Shown one piece after another: positions 1-64,000 of a stretch of DNA of 64,000 nucleotides. The stretch is from Clostridiales bacterium (GTDB lineage: Bacteria > Bacillota > Clostridia > Oscillospirales > CAG-272). Positions within the stretch are counted from its first letter, which is position 1. The number at the start of each line of letters is the position of its first letter. The DNA is taken from NCBI GenBank assembly GCA_022793655.1, contig JAAWDG010000014.1, positions 34,636 through 98,635 of the forward strand, given 5' to 3'. The notes under the pieces were generated by a model that was given only the letters and a program-made list of their open reading frames with translations, had not been told where the DNA came from and ran no database searches. The translations under genes and the position numbers were made by a program.

Positions 1-2
1 AA

Positions 3-347
3 TTGGTGAAAACCGATGCGGGTGCTGCGGCCGTTTTTACAGACAAAAGTTCCTTTTATAGTGACGGCGCAAAAGTGCGCTTGCTGCGTGCACGCGGGAT
101 GCCCGAAACGGTCACCGTTGTATACCGCGTACGTCCAGCGGCCAAGACGGGTGCCGCTGGGGAAAAGGTGTCGCTGCCGGACGAGTTTTTGCCGTTGGCA
201 CTTGACTTTTTGACGGGCAGTGCATATGCGTTGGCCGGCGAGGATGGCCAGGCGGCCAAATGGTTGGAACGCTATAACGTGGAACTTGATGATTTGATCG
301 AATGGTTGACTTTGGCTGACAAAAAATTTGAAGGAGTGGTAAAGTGA
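3..347 (+). CDS. phage-associated hypothetical protein, C-terminal part (ORF open at the window edge)
   Basis: The ORF reaches the left edge. Its stop overlaps the GTG start of the portal-like gene (GTGA at 344-347). No recognisable motif. Confidence 0.4.
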   Translation: MVKTDAGAAAVFTDKSSFYSDGAKVRLLRARGMPETVTVVYRVRPAAKTGAAGEKVSLPDEFLPLALDFLTGSAYALAGEDGQAAKWLERYNVELDDLIEWLTLADKKFEGVVK

Positions 348-2269
348 AGGTTATTGAAAAAGTGAAAACACTCTTTTCACCCGAAAAAAAGAATCTATTT
401 GAAGAAGATATTGTGCGCGCTGTTTTGGAAGAACTGGAAAAGCGAAAAGAAGAGCGGCGGCCGTTTGAGCTGCAGTGGCGGCTGAATGCCAATTTTATGG
501 CGGGTAAACAGCTATGTGAAATTAATCCCTACTCGATGCAGATTGAGGAAATGATGCCGGCTTACGACTATGAAGAACGAGGGGTCTATAACAAGATCGC
601 ACCGCTTATGGAGACGCGTTTGGCCAATTTAAAGAACGTGAGCTTTGCTATGTCTGTCAAGCCGCGAACCGATGAAGCGGATGATTATGATAAAGCGGAT
701 GTCGCCACCAAACTGCTTCGTTATACCAGCTTGCAGGGGAATTTTGACCATAAGAAAAATGTGTTAATGCAATGGGCAGAATTGACCGGCAGCGCTTTTC
801 TTCTCTCTTTTTGGGATGAACAAAAAGGGCCGGCTTTGGCAGTTGATGAAGAAGGTTATCCCTCGGTGCATGAGGGTGAGCTTGGGTTTACGCTGTTGTC
901 GCCTTATGAGGTGTATCCAGAGCATTTGTACAGGCAGGGGATGGAAGAACAAGGCTCTGTCATTATTGAACAGGTGATGAGCGCCAAGGAAATTTATGAT
1001 CTGTATGGGATTGAAACGAAAGGGCGAGAGATTGACACGGTGGTGCTGACCCCGGTTTCTGCGTTGCCTGAGGACTATACCATGAGAATGGGTGATACCA
1101 AGCTGCGCGCCAGTGAAAAAGTGATTACGTATATGGAAAAACCCTCGGCAAAGAACCCAGAGGGGGTCATGGCGTTAATTGCGGCGGGAAAGCTTGTGTA
1201 TTATGATCGTCTCCCATTTTCGCGTATTCCGCTTACGATTTTCCGGGCGAAAGAATCCGCCGGACAATTTTATGGCAAAAGCGTCATTGAGGAATTGATT
1301 CCCTTGCAGCGGGCCTACAATGGCTGCAAAAACAAGATTCACGACTATATCACCACTTTGGCTGCTAATTCCTTTTTGGTGGAAGAGGGCAGCGTTGATG
1401 TAGAGGCAATGGAGGAAAACGGCACCGCGCCTGGTACGCCGGTTGTTTATAAAAAAGGCTATTCGGCGCCTGTACCTCTGCGCCATGAAAGCATGCCTGG
1501 CGAAATTTATGTAGAGTGCGAACAGCTTGCCAGAGATATGGAATATACGGCCGGGGTTTCACAGCTTATGGTCGTTGGCAGCATGAGCGCGGGTATCACG
1601 TCGGGCCGCGCGATCAACAGCTTAAGAGAGATCGACTCAACCCGTATGGCGCTTGCGGCCGACAATATGCGCGCCGGCGCCATTGAAACGGCGAAAATTT
1701 GGCTGGAAATTTATAAAGAACACGCATCGGGTCCTATGGTGCTTTCGGTGGCCGGAACCAATGATTTTGGCAGTGTGCTAACCTGGTGTGCCGACGATAT
1801 TAATTCGTATGATGTCTATTTTGATACCGAAAATGAACTGAAATACAGTCCTGAAAGCCAAAAAGAGGCCTTTCTTTCTGCTTATAACATGGGTCTTTTC
1901 ACTGATGAAAACGGAAGAATTCCCGAACGTTTTAAACTGAGGGCGGCTGAGCTGATGCGCATTGGCGAATATGGAGCGCTGATGAATGAAACTGAACTTC
2001 AAATGAAACGGGCTAAGCGGGAAAACAGCCTTCTTCTGACAGGAACACCGCCGGAAATCAGCGAATTTGACAATGATGATGTGCACATTGAGGAGCATAG
2101 GCGCTTTGCGCTGCAGCTGCGCTTTGATGCACTTCGGGTGAAAAGACCCGATTTGGCTGGGGCGTTCAGCGATCATATTCATGCGCACATGGAAAGGAGC
2201 AGTCAACATGCTGAAAGCGAAAATTCCAAGAGAAACCAAGAAGTATCAGCTGCGAAAGACGAACTTTAA
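344..2269 (+). CDS. phage portal protein (putative)
   Basis: 641-aa ORF. N-terminal segments (FELQWRLNANFMAGKQ, YNKIAPLMETRLANLKN, acidic D/E stretch, then KLLRY) match the general pattern of tailed-phage portal N-termini. It is translationally coupled to its neighbours. Confidence 0.6.
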   Translation: MKVIEKVKTLFSPEKKNLFEEDIVRAVLEELEKRKEERRPFELQWRLNANFMAGKQLCEINPYSMQIEEMMPAYDYEERGVYNKIAPLMETRLANLKNVSFAMSVKPRTDEADDYDKADVATKLLRYTSLQGNFDHKKNVLMQWAELTGSAFLLSFWDEQKGPALAVDEEGYPSVHEGELGFTLLSPYEVYPEHLYRQGMEEQGSVIIEQVMSAKEIYDLYGIETKGREIDTVVLTPVSALPEDYTMRMGDTKLRASEKVITYMEKPSAKNPEGVMALIAAGKLVYYDRLPFSRIPLTIFRAKESAGQFYGKSVIEELIPLQRAYNGCKNKIHDYITTLAANSFLVEEGSVDVEAMEENGTAPGTPVVYKKGYSAPVPLRHESMPGEIYVECEQLARDMEYTAGVSQLMVVGSMSAGITSGRAINSLREIDSTRMALAADNMRAGAIETAKIWLEIYKEHASGPMVLSVAGTNDFGSVLTWCADDINSYDVYFDTENELKYSPESQKEAFLSAYNMGLFTDENGRIPERFKLRAAELMRIGEYGALMNETELQMKRAKRENSLLLTGTPPEISEFDNDDVHIEEHRRFALQLRFDALRVKRPDLAGAFSDHIHAHMERSSQHAESENSKRNQEVSAAKDEL

Positions 2270-3710
2270 GGGCTATTATAAGACAGAGTCTCCCGACGTT
2301 GGATGTATGTTAGATGTTTTAGGCGCCGATCATTCAGAATATCCTGTCATCAAGGGCAGCAAAGAATGGGAGCCTTTTTATACATTTAGTGACGAGAAAT
2401 ATCCCCAATCCATTGCGATGATCGGCGGACAAATCATTGCCTTCTGCCGGCAGTTGGTGGGCGGTGGCCAAACCGATTTGATCTGTGCGGTTGTGATTAA
2501 TCAAAACGGCAAGGCCTACATAGGCGAATATACGAATTATCGCAAGCCGGGCGATACGTCTCACCACCCTTCTGATTCCAATCATCCGCGCAGTATCGTG
2601 CAGTTTAACGTATATCATTCGGATGGTAGCCTGGTTGACGCCGTCGGCGGCCGGTATGACAAAAAAATACTGATTTTTCCGGACAAGGTTTCAATCGATT
2701 ATGGCATTTCAGAGAGTGGTTTCAAGTTTACGCAGTTTGGAAAAGAGATACCAATTCCCACGTTGAAATATGTTACGGTGCATGCTTCCCGTTTGTTTGG
2801 TGTGGACGATAACCGTGTGTATGCATCTGCTTATAATGATTATACCAATTGGGATGTGGACACGGCAACGGATATAAGTCCTGATAATGCATGGGTGTCG
2901 ACCACTGGTGCTAATACAAAAGCCGACAGCGACTTTACAGCCATTTGCGAATATGGCGGCAAGGTTATTGCTTTTAAGCGTGATTTTATGTATCAGATCA
3001 ATAATAACCAAAACCCATTTCGGATCAAAGATGTATCGTCCGTTGGGGCGATCGATTTTCGTTCGATTGCTGAGGTGAATGATACCTTGTATTTTATCGC
3101 AGACGGTGGTGTGATGGCATATGCAGGCGGCCAAGTGCGAAATATCAGCCGGCCGCTTGGTGTTGAAAAATTTACGAGCGGTGTAGCCGGCGCTTTTCGT
3201 GATACCTATTATGTGTATGCAAATAACGTGATCTATGCCTACAATACGATTCATGATTTGTGGAGCAAGATACCGGTTCCCTCTGTGGACAAAAAGCTTG
3301 TTGGTTTTTGTTCGGATGAAAATGCGTTGTATTGTTTGGTCAGCAGCGGAATTGATAAGAATGTCATTTATCGTTTATCAAAAGCGCCTGGCACATGGTC
3401 TTTTGACATTGATCTTTCGACGTTCTCATCGTTTGATGTAAAACGAATCAATAAGATATCTCTATTATGTACTATACCAGACGGCGGCTATGTAAAGGCG
3501 TATTTAAAGGATGAAAACACGATACAAAATTCAGTGGGTATTAAAGTGATTGACAGTACGCTTAAGGGAAAGATCGGACGTGTCATGTTAAGGGCGTTGA
3601 TACGAGGCGGGGCGCATTATAACCATCGCCTACGAATTGAGTGCCATGGCGATGTGGCCGTCAGAGGACTTGAAGTATTGGCCGTGAAGGGAGCGGATAG
3701 TTATGAATGA
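2208..3710 (+). CDS. phage structural protein, beta-propeller-like (function unknown)
   Basis: ATG 2208 is preceded by AAGGAG (2193-2198) and overlaps the portal 3' end by 62 nt. Recurrent aromatic strand motifs (YASAYNDY, YFIADGGVMAY, YYVYANNVIYAY, LYCLVSSG) suggest repeated blades. Confidence 0.45.
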   Translation: MLKAKIPRETKKYQLRKTNFKGYYKTESPDVGCMLDVLGADHSEYPVIKGSKEWEPFYTFSDEKYPQSIAMIGGQIIAFCRQLVGGGQTDLICAVVINQNGKAYIGEYTNYRKPGDTSHHPSDSNHPRSIVQFNVYHSDGSLVDAVGGRYDKKILIFPDKVSIDYGISESGFKFTQFGKEIPIPTLKYVTVHASRLFGVDDNRVYASAYNDYTNWDVDTATDISPDNAWVSTTGANTKADSDFTAICEYGGKVIAFKRDFMYQINNNQNPFRIKDVSSVGAIDFRSIAEVNDTLYFIADGGVMAYAGGQVRNISRPLGVEKFTSGVAGAFRDTYYVYANNVIYAYNTIHDLWSKIPVPSVDKKLVGFCSDENALYCLVSSGIDKNVIYRLSKAPGTWSFDIDLSTFSSFDVKRINKISLLCTIPDGGYVKAYLKDENTIQNSVGIKVIDSTLKGKIGRVMLRALIRGGAHYNHRLRIECHGDVAVRGLEVLAVKGADSYE

Positions 3711-3933
3711 ATATGATAAACGCATGGATACAGTAGAGGACCAGTTATTATACATGAGACGTGAATATGAAGATTTGCTTGAGAATATCAGCGAAGATCA
3801 GCTGACTTTCACGCCGATTGCAAATCATGGCAGCGTGCCGTTTACGCTTGCTTTTGATTTAGAAACCAAACGGCTGTACTTAAAAATGAGAGACGGCCAA
3901 AAATATAGTATAATCATGAATGTGGAGGAGTAA
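3703..3933 (+). CDS. small phage-module hypothetical protein
   Basis: 76-aa ORF overlapping the upstream stop by 8 nt. Same strand and tight packing. Confidence 0.45.
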   Translation: MNEYDKRMDTVEDQLLYMRREYEDLLENISEDQLTFTPIANHGSVPFTLAFDLETKRLYLKMRDGQKYSIIMNVEE

Positions 3934-3935
3934 AA

Positions 3936-4490
3936 ATGTATAATCCTTATGAAGATATTGCCTCTTTGTTAGGGACGGTAAAAAGAAACAACGAAGGCGT
4001 GAGCGCCAAGAAGGTGGAGGATATATTAAAAAACAATCAGGTATATTATCAATCGACCTATTCAGAACTGACTGACAAAGTAGGCAAGACAAAAGAGTAT
4101 ATTACATCAGGCAAAGCGTATAACGATGAGGGGGCAAAAGCGATTCGCGCCGCTTATGCAAAAGAGGGCGGCGTTGCCTCCGGAGCGGTTGCCGCAAAGA
4201 GTGCTGCTGAAAATGAAGGCAATTTAGATTCATATGCGGCAGCTCAGGCAAACAGACAGCGGCAGGCGTTTATCTCAGAAGGGGAAAAGGCGGTAAGCGA
4301 ACGAGCCAACCAAACCTACAGCGCTATGAATGCGGCGGATAAAAATTTAGTTTCTGCTTTTGACGCCGCGCAAAAGGCTATCAACAGCGGTGGAAGCGCT
4401 ATGACCAACAATGCCAAAAATGCAGCTTCCAGCGTGAACGACGCGCTTGATGATTTGTTGGACTATTACGGCATATTGGCAAAACGATAA
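3936..4490 (+). CDS. phage-module hypothetical protein, Ala/Asn-rich and probably helical
   Basis: 184-aa ORF. GGAGGAG lies at 3923-3929 upstream of the ATG. Followed by the terminator at 4512-4560. Confidence 0.5.
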   Translation: MYNPYEDIASLLGTVKRNNEGVSAKKVEDILKNNQVYYQSTYSELTDKVGKTKEYITSGKAYNDEGAKAIRAAYAKEGGVASGAVAAKSAAENEGNLDSYAAAQANRQRQAFISEGEKAVSERANQTYSAMNAADKNLVSAFDAAQKAINSGGSAMTNNAKNAASSVNDALDDLLDYYGILAKR

Positions 4491-4511
4491 AATTGTCGGG
4501 ATATTCGTCAA

Positions 4512-4560
4512 AATCCATAGGACTGGTTTTGTCCAGTCCTATGGATTGATTTGCTTTTTT
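4512..4560 (+). terminator. rho-independent terminator
   Basis: Perfect 15-bp stem AATCCATAGGACTGG (4512-4526) / CCAGTCCTATGGATT (4533-4547), followed by a T-rich tail ending TTTTTT. Confidence 0.8.
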
Positions 4561-4600
4561 GTAAAATGTGCACAATAAATTGAAAAATATCCAGTAATTA

Positions 4601-4629
4601 TTGATTGTTTATATGAAAAATGATACAAT
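4601..4629 (+). promoter_or_regulatory. sigma-A type promoter for the SLH-protein gene
   Basis: TTGATT (4601-4606), 17-nt spacer, TGaTACAAT extended -10 (4621-4629). Confidence 0.5.
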
Positions 4630-4684
4630 GAATTGTATTGAAAATTTAAAGGAATTAATACAATCAATTATGGGGAGAAATACG

Positions 4685-6847
4685 ATGAAAAAGAAAATCG
4701 CAATGTTTCTGGCAGCGGCGCTTTTGGGCGGCAGTTTGACGCTTACCGTCGGTGGTGCCGATGAATGGAAAGACACCGGTGTTGACTATCGGGATTCTTT
4801 AGAGACATTTGATTACAATCCGGGCCGCGGACAGGCAAGTTATTCGTGGGTTGTTTGTAAGGACGATGGAACAACGGGTAATGGTGTCGATTTAGACGCT
4901 AAGTTTTCGCAGAGCGGTATGTACTCGCCTATGTTCCAGCTTTCTAATTTTTCCAGCGGTTATATTTGGACAGATGGCGCGAACTCGCCCAATCTCGAGA
5001 CGCATCCTAATAAGGTTGGCGGCGAGAATAAGCCGCTGAATGATCAAACCTTAGATTTTATTGACGAGACTTTTGCGGCGGCAAAGGCAAACGGCGTGGT
5101 TTGCATTCCCCGTTTTGCTTATGATGAGGAAGGCATCATCGGCCGTGATCCTGACGATATCAAATGGATGGTCAAGCACATTGAGCAGATTTCTAAGGTG
5201 CTCAATCGCTATAAGGGCACGGTGATTTCGGTAGAGTGCGGCATGGTTGGCGCATTTGGTGAGATGTGGGGCAGTAAGCATGCAGAGCAGGAGCCCATGA
5301 ATATCATTATTGGCGCCTGGCTCGATAATTTGGATGAAAGCATTATGCTGCAGGTGCGCGCGCCTTCTTATTTGATTCGCTACATTGACCCAGAGGATTA
5401 CTATTTCGGCATGTCAAAACAGCTGCCGTTCAGCGTTGGCTCAAAAGGCTACCGCATTGGTTTTTACAATGACGGCTATTTAGGAACAAGCAACGATTAC
5501 GGTACCTTTGGCGGCGACGATCCGCGTCCTTATAAAAATATGGGCCGTACAGTGGCCGTCGAGTTTATGAAAGAACAGAACAAGCACATTCCCTATGGCG
5601 GTGAGTTTGCTTATGTGGATGACGACGCCTTTTTGAAGGCGAATAATTCGCCGATTTATTCATATGGCTTAGTAAAAGAGTTTTACGATACCCATCTAAA
5701 CTATTTACACAACTTAGCGTCGGATTATCCGCGAATTCCGGCGTATCTAAAGGAAATTGAATTTACCCGTAAGTATGATTTTGAAGGTATGCCGGATGTT
5801 TCTGATTATTATGGAGAAACGGTATCTAAGTTTTTAGTGGATCATATCGGCTATCGCTATGTAGTTCGTTCATCCCAGACGACGAAGAACGCAGACGCCG
5901 GCGGATTTGTTAAATTTAAAGGCACGGTTGAGAATGTTGGCTTTGGCAATTGCCTGTTTGATACGGTTTCTGAATTAGTGGTGATTGGGCCTGATGGCGA
6001 AATTCATACAGGTGACGCTTATGTCGACGTAAAAACCTGGGAAAGCGCAAAAACGAGCGATTATGCGATCACAATGTCAGTTCCGGCCGATGCAAAACCG
6101 GGCGAATATAAGGTGTATCTGCGTACGGGGCTGACTTCTTATGAAGAAGCCAAGACGCCGGCAACCGGTACCATTCGCTTTGCTAACAAAGATATTTATA
6201 ACGAAGAGGTGGGCGGTAACTATTTGGGCACCATCACGGTTAGCAGTAGCAAAGGCGGCTTAGCGACCGAGTTTAGCCAGATTAACACGGGCAAATTTAA
6301 AGATGTTCCGGCCAAAGAATGGTATGCAGACGCGATTGACTATGCAGTGTGCTGTAAATTGATGTCCGGCGTCAGTGGGGCAACTTTTGAGCCGGAAAAG
6401 ACAACCACCAGAGCCATGTTAGTGCAGGTGCTGTATAATTTAGAGGGACGTCCAGCCATTACTGAAAAAGCAAAGTTTACCGACTTAAAAGAAAAATGGT
6501 ATCAAGAAGCAGTGCATTGGGCGGCTCTTAATGGTATTGTAGCGGGCTACTCTGAAACCGAGTTTGCACCGGATAAGCCAATTAAAAGAGAAGAATTTGC
6601 CGCCATTTTGTATCGGTATGCTACGTATAAGAAAATGGATATCACAAAGCGTGCGGACCTTAGCCAATATGAAGATTTTGGTAAGACCTCCAGCTACGCA
6701 GTGCCTGCCCTGAGTTGGGCCAATGCCAACCGATATATTACCGGACATTCCAGCGTGAGCATAGATCCGGCCGGCAATGCGGAAAGAGCGCAGATGGCAA
6801 GCATCTTAATGCGGTTCACTAAAGACACAGCCAATGCAAGCAAGTAA
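4685..6847 (+). CDS. secreted glycoside-hydrolase-like protein (DUF4832/DUF4874-like) with three C-terminal SLH domains
   Basis: ATG 4685 follows GGGGAG. Signal peptide MKKKIAMFLAAALLGGSLTLTVGGA. Contains a GMVGAFGEMWGS-type motif. The C-terminus has three S-layer-homology repeats (FKDVPAKEWYADAIDY.., FTDLKEKWYQEAVHWA.., YEDFGKTSSYAVPALSWA..). Confidence 0.75.
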   Translation: MKKKIAMFLAAALLGGSLTLTVGGADEWKDTGVDYRDSLETFDYNPGRGQASYSWVVCKDDGTTGNGVDLDAKFSQSGMYSPMFQLSNFSSGYIWTDGANSPNLETHPNKVGGENKPLNDQTLDFIDETFAAAKANGVVCIPRFAYDEEGIIGRDPDDIKWMVKHIEQISKVLNRYKGTVISVECGMVGAFGEMWGSKHAEQEPMNIIIGAWLDNLDESIMLQVRAPSYLIRYIDPEDYYFGMSKQLPFSVGSKGYRIGFYNDGYLGTSNDYGTFGGDDPRPYKNMGRTVAVEFMKEQNKHIPYGGEFAYVDDDAFLKANNSPIYSYGLVKEFYDTHLNYLHNLASDYPRIPAYLKEIEFTRKYDFEGMPDVSDYYGETVSKFLVDHIGYRYVVRSSQTTKNADAGGFVKFKGTVENVGFGNCLFDTVSELVVIGPDGEIHTGDAYVDVKTWESAKTSDYAITMSVPADAKPGEYKVYLRTGLTSYEEAKTPATGTIRFANKDIYNEEVGGNYLGTITVSSSKGGLATEFSQINTGKFKDVPAKEWYADAIDYAVCCKLMSGVSGATFEPEKTTTRAMLVQVLYNLEGRPAITEKAKFTDLKEKWYQEAVHWAALNGIVAGYSETEFAPDKPIKREEFAAILYRYATYKKMDITKRADLSQYEDFGKTSSYAVPALSWANANRYITGHSSVSIDPAGNAERAQMASILMRFTKDTANASK

Positions 6848-6866
6848 GAAAAGAGAGTTTCTTATT
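6845..6866 (+). repeat. single copy of the TAAGA-hairpin-TCTTAT repeat family (H hairpin)
   Basis: TAAGAAA-agagag-TTTCTTA followed by TTGT. The 5' arm contains the TAA stop codon of the SLH gene. It has the same flanks as the hairpins at 40699 and 40821. Confidence 0.5.
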
Positions 6867-6883
6867 GTTTAGATAGCATAAAT

Positions 6884-6927
6884 ATCCCCGTCCGAAAAGC
6901 GGTTGCTTTGGGACGGGGATTGTTTTA
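6884..6927 (+). terminator. rho-independent terminator
   Basis: ATCCCCGTCC (6884-6893) / GGACGGGGAT (6911-6920), followed by TGTTTT. Confidence 0.65.
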
Positions 6928-7041
6928 TAATAAGAAGGCATATGGCGCTTATTGTTTTTGTGCCAAAGAACTCGGCATTAAGCGGCAAGGGCTGCTTGCG
7001 GCAGCATAGAGACTTAAAAAGCGCACTTTTTTGGGGGGATT

Positions 7042-7566
7042 ATGATACTAAAAACAGAGAGATTATATTTTCGGGAATTAAAACCAGCTGATTTTGAGCC
7101 TTTGTGTCAAATGCTAAAAGACCCTGTTGTCATGGTTGCTTATGAAGGCGCCTTTTCTGATGATGAAGTGCACGAGTGGCTCGAGCGGCAAATCGCCCGT
7201 TATCAAAAGTGGGGCTTTGGCTTGTGGGCGGTTTTGTTAAATGAAAGCGATGAAATGATTGGTCAATGCGGGCTAACCATGCAGCCCTGGAAAGAACAAG
7301 AAGTGCTTGAGATTGGATATCTTTTTTGCCGCCGGCATTGGCATAAAGGATATGCTATCGAAGCAGCCCGTGCCTGCAAGCAATATGCATTTGATGTCTT
7401 GGACGCTTATGAGGTCTGTTCAATCATTCGGGATACGAATTTTGCCTCGCAAAAAGTAGCGATTCGGAATGGCATGACTGTGGTGGACCATTGGGTCAAA
7501 CACTATCGGGGCGTCGCCATGCCCCATGATCGGTATGTCGCTTTTCGCCCAAGGGACAAGGACTAA
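7042..7566 (+). CDS. GNAT family N-acetyltransferase (RimJ/RimL-like)
   Basis: The 174-aa protein starts MILKTERLYFRELKPADFEPL... and contains the IGQCGL...GYLFCRRHWHKGYAIEAA acetyl-CoA-binding region. Confidence 0.8.
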   Translation: MILKTERLYFRELKPADFEPLCQMLKDPVVMVAYEGAFSDDEVHEWLERQIARYQKWGFGLWAVLLNESDEMIGQCGLTMQPWKEQEVLEIGYLFCRRHWHKGYAIEAARACKQYAFDVLDAYEVCSIIRDTNFASQKVAIRNGMTVVDHWVKHYRGVAMPHDRYVAFRPRDKD

Positions 7567-7587
7567 TCGTGTCTAAAATACACAAAA

Positions 7588-7622
7588 AGAGCAAGGCAAA
7601 CCGTCCAAGGTTGCCTTGCTCT
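7588..7622. terminator. bidirectional intrinsic terminator between convergent genes
   Basis: AGAGCAAGGCAA (7588-7599) / TTGCCTTGCTCT (7611-7622), with an A-run upstream and a T-rich sequence downstream. Confidence 0.7.
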
Positions 7623-7654
7623 TTAATTGGTGATGGAAAAATAAAATGACACTT

Positions 7655-8251
7655 CTATATATTTTGTTCGTTCATTTCGTCTAGCGTCATATCAAAGGCC
7701 GGCAGGAAGTTTTCCATAAAATAGTCTAATTCGGGGCAGCTTAAAGCAGAAAGACTGCGCAGGGTGGCGGCTTTTGCGTTTGTAAACTCAAGATTGCCGC
7801 TCCTTTCTTCAATCATGCATTTAATGAGTGCGGCCAGCTTGTCGGCGCATTTGATGATATGGTGCAGTTCTTTTTCTGTTTCTTCATAATGCAGAATCTC
7901 ATCATAAGCGGGCTTTAATTCTTCGGGCAGCTTGGATAAAAGCATGTGAATGGCTTGGGATTCTACCTGTTTGTAATTTTTTTTGGTGCTGTCATTAAAA
8001 TATTTAATGGGGGTGGGCAAATCGCCGGTAAAGACTTCGGGCAGGTCGTGGAAAAGCGCGTATACGACTGCTTTTTCGGCGTCATAGTGTTTATCAAAAA
8101 AAGTGTTGCCAATGGTGGCGAGCGCGTGGGTTAACACGGCAACGTCATTGACGTGGTCCGACAGGGTTTCTTGTTCTACACTGCGCATAAGGCCCCAGCG
8201 TTTTATATATTTTTGTCTGAATACAAGTGCATAAAAGCTGCTGCTCATCAC
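7655..8251 (-). CDS. yfbR: HD-domain 5'-deoxynucleotidase (YfbR family)
   Basis: Nearly collinear with E. coli YfbR: IKRWGLMR, ETLSDHV, ALFHDLPEVFTGDLPTPIKYFN, KCADKLAALIKC. Confidence 0.85.
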   Translation of the reverse strand: MMSSSFYALVFRQKYIKRWGLMRSVEQETLSDHVNDVAVLTHALATIGNTFFDKHYDAEKAVVYALFHDLPEVFTGDLPTPIKYFNDSTKKNYKQVESQAIHMLLSKLPEELKPAYDEILHYEETEKELHHIIKCADKLAALIKCMIEERSGNLEFTNAKAATLRSLSALSCPELDYFMENFLPAFDMTLDEMNEQNI

Positions 8252-8365
8252 TTGCCTCCTTATTCTTTCTGTTATTAGCGCACCATTTTTTTGGCATCAC
8301 CTTATGAAAAAACAGTGATGAAATAAATGACCGCTCTTGTATTATACCATATCTCTTTAGCTATC

Positions 8366-8457
8366 AAAAAGTGCGACATACCAGCGCAGCTGGAAGTCGG
8401 AATGTCATCCTTTTGGGTGGCAAGATAAACTTTAGAAACAAATCTTCGATTTGTTTC
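8366..8457 (+). repeat. degenerate copy of the structured repeat family
   Basis: CCAGC-gca-GCTGGAA hairpin (8381-8395), GATAAACTTT (8424-8433), then hairpin GAAACAAATC-ttc-GATTTGTTTC (8435-8457). A 12-nt direct repeat ATTATACCATAT occurs at 8341-8352 and 8458-8469. Confidence 0.4.
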
Positions 8458-8501
8458 ATTATACCATATAGCGCGTCCTCTGTAAAGAAAAGCGTTTTTA
8501 T

Positions 8502-8530
8502 CTTGCCAAGGGGGGCGTTTTGTGGTAAAA
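8502..8530 (+). promoter_or_regulatory. sigma-A type promoter for the PspC-domain gene
   Basis: TTGCCA (8502-8507), 17-nt spacer, TAAAAT (8525-8530) preceded by TGG. Confidence 0.45.
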
Positions 8531-8597
8531 TAAAAAAGAAATTCGGCAGTTTTATAGAATCGCAATCAAGTAAATATAGAACAAGGGGTGTGTAACG

Positions 8598-8807
8598 ATG
8601 AGTAAAAAGTTATACAAATCAAGCACAGACAAAAAACTATGCGGTGTGTGCGGTGGGATCGCAGCTTATTTTAATATCGATTCTACGATTATCCGGTTGA
8701 TTTTTGTGGTGCTAACCATTGGCGCTTTTTCGGGCGTTTTGCTGTATCTTATCGCGGCGCTGATTATGCCGGATGAACCCTATTATGAGGATAAAACAAG
8801 AGATTGA
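8598..8807 (+). CDS. PspC-domain membrane protein
   Basis: KLYKSSTDKKLCGVCGGIAAYFNIDSTIIRLIFVV is the PspC N-terminal signature, followed by one TM helix. Confidence 0.8.
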   Translation: MSKKLYKSSTDKKLCGVCGGIAAYFNIDSTIIRLIFVVLTIGAFSGVLLYLIAALIMPDEPYYEDKTRD

Positions 8808-8831
8808 AAAATGAGGCCGCAAGGCTAAAAT

Positions 8832-8889
8832 AAAAAAACAGACACTTAGACATTCTTCACGGTGGAAGGGGCTTAAGTGTCTGTTTTTT
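8832..8889. terminator. bidirectional intrinsic terminator
   Basis: A-run plus ACAGACACTTA (8838-8848) / TAAGTGTCTGT (8874-8884) plus T-run. Lies between convergent gene ends. Confidence 0.6.
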
Positions 8890-8890
8890 G

Positions 8891-9805
8891 TTAAATGAGC
8901 ACAGCGGAGGTGAAAAGCAGCTCCCGCAGGGTGGCATAAATGGGGAAAAACTGGTTTTGCGGCAGGGGGTTGGTGCCCCTTCCGCATTCAATGGTGTAGC
9001 CAGGCCGGTCAAATTCCTGAATGAACCAGTCTTTGAGACCGCCGTATACGGCGCCGCCTTCAGGCTCGGTTAACTGATAACCGCACATTCTGGCTAAAGC
9101 GGCGCCGATCGCGCGGGACATGACCGGGGTGTAGCCGTTGTAATCGTAATAAATCTCTTCCCCTTGCGTGTGAAAGGAGAGCAGCATGCGAATGTCCTCG
9201 GTGCGTATGAAATTGCAAATCGCACAGGTTTCTCGTTCGCTTTCGGGATATTCACCGCTGTATTTTGTGGCGCCGGGACCAATGCCGCTCGCTATTTCAA
9301 GCTGCTTGTATTCTTCAAATCCGGCGTTGAAATTATGGTTCAAGTCAACCCCGCGTGCGTTGGCCTGCCAATGAGTGAACCCGTCCTGTGGTTGAATGCG
9401 CATGAGACGGTCATAAAGCGGATTTTCGGGTCCCGGACCGTGCAAAGACAGTTCCACGCCGTCGGGATTGAGCATGGGGACAATGTAAAGGGTTCGGTTT
9501 TCAAATAAATATTTCATGGAGAGGGAGTAAATTTTTCCGCCGTCCTCCACCCCGGCGCAGTAGTCGGCTGCATAGCGCAGCAACAGGCCGGAGGTTATAT
9601 GCTCAGAACCATGTACGCCGCCAACATAGACTAATTTTTTTTGACCATGTCCAATTTTTAAAAGGGGAATGTCTCGGCCTAAAAGGGAACGCCCTAATGT
9701 CAACCGTTCGGCAAATAAGTAAGCGGAACAAATTTTGTCTAACGAATAGTCGAGAAACGCATAGTCACAAGCATGCGAAAAATCAATTTTCAAAATCATC
9801 ACCAC
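8891..9805 (-). CDS. M14-family zinc carboxypeptidase (gamma-D-glutamyl-meso-diaminopimelate peptidase-like)
   Basis: GGVHGSEHITS (HxxE zinc site), NPDGVE, VDLNHNF and SFHTQGE motifs in the M14 order. Confidence 0.75.
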   Translation of the reverse strand: MVMILKIDFSHACDYAFLDYSLDKICSAYLFAERLTLGRSLLGRDIPLLKIGHGQKKLVYVGGVHGSEHITSGLLLRYAADYCAGVEDGGKIYSLSMKYLFENRTLYIVPMLNPDGVELSLHGPGPENPLYDRLMRIQPQDGFTHWQANARGVDLNHNFNAGFEEYKQLEIASGIGPGATKYSGEYPESERETCAICNFIRTEDIRMLLSFHTQGEEIYYDYNGYTPVMSRAIGAALARMCGYQLTEPEGGAVYGGLKDWFIQEFDRPGYTIECGRGTNPLPQNQFFPIYATLRELLFTSAVLI

Positions 9806-10016
9806 TTCATAAGTATGAGTGGTTTTTCCTAAATATACATTTGCAAAAGCGATTTGCGTGTGTTAAAATAAGAAGCAGTCATAAGGCTTGTTCTTATCAC
9901 TGAAAAGACTAAATAAATCAATTTGAAAAAAGTTTGTGGCCTGTTTAGGCTGTGTGTCAATGTAGCAGAACGATAAAATATTTGGCAGATTAGGTAAAGA
10001 AAACAAGAGGCAGGGT

Positions 10017-10709
10017 ATGAAAATAACAAAGTTTAGCATATGGTTTATGGTTTTGCCGGCTCTTTTAAGAGAGCTGCTTGTCAATCCGCTGTACCAATAT
10101 ATTAGCTATCTTGACTCCTATCAGGACGAATTTGCCCTTGCCGCGGCTGTATTGATATTTGACATTCTTTCGCGCCTTTTATCTGTTTTAGTGCTGTTCG
10201 CAGCGGCCGCCGGTATCTTGGTTTGCATGGGACACCGGCCTAAAAGGCGTTTTTTGATTCCGGCGGGTTTTTACTTGCTATTATTGGCGATGAATAAGGG
10301 CTTTGCTTATTTAACCACCTATGTGTTCACTGTGTTAGGAAAGAACAATTTTACGCTGTCTATGCTGCGCTCGATGCATGGCGATTTGTTTAGACTTTCC
10401 TTGCAGGATTTTGTCGCCGGCGCGGTGTATATGGCGCTATTTAGTTTGATTGCCTTAGCAATCGTTCGTCTTTCTGAAAAAATGCAGCGGATATGGATCA
10501 CCGTGTGTTATCTGGTGCTGCAAATGGGTTCGGCCGTGTATCTTATGATCGTGAATGTAATGGCAGCAGGCAGTCCGGCTTCTTTTTGGGATTTTGTGTC
10601 TCTGCTTTGGCCGTTTGTGCGGATTTTTGTTTTATCAGCGGCCGGATATTTATATGTAAAACGCTGTACCCGATTTCTGAATCAGAAATTGACAGGGAGC
10701 GGGTCTTAA
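10017..10709 (+). CDS. polytopic membrane protein, function unknown
   Basis: 230-aa ORF with about 6 hydrophobic segments. No recognisable motif. Confidence 0.5.
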   Translation: MKITKFSIWFMVLPALLRELLVNPLYQYISYLDSYQDEFALAAAVLIFDILSRLLSVLVLFAAAAGILVCMGHRPKRRFLIPAGFYLLLLAMNKGFAYLTTYVFTVLGKNNFTLSMLRSMHGDLFRLSLQDFVAGAVYMALFSLIALAIVRLSEKMQRIWITVCYLVLQMGSAVYLMIVNVMAAGSPASFWDFVSLLWPFVRIFVLSAAGYLYVKRCTRFLNQKLTGSGS

Positions 10710-10805
10710 AAACTGATATTTTGTTTGATGCTTGTTTGGCTGTCAACATGAAATACAGAGATTTACGTATTTTTAATAGAGTAATGTTTCCGGAGATGAA
10801 CTTGG

Positions 10806-12686
10806 ATGAAATTTCGATCAATATTTGATAAAAACCAATACACCCATGAGACAAAAAGCGCGTTTATGACGAGCGTTCTGTTTTTGTCTTTTATATTTGT
10901 CTCTTTCTTTGTGTGCGCCGCTACTGACAGTTTTAAAACCTTTCATGCGGCGAATCTTTTGTTTACCGTGCTGTGGTCCTTTTTCTTTTGCGCGTTGATT
11001 ATCGTGCTGCCCCGTCGCGCTGGGCGGATTGTGTATACAGTGCTTTATTTTTTCTTTCTGATCTATGGCTTGTCGCAGTATATCTATTATCAGATTTTTA
11101 ATAAGCTGTTCTCGTTTACGGTCATTTCGAATTTTAGTGAAGGGGCCGGTTATTTAGGCGCCAGTATCGCGTGCGTGGAACCGTTGATTGTCATGGTGTT
11201 TGCCGCCCTCTTTGCTTTGGGTGTGTATGTCATTGTGAAAATGAAAGATATTATACCGATAACCGGTTTAACGCGTGTGGCGGCGATTCCCGCAACCTTT
11301 CTGATTTTAGTGCTTTCTCAGTTTACCTTGCCCAGAACCTATGGCGAAAAGAGCAATCTTGCTGTTTGGAATTCTTTTGAGGACGCGCGGTATATTTATG
11401 ACCATTATACCGATCCGCATAAATTATTAGGGCTTTCGGGCTATTATCAGTACATGGGGCTTGATTTTTACAACTGCTTCGTGCGCCCGCTGACGGCGGA
11501 CACTGCCTCGCAGGAAGAGGAGATTGATTCCTTTTTTGCACAGTATGGAACCGAGACGAAAGAAAACGAAATGACCGGCCTGTTTGAGGGGAAAAACGTC
11601 ATATTGGTCATGATGGAAAGCATGGATGAGTTGGCCATCAGCGAAGAAAACACGCCGTCTATTTACAAAATGATGAACGAGGGCATCAATTTTACGAATT
11701 ATTATGCTTCTGTTTTTGGCGATGGCGCCACCTTTTCCAACGAATTTGTGCTAAATACCGGCGTTTATTCGCCGTCGAATGGTACGGCGGCCTATGCTTA
11801 CATTAATAATTATTTTAGCCAAAGCTTGCCGAATTTGTTTAAGAAAAAGGGCTATTCAGCCAATTCGTTTCATCATAATCACGGATGGTTCTATAACAGA
11901 ATGCTCATGCATAATGCTTTTGGTTATGATCATTACTATTCGTATTATGATTACAGCGATGATAAAGAAGAGGTCATCATTGATACTTTTTTGACGCGTA
12001 ATCCAGCGCTGATGGAGCAGCTGCTCGGGGGTGCCGGCCGGGAGGGACAGCCTTTTATGAGCTTTGTGATCAGTTATTCAGCTCATCTGCCCTATACCTA
12101 CGAGGGTGAACTTTCTGAATACGCTTTTGCCGAGTATGTATCGCCGCATGAGACGCTTGGTAAGCAAGAGGATTTAGACTGCTTAATGGCCAAAGCCCGC
12201 ATTACCGATGCGATGCTTGGCGAACTCATTGAGCAAATTGATGAAAACACGGTCGTGGTTTGTGTGGCCGACCATTTCGCATATGGCTTAGAGGAAGAAA
12301 CACTGCTTGATAAAAAAGGAGAGCAGTGGGCCCTGCGCCAGAAAGTGCCTTTCTTCATTTACACAAAAGATCCTGATTTTAAGGGCTTTGCGGTGGATAA
12401 AGTTTGTTCAAATGCTGATTTTTTGCCTACCATCGCCAATCTTTTTGCATTAGAGCTTGCCAAACCGATGATGGGGCGGGATATTTTTGATGAAGATTAT
12501 AGAGGTTATGTCATTTTTTCAAACTACTCCTATTTGACAGAGGAATTATATTGGCATGATCAAGTGATAGAAGAATATGATTCTGATTACGATGAGTCTT
12601 ATGTGCATCATATGATCGAATATTTATATAACCGCATGCGGGTGAACGATTATTTGCTTTCGACTGATTATTATAAAGGGCCGTAA
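10806..12686 (+). CDS. LTA synthase family protein (membrane-anchored sulfatase-fold enzyme)
   Basis: N-terminal multi-TM region followed by MMESMDE...FTNYYASVFGDGATFSNEFVLNTG, typical of LtaS/sulfatase-domain enzymes. Confidence 0.75.
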   Translation: MKFRSIFDKNQYTHETKSAFMTSVLFLSFIFVSFFVCAATDSFKTFHAANLLFTVLWSFFFCALIIVLPRRAGRIVYTVLYFFFLIYGLSQYIYYQIFNKLFSFTVISNFSEGAGYLGASIACVEPLIVMVFAALFALGVYVIVKMKDIIPITGLTRVAAIPATFLILVLSQFTLPRTYGEKSNLAVWNSFEDARYIYDHYTDPHKLLGLSGYYQYMGLDFYNCFVRPLTADTASQEEEIDSFFAQYGTETKENEMTGLFEGKNVILVMMESMDELAISEENTPSIYKMMNEGINFTNYYASVFGDGATFSNEFVLNTGVYSPSNGTAAYAYINNYFSQSLPNLFKKKGYSANSFHHNHGWFYNRMLMHNAFGYDHYYSYYDYSDDKEEVIIDTFLTRNPALMEQLLGGAGREGQPFMSFVISYSAHLPYTYEGELSEYAFAEYVSPHETLGKQEDLDCLMAKARITDAMLGELIEQIDENTVVVCVADHFAYGLEEETLLDKKGEQWALRQKVPFFIYTKDPDFKGFAVDKVCSNADFLPTIANLFALELAKPMMGRDIFDEDYRGYVIFSNYSYLTEELYWHDQVIEEYDSDYDESYVHHMIEYLYNRMRVNDYLLSTDYYKGP

Positions 12687-12699
12687 CAAGCATGAATAG

Positions 12700-12770
12700 A
12701 AAAGCCGCCGTTTTATTTGCCATGCGCTGTAGAGGTACAGCGTGTCGGGTGGGAACGGCGGCTTTTTGCC
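12700..12770 (+). terminator. intrinsic terminator (long-loop hairpin)
   Basis: AAAAGCCGCCGTT (12700-12712) / AACGGCGGCTTTT (12754-12766), then TTTTTG. An inner stem lies at 12726-12741. Confidence 0.55.
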
Positions 12771-12821
12771 GCGTTTTTTACGCTGCCGAGATTACCGGGA
12801 CCAACACGGCGGGCGGCTTTC

Positions 12822-12850
12822 TTGCTTCCTTACCGTGAAAGGTGTATAAT
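12822..12850 (+). promoter_or_regulatory. sigma-A type promoter
   Basis: TTGCTT (12822-12827), 17-nt spacer, TATAAT (12845-12850). Confidence 0.5.
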
Positions 12851-12858
12851 AAGAAAAA

Positions 12859-13191
12859 ATGTTTTTGGGAGAGATTTCAATGGACTTTTCCGTACCGCTT
12901 TTTTTATCTGCGTATAGCCAGCCGATCTGCGCTGTTTTTCTTTTTATGAATGTGTTTTCGTTTGCTCTTTATGGTATAGACAAGCAAAAAGCAAAGAAAG
13001 GGCTGTTTCGGATTAGAGAGCGCACGTTGTTACTCTCTTCTTTCTTTGCGGGTGCTTTGGGGGCGTTTGCGGCCATGATTGTTTTTCGGCATAAGACAAA
13101 GAAGCCTATCTTTCGATTTTTTGTCCCCCTTTGCGGGCTGGTGCAAACGGTTTTTATTCTTTGGCTGCTCTGTTTTGCCCGTTTTGGGTAA
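12859..13191 (+). CDS. DUF1294 family membrane protein
   Basis: FALYGIDKQKAKKGLFRIRERTLLLSSFFAGALGAFAAMIVFRHKTKK is the DUF1294 core. An alternative start is ATG 12880. Confidence 0.7.
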   Translation: MFLGEISMDFSVPLFLSAYSQPICAVFLFMNVFSFALYGIDKQKAKKGLFRIRERTLLLSSFFAGALGAFAAMIVFRHKTKKPIFRFFVPLCGLVQTVFILWLLCFARFG

Positions 13192-13227
13192 TACTGATAG
13201 AGAAACGCTGTTTTTTGCCGGTTGTAC

Positions 13228-13256
13228 TTGAAAAACAGGGTGGTTTAAGGTATAAT
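13228..13256 (+). promoter_or_regulatory. near-consensus sigma-A promoter of the asnS leader
   Basis: TTGAAA (13228-13233), 17-nt spacer, TATAAT (13251-13256). Confidence 0.6.
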
Positions 13257-13274
13257 AAAAAAAGACCGTTTGTA

Positions 13275-13357
13275 TAAGAAACCTGTGAATTTCTTAAAAA
13301 GTTTATCTTTTCGCCTTTACAAGCGAAATTTCGGCCAGGCCGGAACCGTTAAACTTT
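13275..13357 (+). repeat. single unit of the structured repeat family inside the asnS 5' leader
   Basis: TAAGAAA-cctgtgaa-TTTCTTA (13275-13296). Then AAAGTTTATC (13298-13307) / GTTAAACTTT (13348-13357) enclose TTTCGC..GCGAAA and TTCGG..CCGGAA hairpins. Confidence 0.5.
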
Positions 13358-13558
13358 AAAGTAACTTAAATCTCGCAGGATATACAATGCTATAGAGTTT
13401 TTTTAAAAACTTGCGGTTATCTTAGATTGCTGACACTTAGTTATATCATCCATGTGATTTATAGTGTTTACGAAAGCGAACCGGCATGTAAAATTTGAAC
13501 ATGGCTGCATGGCGTTTTTATCCGCAGACCATGTATGGGAAAGAGGATAGGATTTTAC

Positions 13559-14950
13559 ATGAACAAAATCGAGATTGAAAAGCTGTATCGCTCGCCGGAT
13601 CATTATGTCGGGCAGGTGATTACGGTGGCCGGCTGGGTGAGGAGCATACGCAGCAGCAACCAGTTTGGCTTTATTGAGCTGAATGACGGAAGCTGTTTTC
13701 GGGGATTGCAAATCGTTTTTGAAAACAGCCGGATTCCTAATTATAAAGAAGTGGCTTCGCAAAATAGCGGGACGGCTTTTGTGATTACGGGTTTGCTTAC
13801 GCTTACACCCGAGGCAAAACAGCCGTTTGAGTTACAAGCGCAATCCATTGTGATTGAGGGAGCTTCTGCGCCTGATTATCCGCTGCAAAAGAAGCGACAT
13901 TCGTTTGAATATTTGCGCACGATTGCCCATCTGCGGCCCCGTACGAATACGTTTAACGCGGTTTTTAGGGTGCGCAGCGAATGTGCTTTCGCCATTCATG
14001 AATTTTTTCATGAGCAGGGATTTGTCTATGTCCATACGCCGATTATTACGACGAGTGATTGCGAAGGCTCGTGCGATATGTTCCGTGTGACGACTTTTGC
14101 CGGGGACGGTCCGGTTTTGCCGGAGGGCGGCTTTGACTATGCCAACGATTTTTTTGGTAAAGAGGCCTATTTAACCGTGTCTGGACAGTTGGCGGCTGAG
14201 ACCTATGCCATGGCTTTTGGTAAAGTGTATACCTTTGGTCCGGCTTTTCGGGCTGAACATTCCAATACCCCTCGTCATGCCGCTGAATTTTGGATGGTCG
14301 AGCCGGAGATTGCGTTTGCTGATTTGGCGGATGATATGCGCTTGGCTGAAGATATGCTCAAGCATATTGTCAATCATTTGCTTGCACGCTGTCCGGCGGA
14401 ACTTGCTTTTTTTAATGAGCGCATTGACCCTACACTGCTTGACAGGTTAGAAAATATCAGAAAAAATGATTTTGCCCGCATCAGCTATACCGAGGCAATC
14501 GATTTACTCAAAAAAAGTGGAGAAAATTTTGCTTATGAACCGGTTTGGGGAAATGATCTGCAAACCGAGCATGAGCGGTATTTAACCGAGAAAATAGTGG
14601 GCCGGCCGGTGTTTGTGACCGATTGGCCGAAAGAAATAAAAGCCTTTTATATGCGCTTAAATGACGATGAAAAGACCGTCGCGGCCATGGACCTGTTAGT
14701 GCCCGGGGTGGGCGAGCTTATCGGCGGTTCACAAAGGGAAGAAAGAATCGACTATTTAGCCCGCAGTTATGAGCGTTTTGGGCTTTCGAGCGAGGCGTAT
14801 GATTGGTATACGGACCTTAGAAAATACGGCAGTGCCAGGCACGCCGGGTTTGGACTTGGTTTTGAACGGCTTGTTATGTATGTAACAGGCATGAATAATA
14901 TTAGAGATGTGGAGGCATATCCGAGGACGGTAGGCAACGCGGAGTATTAA
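13559..14950 (+). CDS. asnS: asparagine--tRNA ligase
   Basis: ATG 13559 follows AAGAGGA. It has an OB-fold N-terminus ([26 protein letters not shown]) and class II motifs ([37 protein letters not shown]). Confidence 0.9.
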
Positions 14951-14952
14951 AC

Positions 14953-16239
14953 ATGAAATATGCGCAGATGACAAAAGAGCAGTTGATCGGAGAAGAGAAA
15001 CTGTTACAAGAAAAATATGATGAATATAAAGCAAGGGGTCTTTCTCTTGATATGTCCAGGGGTAAGCCGGATACCAACCAGCTTGATTTATCCATTGATA
15101 TGTTAGATATCTTAACGGGGAAAGAGGCTTGCCTTTCGGCGAATGGAACCGATTATCGGAACTACGGCTTTACCGATGGCACGCCCGAGGCAAAGGCGCT
15201 TTTTGCTGAGTTATTAGAGGTGCCGGCTGAAAATATCATTGTCATGGGCAATTCATCCCTCAGCATTATGTATGACACCATGGCCAGATGCATGCTTTAC
15301 GGCGTCCCTGGTGGGAACGGCCCGTGGTGTAAAGAAGAAAAAGTGAAATTCCTTTGTCCGAGCCCGGGGTATGACCGGCATTTTGCGGTGTGCGAGTCGC
15401 TTGGTATCGAAATGATTTGCGTCCCCATGATGCCCGATGGCCCTGATATGGATTTGGTCGAATCGTTAGTCAAAAATGACACGCAGATCAAGGGAATTTG
15501 GTGCGTGCCGAAATACTCGAATCCAGAGGGCACCACCTATTCGGATGAAACGGTCAGACGTTTTGCAAGGCTGCAATGCGCCGCGCCTGATTTCCGCATT
15601 TTCTGGGATAATGCCTATATGGTGCATGACCTTTATGAAGAGGGAGACAACCTGCTCAATTTATTTGAAGAGGCAAAGAAAGCAGGCCAGCCGGATATTG
15701 TTTATCTGTTTGCCTCTACCTCTAAAATTTCGTTCCCTGGTTCAGGCGTTGCCGTTATGGCGGCAAGCGACCGGAATATTGCGCATGTGAAATCGATTTT
15801 GCAGGTGCAGACGATTGGTTATGATAAGCTCAATATGCAGCGACACGTACAGTTTTTCAAAAATGCGGCGGGCGTAAAAGAGCATATGAAGAAACACGCG
15901 GCGCTGTTGCGTCCTAAATTTGAACTGGTGTTGGCGGCTTTTGATAGAGAGCTCGCCCCCTACGGCATTGCCGAATGGACAAAACCCAAAGGCGGCTATT
16001 TTATCTCTTTGAATTTGTCGGACGGTTGTGCGGCCAAGGTGTTTGCACTTGCCAAAGAAGCGGGTGTTACACTGACAAACGCCGGCGCGGCGTTCCCTTA
16101 TGGCAAAGATCCGAGGGACAGAAATTTGCGTATTGCCCCTACCTATCCCACCATCGAAGAGCTTGGCTTGGCGGTAGAGGTATTATGCGTGTGCTGTCGT
16201 TTGACGGCCGTGGAACAGCAACTACATAAAATGTCGTAA
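14953..16239 (+). CDS. PLP-dependent aminotransferase (class I/II, aspartate aminotransferase-like)
   Basis: 428 aa, with LDMSRGKPD..., YSNPEGTTY and STSKISFPGSGVA (the PLP-lysine region). Confidence 0.75.
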   Translation: MKYAQMTKEQLIGEEKLLQEKYDEYKARGLSLDMSRGKPDTNQLDLSIDMLDILTGKEACLSANGTDYRNYGFTDGTPEAKALFAELLEVPAENIIVMGNSSLSIMYDTMARCMLYGVPGGNGPWCKEEKVKFLCPSPGYDRHFAVCESLGIEMICVPMMPDGPDMDLVESLVKNDTQIKGIWCVPKYSNPEGTTYSDETVRRFARLQCAAPDFRIFWDNAYMVHDLYEEGDNLLNLFEEAKKAGQPDIVYLFASTSKISFPGSGVAVMAASDRNIAHVKSILQVQTIGYDKLNMQRHVQFFKNAAGVKEHMKKHAALLRPKFELVLAAFDRELAPYGIAEWTKPKGGYFISLNLSDGCAAKVFALAKEAGVTLTNAGAAFPYGKDPRDRNLRIAPTYPTIEELGLAVEVLCVCCRLTAVEQQLHKMS

Positions 16240-16255
16240 AAGAAAGGCAAAATTA

Positions 16256-17689
16256 ATGAGCAAAAATCGATATGAAAGCGCCTTTAGCAGCCGGTATGCG
16301 TCGGAGGAAATGCAGTATTTGTTTTCATCGGATATGAAATTTACTACCTTTCGCCGGTTGTGGGTGGCGCTCGCCAAAGCAGAGCAAAAATATGGCGTAG
16401 CCATAACGGATGAACAAATTGCGCAGCTCGAGGCAGCTGTAGAGGATATTGACTACGAGGCGGCCGACGCTTATGAACTCAAATTCAGGCATGATGTCAT
16501 GGCGCATATCCACGCCTATGCCGATAAGTGCCCCGATGCGGCCGGCATCATTCATTTGGGTGCCACCTCCTGCTATGTGGGGGATAACACCGATATGATT
16601 ATTATGAAAGAGGGGCTTAAATTGATCCGTAGCAAATTGCTTCGGGTTTTAGCGAATCTTTCTGCCTTTGCGCTGGAGTATAAGGCGCTGCCGGCACTGG
16701 CTTATACCCATCTTCAGCCGGCACAGCTGACAACCGTGGGCAAAAGAGCCTCGCTTTGGGCATATGAGCTGACCCTTGATTTAGATGATTTGGATTATGT
16801 GTTAGACAGCCTGTGCCTGCTCGGCTCAAAAGGTACGACCGGTACCCAGGCTTCTTTCTTGGAGCTCTTTAACGGGGACGAAGAAAAGTGTAAAAAAGCC
16901 GAAGCCTATATCGCTGAATTGATGGGCTTTTCAAAATGTGTGCCGGTTTCGGGACAAACCTATTCCCGCAAATTTGATTCACGTGTGATGAATGTGCTTT
17001 CGGGCATTGCACAAAGCGCCTATAAATTTTCAAATGATATGCGGCTGTTACAGTCGTTTAAAGAGATGGAAGAACCGTTTGAGAAAAATCAAATTGGTTC
17101 CAGCGCCATGCCTTACAAGCGCAATCCTATGCGCTGTGAGCGGATGTCGGCGCTCTCTCGCTATGTGATTGCCGATTCGGTGAATCCGGCTATTACCGCC
17201 GGCACCCAGTGGTTTGAACGCACACTTGATGATTCAGCCAATAAGCGTATTTCTATGTCAGAGGCCTTTTTGGCTGTCGATTCGATTTTGAATATCTATA
17301 CCAATGTGACCAGCGGCCTTGTGGTGTATCCGAAAATCGTTGAGCGCCGGGTCATGGCCGAGCTGCCGTTTATGGCAAGCGAAAACATCTTGATGGACGC
17401 CGTTAAACGGGGCGGCGACCGCCAGCAGCTGCACGAGCGTATCCGCGTTCACGCCATGGAGGCAGGCAAGCGGGTGAAACAAGAGGGGCTTGATAATAAT
17501 TTGATCGAGCTTATTTGCGCTGATCCGGCGTTTGGTTTGACAGAGGCCGAGGTAAAGACCCATTTGGATCCGGCCGCTTATATCGGACGCAGCGCTTCAC
17601 AGGTAGAAGAATTAGTTGGACAAGTCATTCAGCCGCTTCTTGATAAAAACAAAGACAATATGGCTGAAAATGCGGCTATTAAGGTATAA
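16256..17689 (+). CDS. purB: adenylosuccinate lyase
   Basis: RYASEEM N-terminus, GSKGTTGTQASF and GSSAMPYKRNPMRCE fumarate-lyase signature. Confidence 0.9.
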   Translation: MSKNRYESAFSSRYASEEMQYLFSSDMKFTTFRRLWVALAKAEQKYGVAITDEQIAQLEAAVEDIDYEAADAYELKFRHDVMAHIHAYADKCPDAAGIIHLGATSCYVGDNTDMIIMKEGLKLIRSKLLRVLANLSAFALEYKALPALAYTHLQPAQLTTVGKRASLWAYELTLDLDDLDYVLDSLCLLGSKGTTGTQASFLELFNGDEEKCKKAEAYIAELMGFSKCVPVSGQTYSRKFDSRVMNVLSGIAQSAYKFSNDMRLLQSFKEMEEPFEKNQIGSSAMPYKRNPMRCERMSALSRYVIADSVNPAITAGTQWFERTLDDSANKRISMSEAFLAVDSILNIYTNVTSGLVVYPKIVERRVMAELPFMASENILMDAVKRGGDRQQLHERIRVHAMEAGKRVKQEGLDNNLIELICADPAFGLTEAEVKTHLDPAAYIGRSASQVEELVGQVIQPLLDKNKDNMAENAAIKV

Positions 17690-17751
17690 AAAGTTAATTA
17701 AAGAGGCTGCCCTTTCGCGCAGTGACTCTATAAGAAAGGATCAAATATAAG

Positions 17752-19038
17752 ATGAAAACAAAAGGACAAAATATCGTTGCCTTTGTTCTCGCCATTGTGA
17801 TCATTGCATTTGTCATCTACGTGGCCGCCTTCGGCCTTGGTGATTTTGACGGCTGCTTTGATGAAGGCGGCGTGACAAAAGGGCTTGACATTGCAGGCGG
17901 AACAAGCATTATTTATTCGCCCTCTGACAATTATGATCCCACAAGTGACGAGATGAACAGTGCGATTGCGCGTCTGCGAGTTCGTCTTGACAATCTTGGG
18001 TATTCAGAGGCCAATGTGTACAGCACTTCCAGTTCCAATATCGCAAACCAGATTGTTGTGGAAATTCCCGGCGTATCGGTTGAGCAGGACGCGATTGACC
18101 AAATGGGCGCTACGGCTGAACTTACCTTTGAAGATTATGAAAACAATGTTATGTTAACCGGCAGCGATATTAAAAGCGCTGCGGCTGCCTATGGCGACCC
18201 CACCAACAGCGGCTATGATTCTTGGTATGTTTCGCTTACCCTGAACAGCGATTCAGTGGACAAGTTTGCCGAGGCAACCGAGAAGATTGCCGGTTATGCT
18301 AGCGGCAACAATGTTCTGGCGATTAAATTGGATAAAACCACCGTGCAAAGTCCCAGAGTGTCTGAAAAGCTGACAACTGAAAACGTAGTGATTACCGGTC
18401 AGTTTGATAAAGAGGACGCTGAGTATTATGCCGGTGTTATCAACGCGGGTGCGCTGCCTTTTGGGTTGAATGTAGAATCCAGCAGTGTAATTGCCGCAAC
18501 GCTTGGCTTTGATGCACTTGAAAAATGCTTGTGGGCCGGCCTAATCGGCATTGTGCTCGTCATGTTGTTTATGGTAATTCTGTATCGTATTCCTGGCTTG
18601 ATGGCCGCTTTTGCGCTTTGCGCCTATATCGGTCTTACCGGACTTGCCATCTTAGTGTTCAATGTCAATCTTTCGCTTGCTGGTATTGCTGGTATTGTGT
18701 TGGCGGTTGGTATGGCCGTTGACGCCAATGTGGTTATTTTTGAGCGAATTAAAGATGAAATACGCAAGGGCAAAACCGTGGCCGGCGCTGTCAAGGGCGG
18801 ATTCCATAACGCGTTGGGCGCGATTATCGACTCCAATGTGACTACCCTGATTGCAGCAGTTGTTTTGTATTATTTTGGAACGGGCAGCGTCAAAGGCTTT
18901 GCATTGACATTGCTCATCGGCGTGGTTCTTTCCTTCTTGACGGCTTTGTTTGTCACTAAGTTTTTCTTGGACCGCGTTGTGCGCATGGGGGCTAATAAGC
19001 CTAAGATGTTCGGTGTAAAGGAGGGTAAGAATCAATGA
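17752..19038 (+). CDS. secD: protein translocase subunit SecD
   Basis: N-terminal TM, periplasmic-type domain, and the C-terminal 5-TM block with the GLDIAGG and DANVVIFERIKDE motifs. ATGA overlap with secF. Confidence 0.9.
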   Translation: MKTKGQNIVAFVLAIVIIAFVIYVAAFGLGDFDGCFDEGGVTKGLDIAGGTSIIYSPSDNYDPTSDEMNSAIARLRVRLDNLGYSEANVYSTSSSNIANQIVVEIPGVSVEQDAIDQMGATAELTFEDYENNVMLTGSDIKSAAAAYGDPTNSGYDSWYVSLTLNSDSVDKFAEATEKIAGYASGNNVLAIKLDKTTVQSPRVSEKLTTENVVITGQFDKEDAEYYAGVINAGALPFGLNVESSSVIAATLGFDALEKCLWAGLIGIVLVMLFMVILYRIPGLMAAFALCAYIGLTGLAILVFNVNLSLAGIAGIVLAVGMAVDANVVIFERIKDEIRKGKTVAGAVKGGFHNALGAIIDSNVTTLIAAVVLYYFGTGSVKGFALTLLIGVVLSFLTALFVTKFFLDRVVRMGANKPKMFGVKEGKNQ

Positions 19039-19943
19039 AAAAGCAATTTGATTTTGTAGGCAAAAGAGTGATTCTGTTTATTATTCCGATTGTTTTGATT
19101 GCAGCGGGCATCATCTCTTTCTTTGTGCAGGGCTTTAACTTAGGGCAGGATTTTACCGGCGGTACCTCGGCTACGTATGTACTGCGCAATAAGGAAAATC
19201 AGGATGAAAAGATTGCGGTGACAGACAGCGTGGAAAAAGAACTGATTGCGCTGTATGAGGCAAACGGTGTTTCGGGTGCGAAAGCTTCTGCGAATGCAGA
19301 AGAGGGTTCGATCACCATTAAAACGAACGAACTTTCCACAGAAACACAGCTTCGCGTAAAAGAAGCAGTGGCCGAAGTATATTATATTGACGAAAACGAA
19401 TACCAGTACGAAAATATTTCTGGTAATGTCAGCAAGGACTTAAAGGAAAAAGCCATTATCGGTGTTGTTATCGCTGTTATTCTCATGTTAGTGTATATCA
19501 CTATCCGGTTTGACTGGCGCAGCGGCATTGCAGCTGTGGTCAGCTTGGCACATGATGTGCTGATTATGCTGACGGCTTATACTATTTTGCAGATTCCTAT
19601 GGATTCAAATATGATTGCGGCGATTCTGACGATTCTTGGTTATTCTATCAACGCGACCATTATTGTGTTTGACCGTGTTCGTGAGAACAATCGGTTGTAC
19701 AGCAAAAATTCCTTTGCTGAAAACGCAAATGACGGTGTCAACAAAACCTTTACCCGTTCGCTGAATACAACACTGACGACCCTCTTTACCATTGGCATGA
19801 TCTTTATTTTAGGTCCGTCTTCAATTAAGGCGTTCTCACTACCCATTATTGTGGGTATCATAGCCGGTTTGTATTCTTCGGTTTGCCTGTCCTCAAATCT
19901 TTGGATTTTATTAAAAGGCAAAAAAGCGTTTGCAAAAAAATAA
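19035..19943 (+). CDS. secF: protein translocase subunit SecF
   Basis: LGQDFTGGT motif, C-terminal TM block, and NATIIVFDRVREN. Confidence 0.9.
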   Translation: MKKQFDFVGKRVILFIIPIVLIAAGIISFFVQGFNLGQDFTGGTSATYVLRNKENQDEKIAVTDSVEKELIALYEANGVSGAKASANAEEGSITIKTNELSTETQLRVKEAVAEVYYIDENEYQYENISGNVSKDLKEKAIIGVVIAVILMLVYITIRFDWRSGIAAVVSLAHDVLIMLTAYTILQIPMDSNMIAAILTILGYSINATIIVFDRVRENNRLYSKNSFAENANDGVNKTFTRSLNTTLTTLFTIGMIFILGPSSIKAFSLPIIVGIIAGLYSSVCLSSNLWILLKGKKAFAKK

Positions 19944-19976
19944 GAAACGGCATATTTTTTGATCGTTCATACAAAT

Positions 19977-20016
19977 AAAACCCTTGCGGTAGTTCTGCCG
20001 CAAGGGTTTTATTTGT
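19977..20016. terminator. intrinsic terminator (secDF; usable from both strands)
   Basis: AAAACCCTTGCGG (19977-19989) / CCGCAAGGGTTTT (19998-20010), then ATTTGT. Confidence 0.8.
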
Positions 20017-20025
20017 GTTGCGCAT

Positions 20026-20508
20026 TTAACGATTCAATAGGTAGATGGAAAAATTCAAATAACCGGCAAAAAGCAGCCAAATCAAATAGGGTATCTGCAA
20101 ATAAGCGGCAATCGGCTTTATTTTGCAAAACTCGATGATCATGTAGGCTACCAGCCAAATAAGGACGGCCAGCCATATGAAGGAAAATAGATAGGCATTT
20201 AGATTAAAAAAGAGAATGCCCCAGAAAAAATTGAAAAATAACTGTGTACCATATACCGTCAGCGCATTCTCACCTTTGGTTTTGTCGGTTGTGTAGATCA
20301 TAGCGGCACCAATACCCATTAGAATGTAAAGAATTGGCCAAACAACTCCAAATAGCCATCCAGGCGGGGATAAAGGGGGCTTTTGCAAGTCTTGATAAAG
20401 CCATAGATTATCCTTAATCAATAAGCCTGAAAGCGCCCCTGTGCCCAAAGAAATGGCAAGGGAGACAAGATAGGGCGTAAATTTTCTTTTTTCCATAGAA
20501 ATCTCCAA
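20026..20508 (-). CDS. tspO: TspO/MBR family tryptophan-rich sensory protein
   Basis: Five TM segments. Contains PPGWLFGVVWPILYILMG and the Trp-rich FNFFWGILFF and WLVAY motifs. Confidence 0.8.
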   Translation of the reverse strand: MEISMEKRKFTPYLVSLAISLGTGALSGLLIKDNLWLYQDLQKPPLSPPGWLFGVVWPILYILMGIGAAMIYTTDKTKGENALTVYGTQLFFNFFWGILFFNLNAYLFSFIWLAVLIWLVAYMIIEFCKIKPIAAYLQIPYLIWLLFAGYLNFSIYLLNR

Positions 20509-20578
20509 AATAGCGGCATAACTGTGCTTTGTTTCTGCCTTATCATATTTTTTGCGCTATGCAGTGTAATTTTAAAAA

Positions 20579-20608
20579 GACCATGGCTCTGTTACAGGGG
20601 CCATGGTC
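20579..20608 (-). terminator. intrinsic terminator of the XRE gene (minus strand)
   Basis: GACCATGGC (20579-20587) / GCCATGGTC (20600-20608). On the minus strand it is followed by TTTTT. Confidence 0.6.
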
Positions 20609-20671
20609 CATTATATGCAGCATAGGGGCGTTTCCATACATAGAAGTCGTCAAATTTAATAAGGCGATGAA

Positions 20672-20914
20672 TTAGCCGTTAAATAAGGCGTCATAAGATA
20701 CCTGTAAAATTTTGCTAAGTTCACGTATTTCATAGTCGGTGATCCGACGTTTTTTTGTTTCAATACGTGTGATCATATTTTTATCCATGTCTAACCCGTT
20801 GCGCTGTAAAAATTCGGCAAAATCTCGCTGTGACATATCCATTTTTAATCGAATGTTACGAATATTGAAGCCAATTAAGTTTTTATTTTCTGTTTTTGTT
20901 GTCGAATTTGACAT
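20672..20914 (-). CDS. XRE-family helix-turn-helix transcriptional regulator (paralog 1)
   Basis: 80 aa. IRNIRLKMDMSQRDFAEFLQ...ITRIETKKRRITDYEIRELSKILQVSYDALF is a Cro/C1-type HTH. Confidence 0.8.
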   Translation of the reverse strand: MSNSTTKTENKNLIGFNIRNIRLKMDMSQRDFAEFLQRNGLDMDKNMITRIETKKRRITDYEIRELSKILQVSYDALFNG

Positions 20915-20936
20915 TTTTTTTCCCTCTTTCTTAATT

Positions 20937-21010
20937 TTGTCTCATTTTTTGCAATTTTTACTTGATTTTATCATGCGCTTATGGTATAATCGGTTGTAGA
21001 AATGAGACAA
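20937..21010. promoter_or_regulatory. putative operator pair upstream of XRE paralog 1
   Basis: Perfect 11-bp inverted repeat TTGTCTCATTT (20937-20947) / AAATGAGACAA (21000-21010). It brackets extended -10 like elements on both strands (TGATAAAAT on the minus strand, TATAAT on the + strand). Confidence 0.45.
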
Positions 21011-21011
21011 G

Positions 21012-21302
21012 TTACGTTTGCTTTTCATCATTTCCATCAATCAAATATTGATAAGAGACCTTGAAAAAACTGCATAAAGCCTTTATTTCAATATCTGTGA
21101 CAAAGCGTTCGTTATTTTCGATGCGCGTAATTATATTTCGGTCAATATCATAGCCGCAGAGTTGCAGTTTGGCTGCTAAAGCGCGCTGTGATAGTTTGTG
21201 CTTTGTGCGCAGTTCCAGGAGGCGGTCGCTGATTAAGTTTTTGTTTCCGTCTTCAGCACGCAGTCTGGCTGTGTTGTGTTTTTTCTTGTTCATTTTTAAC
21301 AC
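21012..21302 (-). CDS. XRE-family helix-turn-helix transcriptional regulator (paralog 2)
   Basis: 96 aa. LLELRTKHKLSQRALAAKLQ...ITRIENNERFVTDIEIKALCSFFKVSYQYLI aligns position for position with paralog 1. Confidence 0.8.
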   Translation of the reverse strand: MLKMNKKKHNTARLRAEDGNKNLISDRLLELRTKHKLSQRALAAKLQLCGYDIDRNIITRIENNERFVTDIEIKALCSFFKVSYQYLIDGNDEKQT

Positions 21303-21321
21303 CTCTTATTTTTTGATTTAT

Positions 21322-21394
21322 TTGGCTCATAATTAGCACCACTACTAATATATTAATTTATTTTTTATTTTAGTCGGTTGTAAAAGTGAGACAA
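21322..21394. promoter_or_regulatory. putative operator pair in the divergent XRE / AbrB-like intergenic region
   Basis: TTGGCTCATAA (21322-21332) and AAGTGAGACAA (21384-21394) have the same ~62-bp spacing as at 20937/21000. The 20-nt CGGTTGTAAAAGTGAGACAA (21375-21394) repeats 20991-21010 with 2 differences. Confidence 0.4.
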
Positions 21395-21423
21395 AAATAA
21401 ATTTTAGATGGTAGGGTCCAATA

Positions 21424-21690
21424 ATGATGTTGCGGATTTTGTGGATTGATAAGTTCGGACGCGTTTATTTGCCTGAAGATATACGAGAAACTTATCATTT
21501 ATATAAAGAAACTTATCTCGCGCTGCTTGAGGGCGAGGAAAATAGCCTTGTGCTTCGTTCCTACAAACCGGTATGTACGGTTTGCGGTTCAGACAAGGAT
21601 GTATCAATTTATAATAATACACCTTTTTGCGGAAAATGTTTGCGGAAACTTGACGTAATGCCTCCGCTTGAGAAAATTAAAGACGAATAA
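21424..21690 (+). CDS. AbrB/SpoVT-like DNA-binding protein with a C-terminal CxxC...CxxC zinc ribbon
   Basis: IDKFGRVYLPEDIRETYHL...SLVLRS fits the looped-hinge AbrB/MazE pattern. It is followed by CTVCGS...FCGKC. Confidence 0.6.
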   Translation: MMLRILWIDKFGRVYLPEDIRETYHLYKETYLALLEGEENSLVLRSYKPVCTVCGSDKDVSIYNNTPFCGKCLRKLDVMPPLEKIKDE

Positions 21691-21716
21691 AAACAAATTT
21701 TGTTTGACCAAGGGTA

Positions 21717-21756
21717 AAAGAGTAGACTTCTGATTTGAAGCCTACTCTTTTTAATT
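21717..21756 (+). terminator. intrinsic terminator
   Basis: AAAGAGTAG (21718-21726) / CTACTCTTT (21742-21750) with an inner CTTC/GAAG stem, followed by TTTAATTT. Confidence 0.6.
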
Positions 21757-22012
21757 TCCATTTTTAGGTACATATTCCAAAATAAGGTATATAGGTTATA
21801 TTTATTTGTTTTTTTGTTATTATAAATTGTATTGGGAAAACAAAAACGCGCGAAGATCACCCTAAATTGCCCGAATCACCAATTGATGGAATCGGTACTT
21901 TTTAAAAAGATACGAATAAATAAAATTAATACCGTAAAAATATAATGATAATGCGGAATTTGTCGAATTGAAAGTTGAGTTTTGCAAAAATTATTATACG
22001 TAGCGTCTCCAA

Positions 22013-22046
22013 TATTTGAAAAAATGAGCAATTATTTGCTCATTTT
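22013..22046 (-). terminator. intrinsic terminator of yihY (the stop codon lies inside the hairpin)
   Basis: AAAATGAGCAA (22021-22031) / TTGCTCATTTT (22036-22046). On the minus strand the stem is followed by TTTTTT. Confidence 0.65.
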
Positions 22047-22856
22047 CCAGATGTTGTATGGTATGGTTTCTTTTGCGCGCGAGGCATTAATTTCGGCTGC
22101 TAACAAAGTAATATACATACAGAAATAGAGCCATAACATAATAAATACGACTGCCGTAATGGAACCGTATATGAGCGAAAAATTGCTGAAATGATTAATA
22201 TAATAAGAATAGATGGCGCTGAACGCAACCCAGCCAAAGGCGGCAATGACAGCGCCTGGCAGCTCGTTTGAAAAGGTGGATTTTCGGTTGGGCAGCGCTT
22301 TAAAGATAGTGAGAAAGAATAAAATAAATACCAATAAACCGATGATATAGCGAAAGCTTGATAAATAGATCACCCATGGCAGATAATTCTCTAACCATAT
22401 GAAAAGGTTGTTGCCAAAGATGATTAAGATCATACTGCCGGCAATGACAAGAATGAATACGATTGTGTAAAAAATAGACATGGCGCGTACTTCAACAAGG
22501 TTTCTTGTTTCACGCACGTTATAGACTTGGTTTAACCCGCAGATCAATGAATAAACCGCTTTCGAGGCCGACCATACAGCGGCGATCGCGGTTACCGAAA
22601 TCAGTCCTCTGTTTGTGTTAAACACTTCGTCAATCATGGGTTTGAGCATGGTGGTCACTGATTCAGGCATTAATATGTTCACATAATTGGAAATATCCGC
22701 AGCCGAAAAGGGCAGGAATTGAATCAGCGTGAGCAGCAGCATTAAAAAAGGGAAAAAAGAGACAATGACAAAGAAAGCGGCGTAGGCGGCATAAGCGCCA
22801 ACCGCGTCGTCTGCACATTTTTTGAAAAAAATAAGAATCTTTTCAATTTGTTTGAT
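22032..22856 (-). CDS. yihY: YihY/BrkB family inner-membrane protein (N-terminus requires a non-canonical start)
   Basis: The multi-TM YihY-like sequence is annotated from a proposed ATC start (22856-22854) preceded by GAGGTG. The first in-frame ATG is at 22742, but the upstream 40 in-frame codons encode IKQIEKILIFFKKCADDAVGAYAAYAAFFVIVSFFPFL, the conserved YihY N-terminus and first TM. Confidence 0.6.
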   Translation of the reverse strand: MKQIEKILIFFKKCADDAVGAYAAYAAFFVIVSFFPFLMLLLTLIQFLPFSAADISNYVNILMPESVTTMLKPMIDEVFNTNRGLISVTAIAAVWSASKAVYSLICGLNQVYNVRETRNLVEVRAMSIFYTIVFILVIAGSMILIIFGNNLFIWLENYLPWVIYLSSFRYIIGLLVFILFFLTIFKALPNRKSTFSNELPGAVIAAFGWVAFSAIYSYYINHFSNFSLIYGSITAVVFIMLWLYFCMYITLLAAEINASRAKETIPYNIWKMSK

Positions 22857-22862
22857 TGTCGC

Positions 22863-23960
22863 TCACCTCGTCTCCCTGGGAACTCGCTTTCCGACGATAC
22901 AGGTTACCTCATAGTTGATGGTATTTGCCGCGGCAGCAAAGACGTCGGCGCTTTGTTCGGCGCCGAAAATGCAAACCTCATCGCCTATTTGACAGTCGAT
23001 GCCTGTTATATCAATCATGCATTGATCCATGCATATTCTGCCCAAAATTTTTGCAAATTTACCATGTACATACACGCCGCAATCTTTCGCATAGGTGCGG
23101 ATAAGCCCATCATCGTATCCGATAGGCAGGGTGGCGATTGTTTTTGGCTCTGCCGGACTGTAATCACCGCCATAGCTAACGGCTTCGCCAACCGTAATGG
23201 TGTGAATATGCACGATTTTTGTTTTTAAGGACATGACAGGCATAAGGCCAATATCCGGTACATCTTGGCTTGGCCGTAACCCATATAAAATGATACCGCA
23301 CCGCACTGCGTCCAAATGCATGTTCGGATATTGAATCGCCGCGGCTGAGTTGCACACATGCCGTATGGGTATGTGGATGCCGGCTTGTTTAAGACGGTTA
23401 TCAAAAGCGCAAAAGCGTTCAAACTGCTGGTTGGTGGCTGCAGGGTCAGCTTCATCGGCCCTGGCAAAATGGGTGTAGAGACCATCGGCGTGCAGGTGCG
23501 GCAACCCCGCTGCGCAAATTGCTTCGCTGCATCCGTTTTCATCCGCGCGGAATCCTAAACGATTCATGCCGGTATCCACTTTTAGGTGGATGGAAAGTTC
23601 ACCTTTTAGGTTGGCTGAAAGAGCCTTGGCATAAGAAAGTGAAAAAACCGTTTGTGTGATTTGATGCTGTCTGAGTATTTCAGCATGCTTCGGGTCGGTA
23701 TAACCGAGAATGAGAAGCATAGAATCAGGCACGGCCTCGCGAAGGGCCAATGCTTCGTCTAAATTCGAGACAGCAAAGTGCCTCGCCCCTAATGCATGGT
23801 AAATTTCCGCACAAGTGAGCGCGCCGTGGCCGTAACCGTCTGCTTTTAATACGCAGATGATCGCGGCGTTCGAGTTATTTTTTTGTATATGGTTTTGAAT
23901 GGTAAGATAATTTTGTTTAATGGCTGTCTTGTCGATAATCGCCTTTGTTACGTGGTACAT
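22863..23960 (-). CDS. alr: alanine racemase
   Basis: VLKADGYGHGA PLP-lysine motif plus the YGG and GRICMDQCMID C-terminal domain. ATG 23960 is preferred over 23996 (GAAAGG upstream, typical N-terminus). Confidence 0.9.
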   Translation of the reverse strand: MYHVTKAIIDKTAIKQNYLTIQNHIQKNNSNAAIICVLKADGYGHGALTCAEIYHALGARHFAVSNLDEALALREAVPDSMLLILGYTDPKHAEILRQHQITQTVFSLSYAKALSANLKGELSIHLKVDTGMNRLGFRADENGCSEAICAAGLPHLHADGLYTHFARADEADPAATNQQFERFCAFDNRLKQAGIHIPIRHVCNSAAAIQYPNMHLDAVRCGIILYGLRPSQDVPDIGLMPVMSLKTKIVHIHTITVGEAVSYGGDYSPAEPKTIATLPIGYDDGLIRTYAKDCGVYVHGKFAKILGRICMDQCMIDITGIDCQIGDEVCIFGAEQSADVFAAAANTINYEVTCIVGKRVPRETR

Positions 23961-24030
23961 AAAATGCCTTTCGGTACTTGTAAATGAAAAGTACAATGCG
24001 GAACTTTAGGGTGGTTCACCATTTGTCCGC

Positions 24031-24561
24031 TTAGGATGGATAGGTAATTTGTATATCAGATAAAACAGCTTCAAACCCGTTTGTTTCACCGGTGATTTGT
24101 ATGGGCAGGCCGTTTTCATCGAGCAAAACAACGGCGCGTAGCTGTTTGTTTTCATAGAGTTGTTTGGTAACGCTTTTATCCTCAAAATGATCCGGAGCAG
24201 CAGAGGTCAGCATAGTATAATCAAGCAGAAAAAAACGAGCGAGCGCCAGACTACCAAGGCAGGCCTCCCCTTCTGTGATGGGAATGCGGGTATCGCCAAA
24301 GCAAAGGTAAGGTTCATTTTGCTGCAATTCATAAGAAACACCTTTCATGGCCGAAGGCTCTGCATAGGTGACAGCGTAGTTTTCCGAATCGGTAATGCAA
24401 ATAGTAATGCGTGCCTCGCCATTGTCATTTGAAAGAGCCGCTTCAATGGTCATAGGCGTGCGCTGATATGCCAATATATCTTGTTTTTCTGCTGAAGAGG
24501 AGCAGCCGGCTAAAAGAAGCAGTGCCGCTGCCATCATAAGTATAAATGTGTTCTTTTTCAT
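24031..24561 (-). CDS. lipoprotein, function unknown
   Basis: MKKNTFILMMAAALLLLAGCSSS signal peptide with a lipobox. Confidence 0.6.
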   Translation of the reverse strand: MKKNTFILMMAAALLLLAGCSSSAEKQDILAYQRTPMTIEAALSNDNGEARITICITDSENYAVTYAEPSAMKGVSYELQQNEPYLCFGDTRIPITEGEACLGSLALARFFLLDYTMLTSAAPDHFEDKSVTKQLYENKQLRAVVLLDENGLPIQITGETNGFEAVLSDIQITYPS

Positions 24562-24665
24562 ATGATTTTCTCCCATTTTGATGAAATAGTCATCAAGATC
24601 ATCTTGGTTTTATCATATGAAATGTGAGAATTAGATAGTACAAAAGTATAATTTTCAAAGAAACC

Positions 24666-24926
24666 CTAAGAGCAAATCATAGATTTGCTCTTAGTTATAC
24701 TACAAAATTTCCGCAAACCGAAAGTTTGCCGGTTCCGGCAAAGCCGGAATGGCGCTTGCAAAAGCGCAAAGGTAAACTTTCTAAGAGGAAACCATATGGT
24801 TTCCTCTTATTTATACGAAAACGATTCACTGAACTGGAAATTATGCGGTTCTGCCTATCGGCAGAATGCCGTTTGTGAAAACGGCAAGTGTAATTTCCTA
24901 AGAGCAAATCATAGATTTGCTCTTAT
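24666..24926 (+). repeat. tandem array A of the structured repeat family (hairpin, junction, hairpin, junction, hairpin)
   Basis: Hairpins at 24666-24694, 24781-24810 and 24898-24926 (the first and last share 28 identical nt). Junctions are closed by AAAGTTTGCC/GGTAAACTTT (24721-24780) and GGAAATTATG/TGTAATTTCC (24836-24898). Each encloses two hairpins. Confidence 0.7.
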
Positions 24927-24988
24927 TTTACCACACCAAAGCTAAAAACACAAGGCAGTAAAAAGTTCAAATAATCTTGGACAGACTC

Positions 24989-25017
24989 TTGAAAAAAGGG
25001 GCGAGTTGTTGTATAAT
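24989..25017 (+). promoter_or_regulatory. near-consensus sigma-A promoter (ACT/UPF0210/V-ATPase cluster)
   Basis: TTGAAA (24989-24994), 17-nt spacer, TATAAT (25012-25017). Confidence 0.6.
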
Positions 25018-25050
25018 ATCTCATTAATGAAACGAAACGAGGAGACAGGA

Positions 25051-25320
25051 ATGAAAGCTGTAATTACCGTAATTGGTAAAGATAATAAAGGGATCATTGC
25101 AAAGGTTTCGTCAGAATGTTTTTCATGGGGCGGCAACATCAGTGATATTTCGCAAAGCGTTATGAAAGAGTATTTTGCCATGATTATGTTAGTGGATATA
25201 GCGGGTCTCACCATTCCATTTACTGAGTTTGTCGAAAAGATGGAAGCGCTTGGACGCGAAAACGGCCTTGAGATCGTCACGATGCATGAGGATATTTTCA
25301 ATTCCATGCATAAGATATGA
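25051..25320 (+). CDS. ACT-domain protein (UPF0237 family)
   Basis: ATG 25051 follows GGAGACAGGA. MKAVITVIGKDNKGIIAKVS is the typical UPF0237 ACT start. It is paired with a UPF0210 gene, as in many Firmicutes. Confidence 0.8.
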   Translation: MKAVITVIGKDNKGIIAKVSSECFSWGGNISDISQSVMKEYFAMIMLVDIAGLTIPFTEFVEKMEALGRENGLEIVTMHEDIFNSMHKI

Positions 25321-25329
25321 GGGTGAGCC

Positions 25330-26694
25330 ATGCCGATGTTTAATATGAATGATATTTTAGAGACGATCAATATGCTCAAGGAAGAGAATTTAGATATCCG
25401 CACCATCACGATGGGTATTTCTCTTTTCGATTGTGTTTCGGATGATGAAAATGTCCTGGCAGAACGTATATATGACAAGATCACCCGTAAGGCAGAGCAG
25501 TTAGTCCGCACAGGCGAGACCATTGAAAAAGAATATGGCATTCCGATTGTCAATAAAAGAGTGTCTGTAACCCCTATTTCGCTGGTGGGCGGCGGCGCCT
25601 CCCCGGCGGGATATGTCAAGATCGCGAAGGCTATGGACAGAGCGGCCGATACACTGGGCATTAACTTTATCGGTGGGTTCGGCGCGCTTGTGCAGAAAGG
25701 CATGACGACCGGCGCGAGGGCGCTGATCGAGGCAATTCCACAGGCCTTGTCTGAAACAGAGCGGGTTTGTTCCAGCGTGAACGTAGCTTCTACCAAAGCG
25801 GGCATTAATATGGATGCTATCAAGCAGGTGGGCGGTGTGATTAAAAGGCTCGCCTATTTAACAAAAGATAAAGATTCAATCGGCTGCGCAAAATTTGTTG
25901 TGTTTGCCAACGTGCCGGAGGATAATCCATTTATGGCCGGTGCCTTTCATGGCATGGGCGAGCCCGAGTGCGTGATTAACGTAGGGGTCTCTGGCCCGGG
26001 TGTAGTTGCCGCTGCGGTTCGGCGTGCCGGCGATTGTGATTTAAGCAAACTGGCTGAGGTCATTAAAAAAACTGCGTTTAAAATTACCCGTATGGGTCAG
26101 TTGGTGGCCACCGAGGCGTCAAAACGCTTAGGGGTGCCGTTTGGTATAGTGGATCTTTCACTGGCGCCAACCCCGCAAGTGGGCGATTCGGTTGCCCATA
26201 TTTTAGAGGCCATGGGCTTAGAGACAACCGGTTGCTTTGGTACCACGGCCTGCCTTGCTATGTTAAATGATGCCGTGAAAAAAGGCGGCGTTATGGCGTC
26301 CGGCCATGTGGGGGGACTTTCAGGTGCTTTTATTCCGGTTTCAGAGGACGCCGGCATGATCGATGCCGTGCGATGCGGCTCTTTACCGCTTGAAAAGTTA
26401 GAGGCCATGACAGCCGTTTGCTCGGTTGGGCTTGATATGATTGCCGTGCCGGGCGATACGCCCGAGGCGGTGCTTTGCGGCATTATTGCCGATGAAATAT
26501 CAATTGGTGTGGCGAATACCAAGACAACCGCCGTGCGGGTGATTCCGGCCTATGGCAAAAAGGCGGGCGATGAAATCAATTTCGGCGGACTCTTGGGGCA
26601 TGCACCGGTTATGAATATAAATATGAGATCACCAGAAACCTTTATATCGCGCGGTGGAAGAATTCCCGCGCCGATACATTCATTAAAGAACTAA
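25330..26694 (+). CDS. UPF0210 (DUF711, PFL-like) family protein
   Basis: [26 protein letters not shown]-terminus, 454 aa, directly downstream of the ACT partner. Confidence 0.8.
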
Positions 26695-27014
26695 TGGAAA
26701 ATATATTAAATCGAATTATTGATATCGAACATAGAGCGCAGCAAATTGTTTCGCAGGCAAGCGCCGCCAAAGCGCTGCTGCCTGAGCAGATCAAAACCGC
26801 CCTTCATGAATATCATGAGGAAATGGAGCAAACCTCATCACGTGAGTTTGAGGCTGTTCAGCAAAAGGAAAACGAGCGAATGAATGCGGCCTTGCAAACC
26901 TTGTTCGATCAGTGCGAAAAAGATAAAGAGCGTCTGTGCCGTGCCTATGAAAAGCATGGCGAGGAATGGGTGCAGGCATTGTATGAGAGAGTAACTGGCC
27001 ATGGCGGGCTATGA
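26694..27014 (+). CDS. small coiled-coil protein, probable V-type ATPase peripheral-stalk subunit (G/H-like)
   Basis: 106-aa charged helical protein. TAATG overlap with the upstream gene and a 14-nt overlap with ntpC. Confidence 0.4.
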   Translation: MENILNRIIDIEHRAQQIVSQASAAKALLPEQIKTALHEYHEEMEQTSSREFEAVQQKENERMNAALQTLFDQCEKDKERLCRAYEKHGEEWVQALYERVTGHGGL

Positions 27015-27954
27015 CGCGCTGTGCGCTAAATGCCGTGCTATGCACGGTCATATGCTGAAAAAGAAAGATTACGAGGCGCTTTCACAAGCGGGCACGATTG
27101 AAGAGGCCGTACAGCTGCTTACGCAAATGCCGCGGTATGCAGAGCTTTTTACAAAACGTGAACCCGTGCCCCGCCGCAGTGCTGTAGAACACCTGCTGCA
27201 CAAACAGTATTTTTCCATGTATGAAAAACTGCTTGTTTTTTCAGAGGGAGCGCAGCGGACTTTTTTCTCTTATTTAATGGAGCGGCACGAGATTGCTTAT
27301 TTAATTCGTGCGGTCCATGCGGTGGGACAAGAACGAAGCGTGCGTTTTTCCGCTGTACCGGAGTATATGAAAGCAAGATCAAAACTCAATTTTGTCGCTT
27401 TTTATGAAGCGGAAAATATGGATGAATTGATCAAAGCGTTAGCGGGTACCGACTATTATGCTGCCGCGCTGCGGTTTCTCTCGGGAACATCCGCTGCGGT
27501 TGACTTATTCGAAAATGCTTTGTATCGGGATTATTATTTGCGTTTATATGAGCAAGGCTGCCGTGTTTTGGAACCCAAAAGCAGACAGGCGGTGCAAAAG
27601 CTATTAGAAAAGCAGATTGACCAGCTGAACCGGCAGCAGGCCCTGCGTATGGCTGAATACCAAATGGAAGCGGATGTTTCTTTGCTGATACCTGTCTATA
27701 CCGATCAGACAAAAGCGGAGCTTGAAGCGGCGATTCGGGGTAAGAATAGCGAAGAGTTTAATCCATTCGAGGAAAAACGCTCTCTTTATGCGTTCTGTAA
27801 GCGGACTGTTTTTGCAGGCGGCAATACCATGGCGGTGCCGTATGCGCTGCTGGCGCTGGCCGAAATGGAGTTAAAGAATTTAACTTATGTGATAGAGGGA
27901 ATCCGTTATCAGGTGGGCAGCGAATTTATTATGAATAAAATTATTACTTCATAA
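27001..27954 (+). CDS. ntpC: V-type ATPase subunit C (V0 d-like)
   Basis: 317-aa helical protein at the usual operon position. The N-terminus YDALCAKCRAMHGHMLKKKDYEAL is typical of bacterial V/A-type subunit C. Confidence 0.7.
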   Translation: MAGYDALCAKCRAMHGHMLKKKDYEALSQAGTIEEAVQLLTQMPRYAELFTKREPVPRRSAVEHLLHKQYFSMYEKLLVFSEGAQRTFFSYLMERHEIAYLIRAVHAVGQERSVRFSAVPEYMKARSKLNFVAFYEAENMDELIKALAGTDYYAAALRFLSGTSAAVDLFENALYRDYYLRLYEQGCRVLEPKSRQAVQKLLEKQIDQLNRQQALRMAEYQMEADVSLLIPVYTDQTKAELEAAIRGKNSEEFNPFEEKRSLYAFCKRTVFAGGNTMAVPYALLALAEMELKNLTYVIEGIRYQVGSEFIMNKIITS

Positions 27955-28094
27955 AGTTTCAGCTATCTTGAAATATAGCGGCTCCGCAACAGGAACGTAC
28001 GATAGGCCGCTAAGCTGAAAGTGCGCTTAAACAAGCGAAAAGGGAAGCGGTAGAATGAGAATTGAGTTAAAGGAACTAAGGGATAAAGCGGATT

Positions 28095-30017
28095 ATGGCA
28101 GTAGTAAAATGTAAACTAATCAAGATCACAGGCGCTGTGGCGCTGCTTGATGATGTATTATGCGCCGCTGTACAGGAAGAGGGCTTTTGCGCAGAGAATG
28201 CCGCCGGTGTTTTGCGCAGTACGACAGGTTATACCACTATTAATGAGGTGAACCCCTATACTTCTTGTATAGAAGAATTGCAGATGATTGCCAAAGGCGC
28301 CGGCGTCAGCCTTTTGGCACCAAATGGACGTGCGCTCCCAGCGGTGCAAGGCAGCTTTGACGATGTAAAAAGATGTATCGAAGAGGAAACGGCTTCAGGC
28401 AGGGTATTGGCAGAAGAGATTGCCCGCACCGAAGAGCGCCTTGGCGACGATGAGAAAATTTTAGCGCAGCTCATGCATATTATCAATATCAATGTGCCGC
28501 TTGACGAGCTCTTTAAATTTCAATATTTCAAGCTGCGCTTTGGTCATATGCCGCTTGAGAATTATAAGGCGCTGTCGCGGTATTCTTCTGAATCAGACGA
28601 TTACTTTTTCTTTGTTTCGTCGATTGAGGGCGATGATGTTTGGGGGCTTTATGTAGTGCTTTCATCGGATGCGGCGCGGGTAGACTCTCTCTTTGAATCG
28701 CTCCTTTTTGAAAGAGTCATTATATCAGGTCGCGCGCACGGCACACCGCGGCAGGCGTATGAACAAATGAAAAGCGACCTTGAGAGTGCCAAACAAGAGT
28801 TAGCTGACTTGAGACGACAGCGGGATGATTATGCAGCTAAAGTGCAGGAGCGGCTGCAAGAATGGTATGCGTATTTATCGCTGATGAATGCGCGCTTTAA
28901 AATGAAAACAAAGGTGCTCTTGTCGGATGACGATCATTTTGTGCTGTATGGCTATGCTTCAGCGAAGGAAGCGCCGCGCATTGCCGCCGATTTGGGTGGA
29001 ATCGAAGGGGTTAGCGTCACTTGTACCGATCCCGCGCCCGATCAGCCAACGCCGCCTCCGACACGGCTCAAAAATCTTTGGTTTTTCCGGCCGTTTGAAG
29101 AATATGTTAAGATGTATGGCCTGCCCAGTTACAATGAGTTAGATCCTACACCATTAGTAGCCCTTTCATATATGTTGTTTTTCGGCATTATGTTTGGTGA
29201 TGTCGGTCAAGGCGCCGTGATTATTTTAGCGGGGCTTTTGATGTGGAAGTTTAAGGGCATGTTTGTCGGACGGATTTTGACTCGGGTGGGCATTACCTCG
29301 ATGGCTTTTGGCTTTTTCTATGGCCCGGTATTTGGCTTTGAGGACCTTTTGCCCTTTGGGTATAAAGTGAACGAAGGCTCCAATATGAACACAGTCTTGA
29401 TCGGTTCGGTTGTTATTGGCGCTGTAATGATCAGTATCTCGATTCTTATGAATATTATCAATGGAATCAGGCAAAAAAATTTGCCTAAGGTATTGTTTTC
29501 CAATAATAGCGTTGCTTCTTTGATTTTTTATTGGTCTTTACTGATTTTGGTGTTGCTCTTTATGAACTTCCTGCCGGCGAAAGCGATGATGCCGATTTTG
29601 ATTGTAATCGTTGTGCTTACCCTGCTCATGATCATGATGAAAGAGCCGCTTGAAGCGCTGTTAAAGCGCCGCAAACGATTGGTGCACAGTTCTTGGTTAG
29701 ATTATCTGTTAGAGAGCTTTTTTGAACTGTTTGAGACGGTGCTTTCGTTTGTCACCAATACCATTTCATACATCCGTTTGGGCGCGTTTGCGCTGAATCA
29801 TGTGGGCATGATGAGCGTGGTATTTCTGTTAGCCGGCAGTGCGTCGGGCAGTCATAATCCTGTTATATTAGTCCTTGGCAACTTGTTTGTTATTGGATTT
29901 GAGGGTATGATTGTGTGCATTCAGGCACTGCGACTCGAGTTTTATGAAATTTTCGGCCGTTTTTACGAGGGGCAGGGCAGAGCTCTTAGTGATGCGGACG
30001 ATACGTGGAAAACATAA
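28095..30017 (+). CDS. ntpI: V-type ATPase subunit I (a-type stator)
   Basis: 640 aa with a soluble N-terminal half and a C-terminal multi-TM half. Contains IRLGAFALNHVG and the conserved arginine region LRLEFYEFF-type (LRLEFYEIFGRFYEG). Confidence 0.85.
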   Translation: MAVVKCKLIKITGAVALLDDVLCAAVQEEGFCAENAAGVLRSTTGYTTINEVNPYTSCIEELQMIAKGAGVSLLAPNGRALPAVQGSFDDVKRCIEEETASGRVLAEEIARTEERLGDDEKILAQLMHIININVPLDELFKFQYFKLRFGHMPLENYKALSRYSSESDDYFFFVSSIEGDDVWGLYVVLSSDAARVDSLFESLLFERVIISGRAHGTPRQAYEQMKSDLESAKQELADLRRQRDDYAAKVQERLQEWYAYLSLMNARFKMKTKVLLSDDDHFVLYGYASAKEAPRIAADLGGIEGVSVTCTDPAPDQPTPPPTRLKNLWFFRPFEEYVKMYGLPSYNELDPTPLVALSYMLFFGIMFGDVGQGAVIILAGLLMWKFKGMFVGRILTRVGITSMAFGFFYGPVFGFEDLLPFGYKVNEGSNMNTVLIGSVVIGAVMISISILMNIINGIRQKNLPKVLFSNNSVASLIFYWSLLILVLLFMNFLPAKAMMPILIVIVVLTLLMIMMKEPLEALLKRRKRLVHSSWLDYLLESFFELFETVLSFVTNTISYIRLGAFALNHVGMMSVVFLLAGSASGSHNPVILVLGNLFVIGFEGMIVCIQALRLEFYEIFGRFYEGQGRALSDADDTWKT

Positions 30018-30044
30018 AAAAACATTCATCAAAAAGACGGATGA

Positions 30045-30506
30045 ATGATGCAAAAAGATAGGAAAGGCTTGGTATTGATTATGTTGTATGTTTTATTCAT
30101 TATGTTGTTTGCAGGAGCACTTTTACCGCTTGCTTTAGCAGGAACTGGCGTGATCAAAAGAAAAAAAGTGGCGCTTTATGTTAACGTGTTCTCTATGATA
30201 TTTGTGTGTGTGCTAATGTTTGCGCTTGGTGTTTCAGCCGCTTCGCCGGCAGAGGAAGGCGCTGTGGAGGCGGCCACCACCCAGGCGAGCATGGGTTATG
30301 GTCTTGGCCTTTTGGCGGCGGGCCTGGTTACAGGACTTTCTTGTATCGGCGCTGGTATTGCTGTGTCGGCTTCGGCCTCGGCTGCCATTGGCGCGCTGAG
30401 CGAAAAGCCAGAGATCTTTGGTAAAGCGCTGATCTTTGTTGCGCTCGCCGAAGGTGTTGCCTTGTACGGCATGCTCATTTCCATTCAGATTTTGTCCAAA
30501 CTATAA
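30045..30506 (+). CDS. ntpK: V-type ATPase proteolipid subunit K (start uncertain)
   Basis: The C-terminal ~70 aa form a c-subunit hairpin (GLGLLAAGLVTGLSCIGAGIAV... / ALIFVALAEGVALYGMLI) with the carboxylate Glu. The N-terminal 80 aa are hydrophobic but not c-like. Confidence 0.7.
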   Translation: MMQKDRKGLVLIMLYVLFIMLFAGALLPLALAGTGVIKRKKVALYVNVFSMIFVCVLMFALGVSAASPAEEGAVEAATTQASMGYGLGLLAAGLVTGLSCIGAGIAVSASASAAIGALSEKPEIFGKALIFVALAEGVALYGMLISIQILSKL

Positions 30507-30536
30507 GTTTGTACTGTAAGTTTTAACAGGTGTTCT

Positions 30537-30848
30537 ATGAAAATGTATTTGATTTCCGACAATACCGAAACCTATGAAGGCATGCGTTTGGCCGGGGTGG
30601 AAGGAATTGTTGTGCATGACGGCGCCAGTGTAGTCAATACACTCAAAAACACAGCGGCTCGCGAGGGATACGGCATTATTTTGATCACCGAAAAGGCATA
30701 TTCTTATGCGTCGGAAGAGATTGATCAGTTTATGGCGACTCATACAAGACCGCTGATTACACGGATTCCCGACCGGCATGGCAGCGTGAGTAAATCGGAG
30801 TCTATCACCGATTTCATTAAAAATGGCATAGGACTTGATTTAGGGTAA
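30537..30848 (+). CDS. ntpF: V-type ATPase subunit F
   Basis: 103 aa. MKMYLISDNTETYEGMRLAGVEGIVV...ILITEKAY matches the subunit F pattern. Confidence 0.75.
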   Translation: MKMYLISDNTETYEGMRLAGVEGIVVHDGASVVNTLKNTAAREGYGIILITEKAYSYASEEIDQFMATHTRPLITRIPDRHGSVSKSESITDFIKNGIGLDLG

Positions 30849-30917
30849 AAAACGGCATGAGCCGGATTGGTTCCAAATCTGGAATGGTTAAGGAGAACGC
30901 GGAAAGGATGGTGTGGT

Positions 30918-31526
30918 ATGCCGTTACAAGAACAGGAGAAGCTGCAAGCCTTTTCTGAAAAAGTGATAGGCGAGGCAAATAAAGAGGCCTCTGCCATGGC
31001 AGAGGAAACATATCAGCACAAAAAAGAGTCAGTAGCAGCGGGCAAGGCCAAAATAGCGGCCCGCGTCAAAGCGAAATATGCGCTGAAACTTAAAAAGATT
31101 TTAGATGAGCATTCATTTGCTTTATCCACCGCTACGCTTGAAAAAAACAAAGAATATTTAGCGAAGCGAGATGAGATAACCGAGCGGGTGCTGCAGGGGG
31201 TCCGCCATAAGGTGGAATTATTTGTGCAGAGCGAGCAGTATTTGCCGTATTTAGAAGGACTTTGCCGACAGGTTGGCGAGATTGTGAAAGAACGTTTTAT
31301 CGTCAGCTTATCAGCACAGGATATGAAGTATAAAGAAAAGGTGAAAACGGCCGCCGGTGCGCTTTGTGCTGATGTGGTGCAGGACGATGAAGCTTTTATG
31401 GGCGGCGCGCGTTTTTACGCCGAGTCAGGCGGCATTGTCATTAACGAAACATTAGACGAGAATTTGGAACATTGCCGTGATGATTTAATGGTCTTAATGG
31501 GCAAATATTTAAGGGCAGCCGACTAA
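30918..31526 (+). CDS. ntpE: V-type ATPase subunit E
   Basis: Charged coiled-coil N-terminus (EKLQAFSEKVIGEANKEASAMAEE...) plus a globular C-terminus. ATG 30918 follows GGAAAGGA. Confidence 0.7.
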   Translation: MPLQEQEKLQAFSEKVIGEANKEASAMAEETYQHKKESVAAGKAKIAARVKAKYALKLKKILDEHSFALSTATLEKNKEYLAKRDEITERVLQGVRHKVELFVQSEQYLPYLEGLCRQVGEIVKERFIVSLSAQDMKYKEKVKTAAGALCADVVQDDEAFMGGARFYAESGGIVINETLDENLEHCRDDLMVLMGKYLRAAD

Positions 31527-31630
31527 GGTTTGTCTATTGTGATACAAAACAAGCGGTCGATTGCAAGCGAAAGATTTTTGGACAATTAACCATAGTTAAA
31601 ATTGCCCTTCAATTTTAATTGAAGGGAGAA

Positions 31631-33427
31631 ATGACCGCAGGAAAGGCGTATATTTGCATGGCAGAAAAATTGTTGATAAAAGGCATCAATGGTCCGGTTG
31701 TTACCGTACCAGGTCAAACCGACCTGTCGATGATGGAAATGGTCTATGTAGGGAATAACCATTTGATTGGCGAGGTTATTGGTATTACCGATACAGCCGC
31801 CACAATCCAGGTTTATGAAAATACAACGTCGCTGCAGCCGGGCGAGCCGGTGGAACGAACTGGCTATCCAATGCGCTGTATGCTGGCCCCGGGTCTGCTC
31901 ACCGGTATTTTTGACGGCATTGGCCGGCCTTTGAATAAAATTGAAGAAATGACCGGCGCTTTTATCGGCGCCGGCGCCAACGTACCCACGGTCGACACCG
32001 AGAAAACATGGCCGATGACCATGAAAGTGGCAGTCGGAGAGCAGGTGGAGGCCGGCACTTTGTTTGCCGTTACGATGGAAACCCAGTCGATTGAGCATCG
32101 TATGCTGGTGCCTGCCGGTGTTGCGGGCAGGGTCACGTGGGTTGCCCCAGATGGCGAATATACGGTAGAAGCGCCTTTGGTGAAGATACAAACAAACGGC
32201 GCCGAGATTACATTAAACGGCGTGACCTATCATCCGATTCGTAAGCCGAGACCTGTTAAAGAGCGAGTGGCGGCGACCGAGCCGCTCATCACCGGCCAGC
32301 GGGTGATTGATACCATGTTTCCCATTGCCAAAGGGGGCGCGGCGGCTATTCCGGGCGGCTTTGGCACTGGCAAGACCATGCTGCAGCATCAGTTTGCCAA
32401 ATGGAGCGCAGCGGATATTATTGTATATGTCGGGTGCGGCGAACGGGGCAACGAGATGACCCAGGTGCTCACCGAGTTTTCCGAACTGATTGACCCTAAA
32501 ACCGGACGCAGTATGTTAGAGCGAACCATTTTAATTGCCAATACATCTAATATGCCGGTGGCGGCCAGAGAGGCCTCCATTTACACCGGTGTGACAATTG
32601 CGGAGTATTATCGGGATATGGGCTATGATGTGGCGCTCATGGCTGACTCGACCTCTCGCTGGGCCGAGGCGCTGCGAGAAATTTCGGGCCGGTTAGAGGA
32701 AATGCCGGCTGAAGAAGGCTATCCGGCTTATCTGCCCTCCAGGCTTTCTGCCTTTTATGAAAGAGCCGGTTCGGTTAAAACGCTTTCGGGCGAGAACGGT
32801 TCGGTTTCAATTATCGGGGCGGTTTCGCCGCAGGGCAATGATTTTTCAGAACCGGTCACCCAAAATACCAAGCGTTTTATTCGCTGCTATTGGGCGCTTG
32901 AAAAGTCGCTGGCGTATGCCAGACATTATCCGGCCGTCAACTGGATTCAGTCATACAGCGAATATCAGCTTGAGCTGGCCGATTGGTTTGATTCCAATGT
33001 GGCGTCGGATTTTACCTCGCTGCGAGTTCGCATGGGGGCGATTCTGCAAGAAGAAGACCGGCTCATGGAAATTGTCAAGCTGATTGGCAGCGATTTATTA
33101 GCCAATGACCAAAAACTGACGTTGGCCATTGCCAAATGCATACGTGTTGGCTTTTTGCAGCAGAATGCGTTTATCCCGCAGGACGCGTATGTTTCGTTAG
33201 ATAAGCAATACCGAATGATGAAAATTATGCTGATGACCTATGATAAGGCAAAAGAATTGGTCTTGCGCCAGATTCCTGTTTCGGTGATGGAAAAATCAGG
33301 TGTATTTGAAATACTGACCAAGTTAAGGTATCATTTGGCCGATGTTGAACCAGGCGGGGAAGACCCCGTTTGGCAGGAGATTGAGCAGAACCTTACGAGT
33401 ATTCTTGCCACCTATGCGGAGAAATAG
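31631..33427 (+). CDS. ntpA: V-type ATPase catalytic subunit A
   Basis: Walker A GGFGTGKT, CGERGNEM and SRWAEALREISGRLEEMP motifs. The start is ambiguous (31631 or 31658). Confidence 0.9.
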   Translation: MTAGKAYICMAEKLLIKGINGPVVTVPGQTDLSMMEMVYVGNNHLIGEVIGITDTAATIQVYENTTSLQPGEPVERTGYPMRCMLAPGLLTGIFDGIGRPLNKIEEMTGAFIGAGANVPTVDTEKTWPMTMKVAVGEQVEAGTLFAVTMETQSIEHRMLVPAGVAGRVTWVAPDGEYTVEAPLVKIQTNGAEITLNGVTYHPIRKPRPVKERVAATEPLITGQRVIDTMFPIAKGGAAAIPGGFGTGKTMLQHQFAKWSAADIIVYVGCGERGNEMTQVLTEFSELIDPKTGRSMLERTILIANTSNMPVAAREASIYTGVTIAEYYRDMGYDVALMADSTSRWAEALREISGRLEEMPAEEGYPAYLPSRLSAFYERAGSVKTLSGENGSVSIIGAVSPQGNDFSEPVTQNTKRFIRCYWALEKSLAYARHYPAVNWIQSYSEYQLELADWFDSNVASDFTSLRVRMGAILQEEDRLMEIVKLIGSDLLANDQKLTLAIAKCIRVGFLQQNAFIPQDAYVSLDKQYRMMKIMLMTYDKAKELVLRQIPVSVMEKSGVFEILTKLRYHLADVEPGGEDPVWQEIEQNLTSILATYAEK

Positions 33428-33429
33428 TT

Positions 33430-34791
33430 TTGAATATAGAATTTGTAGGATTAAGAGAAATTAACGGTCCGCTGATCGTTCTTGACGGCGTTAAAGGAGC
33501 GGGCTATGATGAACTGGTAAAAATCAAAACGGCAAGCGGCAGCCGACTTGGCAAAATTATCCGAATTGATGGAGAGCGGGTGGTTGTGCAGGTTTTTGAG
33601 GGAACCGATGGTCTGTCGCTGCACAATACCCATACCATGCTGACGGGCAAGCCCATGGAGCTGGCCCTTTCAAGGAGCATGTTGGGGCGTATTTTTGACG
33701 GCATCGGCCGGCCGATTGACGGATATCACGATATATATCCGGAAAAGAAAATGGATATTAACGGGTTGGCCATCAACCCGGTGTCCAGAGAATATCCGCA
33801 CGATTATATCAGTACCGGCATTTCGTCGATTGACGCGCTTGTCACGCTGATCAAAGGACAAAAACTACCGATTTTTTCAGGACCGGGCCTGCCCCATAAC
33901 GAGCTTGCCGTTCAAATCGCCAGACAGGCGAATATCCGAGGCGGCGATTACTGCATTGTTTTTGCCGCTATGGGGGTTAAAAATGACGTGGCCGATTATT
34001 TTAAGCGTTCTTTTGAGCAAACGGGCGCGCTTTCGCGTACGGTTATGTTTTTGAATTTGGCAAGCGACCCGATTACCGAGCGTATTACCACACCGCGTTG
34101 TGCGTTGACCGCCGCTGAATATCTGGCTTTTGAAAAGGGTATGGACGTGCTGGTGATCATGACCGATATGACGTCGTATGCAGAGGCGCTGCGTGAGGTT
34201 TCATCGGCGATGGAGGAGATTCCGGGACGAAAAGGATACCCTGGTTATTTGTATTCGGAATTTGCTTCTTTGTATGAAAGAGCCGGCAAAATTAAAAACC
34301 GAAAGGGCTCGGTCACGCAAATTCCTATTTTGACTATGCCGAATGATGATATTAACCATCCGGTGCCCGATCTCACCGGCTATATTACCGAGGGGCAGAT
34401 TGTGCTTGATCGGACGCTGGACCGTCAGGGCGTTTATCCGCCGGTTTCGGTGCTGGCCTCTCTTTCTCGTTTAATGAAAGACGGTATTGGTAAGGGATAT
34501 ACAAGAGAAGATCATCAGGCCCTTTCTAACCAGATTTATGCTTCTTATGCGAAAGTGAGCGAAGCCCGCTCCCTTGCCAGCGTTATTGGCGAGGAGGATC
34601 TTTCCGAGACAGATAAGCAGTACCTGCAATTCGGACGTTTATTTGAAGAAACGTTTTTGAGCCAGAAATGGACCGAGTCCCGTGATATGGAACAAACGCT
34701 TGATTTAGGGTGGAAACTGCTAAGCAGATTGCCAAGAGAAACGCTGGACCGGGTGGATGATGACATGTTAGACAGGTATTATCAGGGATAA
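33430..34791 (+). CDS. ntpB: V-type ATPase subunit B
   Basis: TTG start. TDMTSYAEALREVS, RKGYPGYLYS and PILTMPNDDINHPVPDLTGYITEGQI motifs. Confidence 0.9.
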   Translation: MNIEFVGLREINGPLIVLDGVKGAGYDELVKIKTASGSRLGKIIRIDGERVVVQVFEGTDGLSLHNTHTMLTGKPMELALSRSMLGRIFDGIGRPIDGYHDIYPEKKMDINGLAINPVSREYPHDYISTGISSIDALVTLIKGQKLPIFSGPGLPHNELAVQIARQANIRGGDYCIVFAAMGVKNDVADYFKRSFEQTGALSRTVMFLNLASDPITERITTPRCALTAAEYLAFEKGMDVLVIMTDMTSYAEALREVSSAMEEIPGRKGYPGYLYSEFASLYERAGKIKNRKGSVTQIPILTMPNDDINHPVPDLTGYITEGQIVLDRTLDRQGVYPPVSVLASLSRLMKDGIGKGYTREDHQALSNQIYASYAKVSEARSLASVIGEEDLSETDKQYLQFGRLFEETFLSQKWTESRDMEQTLDLGWKLLSRLPRETLDRVDDDMLDRYYQG

Positions 34792-34894
34792 ACCAAACGG
34801 AAAAGACGTTAGGGCTTGCCAACACCAATTTGTGTATAGCAGTTGATGATACAAACCTGCAAATAGATTGGCAGCGGCAGAAATGGAGAATACG

Positions 34895-35509
34895 ATGCAA
34901 GTTTTTCCGACAAAAAGTAATTTAATTCAAACGAAAAAATCGCTCGCCCTTGCTTCTTTAGGCTATGATTTGTTGGACCGTAAGCGCACGATTATGCTTA
35001 AAGAGATGATGAGCATGATTGCCAAGGCAGAAGGGGTGCAGACAAAAATCAGCGAGACGTATGTAGAAGCGTATCGCGCGCTGATGCGGGCCAATATGGC
35101 CGGTGGACAGCGAACGGTCATGCGACTCGCCAAAAATGTAACCGAGAAAGACGATGTGCGTATTCTTTACCGCAGTGTCATGGGGGTTGAGGTGCCCGAG
35201 GTAACTCTTACTAAGAGCGAAACCAGGCCGCCGTTTGGCTTGTATGATACCGATTCGTCTTTGGATGAGGCATATAAATGTTTTTGCCAGGTCAAGGAAT
35301 TGACCGTGGAAATGGCCGAGATTGAAAGCGGCGCTTATCGGCTGGCGGCTGCCATTAAACAAACCCGCAAGCGCGCCAACGCGTTAAAAAATATAGTGAT
35401 TCCGGGTCTTGAGGATACGATTAAATTCATCAGCGATTATTTAGAGGAAAAAGAGAGAGAGGAATTTACCGCACAAAAGGTGGTAAAAAACAAGAAACAT
35501 GCCGATTAA
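34895..35509 (+). CDS. ntpD: V-type ATPase subunit D
   Basis: MQVFPTKSNLIQTKKSLALASLGYDLLDRKR is the canonical subunit D N-terminus. GGAG lies 6 nt upstream. Confidence 0.85.
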   Translation: MQVFPTKSNLIQTKKSLALASLGYDLLDRKRTIMLKEMMSMIAKAEGVQTKISETYVEAYRALMRANMAGGQRTVMRLAKNVTEKDDVRILYRSVMGVEVPEVTLTKSETRPPFGLYDTDSSLDEAYKCFCQVKELTVEMAEIESGAYRLAAAIKQTRKRANALKNIVIPGLEDTIKFISDYLEEKEREEFTAQKVVKNKKHAD

Positions 35510-36260
35510 GTGCGACACACATCTGCACACTTCGCTCAGTGTGCATGCAGTGGGGAGCGTGCATGATTTAGCCTTGGCTGCTAAAAATCAGGGATTAGAA
35601 GCGATTGTTGTGACTGACCATTGTTCCTTGCAAATGTGCCATTTTGAACAGTCAGTCGATGTATTGCTGGCCCAGCAGCTGCCTCGCTTTGATGAGGGGG
35701 TGCGGATTTTCCGCGGCGCGGAGATTGATATTGTCGATTATAAGGGCCACTTGTGTTTTTATAATATCCCTTATGATGCAGAGCAATCGGCACTGGACCG
35801 ACTGCTTGATACCTTAGAGGTGGTGATTGCCAGTCCCCATTATCCGCCCGAAGATCGGCGGGGCTCCTATGAAGAGGTCACCGAGATGTTTTTGCATTTG
35901 ATTGCGCACCCCAAGGTGACGATTTTGGGTCACCCTGAACGAATCGGCACCGATTTTGATTTGACGGCCGTGACTTTGGCGGCCGCCCAGAATGGGACCT
36001 TTTTGGAGTGCAATCATACCAGCCTGCAAAGGAACTATCGCGAACAGATCAAGAAAATGCTCCAGTTTTGCAAGCTGTTCGGCACATCGATTGTGGTGGG
36101 TAGTGATAGTCATGATCCGCAGTATGTAGGCCGGTTTGATGAGGCCTATCGCTTGTTAAGGGAAGTTGATTTTCCAGAGGAACTCATCGCCAATCGAACA
36201 AGAGCCGATTTTGAAAGGGCGCTGGCGCTGCAAAAACAGTGCAAAGAAGCACGAAAATAG
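35499..36260 (+). CDS. PHP-domain phosphoesterase (YcdX-like)
   Basis: CDTHLHTSLSVHA...VVTDH...GHPE...GSDSHD metal-ligand motifs. Overlaps the ntpD stop by 11 nt. Confidence 0.75.
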   Translation: MPIKCDTHLHTSLSVHAVGSVHDLALAAKNQGLEAIVVTDHCSLQMCHFEQSVDVLLAQQLPRFDEGVRIFRGAEIDIVDYKGHLCFYNIPYDAEQSALDRLLDTLEVVIASPHYPPEDRRGSYEEVTEMFLHLIAHPKVTILGHPERIGTDFDLTAVTLAAAQNGTFLECNHTSLQRNYREQIKKMLQFCKLFGTSIVVGSDSHDPQYVGRFDEAYRLLREVDFPEELIANRTRADFERALALQKQCKEARK

Positions 36261-36412
36261 AGATTTTTTGCATGCTAACAATGGGGTAAGAGATGAGTGA
36301 ATATGCTGTTATTGCCGCTGGAGCAGTGCCAGGAGACATAATATGTTTTATCAGCGATGATAAATATTTTCTAAATAATACCGTTCTGAAATGAGAGAAA
36401 TTTTGATGTTTA

Positions 36413-36441
36413 TTGTCAAAGAAAGAAATGTGTGTTATTAT
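36413..36441 (+). promoter_or_regulatory. sigma-A type promoter upstream of the SPFH gene
   Basis: TTGTCA (36413-36418), 17-nt spacer, TGtTATTAT (36433-36441). Confidence 0.4.
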
Positions 36442-36442
36442 A

Positions 36443-36509
36443 TAAGAAACCAGCAGGTGTCTTACAAAGTTTATCTTTTGCTATAAGGATTGAAATAGAT
36501 AAAAGAACA
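36443..36509 (+). repeat. degenerate unit of the structured repeat family in the SPFH-gene leader
   Basis: TAAGAAACC-agca-GGTGTCTTA (36443-36464), then CAAAGTTTATCTTTTGC. About 40 nt are nearly identical to the asnS leader copy (13273-13313). Confidence 0.45.
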
Positions 36510-36558
36510 TATAAATAATTGTGCGCTAAAAACTGATCATAGAAAGGAGTTTTGTAAA

Positions 36559-37560
36559 ATGATTTATGTTGTAATTGGCATTTTGATTGTGTTGTTCATT
36601 CTTCTTTTTTCGGGTATTCGTATTGTGCCGCAGGCACATGAGTATGTTATTGAATTCTTGGGAAAATACAAGACAACATGGTCGGCGGGCATCCATTTTC
36701 TTGTACCATTTTTCGAGCGAATCGCTAAAAAGATTACGTTAAAAGAGCAGGTGCTTGATTCACCGCCCCAACCGGTTATTACCAAAGATAATGTTACCAT
36801 GCAGATTGATACGGTTGTGTATTTTAAGGTTTTTGACGCGAAGTTATATACGTATGGCGCCGTAAACCCTATGAGTGCGCTGGAAAATTTAACGGCCACC
36901 ACCCTGCGTAATATTGTGGGTGAGTTGGAATTAGACGGCACCCTGACCAGCCGGGATACCATTAACGGAAAAATGACCGAGATTTTGGACGAGGCGACCG
37001 ACCAGTGGGGCATTAAAGTGAACCGCGTGGAGCTTAAAAATATCATTCCGCCGAAAGAAATTCAAGTGGCCATGGAAAAGCAGATGAAAGCCGAACGAGA
37101 TCGGCGTGAAACGCTTTTGCAGGCGGAGGGTCACAAGGCAGCGGCCATTACACGCGCCGAAGGCGACAAACAGGCCATGATTTTGGAGGCCGAGGGCCAA
37201 CGGGATGCACGCATTGCCCGGGCCGAAGGTGAGGCGAAAGCCGTCTTTTTGGCGAAAAAGGCAGAAGCAGACGGTATCCGTGCGATTAAAGAAGCTGGCG
37301 CGAATGCCGCTGTGTTAGAATTAAAGCGCTATGAGGCGTTGATGAAAGTGGCCGAGGGAAAAGCGGCGAAGCTGATTATTCCTACTGATGCGGTTGAGGC
37401 GGTCAAGCGAAATGTAATCTTTTCCGAGACTGCCGGCATTGGTGATGTGACTTGGCCGGCGCCCAATGAATCTAAACCACAGCAAGAGGATCCTTGCTGC
37501 GATGATGATGTGGCGGAAGACTTTCATCGCCCTGATCAAGCAGCGTTTGAAGAAGAATAA
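36559..37560 (+). CDS. SPFH/Band 7 (stomatin/prohibitin-like) membrane protein
   Basis: N-terminal TM, then RIVPQAHEYVIEFLGKY...ITKDNVTMQIDTVVYF and a long Ala/Glu coiled-coil (EAEGQRDARIARAEGEAKA). Confidence 0.85.
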   Translation: MIYVVIGILIVLFILLFSGIRIVPQAHEYVIEFLGKYKTTWSAGIHFLVPFFERIAKKITLKEQVLDSPPQPVITKDNVTMQIDTVVYFKVFDAKLYTYGAVNPMSALENLTATTLRNIVGELELDGTLTSRDTINGKMTEILDEATDQWGIKVNRVELKNIIPPKEIQVAMEKQMKAERDRRETLLQAEGHKAAAITRAEGDKQAMILEAEGQRDARIARAEGEAKAVFLAKKAEADGIRAIKEAGANAAVLELKRYEALMKVAEGKAAKLIIPTDAVEAVKRNVIFSETAGIGDVTWPAPNESKPQQEDPCCDDDVAEDFHRPDQAAFEEE

Positions 37561-37674
37561 TACGAACCACATCGATTGTGCGTTACGAATCATATTGGTT
37601 GAAATCGTCGTCAAATGGATTTTTGGCGGCGGTTTTTGTTATACAAACACTGCAATTATAGGCAGGAATTGTTA

Positions 37675-37703
37675 TTGTATTTAAAATCGAACTATGGTAC
37701 AAT
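37675..37703 (+). promoter_or_regulatory. sigma-A type promoter of the LRR lipoprotein gene
   Basis: TTGTAT (37675-37680), 17-nt spacer, TGgTACAAT (37695-37703). Confidence 0.45.
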
Positions 37704-37852
37704 GAAGACACCATGAAGAAAGTGCGAACATGGTTTCCTTGCAAAGCTTGTTTTTGCTTTACGAATTAAAACTCCGGCGGAGCCGGAAATTGGGCCGTTC
37801 TATCTAAAGCATCAGCGTTTTTTATTTTGCTTTATCGGGAGAGGAGAATTTC

Positions 37853-39664
37853 ATGAGTAGAAAAGGATTTCTTAGCATACTATTGCTGTGTGTTTTTTTG
37901 CTTTGCTCCTGTGATGCATATTTGCTGAAAGGTTATCCTGACTCGGCGGATGCGGCGCCTTCCGAAACCGAGGTAGAGGGCATCCGTTCTTATAAAAAAT
38001 TAGAATATTTTGAAGAAAACGGTCGGCTTGTTATTTTTTCCTATAAAGGGAATTTATCAGATTTAACAATTCCTGCCGAAATTGAAGGCCTGCCGGTGGA
38101 AGTGATTGGTACCGCCGCGTTTCAACATAAGGCCTTTTTGAAAACGGTTACACTGCCCGAATCCATAAAAGAAATTAGAGACCGCGCTTTTGATGGCTGT
38201 TCTACCTTAGAAAATGTTGTGTTTTCAGAGGGACTCACCAAAATAGGCAAATCTGCTTTTGCCAATTGCAGTGGGCTTGGCGCCTTGGATTTTCCATCCA
38301 CGCTTGAAACAATTGGCGCTTATGCGTTTCAGAACTGCAGCGGGCTGGAAACAGCGGAGCTTGCCTCGGTGCACCAAATCGGAGAGGGCGCTTTTGAGCA
38401 TTGTACCAGCTTGCAGACGGCTGATCTTGCCAGTATCACTTTATTAGGAGACCGTGCATTTTACGGTTGCTCTTCTTTAGAAGAGGTGGCTGTATTATCC
38501 GAGTCTTTGACGATTTTACCTGAGAGTTGCTTTTATGGCTGTTCCTCTTTAACAAGTATTGCGGTGCCCGAGGGGGTTGAAGCGATTATGCGAGATGCCT
38601 TTGCCGGCTGTTCTGCCTTGGAATCGGCATGGCTGCCTTCTACGCTCACTACGCTTGAGGTCGGCGCTTTTAAAGATTGCGTTTCGCTTGTGGCCATTGA
38701 GATTCCCGAAGGGGTTGCCGAAATCAAAGAACGCGCCTTTGATAGCTGTACGGCGCTGTCTGCCGTTTCGCTTCCTTCTTCGCTAACGCGCATAGGCACA
38801 TCGGCTTTTTATGGCTGCCGTTCGATAGAAGAATTGTCCTTGCCTTCCGGGGTAACTGAAATAGGCGCGTCTGCTTTTAGTGGCTGTTCCTCTCTTCGCC
38901 AAATTGAGTTGTCACGATCACTGCGCACCGTGGGCAGTAATGTGTTTTCAGGCTGTTCGGCTTTGGCGAATGTGGAGCTGCCTTATGGGATCAGAACGCT
39001 TGGCAGCGCTATGTTTAAGGACTGCGTCTCGCTTACCGAGATAGTGATTCCTGAATATGTGGTTGACTTGCCTGACTATTTGTTTTCCGGTTGTGAAAAG
39101 TTAGAAAAAGTGACCATTTTAGGGGACAATGTAGCGTTTATCGGCGCCAAAGCTTTTTATGGGTGTGAGTCGCTGAATCGTATGGATATACCTGATTCGG
39201 TGACCATCATTGGTCAAAATGCGTTTGCTAAATGCCCCTATCTTTTCGGTATTGCGATTCCCGACGGCGCCATTAAAATGGGGGTTGATTTGCTGCTTGA
39301 ATCGCCGAATACCATTATCGGATTTAATGCAGACCAAGACATGCTGGCCAAAGAGGAAGCGGGTGAGCCTATCGAGCTGGACGCTTTTTCGCATCCTGAA
39401 CTTGGCCACATGGTATTTTATTTTGACTATCGCACCAAATATCAAATCGTAGAAATGGATATGTGGACTACGCTGCGCGACGCACTGCCTGAGCGCTGTC
39501 CACATTGCGGCAGTACAAAAATCAAGCCGAGCGGCAAAACTACCTATACATTGGCATGGGAATTATCGGCGGCCGACGAGCCGCTGCCGGCCAGCTTTAT
39601 TTGTTATGATAAACACTGCGGCGAGGGATTCTCCCATGCGCTTGAAAAACAAGAAATCGAATAA
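37853..39664 (+). CDS. BspA-type leucine-rich-repeat surface lipoprotein with a C-terminal Cys4 ribbon-like segment
   Basis: Lipobox LLCSC. About 17 tandem ~23-aa repeats (..AFxxCxSLxxIxLPxxLxxIGxxAF..). The C-terminus has CPHCGS...CYDKHCGEG. Confidence 0.75.
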   Translation: MSRKGFLSILLLCVFLLCSCDAYLLKGYPDSADAAPSETEVEGIRSYKKLEYFEENGRLVIFSYKGNLSDLTIPAEIEGLPVEVIGTAAFQHKAFLKTVTLPESIKEIRDRAFDGCSTLENVVFSEGLTKIGKSAFANCSGLGALDFPSTLETIGAYAFQNCSGLETAELASVHQIGEGAFEHCTSLQTADLASITLLGDRAFYGCSSLEEVAVLSESLTILPESCFYGCSSLTSIAVPEGVEAIMRDAFAGCSALESAWLPSTLTTLEVGAFKDCVSLVAIEIPEGVAEIKERAFDSCTALSAVSLPSSLTRIGTSAFYGCRSIEELSLPSGVTEIGASAFSGCSSLRQIELSRSLRTVGSNVFSGCSALANVELPYGIRTLGSAMFKDCVSLTEIVIPEYVVDLPDYLFSGCEKLEKVTILGDNVAFIGAKAFYGCESLNRMDIPDSVTIIGQNAFAKCPYLFGIAIPDGAIKMGVDLLLESPNTIIGFNADQDMLAKEEAGEPIELDAFSHPELGHMVFYFDYRTKYQIVEMDMWTTLRDALPERCPHCGSTKIKPSGKTTYTLAWELSAADEPLPASFICYDKHCGEGFSHALEKQEIE

Positions 39665-39709
39665 ATCATATCAGTCGATGAATGGCGGAATGAAAGAGAG
39701 GACAATAGA

Positions 39710-40519
39710 ATGAAAGTTGGCGTTATTGTACGGTATCAAAATATCGAGGAAGAGTTTGCATGGATGCAGGAACATGGCATTGACAATTGTCAGTTTTATA
39801 TGTTTCCCGATCAAATTTCGGATGAAAACGTGCAGCGTGTGTGCCGGCTGCGTGAAGAGTACGGCATCGAGATTACCTCGCTTGTTGGCATGTGGACAGG
39901 GGTGGCCGCTTGGAATTTTTCGGCGGGTCCGGTCACGCTTGGCTTGATCCCTGTGGCCTATAGAGACCGCCGTATGGCCGAAATGCGGGTGTATTGCGAT
40001 TTGGCCGCGCGCCTTGGTATCAAGGATGTCAGCTCGCACATGGGCTTTATTCCCGAGTATATGTATGACCCTGTTTATCGGGAGTGGATTCCGGCTATGC
40101 AGGATTTAATGAAATATTATGAGGCCAAGGATATCTATCTTGATTTTGAAACCGGTCAGGAAACGCCGATTACTATGTTGCGGGCCATTCAGGATATTGG
40201 CAGTGATCGGCTGGGCGTGAATTTTGACAGCGGCAATTTGATTTTGTATGGCAAAGCAAATCCAGTAGATGCATTAGATATTTTGGGGCCATATGTGCGC
40301 GGCGTGCATGCGAAAGACGCCTTATATCCGACCGATCCTGTTCATTTAGGTGAAGAAAAAGCCTTAGGTGAAGGCAAGGTGAATTTTGGCGCACTACTTG
40401 CAAAGCTTAGTGAAGTGGGCTATACCGGGGCGATCACCATTGAACGCGAGTGCGCGGGCGAAAAGGAACGAGAGGATATTTTAAAAGGCAAAGCTTTGTT
40501 GGATACGCTGTTAATGTAA
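39710..40519 (+). CDS. sugar phosphate isomerase/epimerase (xylose-isomerase-like TIM barrel)
   Basis: 269 aa. Motifs VSSHMGFIP, YLDFETGQE, GVNFDSGNLILYG, HAKD and TIERE. Confidence 0.75.
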   Translation: MKVGVIVRYQNIEEEFAWMQEHGIDNCQFYMFPDQISDENVQRVCRLREEYGIEITSLVGMWTGVAAWNFSAGPVTLGLIPVAYRDRRMAEMRVYCDLAARLGIKDVSSHMGFIPEYMYDPVYREWIPAMQDLMKYYEAKDIYLDFETGQETPITMLRAIQDIGSDRLGVNFDSGNLILYGKANPVDALDILGPYVRGVHAKDALYPTDPVHLGEEKALGEGKVNFGALLAKLSEVGYTGAITIERECAGEKEREDILKGKALLDTLLM

Positions 40520-40540
40520 CATATATTTTTTAGCTACCGG

Positions 40541-40850
40541 AAAGATTGGCTTGTCATCCCTGTTGGGTGACAAGTCAATCTTTCTAAGAATAATCCTTAC
40601 GGATTATTCTTATTATAACATAAAAATTTCAGCTCTCTCAAAGTTTATCGTTTCCAGCTTCGCTGGAATGCAGCCTTGTAGGCCGCAAGGTAAACTTTCT
40701 AAGAACAAACCATACGGTTTGTTCTTATTGTAACATAAAGTTTACCGCCTCCTCGAAATTTAACGTTGCCGATTTATCCGGCAGGCCGTGCAGACGTACT
40801 TGCACGGCCAGTTAAATTTCTTAAGAACAAGCTATGTAGCTTGTTCTTAT
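40541..40850 (+). repeat. tandem array C of the structured repeat family (long hairpin, then three conserved-flank hairpins alternating with two multi-stem junctions)
   Basis: Long hairpin at 40541-40583. Conserved-flank hairpins at 40584-40613, 40699-40728 and 40821-40850. Junctions closed by AAAGTTTATC/GGTAAACTTT (40640-40698) and GAAATTTAAC/GTTAAATTTC (40755-40820). Confidence 0.7.
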
Positions 40851-40859
40851 TGTCTGCAC

Positions 40860-40893
40860 AAAAAACAAACGCTTTTTTCGCGTTTGTTTTTTT
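40860..40893 (+). terminator. rho-independent terminator
   Basis: AAAAACAAACGC (40861-40872) / GCGTTTGTTTTT (40880-40891) with a T-run. Confidence 0.8.
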
Positions 40894-40916
40894 ATGTTAA
40901 TTTTTTAACGATTCTC

Positions 40917-40945
40917 TTGTAAAAATAGCCAATTATTGATATAAT
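40917..40945 (+). promoter_or_regulatory. sigma-A type promoter of pgk-tpiA
   Basis: TTGTAA (40917-40922), 17-nt spacer, TATAAT (40940-40945). Confidence 0.5.
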
Positions 40946-41092
40946 AAAATTGGTATAAAATAAACTATATCATACTGGGCTTGTCTTGTTTGATAAATCG
41001 AGGTCAAACGATAAAATAGAGCCGGTTTAACAATTTGTATTTCATACACATCAACGTGTCATGACTATAATAAAGACAGAGGAGAGCAAGAA

Positions 41093-42391
41093 ATGGCAAT
41101 GTACAACAAAAAAACGATTGAAGATATTGACGTAAAAGGCAAAAGAGTGCTGGTACGGTGTGACTTTAACGTGCCCATGAAAGACGGCGTCATTACAGAT
41201 GACAAGCGCATTACAGGCGCATTTCCTACCGTAAAATATTTGGCGGATCAGGGCGCTAAGGTGATTTTATGTTCACATATGGGCCGTCCGCACAATATCA
41301 TGAATGCGGAAATCAAGCTAAGTAAAAAAGAAAAGAAAAAGATTGAGGCAATGCCCGCAGACGAGCAAGAGGCCGCTAAGGCCGCAGCGCTTGCAGCCGC
41401 CGCTGGCGACAATGTGAAATTTTCGTTAGCTCCGGCCGCTAAGAGACTCTCTGAATTGCTCGGCAAAGAAGTGGCTATGGCTAAAGATGTCATCGGACCA
41501 GACGCAAAGGCGAAAGCCGCGGCCCTCACCGACGGCGACGTGATGATGATTGAAAATGTTCGTTTCCATAGCGAAGAGGAAGCAAACGATCCTGCTTTTG
41601 CAAAAGAGCTTGCTTCAATGGCTGATATTTATGTAAATGATGCTTTTGGCACCGCTCACAGAGCGCATGCTTCTACCGCTGGTGTGGCTGATTATCTGCC
41701 AGCTGTTTGCGGTTATTTGATTCAAAAGGAAATTTCGATCATGGGCGGCGCATTAGCTGAGCCCAAGAGACCTTTTGTCGCTATTTTGGGCGGCGCTAAA
41801 GTGTCGGATAAAATTGGCGTTATCAATAATCTGCTTGAAAAGGTAGATACGCTGATTATCGGCGGCGGTATGGCTTATACTTTCTTTAAAGCACGCGGCA
41901 GAGAGGTCGGTTCTTCTCTTTGCGAGACCGACAAGATCGATTTGGCCTGCGAGTTGATGGAAAAGGCACGTGCGAAAGGTGTTAATTTCTTATTGCCTGT
42001 TGATAATATCATCGGCAGAGAGTATAAAGAAGATACCAGCTGCATGAGAATGTATTCAGATTCGATTCCAGACGGTTGGATGGGTCTCGATATCGGCCCG
42101 AAAACACAGGAGCTGTTTTCAAAGTCCATTGAAGGGGCTGGCACTGTGATTTGGAATGGTCCTATGGGCGTTTCCGAATGGGAGAATTTTGCTTCGGGCA
42201 CCATCAGCGTGGCAAAGGCTGTGGCTGATTCGGGCGCGGTATCGATCATTGGCGGCGGCGATTCAGCAGCAGCGGTTGAAAAGCTGGGCTTTGCGGATAA
42301 GATGACGCATATTTCTACCGGCGGCGGCGCATCCCTTGAATTTTTAGAGGGAAAAGAGCTGCCCGGCATTGCTTGCTTAAACGACAAATAA
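41093..42391 (+). CDS. pgk: phosphoglycerate kinase (with a ~34-aa low-complexity insertion)
   Basis: [32 protein letters not shown] and GGGDSAAA motifs. 432 aa versus the usual ~395. Confidence 0.9.
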
Positions 42392-42479
42392 AAGAGAATA
42401 AAAACCAAAAGGCCAAAAATGAACCGCGTGATGGCGATTCATTTTTGGCTGGTTTGTGTACATAGGGAGAAAAAGAATC

Positions 42480-43250
42480 ATGAATAAAAATTTTAGAAAA
42501 GCGGTTATCGCGGGCAACTGGAAAATGAATAAAACACCGGCGCAGACCACCGCGTTAATAGAAGAATTAGTTCCTCTTGCTGATGGGCAGGATGGCTGTG
42601 ATATTGTTGTATGCACCCCGTTTGTGGATCTTGCGAATGCAATGGATGCTGCTAAAGGAACCAATATCAAAGTGGGTGCGCAAAATGTTCATTTTGAAGC
42701 AGCCGGCGCTTATACTGGTGAAATTTCCGCCGAGATGTTGTGTGAAATGGGCGTAGAATATGTCATCATCGGTCACAGCGAGCGCAGACAGTATTTTGGT
42801 GAAACCGATGTTACGGTCAACAAACGGGTGAAAGCGGCGTTGGCAAGCGGTCTTACGGTGATTCTGTGCGTCGGTGAGATGCTTGATGAAAGAGAGAACG
42901 GCATCACAAGCGAAATTGTCGCGATGCAGACCAAAATGGCGTTGCTTGGCGTAACAGCTGACCAGATGAAAAAGGTCATCATCGCCTATGAACCGGTTTG
43001 GGCAATTGGTACAGGCAAGACAGCTACCGCGGATCAGGCCGAAGAGGTGTGCGCCTTTATACGCAGCGTGTTGGCTGAATTGTATGGCGAAGAGTTGGCC
43101 AAGACGGTTACGATTCAGTATGGCGGCAGTATGAATGCGGGCAACGCGGCCGAGCTCTTGGCGAAGGAAAATATAGACGGCGGTTTGATTGGCGGCGCGT
43201 CGCTGAAACCGGCGGATTTTGCTAAGATTATCATGGCGGCACAGAACTAA
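42480..43250 (+). CDS. tpiA: triosephosphate isomerase
   Basis: ATG 42480 follows AGGGAGA. Motifs AGNWKMNK, IIGHSERR, YEPVWAIGTG and YGGS. Confidence 0.9.
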   Translation: MNKNFRKAVIAGNWKMNKTPAQTTALIEELVPLADGQDGCDIVVCTPFVDLANAMDAAKGTNIKVGAQNVHFEAAGAYTGEISAEMLCEMGVEYVIIGHSERRQYFGETDVTVNKRVKAALASGLTVILCVGEMLDERENGITSEIVAMQTKMALLGVTADQMKKVIIAYEPVWAIGTGKTATADQAEEVCAFIRSVLAELYGEELAKTVTIQYGGSMNAGNAAELLAKENIDGGLIGGASLKPADFAKIIMAAQN

Positions 43251-43263
43251 AACGAAAAAATAT

Positions 43264-43325
43264 AAAAGCAAGCTTCTTTGTATGATGGCGTTAATCGTGC
43301 GTGCAAAGGCTTGCTTTTTTATTTT
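43264..43325 (+). terminator. intrinsic terminator of pgk-tpiA
   Basis: AAAAGCAAGC (43264-43273) / GCTTGCTTTT (43309-43318) with an inner CTTTG/CAAAG stem, then TTTTTTATTTTT. Confidence 0.6.
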
Positions 43326-43635
43326 TATCAGATGTAGTGACATGGCTGTTGTCACTCTATAAAAGGCAGACTGTTCATCATATACCAAAAGAAACATGAC
43401 AAAATTCGGATTGTTTTGCGACCGTATGGTGCTATAATCGGCATGTATGTGATAAGCGATATAAGATGTCTTGTTTTGATTGCCTATTAAAATTGGGTGT
43501 GGAGAGGAAAGGTACAAGTCTGATGATGGCACAGGACGGTTGTCTCTTGGCTGCCTTTTTTAGTGAGAATTCCTCTGTGTATATGAAAATTATACGAAGA
43601 TTGCTTGGAGCTGTTCGTTCCTATGCGCTGGCGGG

Positions 43636-43664
43636 TTGAATTGTTTAGACACCTGTGGTAAAAT
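43636..43664 (+). promoter_or_regulatory. sigma-A type promoter of the 866-aa protein gene
   Basis: TTGAAT (43636-43641), 17-nt spacer, TGgTAAAAT (43656-43664). Confidence 0.5.
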
Positions 43665-43746
43665 ATAGATAAAATCAAATATAAAGATTGGGTATAAAAC
43701 GATTGTGTGATTCCCGCCAAGAAATCGAAATTCATGAGGCAGTGAA

Positions 43747-46347
43747 ATGATAAAGTATCGATATAAAAAAATAATCAGCGCATTTTGTGCGCTCATGCTA
43801 TGTGTTTGTACGGGCACATCTGCCTTTTTTGGTGCAGGCGCCAAAGAAGAGGAAAAAACAGAAACCGAAATTGTATCGATTCGTCTTTCTGAAGATACGA
43901 AAACATTAACCGTGGATGCTACGCTTTCGGATGAGTTTTTGGCTAAAAACGGAGCATGCGGTATTTTTTTGTTTGAATTTAGACCGTATGAAAAATTTGG
44001 TGATATTAATACCAAAGCGCCGGTTTCGGAACTGGTGGCGACAAAAGAACTTTCCTTTACCGTTGATTTTACAAAGGATGCGTCGCGTCGCAAATATAAT
44101 AAATATATCTTGGCTATCAGCGACGGCGAGGGGTATACGACCATCAGCGGTGCTCGTTATATAGACAATCCGGAAGCGTTATCCTCCGCGCGTGATTTTC
44201 CGGCGAGCAAAGCCGGCAAAGCGGGCGTTTTGAATGCGGATACGGACATAACAAGTGAACTGGATGTATCGAAATCCATTGTACGTGTCGCGTTAAATGA
44301 ATTGGTGGCCGACGGGGTCGAAAAGGGGCAAAAAATTGATTATGCCGGCCAAGATTATTATATCAATAAAGAAGCGTTGATTGCGCTTGACAACCAGGTG
44401 CGCGCTTTGTCAGAACAGGGAGTCGAGGTGTATTTGCAGCTTGTGTTAACCGCTCCGGCAGAGGATATGGCCGACGCAGCTTTGGCGCTGTATGCTTCTG
44501 TCGCAAACAAAGACGCAACATTTTATGCATTCAATACAGAAAGCGAACAGGGCACCGATTTGTATTGCGCGCTTGTCGAGTTTTTGGCCGATCGTTATAC
44601 CCGAGAGGATCATGCATTTGGCCATGCGCCTTGCTTTGTTTACGGCAGTTCGGTCAATGACGGCCGCCGGCATTATTCGATGGGTGAAACCAATGCCAGT
44701 ACGTTTATTTCAAGTCTTTCCCGCGCGATCAGACTTACTTCATGGGCGCTGCGGTCGGTGAGTCCACAGATTCGTCTGTATGTTTCGCTTGGTTCTAATT
44801 TTCAGTCGAGCGTTATCGATTCCGAAGAAACGCCGAATGAAGCGTACGATTTTTCAGCTAAACAGGTGATGGATGGTCTTTCGAGCGTGCTGCCGTCGGT
44901 GCCGTTTGGCTTTGCATTGTCAGCTAGCGCTTCGGATGGTCGAACTGACTTCTGGACCGATCCTTTGGCCGAGAATACATTTGACACGCCCTTTATCACT
45001 ATGAAAAATATAGAGATAATGGCGGAATATATAAAGCAGCCGGCCATGCTTTGCGATGGGTTCTTACGGGATATCATCGTCAGTGATTTCAGCGTATCAG
45101 CCGGCGATTCTTCGATTTCTTGCCAGAGTGCGCAGGCGGCCGCTGTTATCCTGGCTTATTATAAGGCCTATCAAATGGAAGAAATATCCGGCTTCTTCTA
45201 TGGCAGCCCGCTTGACACATCCGATAGCGCGGCCGGATTAGTTGACAATGGTAAGGCAAGATTAGCGTTTAGTGCTTTTCAAAAAATTGGCACTTTGGGT
45301 CCGGATGAAATTGAAGCCCGCATGGAAACCTATATGGATGAGGAAAGCTATGCGGCCATTTCACAGGGCGATTTTTCGTCTTTTTTCGCGAATCGCGCTT
45401 CACTTGTTCCGTATACCGGAAAAATACCCGATCGAAGTAAATATACGTATTTAGCTAATTTCACCGATAATAGCTTATATGGCTTTGGTCCCGACGCTGC
45501 TACCGCTTCGGTGCATGTGACGATTCTAAATGATGTCGGCATTGTGCTCTGCGCTGGTTCAGGCACTGATAAAGCGGGCATCGTAAAAGATTTTGATGCC
45601 TATGATCTTGCCAAGCAGGATGCGTTTAGCGTGTCATTTATGGCACAAACAACAAGCGAAGAGGCTTTTTATACCGTTACACTCACGGGAAAAAAGGGTG
45701 AAGAAAATATTATTTTAAGTGCAGAGGGCACGCTGCTTGCGAACGAGTGGCAGGACTTGGTTTTCGAGATCGATGAATTAGACAGTTTGACAAATGTCAG
45801 CGTGCGCGTCGAGGCGCCGGGTGAAGAGGTTTCTTTGCTGGCTAAGGATATACGATTGTATCAATTTCCGTTGGCTGGCGCGACTTTGCTGCTTACAATT
45901 TTGATTTGGGTTGCCGCGATTGTTTTATTTATATTTTTAATTTTATATATCCGCTATATGATTGTCACCAGCCGCAAGGCTAAGCAAAGCCGGCTTGCGT
46001 TGGCCCAAAAAATACAAGCGGAGAATAATCAAATGACCTATCGGTATAACCGCAGAACCGTAGCGCCGGCGCGTCCAGCTCAAGCCAAGCCAGAGCCGCC
46101 CGCTTTTATACCACCAAAGCCGAAAGCTCCGCCGGTTGCGCCAAGTCCAGAGCCGCGCAAGATACCCGAAATGCCTAAAACTGAACCGAAAGTCTATGTG
46201 GTGCCGCCGAAACAGGAAGAGAAAAAGGCAAAACGTGCCACCCTCTCGCTTGGCATTGAGCCCGTAAAGCCGGCTGCCACGAATCATGGTTTTAATACGA
46301 CAGAAGCGGATGATCATACTGTCAATCAACAGGAAAAAGGAGAATGA
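43747..46347 (+). CDS. large exported, C-terminally membrane-anchored protein with a Pro/Lys-rich cytoplasmic tail (function unknown)
   Basis: Signal-like N-terminus (AFCALMLCVCTGTSAFF), a ~700-aa ectodomain, one TM (TLLLTILIWVAAIVLFIFLILYI), then PARPAQAKPEPPAFIPPKPKAPPVAPSPEP... Confidence 0.6.
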   Translation: MIKYRYKKIISAFCALMLCVCTGTSAFFGAGAKEEEKTETEIVSIRLSEDTKTLTVDATLSDEFLAKNGACGIFLFEFRPYEKFGDINTKAPVSELVATKELSFTVDFTKDASRRKYNKYILAISDGEGYTTISGARYIDNPEALSSARDFPASKAGKAGVLNADTDITSELDVSKSIVRVALNELVADGVEKGQKIDYAGQDYYINKEALIALDNQVRALSEQGVEVYLQLVLTAPAEDMADAALALYASVANKDATFYAFNTESEQGTDLYCALVEFLADRYTREDHAFGHAPCFVYGSSVNDGRRHYSMGETNASTFISSLSRAIRLTSWALRSVSPQIRLYVSLGSNFQSSVIDSEETPNEAYDFSAKQVMDGLSSVLPSVPFGFALSASASDGRTDFWTDPLAENTFDTPFITMKNIEIMAEYIKQPAMLCDGFLRDIIVSDFSVSAGDSSISCQSAQAAAVILAYYKAYQMEEISGFFYGSPLDTSDSAAGLVDNGKARLAFSAFQKIGTLGPDEIEARMETYMDEESYAAISQGDFSSFFANRASLVPYTGKIPDRSKYTYLANFTDNSLYGFGPDAATASVHVTILNDVGIVLCAGSGTDKAGIVKDFDAYDLAKQDAFSVSFMAQTTSEEAFYTVTLTGKKGEENIILSAEGTLLANEWQDLVFEIDELDSLTNVSVRVEAPGEEVSLLAKDIRLYQFPLAGATLLLTILIWVAAIVLFIFLILYIRYMIVTSRKAKQSRLALAQKIQAENNQMTYRYNRRTVAPARPAQAKPEPPAFIPPKPKAPPVAPSPEPRKIPEMPKTEPKVYVVPPKQEEKKAKRATLSLGIEPVKPAATNHGFNTTEADDHTVNQQEKGE

Positions 46348-46351
46348 TAAA

Positions 46352-48145
46352 ATGGCAAATTCTATCCCAACGCGAAATGAGGTAAAAAAAGAGCATACTT
46401 GGGCAACCGAGGACATTTTTTCAAACGATGCCGCGTGGGAAGCAGCTTATACAGAAGCGAAGCAGTACCCGGCACAGTTAGCCGCCTATCGCGGCAAGAT
46501 CGCCAAAGAGGGGCGGGAACTGCTTGCTTTTTTGCAGGAAAACGATGAGATCGGCATTAAAACGGCCGCTCTGTATCGCTATGCTTCATTAAAGAGCGAT
46601 GAGGACACTACGGTTAGTAAATATACCGAAATGGTCGGCCGGGCCTATAGCCTTTACGTCGAGATCGGCGCAGCGGTTTCTTTTGCCGTACCCGAAATAT
46701 TGACGATTGACAAGACGACCAAAGAAAGGTTTATGCAAGAAAATCCAGCGCTTTTGGTATATAAGCGGTATTTAGATTTAATTGAGCGGGATAAGCCACA
46801 TACCCTATCTGAGGCGGAGGAAAGGCTGCTTGCGATGGCAGGTGAAATTGGCAGAGCGCCCGACGATATTGCCTCTAAGCTTGGCGATGCAGACCTGCGC
46901 TTTCCGGATGTAATGACAAACGAGGGGCCGGAACCTCTCACCCATGCTACTTTTATGCTGTTTATGCACGACAAAGATCGGGACTCGCGTAAAGATGCCT
47001 TTGAGAAACTGTATGCGGTTTATCGGTCCTTTGAGAATACCAGCGCGGCCATTTTAGACGCACAGGTAAAACAGCTCATCTTTTTTGCAAAAGCCAGGAA
47101 TTATGAGTCAACCCTGCAAGCGTCATTGTTTCGAAACGAAGTGCCGATCGAGGTATATCATAATCTAATCAACACGGTGCATGCAAATTTACCGGCTATG
47201 GTCAAATATACAAACCTTCGTAAGAGGGCGCTTGGCGTAGATGAGCTGCATATGTATGATCTTTATGTGCCCATGGTGCCAAATGCCGATGTGAAAATAC
47301 CATTTGAAACAGCGAAAGAGAATTGTCTAAAAGCGCTTGCGCCGCTCGGGGCGGACTATAGCGCCATTCTACAAGAAGGCTTTGACAAACGCTGGATTGA
47401 TGTGTATGAAAACCAGGGCAAGCGCTCGGGTGCTTATTCATCGGGCTGTCGTCCTCACCCGTTTGTTCTGCTCAATTATAAAGAAACGCTGGATAGCGAA
47501 TTTACGCTGATTCATGAGATGGGTCATGCGCTGCATTCCTATTTATCCAAGCAAAACCAGCCGGTTGTGTATGCCGATTATGTGATTTTTGTGGCAGAGG
47601 TTGCTTCTACCTGCAACGAAGTCTTGCTCATGAAATACCTGTTAGCAAATACAAAGGATAAAGAAAGCCGCGCTTATTTGATTAATTATTTCTTAGAGCA
47701 GTTCCGTACCACGGTGTATCGCCAAACTATGTTTGCCGAGTTTGAAATGAAAATAAACGAAATGGGCGAGAAGGGCGCAACCTTAACCCCGCAGGCGCTT
47801 AATGCACTTTATTATGATTTAAATAAACAATATTATGGAACCGATATGGTCATTGACGAACAAATCGCCGTCGAGTGGGCGCGCATTCCACATTTTTATT
47901 ATGATTTTTATGTGTTCCAATATGCGACCGGTTTTTCGGCGGCCGTAGCATTGGCTCAGCAGATTTTAGAGAAAGGCGAGTCGGCAGCCAAGCGATATCT
48001 ATCCTTTTTATCATCTGGCTGTAAGGCAGATCCGATCACACTGTTAAAAGAGGCGGGCGTGGATATGACCTCGCCGGCACCGATTCAGTCGGCGCTTTCG
48101 CTCTTTAGCGAATTGGTTGATGAATTGGATACGCTTTTATCATAA
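46352..48145 (+). CDS. pepF: oligoendopeptidase F (M3B)
   Basis: HEMGHALH zinc motif. N-terminus IPTRNEVKKEHTWATEDIF. About 598 aa. Confidence 0.9.
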   Translation: MANSIPTRNEVKKEHTWATEDIFSNDAAWEAAYTEAKQYPAQLAAYRGKIAKEGRELLAFLQENDEIGIKTAALYRYASLKSDEDTTVSKYTEMVGRAYSLYVEIGAAVSFAVPEILTIDKTTKERFMQENPALLVYKRYLDLIERDKPHTLSEAEERLLAMAGEIGRAPDDIASKLGDADLRFPDVMTNEGPEPLTHATFMLFMHDKDRDSRKDAFEKLYAVYRSFENTSAAILDAQVKQLIFFAKARNYESTLQASLFRNEVPIEVYHNLINTVHANLPAMVKYTNLRKRALGVDELHMYDLYVPMVPNADVKIPFETAKENCLKALAPLGADYSAILQEGFDKRWIDVYENQGKRSGAYSSGCRPHPFVLLNYKETLDSEFTLIHEMGHALHSYLSKQNQPVVYADYVIFVAEVASTCNEVLLMKYLLANTKDKESRAYLINYFLEQFRTTVYRQTMFAEFEMKINEMGEKGATLTPQALNALYYDLNKQYYGTDMVIDEQIAVEWARIPHFYYDFYVFQYATGFSAAVALAQQILEKGESAAKRYLSFLSSGCKADPITLLKEAGVDMTSPAPIQSALSLFSELVDELDTLLS

Positions 48146-48146
48146 G

Positions 48147-48187
48147 AAAAAGTACTGCAAAGATGTTTTGCAGTACTTTATTTTTTT
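48147..48187. terminator. bidirectional intrinsic terminator (pepF / rnhA)
   Basis: AAAGTACTGCAAA (48149-48161) / TTTGCAGTACTTT (48167-48179), flanked by an A-run and a T-run. It overlaps the rnhA stop. Confidence 0.8.
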
Positions 48188-48627
48188 CCTTGTTTTAAGG
48201 CTTCATAGCCGGCAACCGCTAACCGGTCGCAGCGCTCGTTGTAGGGATGTCCCGCGTGTCCTTTACACCAGACGAACGTAACATCGTGTATTGTTAATAA
48301 ATGCAGCAGTTTTTCCCATAAGTCACTGTTGAGCGCCGGCTTTTTATCAGCCTTGCGCCATCCGTTTGCCTGCCACCCTTTCGCCCATCCTTTGGTAATG
48401 GCGTCAGAGACATATTTTGAATCAGTGGTAAGGGTTACCTTGCAGGGTTCTTTTAAACAACAGAGGGCCTCAATCACGCCGGTGAGCTCCATGCGGTTGT
48501 TGGTGGTATTTGCTTCGGCGCCTGAAAGCACTTTTTCGTTGTCCCGATAGACAATGATCGCGCCGTATCCCCCAGGGCCAGGATTGCCGCTGCAGGCGCC
48601 GTCGGTATAAATTGATACATGTTTCAT
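48178..48627 (-). CDS. rnhA: ribonuclease HI
   Basis: [29 protein letters not shown] and [16 protein letters not shown] motifs. Confidence 0.9.
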
Positions 48628-48711
48628 GAGGGTATTGTAGCAAATTTTCTTGAAAAAAGCAATGCAGTGTGATAAAATAAACGAATAAGATAAATGGGAA
48701 AGGGAAAATAA

Positions 48712-49470
48712 ATGGGCGAAAAAATTTCGATTCGAGGCGTGCAGTTTGATGATGTGAATTTAGAGGAGGCGCTGGCCATTGTAGATGGGTTTATGACCAA
48801 CGAGTGCAAGGGTGTTGTGCATACCCCGAATTCTGAGATTGTGCAGCTTTGCATAGAGCAGCCAGCGTATTATGATTTAATCAATGCGGCTGACTTAATC
48901 ATTCCGGATGGCAGCGGGGTGGTTTTAGCGTCTAAGATTTTAAAAACGCCGCTTGCCAAAGGCAAGGTGGCCGGCGTTGATTTAGCGGAAAATACTCTTT
49001 CCTTAGCGGCAAAAAAGGGGTATAAGGTGTTCTTTTTAGGCGGCAAGCCGGGCGTTGCCGAGCGGGCGGCCGAAAGAATGACCGAAAAATATCCGGGGCT
49101 TATGATCGCCGGTGTCCATGATGGCTATTTTGAGAAAACAGGGGCCGAGAGCGAGGCGGTTGTCGCATCCATCAATGAAGCAGACGCGCAGATTTTGTTT
49201 GTTTGTTTAGGGGTGCCCGTGCAGGAGGAATGGATGCGCGCCAATCGGGACCAGCTGCAAGTGAATGTGATGATGGGCCTTGGCGGCAGTTTGGACGTTT
49301 TTGCGGGTACGGCAAAACGCGCGCCGAAGATTTTTATTAAGTTAGGTCTTGAATGGTTTTATCGGCTGTTAAAGCAGCCCTCCCGCATTGGACGCATGAT
49401 GAAACTGCCTCGATTCCTTTTAGGCACGGTTTTTAGTAAAAAGCAGAGAAAAAGGGAGCCGGCCGAATAA
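48712..49470 (+). CDS. WecB/TagA/CpsF family glycosyltransferase
   Basis: [28 protein letters not shown] and LGLEWFYRL motifs. Confidence 0.8.
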
Positions 49471-49554
49471 ATCGGCGGTATGTCGATAGACGCGTGGTCA
49501 GATAGTAGTGGCACAGCCAGATATGGCACAACCAAGAATGGCTGGAGGAAAGGA

Positions 49555-50676
49555 ATGGTCAGCAATATGTTATTGAAAGAAAGAATGGCGAAAGAAGAAC
49601 AATTAGTTTTGTCTCTTTCATCGCTATATGAACAATATTCATACGAAAAATATTCCATGGCGAAGTTTGAAGAATACTCTTTTTATTCGGATAACCGTAA
49701 GTTTATGCCGGGTGAGGGTATGATTGCCTTTAACAGTTCGGACGGAAAGTTAATGGCTTTGAAGCCGGATATTACTTTGTCGATTGTGAAAAATGCAAAA
49801 ATGAGCAAGGAAAGCCAGACAAAACTTTATTATAATGAATCGGTTTTCCGTATCTCGGATGAGACGCATGACTATCGTGAAATCAAGCAAACAGGCGTCG
49901 AGGTATTAGGAGATATTGACCCGTATGCGCAGGCGGAACTTTTCTTTTTGGCTTTGCTTTCGCTTAGGGAAATTGATGAAGATTTCGTGTTAAGCGTTTC
50001 TCATATGGGTATTGTGGCTCATTTTGTAAATGCATTGGCCCTGCCGGTTGAGATAAAAAAACAAATGATTCGCTGTTTTGCTAAAAAAAGCGTGCATGAG
50101 CTTAAAAGTCTGTGCCAGCAAAACGGCCTTGAGGCGTCTGTTTGTGAGCGATTAATCGGCATGCTCTCCTTAAATGGCAAACTAAGCGATGTGCTGCCCA
50201 AGCTGCGTGCATTATGCGGCGATGATGAGATGACAGCGGCCGTTAGAGAACTTGAAGCACTGTATCAGGAAATTAAGGATCATCCCCTTGCCGATAAAGT
50301 GATTTTTGACGCTTCGGTCGTGAATCATATTGATTATTATAACGGTTTAATTTTTAAAGGATATGTCAAAGGCGCCCCCGGCCCGGTTTTGTCTGGCGGC
50401 CGGTATGATAAACTTGCCTGCCGCATTCGTGAGAATGCGTGCGCGATTGGCTTTGCCGTTTATTTAGATGGCCTTAATTACTATTATCCTAACCAAAGAG
50501 AGAAAACAGTCGATGCGCTTATCCTTTGTGAAGGGTCAACAGAGGGATTGCTGACCCAGGTGAATGTATTGGTTGAACAGGGGTTATGCGTGCGGATTGA
50601 AAAAGACCAGACAGGAATCGAAGCGGACACTGTTTACCGCTATGAAGACGGCAAGTTAAGCCGTATATCTTGTTAA
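49555..50676 (+). CDS. hisZ: ATP phosphoribosyltransferase regulatory subunit HisZ
   Basis: ATG 49555 follows GGAGGAAAGG. HisRS-like core without an anticodon domain (LKPDITLSIV, YYNGLIFKGY, GGRYD). Lies directly upstream of a short-form hisG. Confidence 0.85.
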   Translation: MVSNMLLKERMAKEEQLVLSLSSLYEQYSYEKYSMAKFEEYSFYSDNRKFMPGEGMIAFNSSDGKLMALKPDITLSIVKNAKMSKESQTKLYYNESVFRISDETHDYREIKQTGVEVLGDIDPYAQAELFFLALLSLREIDEDFVLSVSHMGIVAHFVNALALPVEIKKQMIRCFAKKSVHELKSLCQQNGLEASVCERLIGMLSLNGKLSDVLPKLRALCGDDEMTAAVRELEALYQEIKDHPLADKVIFDASVVNHIDYYNGLIFKGYVKGAPGPVLSGGRYDKLACRIRENACAIGFAVYLDGLNYYYPNQREKTVDALILCEGSTEGLLTQVNVLVEQGLCVRIEKDQTGIEADTVYRYEDGKLSRISC

Positions 50677-50698
50677 GAAGAGAGAAAGGGTCAAGAAT

Positions 50699-51325
50699 AT
50701 GTTGAATATTGCGCTGCCTAAGGGTCGCTTAGGCGACAAGGTATATGGACGCTTAGAGAAGGCGGGCTTTGCTTGCTCGGAAATAAAAGAAGAGAGCCGA
50801 AAATTGGTTTTTGAAAACCCGTCGGCGGGGTTACGCTATATGCTTGTGAAACCGTCGGATGTGGCCATTTATGTGGCTCATGGCGCCGCTGATGTTGGCG
50901 TGGTGGGCAAAGACATTTTGGCTGAGGGCCATTATGATATATATGAACTGCTTGATTTAGGCTTTGGCCGATGCCATATGTGTGTCGCTGCGAAAGAGGA
51001 TTATCGAGAAGATCCCAGCCGTCCGGTGCGAGTGGCCACGAAATTTCCGCATATTGCAAAGGCATATTATCGGGGACTCAATCGAGAGATTGAAGTCATC
51101 AAGCTAAATGGTTCAATTGAGATTGCACCGCTGTTGGGACTTTCTGATGTCATTGTTGATATCGTAGAAACAGGTGGTACGCTGAAGGAAAATCACTTAA
51201 AAGTGTTTGAAAAAATTATGCCTATATCGGCCCGTTTTATTGCCAATAAGGCTTCTTATCGCTTTAAAGGGACATTAATCGATGCGATGGCGGCGAAATT
51301 ACAGGAAAGGGATGCACAGGAATGA
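50699..51325 (+). CDS. hisG: ATP phosphoribosyltransferase, short form
   Basis: 208 aa. LNIALPKGRL, VKPSDV and DIVETGGTLKEN motifs. Confidence 0.9.
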   Translation: MLNIALPKGRLGDKVYGRLEKAGFACSEIKEESRKLVFENPSAGLRYMLVKPSDVAIYVAHGAADVGVVGKDILAEGHYDIYELLDLGFGRCHMCVAAKEDYREDPSRPVRVATKFPHIAKAYYRGLNREIEVIKLNGSIEIAPLLGLSDVIVDIVETGGTLKENHLKVFEKIMPISARFIANKASYRFKGTLIDAMAAKLQERDAQE

Positions 51326-52599
51326 TCAAGATAGTGAAAGCGGCTGCGGCCGAGCGCGGTGAAATACTGACACGGGATATTCAGTTAGAATCAGGCGTTG
51401 AAGAGAGTGTTCACGCCATTATCGAGGGCGTGCGTGAGGACAAGGACCAAGCGCTGATTGCCTATACTGAGAAGTTTGATAAAGTGCGTCTTTCTTCTCT
51501 TCGTGTTGGCGCGGATGAAATCGAGGCCGCGTACCATGCACAAGATGAGGCGTATAAAGAGACGCTGGCCGCCGCGGCTGAGAATATCCGTGCTTTTCAC
51601 AAGCAGCAAGTGCGAGAGGGTTTCCGGCTTGAAAAAGAGGATGGCGTTATCTTGGGCCAGAAAATCACGCCGATTGAAAAGGCGGGCCTGTATGTACCAG
51701 GCGGTACGGCGGCCTACCCTTCCAGCGTGCTGATGAACGCAATTCCCGCAAAAATTGCCGGCGTGAAAGAATTGGTGATGACCACCCCACCGGCAAAGGA
51801 TGGCAAGGTTTCCTCCTTTATCTTGGCGGCGGCGTATGTAGCCGGGGTTGATACGGTGATTCCGGTGGGCGGTGCGCAGGCGATTGCAGCGTTGGCTTAT
51901 GGTACGCAAAGCGTGCCCAAGGTAGACAAGATCGTGGGGCCGGGTAACGTGTTTGTGGCGACGGCCAAGCGCATGCTGTATGGGGTTGTGGATATTGATA
52001 TGATTGCCGGTCCCAGTGAAATTTTGGTGATAGCCGATGAAACGGGCGAGCCAGAACGCATAGCGGCGGACCTTTTATCCCAGGCCGAGCATGATAAATT
52101 AGCCTCTGCGATTTTGGTGACAACCAGCCGGACTTTGGCAAACGCGGTTTCTGAAGAACTGGAAAAACAAATACCGGTCCTTTGGCGCCATGAGATTGCA
52201 AGAACATCTATCGATACAAACGGTCGCATTCTTTTGGTGGATACCATCGAAGAAGCGGTGAACATCGCCAATGAGATCGCTCCCGAGCATTTAGAGGTCT
52301 ATTTGGACGATCCGTTTGTTTATCTTGATCAAATTAAAAACGCAGGTTCTATCTTTCTTGGCAAGTATACGCCCGAGGCCGTTGGCGATTATTTCGCAGG
52401 GCCGAACCATACGCTGCCTACCTCCGGCACTGCTCGGTTTTCTTCTCCCCTTTCGGTTGATGATTTTATCAAGAAAACACAGTATATCAGCTATACCAAA
52501 GAGGCGCTGCAAAAGGCCAAGGACTATGTGGCCGGGTTCGCTTTGAAAGAGGGATTAGAGGGACATGCGCAAAGTGTATTAAAGAGGTTTGAAAAGTGA
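51322..52599 (+). CDS. hisD: histidinol dehydrogenase
   Basis: YVPGGTAAYPSSVLM, GPGNVFV, QAEHD and GDY.AGPNHTLPT motifs. Confidence 0.9.
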   Translation: MIKIVKAAAAERGEILTRDIQLESGVEESVHAIIEGVREDKDQALIAYTEKFDKVRLSSLRVGADEIEAAYHAQDEAYKETLAAAAENIRAFHKQQVREGFRLEKEDGVILGQKITPIEKAGLYVPGGTAAYPSSVLMNAIPAKIAGVKELVMTTPPAKDGKVSSFILAAAYVAGVDTVIPVGGAQAIAALAYGTQSVPKVDKIVGPGNVFVATAKRMLYGVVDIDMIAGPSEILVIADETGEPERIAADLLSQAEHDKLASAILVTTSRTLANAVSEELEKQIPVLWRHEIARTSIDTNGRILLVDTIEEAVNIANEIAPEHLEVYLDDPFVYLDQIKNAGSIFLGKYTPEAVGDYFAGPNHTLPTSGTARFSSPLSVDDFIKKTQYISYTKEALQKAKDYVAGFALKEGLEGHAQSVLKRFEK

Positions 52600-53651
52600 G
52601 TCGATTTTTAGCGCCGGCGTATCACAATTTAGTGCCCTATACGCCGGGTGAACAATTAAATGATCGTAAGTACATCAAATTAAATACGAATGAATCTCCC
52701 TTCCCGCCGGCGCCGGGCGTTTGCCGGGTGATTGATGAAGGACGAATGCGTTCTTTGAATTTATATTCGGATCCAGCCCTTACCGCGCTGACTGGTTCGC
52801 TTGCCGAATCGTTTGGCGTATCCCCGAAACAAGTGTTTTGCGGGAATGGGAGCGACGATGTATTAGCCTTTGCGATTATGGCTTTTTGCGGCAAGGGAGG
52901 CACGCTTGCCTGTCCGGATATCAGCTACAGTTTTTACCCTGTGTATGCTGATTTATTTGGTGTAAAACTTACCCAAATACCGTTAGCTGAGGATTTTACT
53001 ATTCGCGTGAGCGATTATGTTGGCATCGGTAAAAATATTGTGATTGCAAATCCCAATGCACCCACGGGTCTTTCGCTGAGTGTAAAAGAGGTGGAGACGA
53101 TCGTAGCGTCGAATCCCGAGCATCTCGTGATCATCGATGAAGCCTATGTCGATTTTTCAAATGACACCTGTGTTTCGCTTCTTTCGCGGTATGATAACTT
53201 AATGGTGGTGCAGACTTTCTCCAAAAGTCGGTCGCTGGCTGGACTTCGAGTTGGTTTTGCACTGGCCAGCGAAGCGATTGTTGAGGATTTAAATAAAATC
53301 AAGTTCTCCTTTAATCCTTACAATATCAATACCTTATCCATCACCGCGGCTTCCCAGGCCATGAGAGAGCAGGCATATTATGATGAATGCGTGGCGCAGA
53401 TTGTGGCACAAAGAGAAAAGACAAAAAAACGGTTGGCAGACCTTGGTTTTGTTTTAACCGATTCCAAAACCAATTTTGTGTTTGCCAGCCATCCCGAAAA
53501 AAAGGCGGAGATGCTGTATAAGGCGCTGAAAGAACGGGGCGTGCTGGTTCGGCATTTTAATGCTCCCCGTATTAAAGATTATTTGCGTATTACTATTGGC
53601 AGCGAAGAGCAGATGGAAGGATTCTTTGCTGAACTGACGCGGATTTTATAA
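52596..53651 (+). CDS. hisC: histidinol-phosphate aminotransferase
   Basis: KLNTNESPFPP, GNGSDD, DEAYVDF and TFSKSRSLAGLRVG (PLP lysine) motifs. Confidence 0.9.
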   Translation: MSRFLAPAYHNLVPYTPGEQLNDRKYIKLNTNESPFPPAPGVCRVIDEGRMRSLNLYSDPALTALTGSLAESFGVSPKQVFCGNGSDDVLAFAIMAFCGKGGTLACPDISYSFYPVYADLFGVKLTQIPLAEDFTIRVSDYVGIGKNIVIANPNAPTGLSLSVKEVETIVASNPEHLVIIDEAYVDFSNDTCVSLLSRYDNLMVVQTFSKSRSLAGLRVGFALASEAIVEDLNKIKFSFNPYNINTLSITAASQAMREQAYYDECVAQIVAQREKTKKRLADLGFVLTDSKTNFVFASHPEKKAEMLYKALKERGVLVRHFNAPRIKDYLRITIGSEEQMEGFFAELTRIL

Positions 53652-53831
53652 GGCGAGCCGATACTGGCCGGCGTGGGAGAAGTCAATAGGGTGGCTGGTA
53701 TAGAACGAGGGGACAAGCAATTGTTTGAAAGCGAAATTAAAACCGACGCTTCATTGTTTTCAGACATAATGAATGGATTTTGCTGCCGGCAAACCCAACA
53801 CAAATATAAAAAGAAAGGCATATTCATAAAA

Positions 53832-54419
53832 ATGAGAGAGGCATCAAAAGAGCGAAAAACCGCAGAAACCGATATTAGGCTGCGGCTTGTTTTAGATGGA
53901 ACCGGAAAAACAGAAATAGACACGGGCTGCGGCTTTATGGATCATATGTTAGAGCTGTTTGCAAAACATGGACGTATGGATGTAACGATTATGTGTAAGG
54001 GAGACACCCATGTTGATTTTCACCATTCTGTTGAAGATATAGGCATTGTATTGGGACAGGCTTTTAAAGAAGCCTTGGGTGACAAACGGGGCGTCACACG
54101 CTATGGAAGCATGCTTTTGCCCATGGATGAAGCGCTGCTGCTTGTTAGTCTTGATCTTTCTGGCCGGGCGCATCTTTCTTATGATGTGCATGGACTCACC
54201 CCTAAGGTAGGTGATATGGATACTGAACTTGTCAAAGAATTTTTGCTTGCCTTTGTCAGGCAGGCCGAGTGCACGCTGCATGTCAAACAATTAGCCGGCG
54301 AAAACACGCACCATATTATCGAAGGGGTATTTAAAGCGCTTGGGCGTGCGCTTGGCAAGGCCGTCCGGATTGATCAGACGCTTGGCGGCGAAATTCCTTC
54401 TACGAAAGGGACATTATGA
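53832..54419 (+). CDS. hisB: imidazoleglycerol-phosphate dehydratase
   Basis: The homologous N-terminus begins at MREASKERKTAETDI (ATG 53832). Contains DTGCGFMDHML, D.HH..ED and HH..E motifs. The upstream 53 in-frame codons look non-coding. Confidence 0.85.
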   Translation: MREASKERKTAETDIRLRLVLDGTGKTEIDTGCGFMDHMLELFAKHGRMDVTIMCKGDTHVDFHHSVEDIGIVLGQAFKEALGDKRGVTRYGSMLLPMDEALLLVSLDLSGRAHLSYDVHGLTPKVGDMDTELVKEFLLAFVRQAECTLHVKQLAGENTHHIIEGVFKALGRALGKAVRIDQTLGGEIPSTKGTL

Positions 54420-55027
54420 TTGCAATTATTGATTATGGCTGCGGCAATTTGTTCTCTTTGTCCAGTTCTCTTGCTGTCATTGGCGAAGAGTGGCAGATTA
54501 CGGCCGATAAAGACAGGTTAGCCAAAGCCGATAAACTCATCTTGCCGGGCGTCGGCGCCTTTGGTGATGCAGCGGACAAGCTGCATAAGACGGGACTTGA
54601 CGAGGTGTTAAGAGAAGCGGCCAGCGCCGGTAAATATATTTTAGGCATTTGCCTTGGCATGCAGCTGTTGTTTGAAAAAAGCTATGAGTATGGCGAGCAT
54701 GCGGGCCTTGGACTTTTAAAAGGGACAATTGAACCTCTTGCCCGAGATATTCAAGCGGATCTTAAAATTCCCCACATGGGTTGGAACAATCTGCATGTCG
54801 TAAAACAGGATCCGATTTTGCGCCGGAACCATGAGGGTGATTCGGTTTATTTTGTCCATTCGTTTTATGCGAAGAACTGCGAAGAGAGCTTATTGGCAAC
54901 AGCCGAATATGATGTAACAGTGCCCGCCTTGGTGGGGAAAGACAATGTGTACGGTGCGCAGTTTCACCCGGAAAAAAGCGGCGAAGTGGGGCTTAACCTG
55001 TTAAAATCATTTGCCGAACTGGGATAA
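54416..55027 (+). CDS. hisH: imidazole glycerol phosphate synthase, glutaminase subunit
   Basis: IAIIDYGCGNL, GICLGMQLL and FHPEKS triad motifs. Confidence 0.9.
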   Translation: MIAIIDYGCGNLFSLSSSLAVIGEEWQITADKDRLAKADKLILPGVGAFGDAADKLHKTGLDEVLREAASAGKYILGICLGMQLLFEKSYEYGEHAGLGLLKGTIEPLARDIQADLKIPHMGWNNLHVVKQDPILRRNHEGDSVYFVHSFYAKNCEESLLATAEYDVTVPALVGKDNVYGAQFHPEKSGEVGLNLLKSFAELG

Positions 55028-55075
55028 AAGCGGTGCGGGTGGAGCAAAAGAACCAAAGGAAAGGACATAAAATCG

Positions 55076-55828
55076 ATGGAAATATTTCCAGCAATTGATA
55101 TTATCGGCGGCCAAGTCGTGCGGCTCAAAGAGGGCGATTACAATCAGGTTTCGGTGTATGGTGATGATCCGTTAGCGATGGCCAATCGTTTTGTTGAACA
55201 AGGGGCCAAAAACCTTCACGTGGTGGATTTAGATGGCGCCAAGGAGGGGACAACCGTTAATTTTAGCGTGATACAGCGTTTGCGCAAAGAAACAGGATTG
55301 TTTATTGAAGTGGGCGGCGGCATTCGGGATGAGGCCCGCATTGCCTCCTATTTGGAACTCGGCGTTGATCGTGTGATTTTGGGCACGATCGCGGTTAAAA
55401 ATTATCCGTTTGTCGAAGAAATGGTGCGCAAATATGGCGATAAAATCGCCGTCGGTGTGGACGCGCGCAATGAAAAGGTGGCCGTATCCGGCTGGTTGGA
55501 TGTAACCGAAATGGACGCGATCGATTTTTGTGTGCGGTTGCGTGATTCGGGTGTGAAAACGGTTATCTTTACCGATATCGCGAAAGATGGTATGTTATCC
55601 GGCGCCAATTTGGCCCTTTACAAACGGCTTTCGGCGATTCAAGATCTTTCGATCATGGCCAGCGGCGGGGTAACGACGCTCGATGACATAAAAGCGCTAA
55701 GAGATATGAATCTCTATGGCGCGATTGTCGGCAAAGCGCTCTATACAGGCCATTTGTCGCTTGGCGAGGTGTTAGCGACAGCTCCAGCAATAGCACCAGC
55801 AAGAACTGGGGAAGGGGGCGCGCAATGA
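55076..55828 (+). CDS. hisA: ProFAR isomerase
   Basis: IFPAIDIIGGQVVRL, HVVDLDGA, GGGIR and ASGGV motifs. Confidence 0.9.
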   Translation: MEIFPAIDIIGGQVVRLKEGDYNQVSVYGDDPLAMANRFVEQGAKNLHVVDLDGAKEGTTVNFSVIQRLRKETGLFIEVGGGIRDEARIASYLELGVDRVILGTIAVKNYPFVEEMVRKYGDKIAVGVDARNEKVAVSGWLDVTEMDAIDFCVRLRDSGVKTVIFTDIAKDGMLSGANLALYKRLSAIQDLSIMASGGVTTLDDIKALRDMNLYGAIVGKALYTGHLSLGEVLATAPAIAPARTGEGGAQ

Positions 55829-56580
55829 TTGCAAAAAGAATTATTCCCTGTTTAGATGTTAGGGATGGCAGAGTTGTCAAAGGGGTTCAGTTTGAAGGCA
55901 TTCGGGATGTGGCCTCACCGGTTGAAATGGCACATTTTTATAATGACGCGGGTGCGGACGAGCTGGTGTTTTATGACATTACCGCCTCGTCAGAAGGCCG
56001 AAAACTGTTTACTGATGTGTTAAAGCAAGTGGCCGGCGAGATTTTTATTCCCTTAACGGTTGGGGGCGGCATCAACACACTTGAAGACTTTGAGCGGGTG
56101 CTGCGCTGCGGTGCCGATAAAGTGTCGGTGAACTCGGGCGCGGTGAACGATCCCTCTTTGATTGAACGGGCCGCCCGTAAATATGGCGATCAATGCGTGG
56201 TGCTCTCCATGGATGTGAAACGGGTGGACGGAAAATTCCGTGTGTTCAAAAATGGAAACCGGGTGGATACCGGCCTTGATGCCTTGGATTGGGCAAAGTA
56301 CGCAGAGGAGCATGGCGCCGGTGAGTTAGTGGTAAACAGCATTGATACCGATGGCGTCAAGCAAGGTTTTGATTTAGAGATGTTAGCGGCCATACAAGCC
56401 CGTGTGCGCATTCCGGTGATTGCTTCGGGCGGCGCTGGCTGCAAAGAGGATTTTTTATCTTTATTTGAGGCTGGTGTGGCTGATGCCGGCCTTGCTGCGT
56501 CTATTTTCCATTTTAAAGAGGTCGCAATTCGTGATTTAAAAGGCTATTTAGCCGATCATGGCGTACACGTGAGGATTTGA
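55825..56580 (+). CDS. hisF: imidazole glycerol phosphate synthase, cyclase subunit
   Basis: [28 protein letters not shown] and IASGGAG motifs. Confidence 0.9.
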
Positions 56581-56581
56581 T

Positions 56582-56902
56582 ATGATCGATATTCATTATG
56601 ATGAAAAAGGGCTTGTGCCGGCCATTGTGCAAGAATATGGTACAGGCAAGGTTTTAATGTTAGCGTATATGAATGAAGAGAGCTTGGCGATCACCTTGAA
56701 AGAAGGCACTACCTGCTTTTACAGCCGGTCTCGGCAATGCTTGTGGCGCAAAGGGGAGACTAGCCAAAACAGACAGCATGTTGTATCGATTAAAGTGGAT
56801 TGTGATGCGGATACCTTGCTCATTGAAGTGATAAAAGACGGCCCCGCCTGCCATACGGGAGCGGAAACCTGTTTTTTTAGGACTTTGCATGAACATGATT
56901 AA
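56582..56902 (+). CDS. hisI: phosphoribosyl-AMP cyclohydrolase (monofunctional, no HisE domain)
   Basis: 106 aa. [27 protein letters not shown] and DCDADTLL...GPACHTG motifs. Confidence 0.9.
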
Positions 56903-57707
56903 ATCGAATATACATACGCACACCACTTTTTGCGATGGTAAGGATACCCCGCGCGAGATGGCTGAGGAAGCGTTGGCAAGAGGCTTTGTTTCACTTGGTT
57001 TTTCGTCGCATAGCCCCATAGCTTATCATCCATCGTGGGGCATGAGGGATGAGATGGCTTATATACAGGCCATCGCTGCCTTGAAAGAAGAATATAAAGG
57101 CCGTTTGGAAATTGCCTGCGGTGTGGAGTGGGATTTTGATTCTAAAATTGATCTATCTTCTTATGATTATACCATCAGCAGCGTGCATCAGCTTCATTAT
57201 GAGGGGCGTGTATATCCGCTTGATCTTTCAGCAGAGAGCCTGGCCGATTGCGCGAAGACTTGCTTTGACGGCGATTATGATAAACTGAACCAAGCCTATT
57301 ATGCCTTGGTCACAAAAGCGGCCCTCAGAGAAGGCGTTGATGTGGTGGGGCATTTTGATTTAATTACAAAATTTAATGATGCCTGCGGTCTTTTTGAAGA
57401 AGGAGCCGCTTATATGGAATCGGCGCGTCATGCCATTGATGTTATCAGCGCATCAAGGCCGGATCTTATCTTTGAAGTGAATACGGGTGCGATGGCCCGT
57501 GCCGGCAGAGCTGAGCCATATCCACGATATGCACTGCTTGCGTATTTGCGGCATAAAAAAATGGCCGTCACCATTACGAGTGACTGCCATGATAAAACGA
57601 AACTTGCGGTTGGCTATGAGCAAGCGATGAACGAATTAATGCGTGCGGGCTACCAATCTGTGAAGGTTTGGCAGGACGGCGCCTTTCGCGATGTGCCGAT
57701 CGCTTAA
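56889..57707 (+). CDS. hisJ: histidinol-phosphatase, PHP family (HisJ/HisK type)
   Basis: [22 protein letters not shown] and TSDCH metal-ligand pattern. It is the last gene of the his operon and overlaps the hisI stop. Confidence 0.8.
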
Positions 57708-58405
57708 TTTTCAGGGAGCAATTCAACCATAACAAGTTCAGGCGGATTGCCGAATCGGGGCAGGCCGATGATGCGGCTGGTGAGCCCTCGGCTGACCACC
57801 AGCGTTGTCCCTTTTTCTTGATAGAGACCGCCGGCATGTTTAGGAAAGAGACCGCTATGACCGAGAAGGCCGTTGATTTGTTTTGTGCGCCATATGCCGC
57901 CATGTTCATGGCCGGATAGAATTAAGTCAAAAGTTCCGCCGGCCCAGCTTAATACCTTTTCGGGATAGTGGTAAATGAGAATATGGAACAGGTCGTCCGG
58001 CGGGGCTGATTGTTTTGCGCTTTGCTCGCGTCGGGTGAGTCCAGTTATCCATAAACGCTGTCCTTTGTCGGTTGTAAACGGGGTGCTTTGACCATCTAAA
58101 ATCGTCATTCCCAAATTGCGCAGCGTAGCGTACAATTCTGTACGTTCTTTAATGTACAGCTCATGATTGCCCGGCGTATAAAAACAGGCATAGTTTTCGG
58201 TCAAACTGTCCATAAGCTGCAAGGCGGGTTCATTGGCCGCACGGCGATCAAACAAGTCGCCGCCAATGATGACAAGATCGGGCGCGTGATTTTCGACGGC
58301 GCGTTCTAATCCATGCGGGTGTTCGCTGTGAAGGTCCGAAAGGAAAGCGATTTTTGTTTTTTTCGTAATTTTACGATGTCGTATAACATAATTTTCTGTA
58401 AACAT
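57704..58405 (-). CDS. calcineurin-like metallophosphoesterase
   Basis: IAFLSDLHSEH, IIGGDLFD, GNHE and SGHEHGG motifs. Confidence 0.8.
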   Translation of the reverse strand: MFTENYVIRHRKITKKTKIAFLSDLHSEHPHGLERAVENHAPDLVIIGGDLFDRRAANEPALQLMDSLTENYACFYTPGNHELYIKERTELYATLRNLGMTILDGQSTPFTTDKGQRLWITGLTRREQSAKQSAPPDDLFHILIYHYPEKVLSWAGGTFDLILSGHEHGGIWRTKQINGLLGHSGLFPKHAGGLYQEKGTTLVVSRGLTSRIIGLPRFGNPPELVMVELLPEN

Positions 58406-58527
58406 AAGTTGATGTCTCTTTAATTGATTTGTGTGGCAGAAAAATTCTTTATCTATTATAATAGCACATGCTTATAAACACGCAAAGACATGTTTATAAA
58501 TTTTTTAGGAAAGGGGCCTCATAAATC

Positions 58528-59226
58528 ATGGAAAAAGTGTTGATTACAGGCGGCAGCGTGGGCATTGGCGCCGCTCTTGTTACGGTTTTTGCCGGTGAAG
58601 GGTATGAGGTGTTATTCACCTATAATCGCCATAGAGAACAAGCAGAGGCATTGGCGGCCAAGACGGGAGCGGCCGCTTTGGGCTGTCAGTTAGAGGATGT
58701 TGCCTCTATTGACCGTGTGTTTCATGAGGCTGGTGCGGTGGATATTCTAATTAATAATGCAGGCGTTTCATGGACGGGACTTATCACCGATATGGAAAGG
58801 GATGCCTATCGTCATTTAATGGCCGTGAATCTTGACGCTTGTATATATACTTGCCAGCAGGCGCTGCCGGCGATGGTTCACCGGAAAAAAGGGCACATTA
58901 TCAATATATCTTCTATCTGGGGTATGGTAGGCGCCAGCTGTGAATGTGCGTATTCAGCCTCAAAAGGCGGCGTTATTGCTTTGACAAAGGCTTTGGCCAA
59001 AGAGGTAGGCCCTTCTGGTATTCTGGTGAACTGCATTTGTCCTGGTGTGATTGAAACCGACATGTTGGCGGCCTTAGGCACAGAAGATAAAAAAGCGCTG
59101 GCCGATGCAACACCCTTAATGCGGCTTGGAAAACCGGAAGAGATTGCAAAAGCTGCGCTTTTCTTGGCACAAAGTACGTTTATTACCGGACAAGTCCTTT
59201 GTGTGGATGGAGGATTTTCTTTATAA
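58528..59226 (+). CDS. short-chain dehydrogenase/reductase (FabG-like)
   Basis: ITGGSVGIGAA, NNAG, and the S...YSASK catalytic motif. PGVIETDM. Confidence 0.8.
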   Translation: MEKVLITGGSVGIGAALVTVFAGEGYEVLFTYNRHREQAEALAAKTGAAALGCQLEDVASIDRVFHEAGAVDILINNAGVSWTGLITDMERDAYRHLMAVNLDACIYTCQQALPAMVHRKKGHIINISSIWGMVGASCECAYSASKGGVIALTKALAKEVGPSGILVNCICPGVIETDMLAALGTEDKKALADATPLMRLGKPEEIAKAALFLAQSTFITGQVLCVDGGFSL

Positions 59227-59267
59227 CTCATGCTCTGTGACGGATAATCCTTTGTTGAAAAAGTTTT

Positions 59268-60053
59268 TTATGATTTGAGAGGGATGGTATCGGTAAGCAG
59301 CAGACCCCAATCTTGTGCCAGTGAATGGGTCGTCTTTATGGCGTCATCCCATAAAGAGCGCGGGTTGTGGCAGTCAGAGCCAATGACAACCGGCAGCCTC
59401 GCACGGGCGGCCCGTTGCCAAAATTCCTTGAACGGATAGGGGAATCGTTCGCCCTCTTTGTACTCGCCAAAACCGCGGCGAAGACCGTTTGCGTTGAGTT
59501 CTAATACCGTGCCGCTATCTTTGGCGGCCGTAACGATCATGTCACAGGCTTCTTCGGTATAGCTGTCCCAGCCGATATCGCAGATAAAGGGTACGTCCGG
59601 ATGGGCTAATATAGAGAAAAGTCCGGTTTCAAGCGCTTCTTTTATACTGTAAGCATAGTCGAGCATCAACTGAGAAGAGGGCATGTCATAAACGCTGATG
59701 GTCTCATGTAAAGAAGGAAAAAAATGCTGACCTAATAAAAGATAGTCAAGCCCCCGCACTTCGAGCAAATTTTGATAATAGGCAAGGGAGTCTTTGCAAA
59801 ATTCGATTTCTACACCGGCCAAAATGGTTAATTTGTCTTGATAGGTATCTTTTAATTCCCTGACACAAGCAAGGTGTGTGTCCAACTGGCTGTAAAGCAT
59901 ACGCCCACCGAAACGGTCATCAGGGAACGGACCGTGATCACTGAAGCCAAGAACATCTAAATGATTGGTGAGCGCAGCGTTCACATAATCCATTTCGGTG
60001 CCGTCTGCGTGCTGACATAAGCAGGTGTGTGTATGATAGTTGACTTTTTTCAT
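59268..60053 (-). CDS. PHP-family histidinol-phosphatase-like protein (second HisJ-type paralog)
   Basis: YHTHTCLCQHADG, FSDHGP, LAHPD and GSDCH motifs. Confidence 0.7.
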   Translation of the reverse strand: MKKVNYHTHTCLCQHADGTEMDYVNAALTNHLDVLGFSDHGPFPDDRFGGRMLYSQLDTHLACVRELKDTYQDKLTILAGVEIEFCKDSLAYYQNLLEVRGLDYLLLGQHFFPSLHETISVYDMPSSQLMLDYAYSIKEALETGLFSILAHPDVPFICDIGWDSYTEEACDMIVTAAKDSGTVLELNANGLRRGFGEYKEGERFPYPFKEFWQRAARARLPVVIGSDCHNPRSLWDDAIKTTHSLAQDWGLLLTDTIPLKS

Positions 60054-60204
60054 GTTATAAACCTCGTTTTACATTTTATCTATCATCCAAAAGGAAATTT
60101 AAAATATCTATATGTTTCGTGAATGGACGATTCTTTTTTATATTATAAACAATCTGTCTGTAAAATGTATGAACAACTGATAAACGTGGTGAAGGGAGGA
60201 CGCT

Positions 60205-60876
60205 TTGTATAAAATTTGTATCATAGAGGATGATGAGTCGATTGCGAAAAGTTTATCCCTGTTTTTAGAAGAGGAGGGTTTTAGCTGTTCGCTTGCCGGC
60301 GGGCAAACAGAAGCGCTCACCTTGCTTTCCGAAGGAACGTTTGACTTAGTGCTTTTAGATGTTTCGCTAAAGGATGGCAATGGATTTGTTGTGTGTTCGG
60401 CAATTAAACAGCGCTATGATGTACCGGTGATTTTTTTGACGGCTTCTGATGATGAGTATAGTGTGGTTACCGGTCTGGAACTGGGTGCGGACGATTATAT
60501 TATCAAGCCTTTTCGCCCGCGTGAGTTAGTCTCACGGATTCGCACGGTTCTTCGCCGCAGCGGCCGGGGAGGGCAAACGGTTTCATTTGGGGATATTTGT
60601 ATCGATACCGAAAAAGGCGTTGCCTATAAGGCGGGCAAGGATTTGTATCTTTCGGCGCTGGAATACCGCCTTTTGCTGCTTTTTTTCAATCATCCCGGCA
60701 AGTGCTTTTCACGCAATGAACTGCTGGCCGATTTGTGGGATGCGGCCGGCGATTATGTCAACGATAATACGCTGACGGTATATATTAAGCGATTGCGTGA
60801 AAAAATGGAGGATGATCCTAAAAATCCTGCGATTATCAAAACCGTCCGGGGCTTTGGCTATAAGGTGGGTGATTAG
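60205..60876 (+). CDS. OmpR-family response regulator
   Basis: TTG start after GAAGGGAGGA. Receiver domain (DLVLLDVSL, LTA, KPF) plus a winged-helix C-terminus (TVRGFGYK). Confidence 0.85.
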   Translation: MYKICIIEDDESIAKSLSLFLEEEGFSCSLAGGQTEALTLLSEGTFDLVLLDVSLKDGNGFVVCSAIKQRYDVPVIFLTASDDEYSVVTGLELGADDYIIKPFRPRELVSRIRTVLRRSGRGGQTVSFGDICIDTEKGVAYKAGKDLYLSALEYRLLLLFFNHPGKCFSRNELLADLWDAAGDYVNDNTLTVYIKRLREKMEDDPKNPAIIKTVRGFGYKVGD

Positions 60877-60877
60877 C

Positions 60878-61855
60878 TTGTTTCGGAATCGAGAGACAAA
60901 AATCAGCGTCATAATTTTTATGTTTCTGTTCATGGCCGGATTGACCGCAGGGTTTGCTATTCATGTTTATGCAGGACTGCTTGTGTTTCTTTTATGCCTT
61001 TGTTTTGGCGTGTATATTTTTGGCGCTCAGGCTCTTCGCTATCGGCACATGCGGCATATGACAGAAGAGATTGATCAGATTCTGCATGGCAATGAGGAGA
61101 TTATCCTCGCATCGTATCAAGAGGGCGATCTTTGCATTTTGCAAAATGAACTTAGCAAGTTAGTGGCAAGACTGCGTGAGCAGGCAGAGCTTTTGCAAAA
61201 GGAAAAATGTTTGATGGCTGATTCGATTGCCGATATTTCGCATCAGATTCGTACACCGCTGACCTCGGTCAATCTTATGTTAGAGAATATCCATCAGGGT
61301 TCTGATGAGCGGCCCATCAAAGAAATCGAAAAACAGCTTTTGCGGGTGCAGTTTTTGGTTGGGTCACTGTTGAAAATGGCCAGGTTGGACGCGGGAACCA
61401 TCACCTTTCGCAAGGAAACCATTGCCTTTGAGGAGTTAATCGAGCAAGTGATGGCGCCTTATGCCATTTTAATGGAACTCAAAGGCCAGACGCTGCACAA
61501 AGATCTGACTGGTTCTTATACTGGCGATTTGCTCTGGTCGCGTGAAGCCTTTGGCAATGTGATCAAAAACTGCATCGATCATATGGGAGAAGGGCATTTA
61601 TATATCCAATCGAAAGAAAATGCGCTGTTCTCGGAGCTTGTGATTCGTGATACGGGCTCTGGTTTAGATGAAGAAGATTTGGCGCATCTGTTTGATCGAT
61701 TTTATCGAGGCAAGAATGCTTCTGATGAAAGTGTTGGCATTGGGCTGTCTCTTGCCAAAAAAATTATTGTGTCACAGAATGGCACCATCAAAGCAGAAAA
61801 TTATAAAACGGGCGGCGCTATGTTTACGGTGCGATTTTATAAAAGTGTGATTTAA
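60878..61855 (+). CDS. sensor histidine kinase with two adjacent TM helices (intramembrane-sensing type)
   Basis: H-box ISHQIRTPLTS, N-box NCIDH, G-boxes DTGSGL and GIGLSLAK. The start is assumed to be TTG 60878, just after the regulator stop. The longer ORF from 60797 overlaps the regulator. Confidence 0.75.
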   Translation: MFRNRETKISVIIFMFLFMAGLTAGFAIHVYAGLLVFLLCLCFGVYIFGAQALRYRHMRHMTEEIDQILHGNEEIILASYQEGDLCILQNELSKLVARLREQAELLQKEKCLMADSIADISHQIRTPLTSVNLMLENIHQGSDERPIKEIEKQLLRVQFLVGSLLKMARLDAGTITFRKETIAFEELIEQVMAPYAILMELKGQTLHKDLTGSYTGDLLWSREAFGNVIKNCIDHMGEGHLYIQSKENALFSELVIRDTGSGLDEEDLAHLFDRFYRGKNASDESVGIGLSLAKKIIVSQNGTIKAENYKTGGAMFTVRFYKSVI

Positions 61856-61879
61856 ACCTTTATGTGAAAAGGGGAAGCC

Positions 61880-62551
61880 ATGTTTAAAATTTATATCGTT
61901 GAAGATGATGATATCATTGCGAAAGAACTATGCCGCCATATTGAGTTATGGGGCATGGAGGCGGTATGTACAACCGATTTTCGCTTTGTGTTGGAAGAAT
62001 TTTTATCGGTTGATCCGCAATTAGTCTTGTTAGATATTTCGCTCCCTTATTTTAATGGCTATCACTGGTGTACAGAAATACGCAAGGTCTCAAAAGTGCC
62101 CATTTTGTTTTTATCCTCAGCCGCCGACAATATGAATATGATTATGGCTATGAATTTGGGCGCCGATGATTTTATTGCGAAACCGTTTGATTTAAATGTG
62201 CTGACGGCGAAAGTACAGGCGATCTTGCGGCGCAGCTATGATTATAATGACGGCGTTCGTTTGATCACGCATAGGGGCGCGATTCTCAATCTTTCCGACG
62301 CTACGCTCACCTATCAGGATGAACGGATTGATCTTTCCAAAAATGATTTTAGAATCCTTGAGACGTTGATGGAAAATCGCGGCGGTGTGGTCAGTCGCGA
62401 AACGCTGATGCATAAGCTGTGGGAAACAGACAGCTTTGTCGATGAAAATACGCTTAGCGTGAATATAACCAGACTGCGGGGCAAGCTGGCCCTTTTAGGG
62501 CTTACCGACTTTATCACCACGAAAAAGGGATTGGGGTATATCGTTGAATAA
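61880..62551 (+). CDS. OmpR-family response regulator (BceR/GraR-like)
   Basis: LVLLDISLPYFNGYHWC, AKPF and a winged-helix C-terminus (TKKGLGY). Confidence 0.85.
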   Translation: MFKIYIVEDDDIIAKELCRHIELWGMEAVCTTDFRFVLEEFLSVDPQLVLLDISLPYFNGYHWCTEIRKVSKVPILFLSSAADNMNMIMAMNLGADDFIAKPFDLNVLTAKVQAILRRSYDYNDGVRLITHRGAILNLSDATLTYQDERIDLSKNDFRILETLMENRGGVVSRETLMHKLWETDSFVDENTLSVNITRLRGKLALLGLTDFITTKKGLGYIVE

Positions 62552-63575
62552 AAAATTATTCGTTGCTTTTCTGAAAGAGCGCATGTGGGCGATGCTTCTT
62601 TTGATTTTCTTTTGCTTCTTATTTGCTTTGATTTTTAAATTGTTTCAGATTGAAACCGCCGCTGTGCTCTATGCCGGCGCGTTATGTGCTTTTGTGGGCA
62701 TGGTCTATTTGATTTTGCAGTTTATGCATTTTCGGAAAAAACATCGCCAGCTTGCGTCGTTGCTTTCTGAAATTACGATCACAGCCGACCATATGCCGTC
62801 CGCAGACGGATTATGGGAGAGGGATTATCAAGCCGTCATTCATAGTTTGTGGGAAGAACTGCGCCGCAAAGAGACCGAAGAAAATAAGCGCTTTGATGCT
62901 CTGGTAGCGTATTATACAACCTGGGTTCATCAAATTAAAACGCCGATTGCCGCCATGCGCATGCTGCTGCAATCATCGAATGACGCAGCAGTAAAAACAG
63001 CTGCTGCAGCATGCGCTGCTGCTGAAAAAACTGCTGCCGCGGGTGAGTTACAAAAAATTGAGCAGTATGTCGAGATGGTTTTGTGCTATCTGCGGTTAGA
63101 TGCAGATTTTACGGATTATGTGATCAAAGAATATGAGATTGACGCTATCATCAAACAGGCGGTGCGCAAGCAGGCAACCTTTTTTATCGGCAAGAAAATT
63201 ACCTTGTCGTATGAACCGCTTCACACCAAAGTGCTGACCGATGAAAAGTGGCTGCTTTTTGTGATTGAGCAGGTGTTGTCGAATGCTTTGAAATATACCA
63301 AATCTGGTCAAATTACCATTACCATGCAGCCGCCCAAGGTGCTTTGCATCGAGGATACCGGCATCGGCATTGCGCCGGAGGATTTGCCCCGCATTTTTGA
63401 GAGCGGATTCACCGGATATAACGGGCGAATGGATAAAAAAGCCAGCGGCCTCGGTCTTTCGTTGTGTCGGCGTATTTGCAAGAATTTGGGTCACACTATT
63501 TCAGCAAAATCAGAGCCAGGCAAGGGCACCTGCGTGCAAATTGATTTGGAAAGTACGCCGCTTAAGGTAGAATAG
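62544..63575 (+). CDS. BceS-like intramembrane-sensing histidine kinase
   Basis: Two N-terminal TM helices with a minimal loop, H-box VHQIKTPIAAM, NALKYT, DTGIGI and GLGLSLC. Confidence 0.8.
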   Translation: MNKKLFVAFLKERMWAMLLLIFFCFLFALIFKLFQIETAAVLYAGALCAFVGMVYLILQFMHFRKKHRQLASLLSEITITADHMPSADGLWERDYQAVIHSLWEELRRKETEENKRFDALVAYYTTWVHQIKTPIAAMRMLLQSSNDAAVKTAAAACAAAEKTAAAGELQKIEQYVEMVLCYLRLDADFTDYVIKEYEIDAIIKQAVRKQATFFIGKKITLSYEPLHTKVLTDEKWLLFVIEQVLSNALKYTKSGQITITMQPPKVLCIEDTGIGIAPEDLPRIFESGFTGYNGRMDKKASGLGLSLCRRICKNLGHTISAKSEPGKGTCVQIDLESTPLKVE

Positions 63576-63627
63576 GCGCCGGGAGACAGGCGGCGCCAGC
63601 GTTTGAAGGGAGAAAAATAAGTGTCAT

Positions 63628-64000
63628 ATGAATGTCAAAATCAGAAAATGGAAATTATCCGATGCAAGCCAGCTGGCGCGTGTTCTTTCCAATAAAAATA
63701 TACTAAATAATCTTCGTGACGGCATCCCATATCCTTATACCGAAAAAGACGGCGGGGCGTATATCGCCGCCATGTTGGCGGCCGATGAAAACGATACATT
63801 TGCGTTTGCGATTACAGTGGATAGTCATGTTGTGGGAAGCATTGGCGTTTTTCGTCAAGAAAATATTCAAAAACAGACCGGTGAGCTTGGCTATTATCTG
63901 GCCGAAGAATATTGGGGCAAAGGTGTCATGACCCAAGCAGTGAAACAGATTTGTGCATATGTTTTTGACAAGAGCGATATCATTCGTATCTATGCAGAGC
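63628..64000 (+). CDS. GNAT family acetyltransferase, N-terminal part (runs off the window)
   Basis: My own translation from ATG 63628: MNVKIRKWKLSDASQLARVLSNKNILNNLRDGIPYPYT...GELGYYLAEEYWGKGVMTQAVKQICAYVF. It is open to the window end and absent from the ORF track because no stop codon is reached. Confidence 0.7.
   Translation, partial: MNVKIRKWKLSDASQLARVLSNKNILNNLRDGIPYPYTEKDGGAYIAAMLAADENDTFAFAITVDSHVVGSIGVFRQENIQKQTGELGYYLAEEYWGKGVMTQAVKQICAYVFDKSDIIRIYAE

Follow-up and report, generated by a model that had tools for sequence, protein, structure and literature searches.

A hairpin array upstream of the ACT/UPF0210/V-ATPase promoter is probably one locus of a genus-restricted family of structured interspersed repeats

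The intergenic hairpin array at positions 24666-24926 of the window (the whole 64,000-nucleotide stretch of Clostridiales DNA analyzed here), termed array A, is in our judgement probably a single locus within a family of modular interspersed repeats that conserve their structure and are restricted to one genus; these repeats would represent non-autonomous mobile or recombining DNA equipped with a built-in terminator. The first-pass annotation had offered a DNA-level element as one of two possibilities for this array, and that is the reading we prefer. The family is best read as new, with the NIMEs of Neisseria being closest to it in architecture. Array A is one locus of a scattered family that turns over between related species, and thus it is not a regulator or control element of the ACT/UPF0210/V-ATPase operon.

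Array A comprises two complete copies (A1 and A2) and one truncated copy (A0), all on the plus strand, of a unit of ~116 nt. The unit consists of a 27-nt linker that begins with TTRTA(A)C, a 60-nt three-way junction (3WJ) and a directly abutting 28-nt palindromic hairpin (P4). In the 3WJ, the closing stem is rich in A/T (AAAGTTT.../...AAACTTT) and both arms are rich in G+C, and P4 follows the pattern TAAGA...TCTTA with a T-rich tail. Units are arranged singly or head-to-tail, with a copy number of 1 to 3 per locus. A0 is a solo P4 hairpin (24666-24694; 13-bp stem, ATA loop) identical to the P4 of A2 and, to judge from its sequence, is the leftover of a truncated unit. The A1 linker (24695-24719) begins with the conserved motif TTATAC, whose complement, GTATAA, resembles a -10 box. 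It leads into a 3WJ (24720-24781) composed of an 11-bp P1, an 8-bp P2 with an AAA loop and a 6-bp P3 with a GCAA loop of the GNRA type, followed by the A1 P4 (24782-24809; 12 bp, ATAT loop, tail TTATTTAT). A2 has a linker at 24811-24835, a 3WJ at 24836-24898 (an 11-bp P1 that includes two G-U pairs, an 8-bp P2 and a 7-bp P3 whose GTGA loop is again GNRA) and a P4 at 24899-24925 (12 bp, ATA loop, tail TTATTTTA) that is terminator-like on the plus strand.

RNAfold places the stems of A1 at 24720-24730/24771-24781 (P1), 24732-24739/24743-24750 (P2), 24752-24757/24762-24767 (P3) and 24782-24793/24798-24809 (P4), with a minimum free energy of -52.8 kcal/mol and z = -7.68. The corresponding stems of A2 are 24836-24846/24888-24898, 24848-24855/24860-24867, 24868-24874/24879-24885 and 24899-24910/24914-24925, with -47.1 kcal/mol and z = -8.13; for each unit, 0 of 200 shuffles were as stable. 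Both junctions drawn in the first-pass annotation were reproduced exactly by RNAfold, and all the hairpins it had listed are present, namely the identical copies of the 28-nt bounding hairpin CTAAGAGCAAATCATAGATTTGCTCTTA at 24666-24693 and 24898-24925, and a third hairpin with a different stem at 24781/2-24809. A degenerate hairpin pattern gave 4 matches in contrast to 0.00 expected from shuffles. The whole array has a z of -13 to -14, folded as RNA or ssDNA and on either strand. The repeated bounding hairpin, suspected of being a duplication footprint, is indeed part of a partial-unit duplication: the similarity extends ~40 nt upstream of the first hairpin, where the sequence resembles the 3' half of an A2-type unit.

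A search with a covariance model of the family, as the first-pass annotation had proposed, revealed 7 intact units at 4 intergenic loci of the window, on both strands, in addition to remnants. The seven full units score 75.8-128.8 bits under the model R2; with the earlier model R1, the lowest-scoring member, D, reached 33.9 bits, and A0 reaches 25 bits with the P4 part of the model only. The pattern TAAGA-N8-22-TCTTA has 10 matches compared to 0.56 expected. Member D (8342-8464, plus strand) is a single unit that lies antisense in the 5' UTR of a yfbR-like gene, past a promoter at 8486->8458, and has the 12-nt sequence ATTATACCATAT on both flanks as an exact direct repeat. Member B (13268-13383, minus strand) is also a single unit, antisense in an asnS-type leader and 18 nt past the promoter at 13228-13256. 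Remnant E (36441-36500, minus strand) retains a degenerate P4 and a P1 arm, with ~80% identity to B over 40 nt, and abuts the Band_7 promoter at 36413-36441. Array C (40514-40856, plus strand) contains C1, a simple long hairpin plus P4, and the 3WJ-plus-P4 units C2 and C3; it sits in the sense orientation between the stop codon of AP_endonuc_2 and the terminator of that gene (40860-40892). Arrays A and C share the same architecture, as the first-pass annotation had claimed, and belong to one family. The copies are scattered on both strands beside unrelated housekeeping genes, which include yfbR-like, M14 peptidase, asnS-type, lipoprotein, ACT, sugar-phosphate isomerase-like and pgk genes.

Further analysis of these units demonstrated that the three-way-junction/hairpin fold is real and preserved by compensatory changes. 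The units share only 47-71% pairwise identity; however, 95.1% of the pair cells are paired and 23 of the 37 pairs have changed on both sides, a number reached by 0 of 500 shuffles and compared to at most 7 in slid controls. A1, A2, C1, C2 and C3 have z values of -6.7 to -10.7, and B, folded on the plus strand of the window opposite to its own, has z = -1.7. The junctions are tight, with 0-3 unpaired nucleotides, and their core is conserved in sequence. GNRA loops cap P3 on the element strand in three of the seven units (GCAA in A1, GTGA in A2 and GTAA in B). The P4 hairpins are 63-100% identical to one another, and the 88 nt between them also form a conserved structure. The copies are old and divergent, with no recent burst. 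Flanking direct repeats occur only at D, B having no more than a loose TTRTAYA at both ends, so that no clean target-site duplication rule emerges, whereas a MITE is defined by terminal inverted repeats and a duplicated target site at each copy; neighboring units within arrays share one TTRTAAC between them.

The strand on which the fold would act is less clear-cut. The first-pass annotation described G-T wobbles on the plus strand only. This is correct for the three wobbles in the P1 stems of array A, but it does not extend to the family, where 11 G-U compared to 6 A-C cells is not a significant difference. For C2, C3 and B, the opposite strand gives an equally good or slightly better fold, and strand-specific RNA folding is therefore not established family-wide.

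Within the ~1.24 Mb searched (with some 85 loci from related Clostridia), only this genus yielded family members, the matches being in the same species (L081 and L264) and in the congener L272. The L264 contig stops within array C. The covariance model detected no member in 80 UPF0210 loci, nor in L266-L269 and L271, and a 27-bit candidate in L078 (7636-7721) was rejected as an ordinary terminator pair. Structure-preserving variation between related strains, as anticipated in the first-pass annotation, was borne out in strain L081, which is 99.3% identical to the window and differs from it at three positions within the 420 nt preceding ACT; two of these make up one compensatory G-C to A-T pair in the A1 P4. 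In the congener L265, the structure is lost. Compared to the window, with which L265 shares 81-85% nucleotide identity, homology breaks exactly at 24644 and 24902; in place of 257 nt there are 117 nt without structure (z = -1.2), and only a degenerate last hairpin survives. L272, at 79-86% identity, lacks array C, its stop codon being followed after 13 nt by the same terminator. It carries member F (46.8 bits) in the leader of a DUF5722 gene, where the window has 26 nt beginning with GTATAAAAC. Remnant E is decayed in both the window and L272. Altogether, loci of this family are gained, lost or decayed between congeneric species.

Array A lies between a lipoprotein gene (24031-24576, minus strand) and the divergent ACT gene (from 25051, plus strand) of the ACT/UPF0210/V-ATPase operon. 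The divergent genes and the near-consensus ACT-side promoter TTGAAA-17-TATAAT (24989-25017, plus strand) agree with the first-pass annotation, the gap to the array being 64 nt. Proximity, with the array ending 64 nt before the -35 box of the operon promoter, is what would argue for array A as a leader, riboswitch or upstream control element of this operon. However, the array is upstream of that promoter and outside the transcript, the 0-3 unpaired nucleotides of its junctions leave no ligand pocket, and the unit recurs at four unrelated loci. Moreover, among 17 relatives inspected upstream of ACT, 15 have no such element there, L265 has only its decayed remnant, and L267 has junction units that come after the lipoprotein promoter; L271 is empty at this position. 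A special link of the array to the operon promoter is therefore not supported: junction units upstream of ACT occur only in L267 among these relatives, and copies also lie beside unrelated genes. We consider the operon leader or riboswitch reading to be effectively refuted, with a negligible chance of being correct.

On the opposite strand, an extended -10 promoter, TTGTGT-17-TGgTAAAAT (24953->24925, minus strand), probably serves the lipoprotein gene. It scores below the -35 threshold of the promoter scan, and all promoters considered here are consensus matches; its -10 box abuts the A2 P4, and it is kept in L265. This putative promoter would place array A, in antisense orientation, within the leader of the divergent lipoprotein gene. 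The 5' UTR of that gene is the most likely location of the array, which runs against the first-pass statement that it is not obviously part of either flanking mRNA. The same arrangement recurs elsewhere: the five loci close to a promoter (A, B, D, E and F) all run antisense to the transcript of their host gene, with 0-22 nt between the -10 box and P4, and the one 3'-UTR locus (C) is sense, an orientation rule that covers six loci and was formulated after inspection of those loci.

This recurrent placement past the -10 box, at five of six loci and in the same orientation to the downstream gene, might suggest that the units are exapted cis-acting 5'-UTR modules, in which the antisense reading gives the host mRNA a 5'-proximal hairpin and junction that stabilize it or bind a common regulator. 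L267, which shares the lipoprotein/ACT synteny with the window, lends this idea some support, as it has multibranch units of similar structure and unrelated sequence at the corresponding position of the orthologous lipoprotein leader. We nevertheless find such a role unlikely. The host genes are functionally unrelated, the copy number varies from 1 to 3, and array C lies in a 3' UTR in the opposite orientation. Transcription is predicted to start inside P4, which would leave the hairpin incomplete in the host mRNA. In addition, the lipoprotein leader of L265 has lost the structure, and the DUF5722 leader of the window lacks the unit that L272 possesses.

The main rival reading is an independent sRNA. 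Array A would then be a tandem multi-copy sRNA gene transcribed on the plus strand from 24624-24652, each unit yielding a 3WJ RNA ended by P4, and the paralogues would be further sRNA genes or 3'-UTR-derived sRNAs. A promoter-like GTGAGA-17-TATAAT (24624-24652, plus strand; 10/12 match) is situated 14 nt before the first hairpin and is a possible start for a sense transcript, which makes an independent plus-strand transcript of array A possible; its TATAAT falls in a sequence resembling a decayed P1 3' arm. The strong covariation despite low identity, the GNRA tetraloops, the compensatory change between two strains and the U-rich tails, which array units carry on the element strand only, also fit an RNA. 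By contrast, single units appear to lack a promoter of their own, and B, D, E and the F of L272 are antisense in host 5' UTRs, directly past the host promoters. Neither strand is favored by the G-U and A-C counts or by the folding of C2, C3 and B, the loci have disappeared or decayed in congeners with nothing taking their place, and no member was found outside the genus in the ~1.24 Mb searched. Overall, we regard the sRNA gene as a tentative possibility.

The tails also bear on the terminator proposed for the preferred reading of array A as a dispersed repeat. The P4 tails of the six array hairpins (A0-A2 and C1-C3) contain 5-6 T in 8 on the element strand and 2-4 on the opposite one; in the solo units B and D the count is only 3. 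The core stem of P4 is 9-12 bp long and G+C-poor, and the terminator scan's own rule made no call at the P4 sites on the element strand.

Comparison with known systems showed the closest resemblance to the NIMEs, whose dynamic arrays consist of 50-150-bp repeat units from many families bordered by short inverted repeats with conserved termini and a variable center (PMC1797815). The dRS3 repeat of Neisseria has the form ATTCCC-N8-GGGAAT, some RS units have short terminal inverted repeats, and NIMEs are stated as not seen outside Neisseria (PMC1797815). Similarly, P4 is an inverted repeat with conserved 5-6-bp termini and a variable center, TAAGA...TCTTA hairpins flank 85-95-nt units in the intergenic arrays A and C, several sequence families exist, and the unit number differs between related genomes. 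However, the present family belongs to another phylum and has no sequence similarity to NIMEs, and P4 is unrelated to the dRS3 consensus. Its P4 center is fully palindromic and covarying, its units fold into a conserved 3WJ with a sequence-conserved core, its elements adjoin promoters in fixed orientation, and no associated phage or recombinase gene was seen among the 30 window ORFs scanned, whereas in NIMEs the hairpin would serve a phage-encoded recombinase as a site of integration or recombination.

The REP/BIME elements (REPINs) of Proteobacteria, mobilized by RAYT, a Y1 HUH transposase whose gene is flanked by the repeats, are species- or genus-specific extragenic palindromes that form arrays in UTRs, fold as RNA or ssDNA and differ in presence between genomes. 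REPs are single imperfect hairpins of ~20-40 nt with a conserved 5' GTAG; their copies are alike in sequence and usually alternate in orientation within a cluster. The present family is likewise genus-restricted, palindromic, arrayed in UTRs, foldable and present or absent between relatives, whereas its units are 116 nt long, composite (3WJ plus hairpin), head-to-tail and 47-71% identical, lack GTAG, and have no RAYT among the window ORFs scanned. The pneumococcal BOX elements (boxA, a variable number of boxB, and boxC) are modular intergenic repeats of Firmicutes with a stable predicted structure, located in UTRs. They share the variable number of modules, the predicted stability and the UTR location with our family, but their modules are different and dissimilar in sequence, their copies are much more alike, and they have no hairpin-bounded 3WJ. 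Tandem sRNA genes such as LhrC1-5 of Listeria also consist of head-to-tail structured units, each ended by a hairpin with a U-rich tail; compared to these, the units here have no apparent promoter of their own, many copies are antisense in host 5' UTRs, and the loci are not kept between congeners.

An integron-type attC array or a CRISPR-like array would account for structure conserved over sequence, branched folds and head-to-tail order, and an attC site would, as proposed here for the units, be recognized by its fold over its sequence, possibly through a branched terminal structure. C3 carries ATTTAAC ... GTTAAAT, which would fit the R''/R' consensus (RYYYAAC and GTTRRRY). However, this core is found only in C3, with A1, A2, C2, B and D lacking AAC/GTT; linkers of only ~27 nt leave no room for cassette ORFs; the ORFs scanned include no integrase or cas gene; and the copies are dispersed round the chromosome. 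A CRISPR array, with its near-identical direct repeats and its unique, unstructured spacers of 25-70 nt, was rejected also on its own terms, since the "repeats" (P4) differ among themselves and the "spacers" of 88 nt are conserved structures. Either kind of array is highly improbable.

Searches of the collections matched no known element. Rfam 15 gave 0 matches at gathering thresholds over the whole window, and only chance-level matches far below gathering at E<=1-10 for arrays A, C and B; ARAGORN likewise detected neither tRNA nor tmRNA, and blastn of array A against plasmid and phage collections gave no match. A scan of viral contigs with the pattern AAGRTAAACTTTNTAAGA returned 61 single matches, none of which is a family member by the covariance model. 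In metagenome contigs, the matches listed by a pattern scan (at least 120 stretches) are chance matches with no hairpin-plus-junction context and uninformative as to presence. Protein coding was rejected for arrays A and C, as their ORFs are short, with TTG/GTG starts and no RBS context, and the sole peptide stretch common to them is the translated conserved P1 3' arm plus P4. A literature search found no description of an element of the array A type.

We propose that these units spread as non-autonomous mobile DNA or through recombination, and that a putative enzyme would recognize their nested palindromes. This could be an HUH/Y1 transposase that binds hairpins or else a site-specific recombinase with P4 as its site of action, in line with the proposal made for dRS3 of Neisseria; the 30 window ORFs scanned included neither a transposase nor a recombinase. 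The junction motif TTRTAAC may be the preferred target, which would explain the head-to-tail arrays. P4 with its U-rich tail would act as an intrinsic terminator on the element strand, so that sense insertions in 5' UTRs would be purged and antisense ones would survive; array A would thereby be harmless in the 5' UTR of the divergent lipoprotein gene. Counting against a mobile repeat, the old divergent copies, the conserved junction core and the GNRA loops are features that characterize functional RNAs more than selfish DNA.

A more specific version, to which we give a rather low probability, is that the family constitutes an undescribed mobile structured element of Clostridia, in which a 3WJ plus terminator hairpin is recognized by its fold and not its sequence by a putative dedicated enzyme that binds hairpins or junctions, and inserts in an orientation-specific manner at TTATAC/-10-like sites just downstream of promoters. 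In a variant of this model, the sense RNA would be a trans-acting structured sRNA carried on the mobile element. Multi-hairpin clusters of unrelated sequence were spotted in other Oscillospirales genomes (L267, L044, L010 and L062) by a generic multi-hairpin junction scan, which gave too many weak coding-DNA matches to quantify enrichment and served only for spotting candidates. If the model is true, these clusters would be sister families of one widespread class.

Structured interspersed repeats such as REP/BIME, NIME, BOX and Correia are well described in a few model pathogens and hardly at all in uncultured gut Clostridia. Arrays of this kind break short-read assemblies, as in the contig that ends inside array C. 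For the discovery of non-coding RNAs, the family is a caution that stable, covarying tandem structures near an operon promoter can mimic a regulator or sRNA and yet be dispersed repeats, and that the assignment of function needs prior comparison of loci and congeners. The family combines a NIME-like architecture with RNA-like features (covariation at 47-71% identity, a conserved junction core and some GNRA loops), an unusual mix that raises the question of whether the fold is kept up by a protein partner, by ssDNA recognition in mobilization, or by an RNA role. To judge from the orientation rule, the places in which selfish repeats can persist may be set by the terminator they carry.

Array A, at positions 24666-24925 of the window, starts and ends with identical copies (24666-24693 and 24898-24925) of a 28-nt hairpin, CTAAGAGCAAATC-ata-GATTTGCTCTTA, and contains a third hairpin, whose stem differs, at 24782-24809, all as described in the first-pass annotation. 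A degenerate pattern of this hairpin matches the window four times (0.00 expected). Both segments between the hairpins adopt a tight three-way junction (3WJ; stems P1, P2 and P3) that directly abuts the next hairpin (P4). Folding reproduced the two proposed junctions, with minimum free energies (MFE) of -52.8 kcal/mol for unit A1 (z = -7.68) and -47.1 kcal/mol for unit A2 (z = -8.13); 0 of 200 shuffles were as good in either case. The entire array gives z = -13.5 as RNA, and -14.2 (+ strand) and -13.1 (- strand) as ssDNA. The ~40 nt upstream of the first, solo hairpin (A0) resemble the 3' half of an A2-like unit, and by its sequence the array reads as two intact units plus one truncated. The bounding hairpins, being identical palindromes, are also mutual inverted repeats; in the global RNA fold of 24655-24940 (MFE -120.6 kcal/mol) the first pairs with the last in one long stem around the array, which competes with the local hairpins. 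Interpretations as an attC array or a CRISPR array were rejected, as the defining features of both are absent.

The same architecture had been claimed for array C, and this was borne out by three units (C1, C2 and C3) at 40514-40856. A first covariance model was built on four units, with 18 of 37 pairs already compensatory. The search of the window with this model (filters off, both strands), a check proposed in the first-pass annotation, revealed units at several loci on both strands: unit B (13268-13383, minus strand; 64.9 bits), C1 within array C (54.2 bits), unit D (8342-8464; 33.9 bits) and the solo hairpin A0. With a second model built on all seven units, the members score 75.8-128.8 bits, and no additional intact members were found in the window. 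The terminal motif TAAGA-N8-22-TCTTA, which occurs 10 times against 0.56 expected, led to the decayed unit E (36441-36500, minus strand; ~80% identity to B over 40 nt) and to two uncertain elements with poorly paired centres, at 9869-9896 and 6845-6864, which could be P4 hairpins, solo or decayed. The latter lies immediately 3' of the stop codon of an SLH-domain gene and has TTGT after it, a feature shared with array C.

Further analysis of the seven-unit alignment revealed standard pairs in 95.1% of pair cells and changes on both sides in 23 of 37 pairs, values reached by 0 of 500 shuffles, with at most seven such pairs in slid controls. Pairwise identity among the units is just 47-71%, and conserved sequence is found at the P1 base (AAAGTTT/AAACTTT), the junction core (C-GK-TTC...GAA-TG...CAAG), the P4 base (TAAGA/TCTTA) and the linker start (TTRTA(A)C). 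Either selection for a folded single strand (RNA or ssDNA) or templated repair within palindromes could account for the compensatory changes. An Rfam search gave no match for the family and a tRNA search found none. The genes beside its members are unrelated housekeeping genes. The structure of array A belongs to a dispersed family rather than to the ACT operon in particular, and a role as regulator of the ACT/UPF0210/V-ATPase operon is effectively excluded.

The G-T wobbles were thought to be confined to the + strand. This holds for the three wobble pairs of array A but not family-wide, where the asymmetry (11 G-U versus 6 A-C cells) is not significant; for C2, C3 and B the opposite-strand fold is equal or slightly better. 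On the strand reading linker-3WJ-P4, the P3 loops of A1 (GCAA), A2 (GTGA) and B (GTAA) are GNRA. In the six array hairpins, 5-6 of the 8 nt past the P4 core stem are T, versus 2-4 on the other strand; for the solo units B and D the count is just 3. Together, the loops and T-rich tails favour this strand. Since the T-rich tail lies on one strand, P4 resembles an intrinsic terminator, weak and poor in G+C, that would work in the sense orientation only. Across the window the + strand is the leading one (GC skew +0.07 to +0.19) and, counting A0, carries all but one of the eight intact units; remnant E is on the minus strand. One or more independent sense sRNAs, started at 24624-24652, are a possible reading for which the GNRA loops, U-rich tails and covariation all speak; however, the units have no promoters of their own, most copies are antisense in host leaders, and loci are lost in congeners.

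Array A lies, as first annotated, between divergent genes: a minus-strand gene ending at 24576, whose 181-aa product has an N-terminus resembling a signal peptide/lipobox and matches no Pfam family, and the plus-strand ACT gene from 25051, whose operon promoter (TTGAAA-17-TATAAT, + strand) is at 24989-25017. The array had been assigned to neither flanking mRNA, a view revised here: a minus-strand promoter, TTGTGT-17-TGgTAAAAT (24953->24925), kept in the congener L265, most likely places it in the 5' UTR of the lipoprotein gene. This promoter was read by eye, its -35 being below the calling strength of the scan tool, and promoters and terminators at all loci are consensus matches only.

At all five promoter-proximal loci the units run antisense to the gene downstream, their P4 end being next to the -10 box. 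The -10 abuts P4 at locus A and at locus D (TTTACA-17-TGgTATAAT, 8486->8458), and is separated from it by 1 nt at E (TTGTCA-17-TGtTATTAT, 36413-36441), 18 nt at B (TTGAAA-17-TATAAT, 13228-13256) and 22 nt at F, a member in congener L272 (TGgTAAAAT). Array C, the sole 3'-UTR locus, is in sense orientation upstream of the real terminator of its gene. The orientation rule covers six loci and was formulated post hoc; a reading of the units as exapted 5'-UTR modules is possible but weak. On either side of unit D, at 8341-8352 and 8458-8469, is an exact direct repeat of 12 nt, ATTATACCATAT, with the -10 box inside; on the other strand the repeat is ATATGGTATAAT, the extended -10 box of a probable yfbR-like promoter. 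The repeat may have arisen as a target-site duplication, or be the beginning of a lost second unit. Antisense unit B fills 116 nt of the ~280-nt leader (13257-13534) of an asnS/aspS-type class II tRNA synthetase gene, behind a near-consensus promoter; the leader has no T-box and no other Rfam match.

The analysis covered 64 kb of the source genome and ~26 kb from two congeners. A same-species contig (L081), 99.3% identical, keeps array A unchanged bar three substitutions, two of which together make a G-C pair in the middle hairpin A-T; the strain comparison suggested in the first-pass annotation gave this pair-preserving change. L265 (81-85% nucleotide identity) shares the alr/lipoprotein/ACT synteny, and its homology with the window ends precisely at 24644 and restarts at 24902. 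Between these breakpoints it has 117 nt of no significant structure (z = -1.2); a degenerate copy of the last hairpin is the sole survivor of array A. L272 (GCA_022791195.1; 79-86% identical) lacks all of array C, its stop codon being followed by 13 nt and then the same terminator as in the window. Its DUF5722 leader contains member F (46.8 bits) and a decayed second unit, where the window has only 26 nt, starting GTATAAAAC. Remnant E is decayed in both. This turnover at three loci among congeneric genomes, by decay, absence and gain, indicates that the family is at least as old as the genus, with individual loci arising and disappearing. A same-species short-read contig from another sample (L264, Logan SRR11195287, 1139-1217) ends within C1, so the repeats evidently break assemblies.

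The family was undetected in 80 UPF0210-containing loci of other Clostridia, among IMG/VR pattern matches, and in plasmid and phage collections; the matches listed by a metagenome pattern scan were chance ones, so that scan carries no information on presence or absence there. The relative L267 (GCA_964403505.1; UPF0210 83% aa) has two multibranch units at its orthologous lipoprotein/ACT site, 8294-8368 and 8374-8442: a 3WJ (with a GTAA loop) and a four-way junction, at z = -3.9 and -4.1. On the strand of the lipoprotein gene they begin 3 nt past a TGaTATAAT box; they have neither sequence similarity to the window family nor a TAAGA hairpin. In other Oscillospirales MAGs, tandem G+C-rich hairpins form dispersed clusters of their own, at L044 260-325, 714-801 and 6415-6483, L010 9467-9547, L062 996-1079, L025 3031-3112 and L068 18887-18977. 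L044 has GTTCCC-N4-GGGAAC and TGCCCC-N4-GGGGCA at three loci within 15 kb, and L010 and L062 share AGTGAWAT between hairpins. These clusters may be analogous lineage-specific repeat families. Elsewhere in the window, an ORF at 344-2269 has a P22-like/SU10-like phage portal domain and subsequent ORFs have no Pfam match; this left end, probably 1-4500, may be a prophage edge. A 1.4-kb stretch of low G+C (20650-21700; 0.40) has no ORF of at least 100 aa, with two small minus-strand ORFs and one on the plus strand with a CxxC...CxxC motif.

The scan of 30 window ORFs revealed no mobilising enzyme. Among published architectures, the nearest is that of the neisserial intergenic mosaic element, a proposed recombinase target reported from Neisseria only. 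In dynamic arrays of this element, short inverted repeats whose termini are conserved and whose centre varies bound repeat units of 50-150 bp, which belong to many families (PMC1797815). Altogether, the family fits best as genus-specific, modular, structure-conserving interspersed repeats, which would be mobile but non-autonomous DNA or DNA propagated by recombination. The direct repeat flanking D and GTATAA in the empty site of locus F suggest that TTRTAAC at unit boundaries may be a preferred target, which would explain the head-to-tail arrays. If P4 stops transcription in the sense orientation only, the orientation rule would follow: insertions in sense would disappear from 5' UTRs, and antisense ones, as well as sense ones in 3' UTRs, would be tolerated.

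Follow-up and report, generated by a model that had tools for sequence, protein, structure and literature searches.

A three-unit array between an isomerase-like gene and pgk belongs to a dispersed, hairpin-rich repeat family in Clostridia

The region upstream of pgk in the 64,000-nt stretch of DNA analysed here (the window) carries array C (40540-40849), in which a hairpin-rich repeat that had not been catalogued before is present three times; further copies are dispersed in this uncultured Clostridia genome and in two related ones. The three units are arranged head-to-tail, with unit starts 115 and 122 nt apart, and are followed by a canonical intrinsic terminator. Promoter and terminator calls are consensus matches throughout, and R1 scores refer to a covariance model built from eight units of the repeat. 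The features of the locus are the following:

39710-40519: upstream ORF (isomerase gene), AP_endonuc_2/xylose-isomerase-like TIM barrel
40509-40539, + strand: linker-like left end of array C (TGTTAATGTAACATATATTTTTTAGCTACCG); direct-repeat family D3, in which 40511-40547 aligns with both internal linkers
40540-40584, + strand: body of unit C0, one 20-bp hairpin (inverted repeat I2/I3)
40585-40612, + strand: hairpin A of C0, TAAGAATAATCC-ttac-GGATTATTCTTA
40613-40639, + strand: linker 1 (TTATAACATAAAAATTTCAGCTCTCTC), with the reverse complement TTGAGA-18-TGnTATAAT
40640-40698, + strand: three-way junction of unit C1 (MFE folds; R1 94.7 bits)
40700-40727, + strand: hairpin A of C1, TAAGAACAAACC-atac-GGTTTGTTCTTA
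40728-40754, + strand: linker 2, including an orphan P1 5' half-site, AAAGTTTACC (40737-40746)
40755-40820, + strand: three-way junction of unit C2 (inverted repeat I10, MFE folds; R1 83.1 bits)
40822-40849, + strand: hairpin A of C2, TAAGAACAAGCTA-TAGCTTGTTCTTA
40860-40892, + strand: canonical intrinsic terminator (consensus match), closing the isomerase transcription unit, outside the repeat
41093-42391: pgk, the downstream neighbour of array C

A complete unit is about 115-120 nt long and consists of a 27-32 nt linker with the pattern TTATTRTAACATAAA...CTCYTC, a junction in which stem P1 (GAAAGTTT.../...AAACTTTC) encloses one or both of two variable hairpins, P2 and P3, and hairpin A, a stem of 12 bp (TAAGA...TCTTA) that directly abuts P1. 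In C1, P1 is formed by 40640-40649/40689-40698 and P2 by 40652-40658/40662-40668, with P3 lying within 40669-40687. The corresponding stems of C2 are 40755-40764/40811-40820 (P1), 40767-40771/40779-40783 (P2), and 40784-40793/40800-40809 (P3). The body of C0 is equivalent to a P1 fused to a P3-like apex, with P2 missing: its long hairpin has arms of 20 nt (40540-40559 and 40565-40584) that are 90% complementary, its R1 score is 53.8 bits (40537-40617), and its apex (GTCATCC..GGGTGAC) is homologous to P3 of a degenerate copy, D1, found elsewhere in the window (8403-8421). Each of the three hairpin A copies has perfect arms of 12-13 nt. An earlier, sequence-only reading of this region had placed the coordinates, stems, hairpins, and half-site correctly throughout, as judged by an inverted-repeat search and MFE folds, and the two junctions that it described, each enclosing two hairpins, are present in the per-unit MFE folds. 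The orphan half-site (40737-40746) can also pair with 40689-40698 (inverted repeat I9), and this alternative pairing is preferred by the MFE fold of the whole region.

The left end of the array reaches into the isomerase gene, where a linker-like copy, TTAATGTAACATA, starting at 40511 overlaps the stop codon (40517-40519). No terminator was predicted between the stop codon (40519) and array C, the first canonical one being that at 40860-40892; it is thus most likely that the array is co-transcribed with the isomerase gene as a structured 3'UTR of about 330 nt. The stem of this terminator, AAAAAACAAACGC, resembles hairpin A (repeats D4, I11, and I12). The terminator consensus scan called 40860-40892 but passed over every hairpin A copy of array C, and it called hairpin B0 only on the minus strand. 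A T-rich tail, TTCTTATT, comes after hairpin A; it would give a U-rich tract if the foot of the stem were unzipped.

Further copies of the repeat were found at four other sites in the window, one of them inverted:

24667-24925, + strand: array B, in the order hairpin A, linker, junction, hairpin A, linker, junction, hairpin A
13270-13361, - strand: copy A1, a single inverted copy (R1 72.7 bits, minus strand)
8364-8462, + strand: degenerate copy D1 (R1 24.2 bits, E = 0.006)
9869-9896, unstranded: solitary imperfect hairpin A, TAAGAAGCAGTC-ataa-GGCTTGTTCTTA

In array B, where the two units scored 98.5 and 93.1 bits with R1, the first hairpin A is identical to the last. Copy A1 is located 3' of a predicted + strand promoter (13228-13256) and 5' of an Asn/Asp-tRNA synthetase-like gene (13535-14950), and D1 is flanked on both sides by linker-like sequence (8338-8365 and 8455-8485). 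Over the whole window, R1 reported six units with strong scores (53.8-98.5 bits) and a seventh with a weak one (24.2 bits) at four loci (8364-8462, 13270-13361 on the minus strand, 24717-24930, and 40537-40854), and gave no match in about 470 kb of unrelated DNA carrying the same 19-nt seed. The pattern TAAGAA-N16-TTCTTAT had eight strand-matches versus 0.09 expected. Altogether, about 10 copies of hairpin A are present at five loci in 64 kb, and all of them are extragenic except for overlaps with stop codons. The units of the window are mutually 54-75% identical; two units of one array are not more alike than two units of different arrays, and the window units are as distant from each other as from the units of a second carrier genome, the MAG ABMPRH_136_2 (for example, 72% between B1 and L050b).

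The sequence examined from carriers amounts to about 64 kb for the source genome and about 50 kb for the two others. The pgk product is 100% identical to a protein of a Clostridiales MAG, and its nearest named relatives belong to Ruminococcaceae/Oscillospiraceae-type organisms. A seed scan of one genome per GTDB species returned 66 matches, of which three were real, and all three belonged to ABMPRH_136_2 (loci L021, L042, and L050), with R1 units at L042 and L050. The third carrier, also with R1 units, was found by walking from the dapB gene of ABMPRH to the Logan assemblies SRR29646877/8 (L107/L108). Another Logan contig, L067, ends inside the first hairpin A. A seed scan of JGI metagenomes gave two matches, both due to chance. 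A phage or plasmid origin was rejected, as there was no true match in IMG/VR and no blastn match in phage and plasmid collections. We found no relevant description of such a Clostridia repeat in the literature beyond a general RAYT/BIME paper.

Comparison of related loci showed that copy number and sequence change quickly in these arrays and that the family is absent from the syntenic sites of relatives. In relatives whose pgk is 84-89% identical, the spacer upstream of pgk is 80-150 nt long, the upstream genes are different, and no copy of the family is present. In ABMPRH (L050), an array lies between dapB and dapF. The L107 locus, with 93% DapB identity, also has an array at dapB-dapF, with about 2 units versus 3.5 in L050 and with a very different sequence (31% G+C), and in its hairpin A, TAAGA/TCTTA has become TAATA/TATTA through a double compensatory change. 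At four further loci (L112, L110, L113, and L117), dapB overlaps or abuts dapF or lysA and there is no array. The gain and loss of units, previously suggested from the orphan half-site, are supported by the differences between these orthologous arrays. The units of L050 are mutually 87-96% identical, which indicates a recent local duplication. Within arrays B, C, L050, and L107, every unit runs head-to-tail in the same strand orientation. As at the isomerase gene, ends of genes are found within the repeats: the dapB stop codon lies within hairpin A, and in L107 the stop codon of a DUF4097 gene, unrelated to the isomerase gene, lies within ATTGTAACATAA, on the GTAACATAA motif shared with the left linker of array C.

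The predicted RNA fold of array C has an MFE of -158.5 kcal/mol, versus -77.2 +/- 5.1 for shuffled sequences (z = -16). The minus strand reaches -160.7 kcal/mol (z = -15.7), and DNA energy parameters gave similar z values on both strands (-15.2 and -15.8). In a MAFFT alignment of eight units, which was not fitted to the structure, 91.1% of the cells were paired and both sides had changed in 21 of the 37 pairs; the covariation score was 0.437, versus 0.04-0.11 with the partners slid, and was reached by none of 500 shuffles. The R1-fitted alignment of 13 units, which leans towards the structure, gave 95.8% of cells paired, both sides changed in 29 of 37 pairs, and a covariation score of 0.490 (0/500 shuffles). 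The proposal that tandem structured units had accumulated compensatory changes in their stems is therefore borne out in both alignments, and the covariance model that had been suggested as a check, once built, found units in the window and in relatives. Since 91-96% of pairs are kept at a sequence identity of only 54-75%, these results argue for long-term selection for the fold rather than a recent selfish spread.

The conserved bases lie in the feet of the stems (AAACTTTC-TAAGA, TCTTA, and CG-GTT). A 13-mer, AAACTTTCTAAGA, is conserved at the junction of two stems, the other conservation being in hairpin feet. Among the units compared, no loop or junction nucleotide was conserved, and loops (3 to 8 nt) and junctions vary in sequence and length. 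Conservation in stem feet is the pattern of REPs and IS ends, not that of riboswitches or ribozymes.

The sequence-only reading had favoured selection on a plus-strand RNA fold over a DNA palindrome, but neither strand folds better than the other, whether as RNA or as DNA. It had also drawn on the wobble pairs G40549.T40575 and T40648.G40690, which are indeed G.T on the + strand. Raw counts across the units gave 27 G.T versus 10 A.C; two alignment positions account for many of the G.T wobbles, which are thus largely not independent events, the wobble positions being mostly shared by descent. Moreover, the hairpins of L050 have the opposite polarity, with C.A on the element strand and hence G.T on the other strand.

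Orientation was assessed at seven independent loci. In co-directional gene pairs, only array C is sense, and three loci are antisense: A1, L042, and the L050/L107 dapB-dapF array, which lies antisense inside a dapA-dapB-dapF operon. Copies in both orientations relative to transcription, which had been named beforehand as grounds for refuting the plus-strand RNA proposal, are thus what was observed. D1, B, and L021 occupy divergent spacers; in D1 and B, the element core is flanked by predicted divergent promoters (consensus matches), the promoters of both neighbours apparently lying outside it. No bias relative to GC skew was seen, three loci being on the G-rich strand, as many on the C-rich strand, and one ambiguous. 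Promoter scans of the window loci found no conserved promoter upstream of the units. Among the earlier proposals, therefore, the tandem array, its compensatory changes, the lack of a known RNA family, and the turnover of units are supported, and selection on a plus-strand RNA fold is not.

A strand asymmetry does exist. In 10 of the 14 units, stability was greater for the element strand than for its complement, and at pairs 16-37 and 13-70 G.U occurs more often than any other state. This asymmetry is modest and follows the orientation of the element, not host transcription. The element strand may therefore fold, as ssDNA or as RNA. A function in host mRNA fits the asymmetry no better, and perhaps less well, than an ssDNA intermediate or a transcript borne by the element.

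The repeat was compared with known elements. A search of the whole window against Rfam 15 gave no match at gathering thresholds, and E-value scans of array C, A1, and array B gave only chance-level matches, the best being mir-5985 (23.5 bits versus a threshold of 100). The earlier impression that no known RNA family was involved is thus confirmed, and hammerhead and other ribozymes, T-boxes, and riboswitches are ruled out by these scans; a T-box had been considered as A1 lies in the leader of an aminoacyl-tRNA synthetase-like gene. A unit does resemble a purine-riboswitch-like aptamer followed by a terminator, in that P1 closes two hairpins and a terminator-like stem-loop follows at once. It differs in having no conserved junction or loop nucleotides, loops of variable length, and no Rfam match, and in its occurrence in arrays, in 3'UTRs, antisense to genes, and in predicted untranscribed spacers.

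As had also been judged from the sequence, array C is neither a CRISPR array nor a known MITE, the repeats being diverged and terminal inverted repeats absent. Regarding CRISPR, identity between units is only 77-79% even in the conserved part, the stretches in the place of spacers are homologous and structured and can pair with the repeat, and no cas domain was found in the ORFs scanned. Regarding MITEs, the left end (the linker, ATTRTAAC...) does not recur in inverted form at the right end (...TCTTA). In single copies, a whole hairpin A is present at just one of the two ends, and this complete hairpin at one end with none at the other also argues against hairpin A being the junction of two elements bearing terminal inverted repeats. 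Among the flanks of the copies, only AT(T/A) recurs, and the sequence there is AT-rich.

Integron attC sites of the long VCR type share with the repeat a closing stem around a branched apex, a strand-specific fold, and tandem arrays, and unit C2, alone among the units, reads ATTTAAC...GTTAAAT, like R''/R' boxes. This identity was rejected: the GTTRRRY/RYYYAAC boxes are not conserved in other units (GGTAAAC, GTGTAAT, GATAAAC, and GTCAAAC), P1 is a clean duplex without extrahelical bases, a spacing of 115-122 nt leaves no room for a cassette, and no integrase was found in the window ORFs scanned. A type III toxin-antitoxin (ToxI-like) array does not fit a downstream gene that is pgk, nor units that are diverged and a family that is dispersed. 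A retron ncRNA, brought to mind by a conserved CG after the 5' arm of P1, was discarded as there is no reverse transcriptase. Finally, small ORFs of 60 and 86 amino acids run across arrays C and B, but units of 115 and 122 nt break the frame, and the substitutions are compensatory in stems, not synonymous, which excludes a coding repeat.

The repeat behaves more like a REP/BIME- or BOX-type element than like a dedicated plus-strand RNA gene: the family is dispersed, occurs in either orientation, forms head-to-tail arrays, and keeps its fold by compensatory changes. In our analysis, there is about an even chance that array C belongs to a genomic repeat family confined to this lineage, which resembles REP/BIME or BOX in function and whose structure is maintained. 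Such a repeat would spread and expand at the DNA level, possibly through an enzyme that, like RAYT or IS200/IS605 transposases, recognises the conserved feet of the hairpins in single-stranded DNA, or through slippage or unequal recombination between hairpins. Hairpin-templated correction of quasi-palindromes may help to keep the stems paired. The effect at this locus would probably be a by-product of structure, the upstream mRNA being shielded from 3' exonucleases; alternatively, or in addition, partial termination could insulate pgk.

BOX elements of Streptococcus pneumoniae are modular intergenic repeats of a Firmicute, with a tandemly variable middle module and a stable predicted structure; they occur in either orientation, have no transposase of their own, and are built from distinct A, B, and C modules. 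By description, the present repeat is similar in being modular, structured, found in either orientation, and devoid of its own transposase, and it differs in having a repeated unit of three-way junction plus hairpin instead of A/B/C modules; no sequence relationship is expected.

The likeness to REP/BIME is more extensive. BIMEs form regular, species-specific clusters in which palindromes are preserved by complementary mutations and gene 3' ends are captured into inter-REP segments (Nunvar et al. 2010, PMC2817692). Like them, the present copies are extragenic, dispersed, and clustered as regularly spaced palindromic units, often in 3'UTRs ahead of terminators. They are species-specific and vary in length between relatives, as seen in the empty syntenic sites and the differing dapB-dapF arrays; complementary mutations preserve their palindromes, arrays include gene 3' ends, and the hairpin foot is conserved. 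They differ in being composite modules of about 115 nt rather than palindromes of 20-40 nt, in lacking a conserved 5' GTAG-type motif, and in belonging to an uncultured Clostridia lineage rather than a proteobacterium. REP families are expected to exceed 100 copies per genome; here, the count is about 10 hairpin A copies at five loci within 64 kb. In addition, REPs in BIME clusters alternate in orientation, whereas the units here are head-to-tail, and no RAYT (IS200/IS605-like Y1) was found among the window ORFs scanned or the called genes of the relatives' loci. The family thus works like REP/BIME without being assignable to that class.

Several observations argue against a REP/BIME- or BOX-like repeat. 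No transposase or integrase domain was found in about 45 window ORFs scanned, and no terminal inverted repeats or clear target-site duplications were seen. The wide divergence of the window units, combined with the retention of their pairs, likewise speaks for long-term selection on the fold and not for a recent selfish spread. Besides the head-to-tail arrangement, unlike that of BIMEs, the 10/14 strand asymmetry and the G.U preference hint at a strand-specific fold, which would not be expected from a purely double-stranded explanation.

Repeats of the REP/BIME type are well studied in proteobacteria and poorly documented in Clostridia, especially in uncultured gut- or rumen-type lineages. The composite unit, with a three-way junction beside a hairpin and head-to-tail repetition, is unusual, and so is the cleanness of its structural covariation in units so deeply diverged in sequence. 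Such a family may serve as a strain-typing marker and as a model for studying how the folding of palindromic repeats is preserved in genomes; it may also be a source of mis-assembly and a recurrent false positive in searches for novel ncRNAs.

A tentative alternative, well short of probable, is that the fold is used on the element's own strand regardless of host genes, either as a new class of structured RNA or as the substrate of an ssDNA transposase. Use on that strand would explain why more than 90% of pairs are kept at 54-75% identity, why G.U prevails at two positions, and why the element strand is the more stable one even at antisense loci. In the RNA form, three-way junctions with terminator-like hairpins could be produced in tandem multicopy from cryptic promoters of the element; in the ssDNA form, the repeat could be the substrate of a putative hairpin-recognising transposase in Clostridia. 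A cognate enzyme or an element-strand transcript, if existing, would point to a new class of mobile element or RNA.

More narrowly, each unit could form a strand-specific structured RNA, with a three-way junction and a terminator-like hairpin, acting in cis as a 3'UTR or leader element or as a multicopy small RNA. The strong covariation, the element-strand stability, the recurrent G.U pairs, and the T-rich tail after hairpin A are all consistent with this, as is the position of array C inside a transcription unit upstream of a real terminator, and the alternative pairing of 40689-40698 with 40737-40746 is reminiscent of a switch. We nevertheless consider it rather unlikely. The switch-like half-site occurs in only one unit, three of the four informative loci are antisense, including the array within the dap operon, and D1 and B lie between predicted divergent promoters. 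Nor is there a conserved promoter, a conserved loop or junction nucleotide, or an Rfam match, and the wobbles are mostly inherited and, in L050, of opposite polarity.

It is distinctly unlikely, in our view, that the repeat is a non-autonomous ssDNA transposon, in the manner of IS200/IS605 PATEs or REP/RAYT, with element-strand hairpins serving as the substrate of a Y1/HUH enzyme encoded elsewhere; tandem arrays would then arise as each unit regenerates a target beside hairpin A. The species-specific distribution and fast turnover agree with such a transposon, the strand asymmetry follows the element and not host genes, and conservation is confined to hairpin feet and the 13-mer. That units of the same array are no more alike than others would fit independent insertions beside existing copies. 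Against this, neither the window nor the relatives' loci examined yielded a Y1 transposase, no cleavage or target tetranucleotide could be derived from the boundaries, and there was no replication-strand bias over six loci, whereas IS200/IS605 insertions are biased.

Lastly, a regulatory DNA cassette, in which the reverse complement of the linker would be an outward promoter with an extended -10, as in Correia elements, and hairpin A a weak bidirectional terminator, so that the repeats rewire the expression of neighbours, is very improbable, given that only two linkers have a usable -35 element, the linkers of array B and A1 lack the TG motif, and those of L050 and L107 are unrelated in sequence. 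Its best support is a minus-strand promoter-like site in array C (40641->40612, TTGAGA-18-TGtTATAAT; 11/12 matches, extended -10), together with TTGATA-15-TGgTATAAT in the left linker of D1, facing a yfbR-like gene whose start codon is about 85 nt further, and TGnTA(T/C)A(A/T)T on the reverse strand in five of the eight window linkers (by eye). As the linkers are AT-rich, chance promoter matches are likely. The array C region contains nine promoter-like matches, versus 2.3 in shuffled sequences, spread over both strands.

The linker of the dispersed repeat, 27-32 nt of each unit, carries a motif, (A/T)TGTAACATA, that provides the stop codon of two unrelated genes from two organisms:

6440-6460 of L107, a Logan contig of a related carrier organism: end of a DUF4097 gene
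40511-40523 of the window: end of the isomerase gene

The repeat may rewrite C-termini; alternatively, it may have captured the end of a gene. The only other contig found with an identical isomerase, L067 (Logan, SRR11195287), terminates exactly within the first hairpin A, the TAAGA...TCTTA stem-loop of the unit (...ctttctaagaata). Short-read assemblies are probably broken by the repeats.

Read as its reverse complement, the linker resembles an extended -10 sigma-70 promoter at two sites:

40612-40641, minus strand: promoter-like linker site, TTGAGA-18-TGtTATAAT
8341-8367, minus strand: promoter-like linker site, TTGATA-15-TGgTATAAT

The second points toward a yfbR-like gene with its start codon at 8251 and could be the promoter of that gene.

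A leader of about 280 nt precedes the Asn/Asp-tRNA synthetase-like gene (13535-14950) and lies downstream of a strong promoter-like site (region 13228-13535). No T-box was detectable in this leader; it contains instead a copy of the repeat in inverted orientation.

Three other palindromic elements were noted:

42412-42449: hairpin with 16-nt arms, within the 64-nt pgk-tpi spacer
43256-43326: inverted repeat with 18-nt arms, A/T-flanked, after tpi
19971-20016: inverted repeat with 22-nt arms, 95% complementary, with A- and T-tracts, in the spacer where the secF-like and TspO genes converge

Neither the pgk-tpi hairpin nor the inverted repeat after tpi belongs to the repeat family. The latter looks like a bidirectional terminator, as does the inverted repeat between secF-like and TspO.

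One stretch of about 1.5 kb holds no ORF of at least 100 aa, and its G+C content of 0.357 is the minimum of the window, compared with about 0.46:

20509-22031: ORF-poor, low-G+C stretch, flanked by the TspO gene and a BrkB-like gene

Rfam gave no match in this stretch. The window's first large ORF (344-2269) encodes a P22-like/SU10 phage portal domain (E = 5e-19), so a prophage or phage remnant probably ends at the window's left edge.
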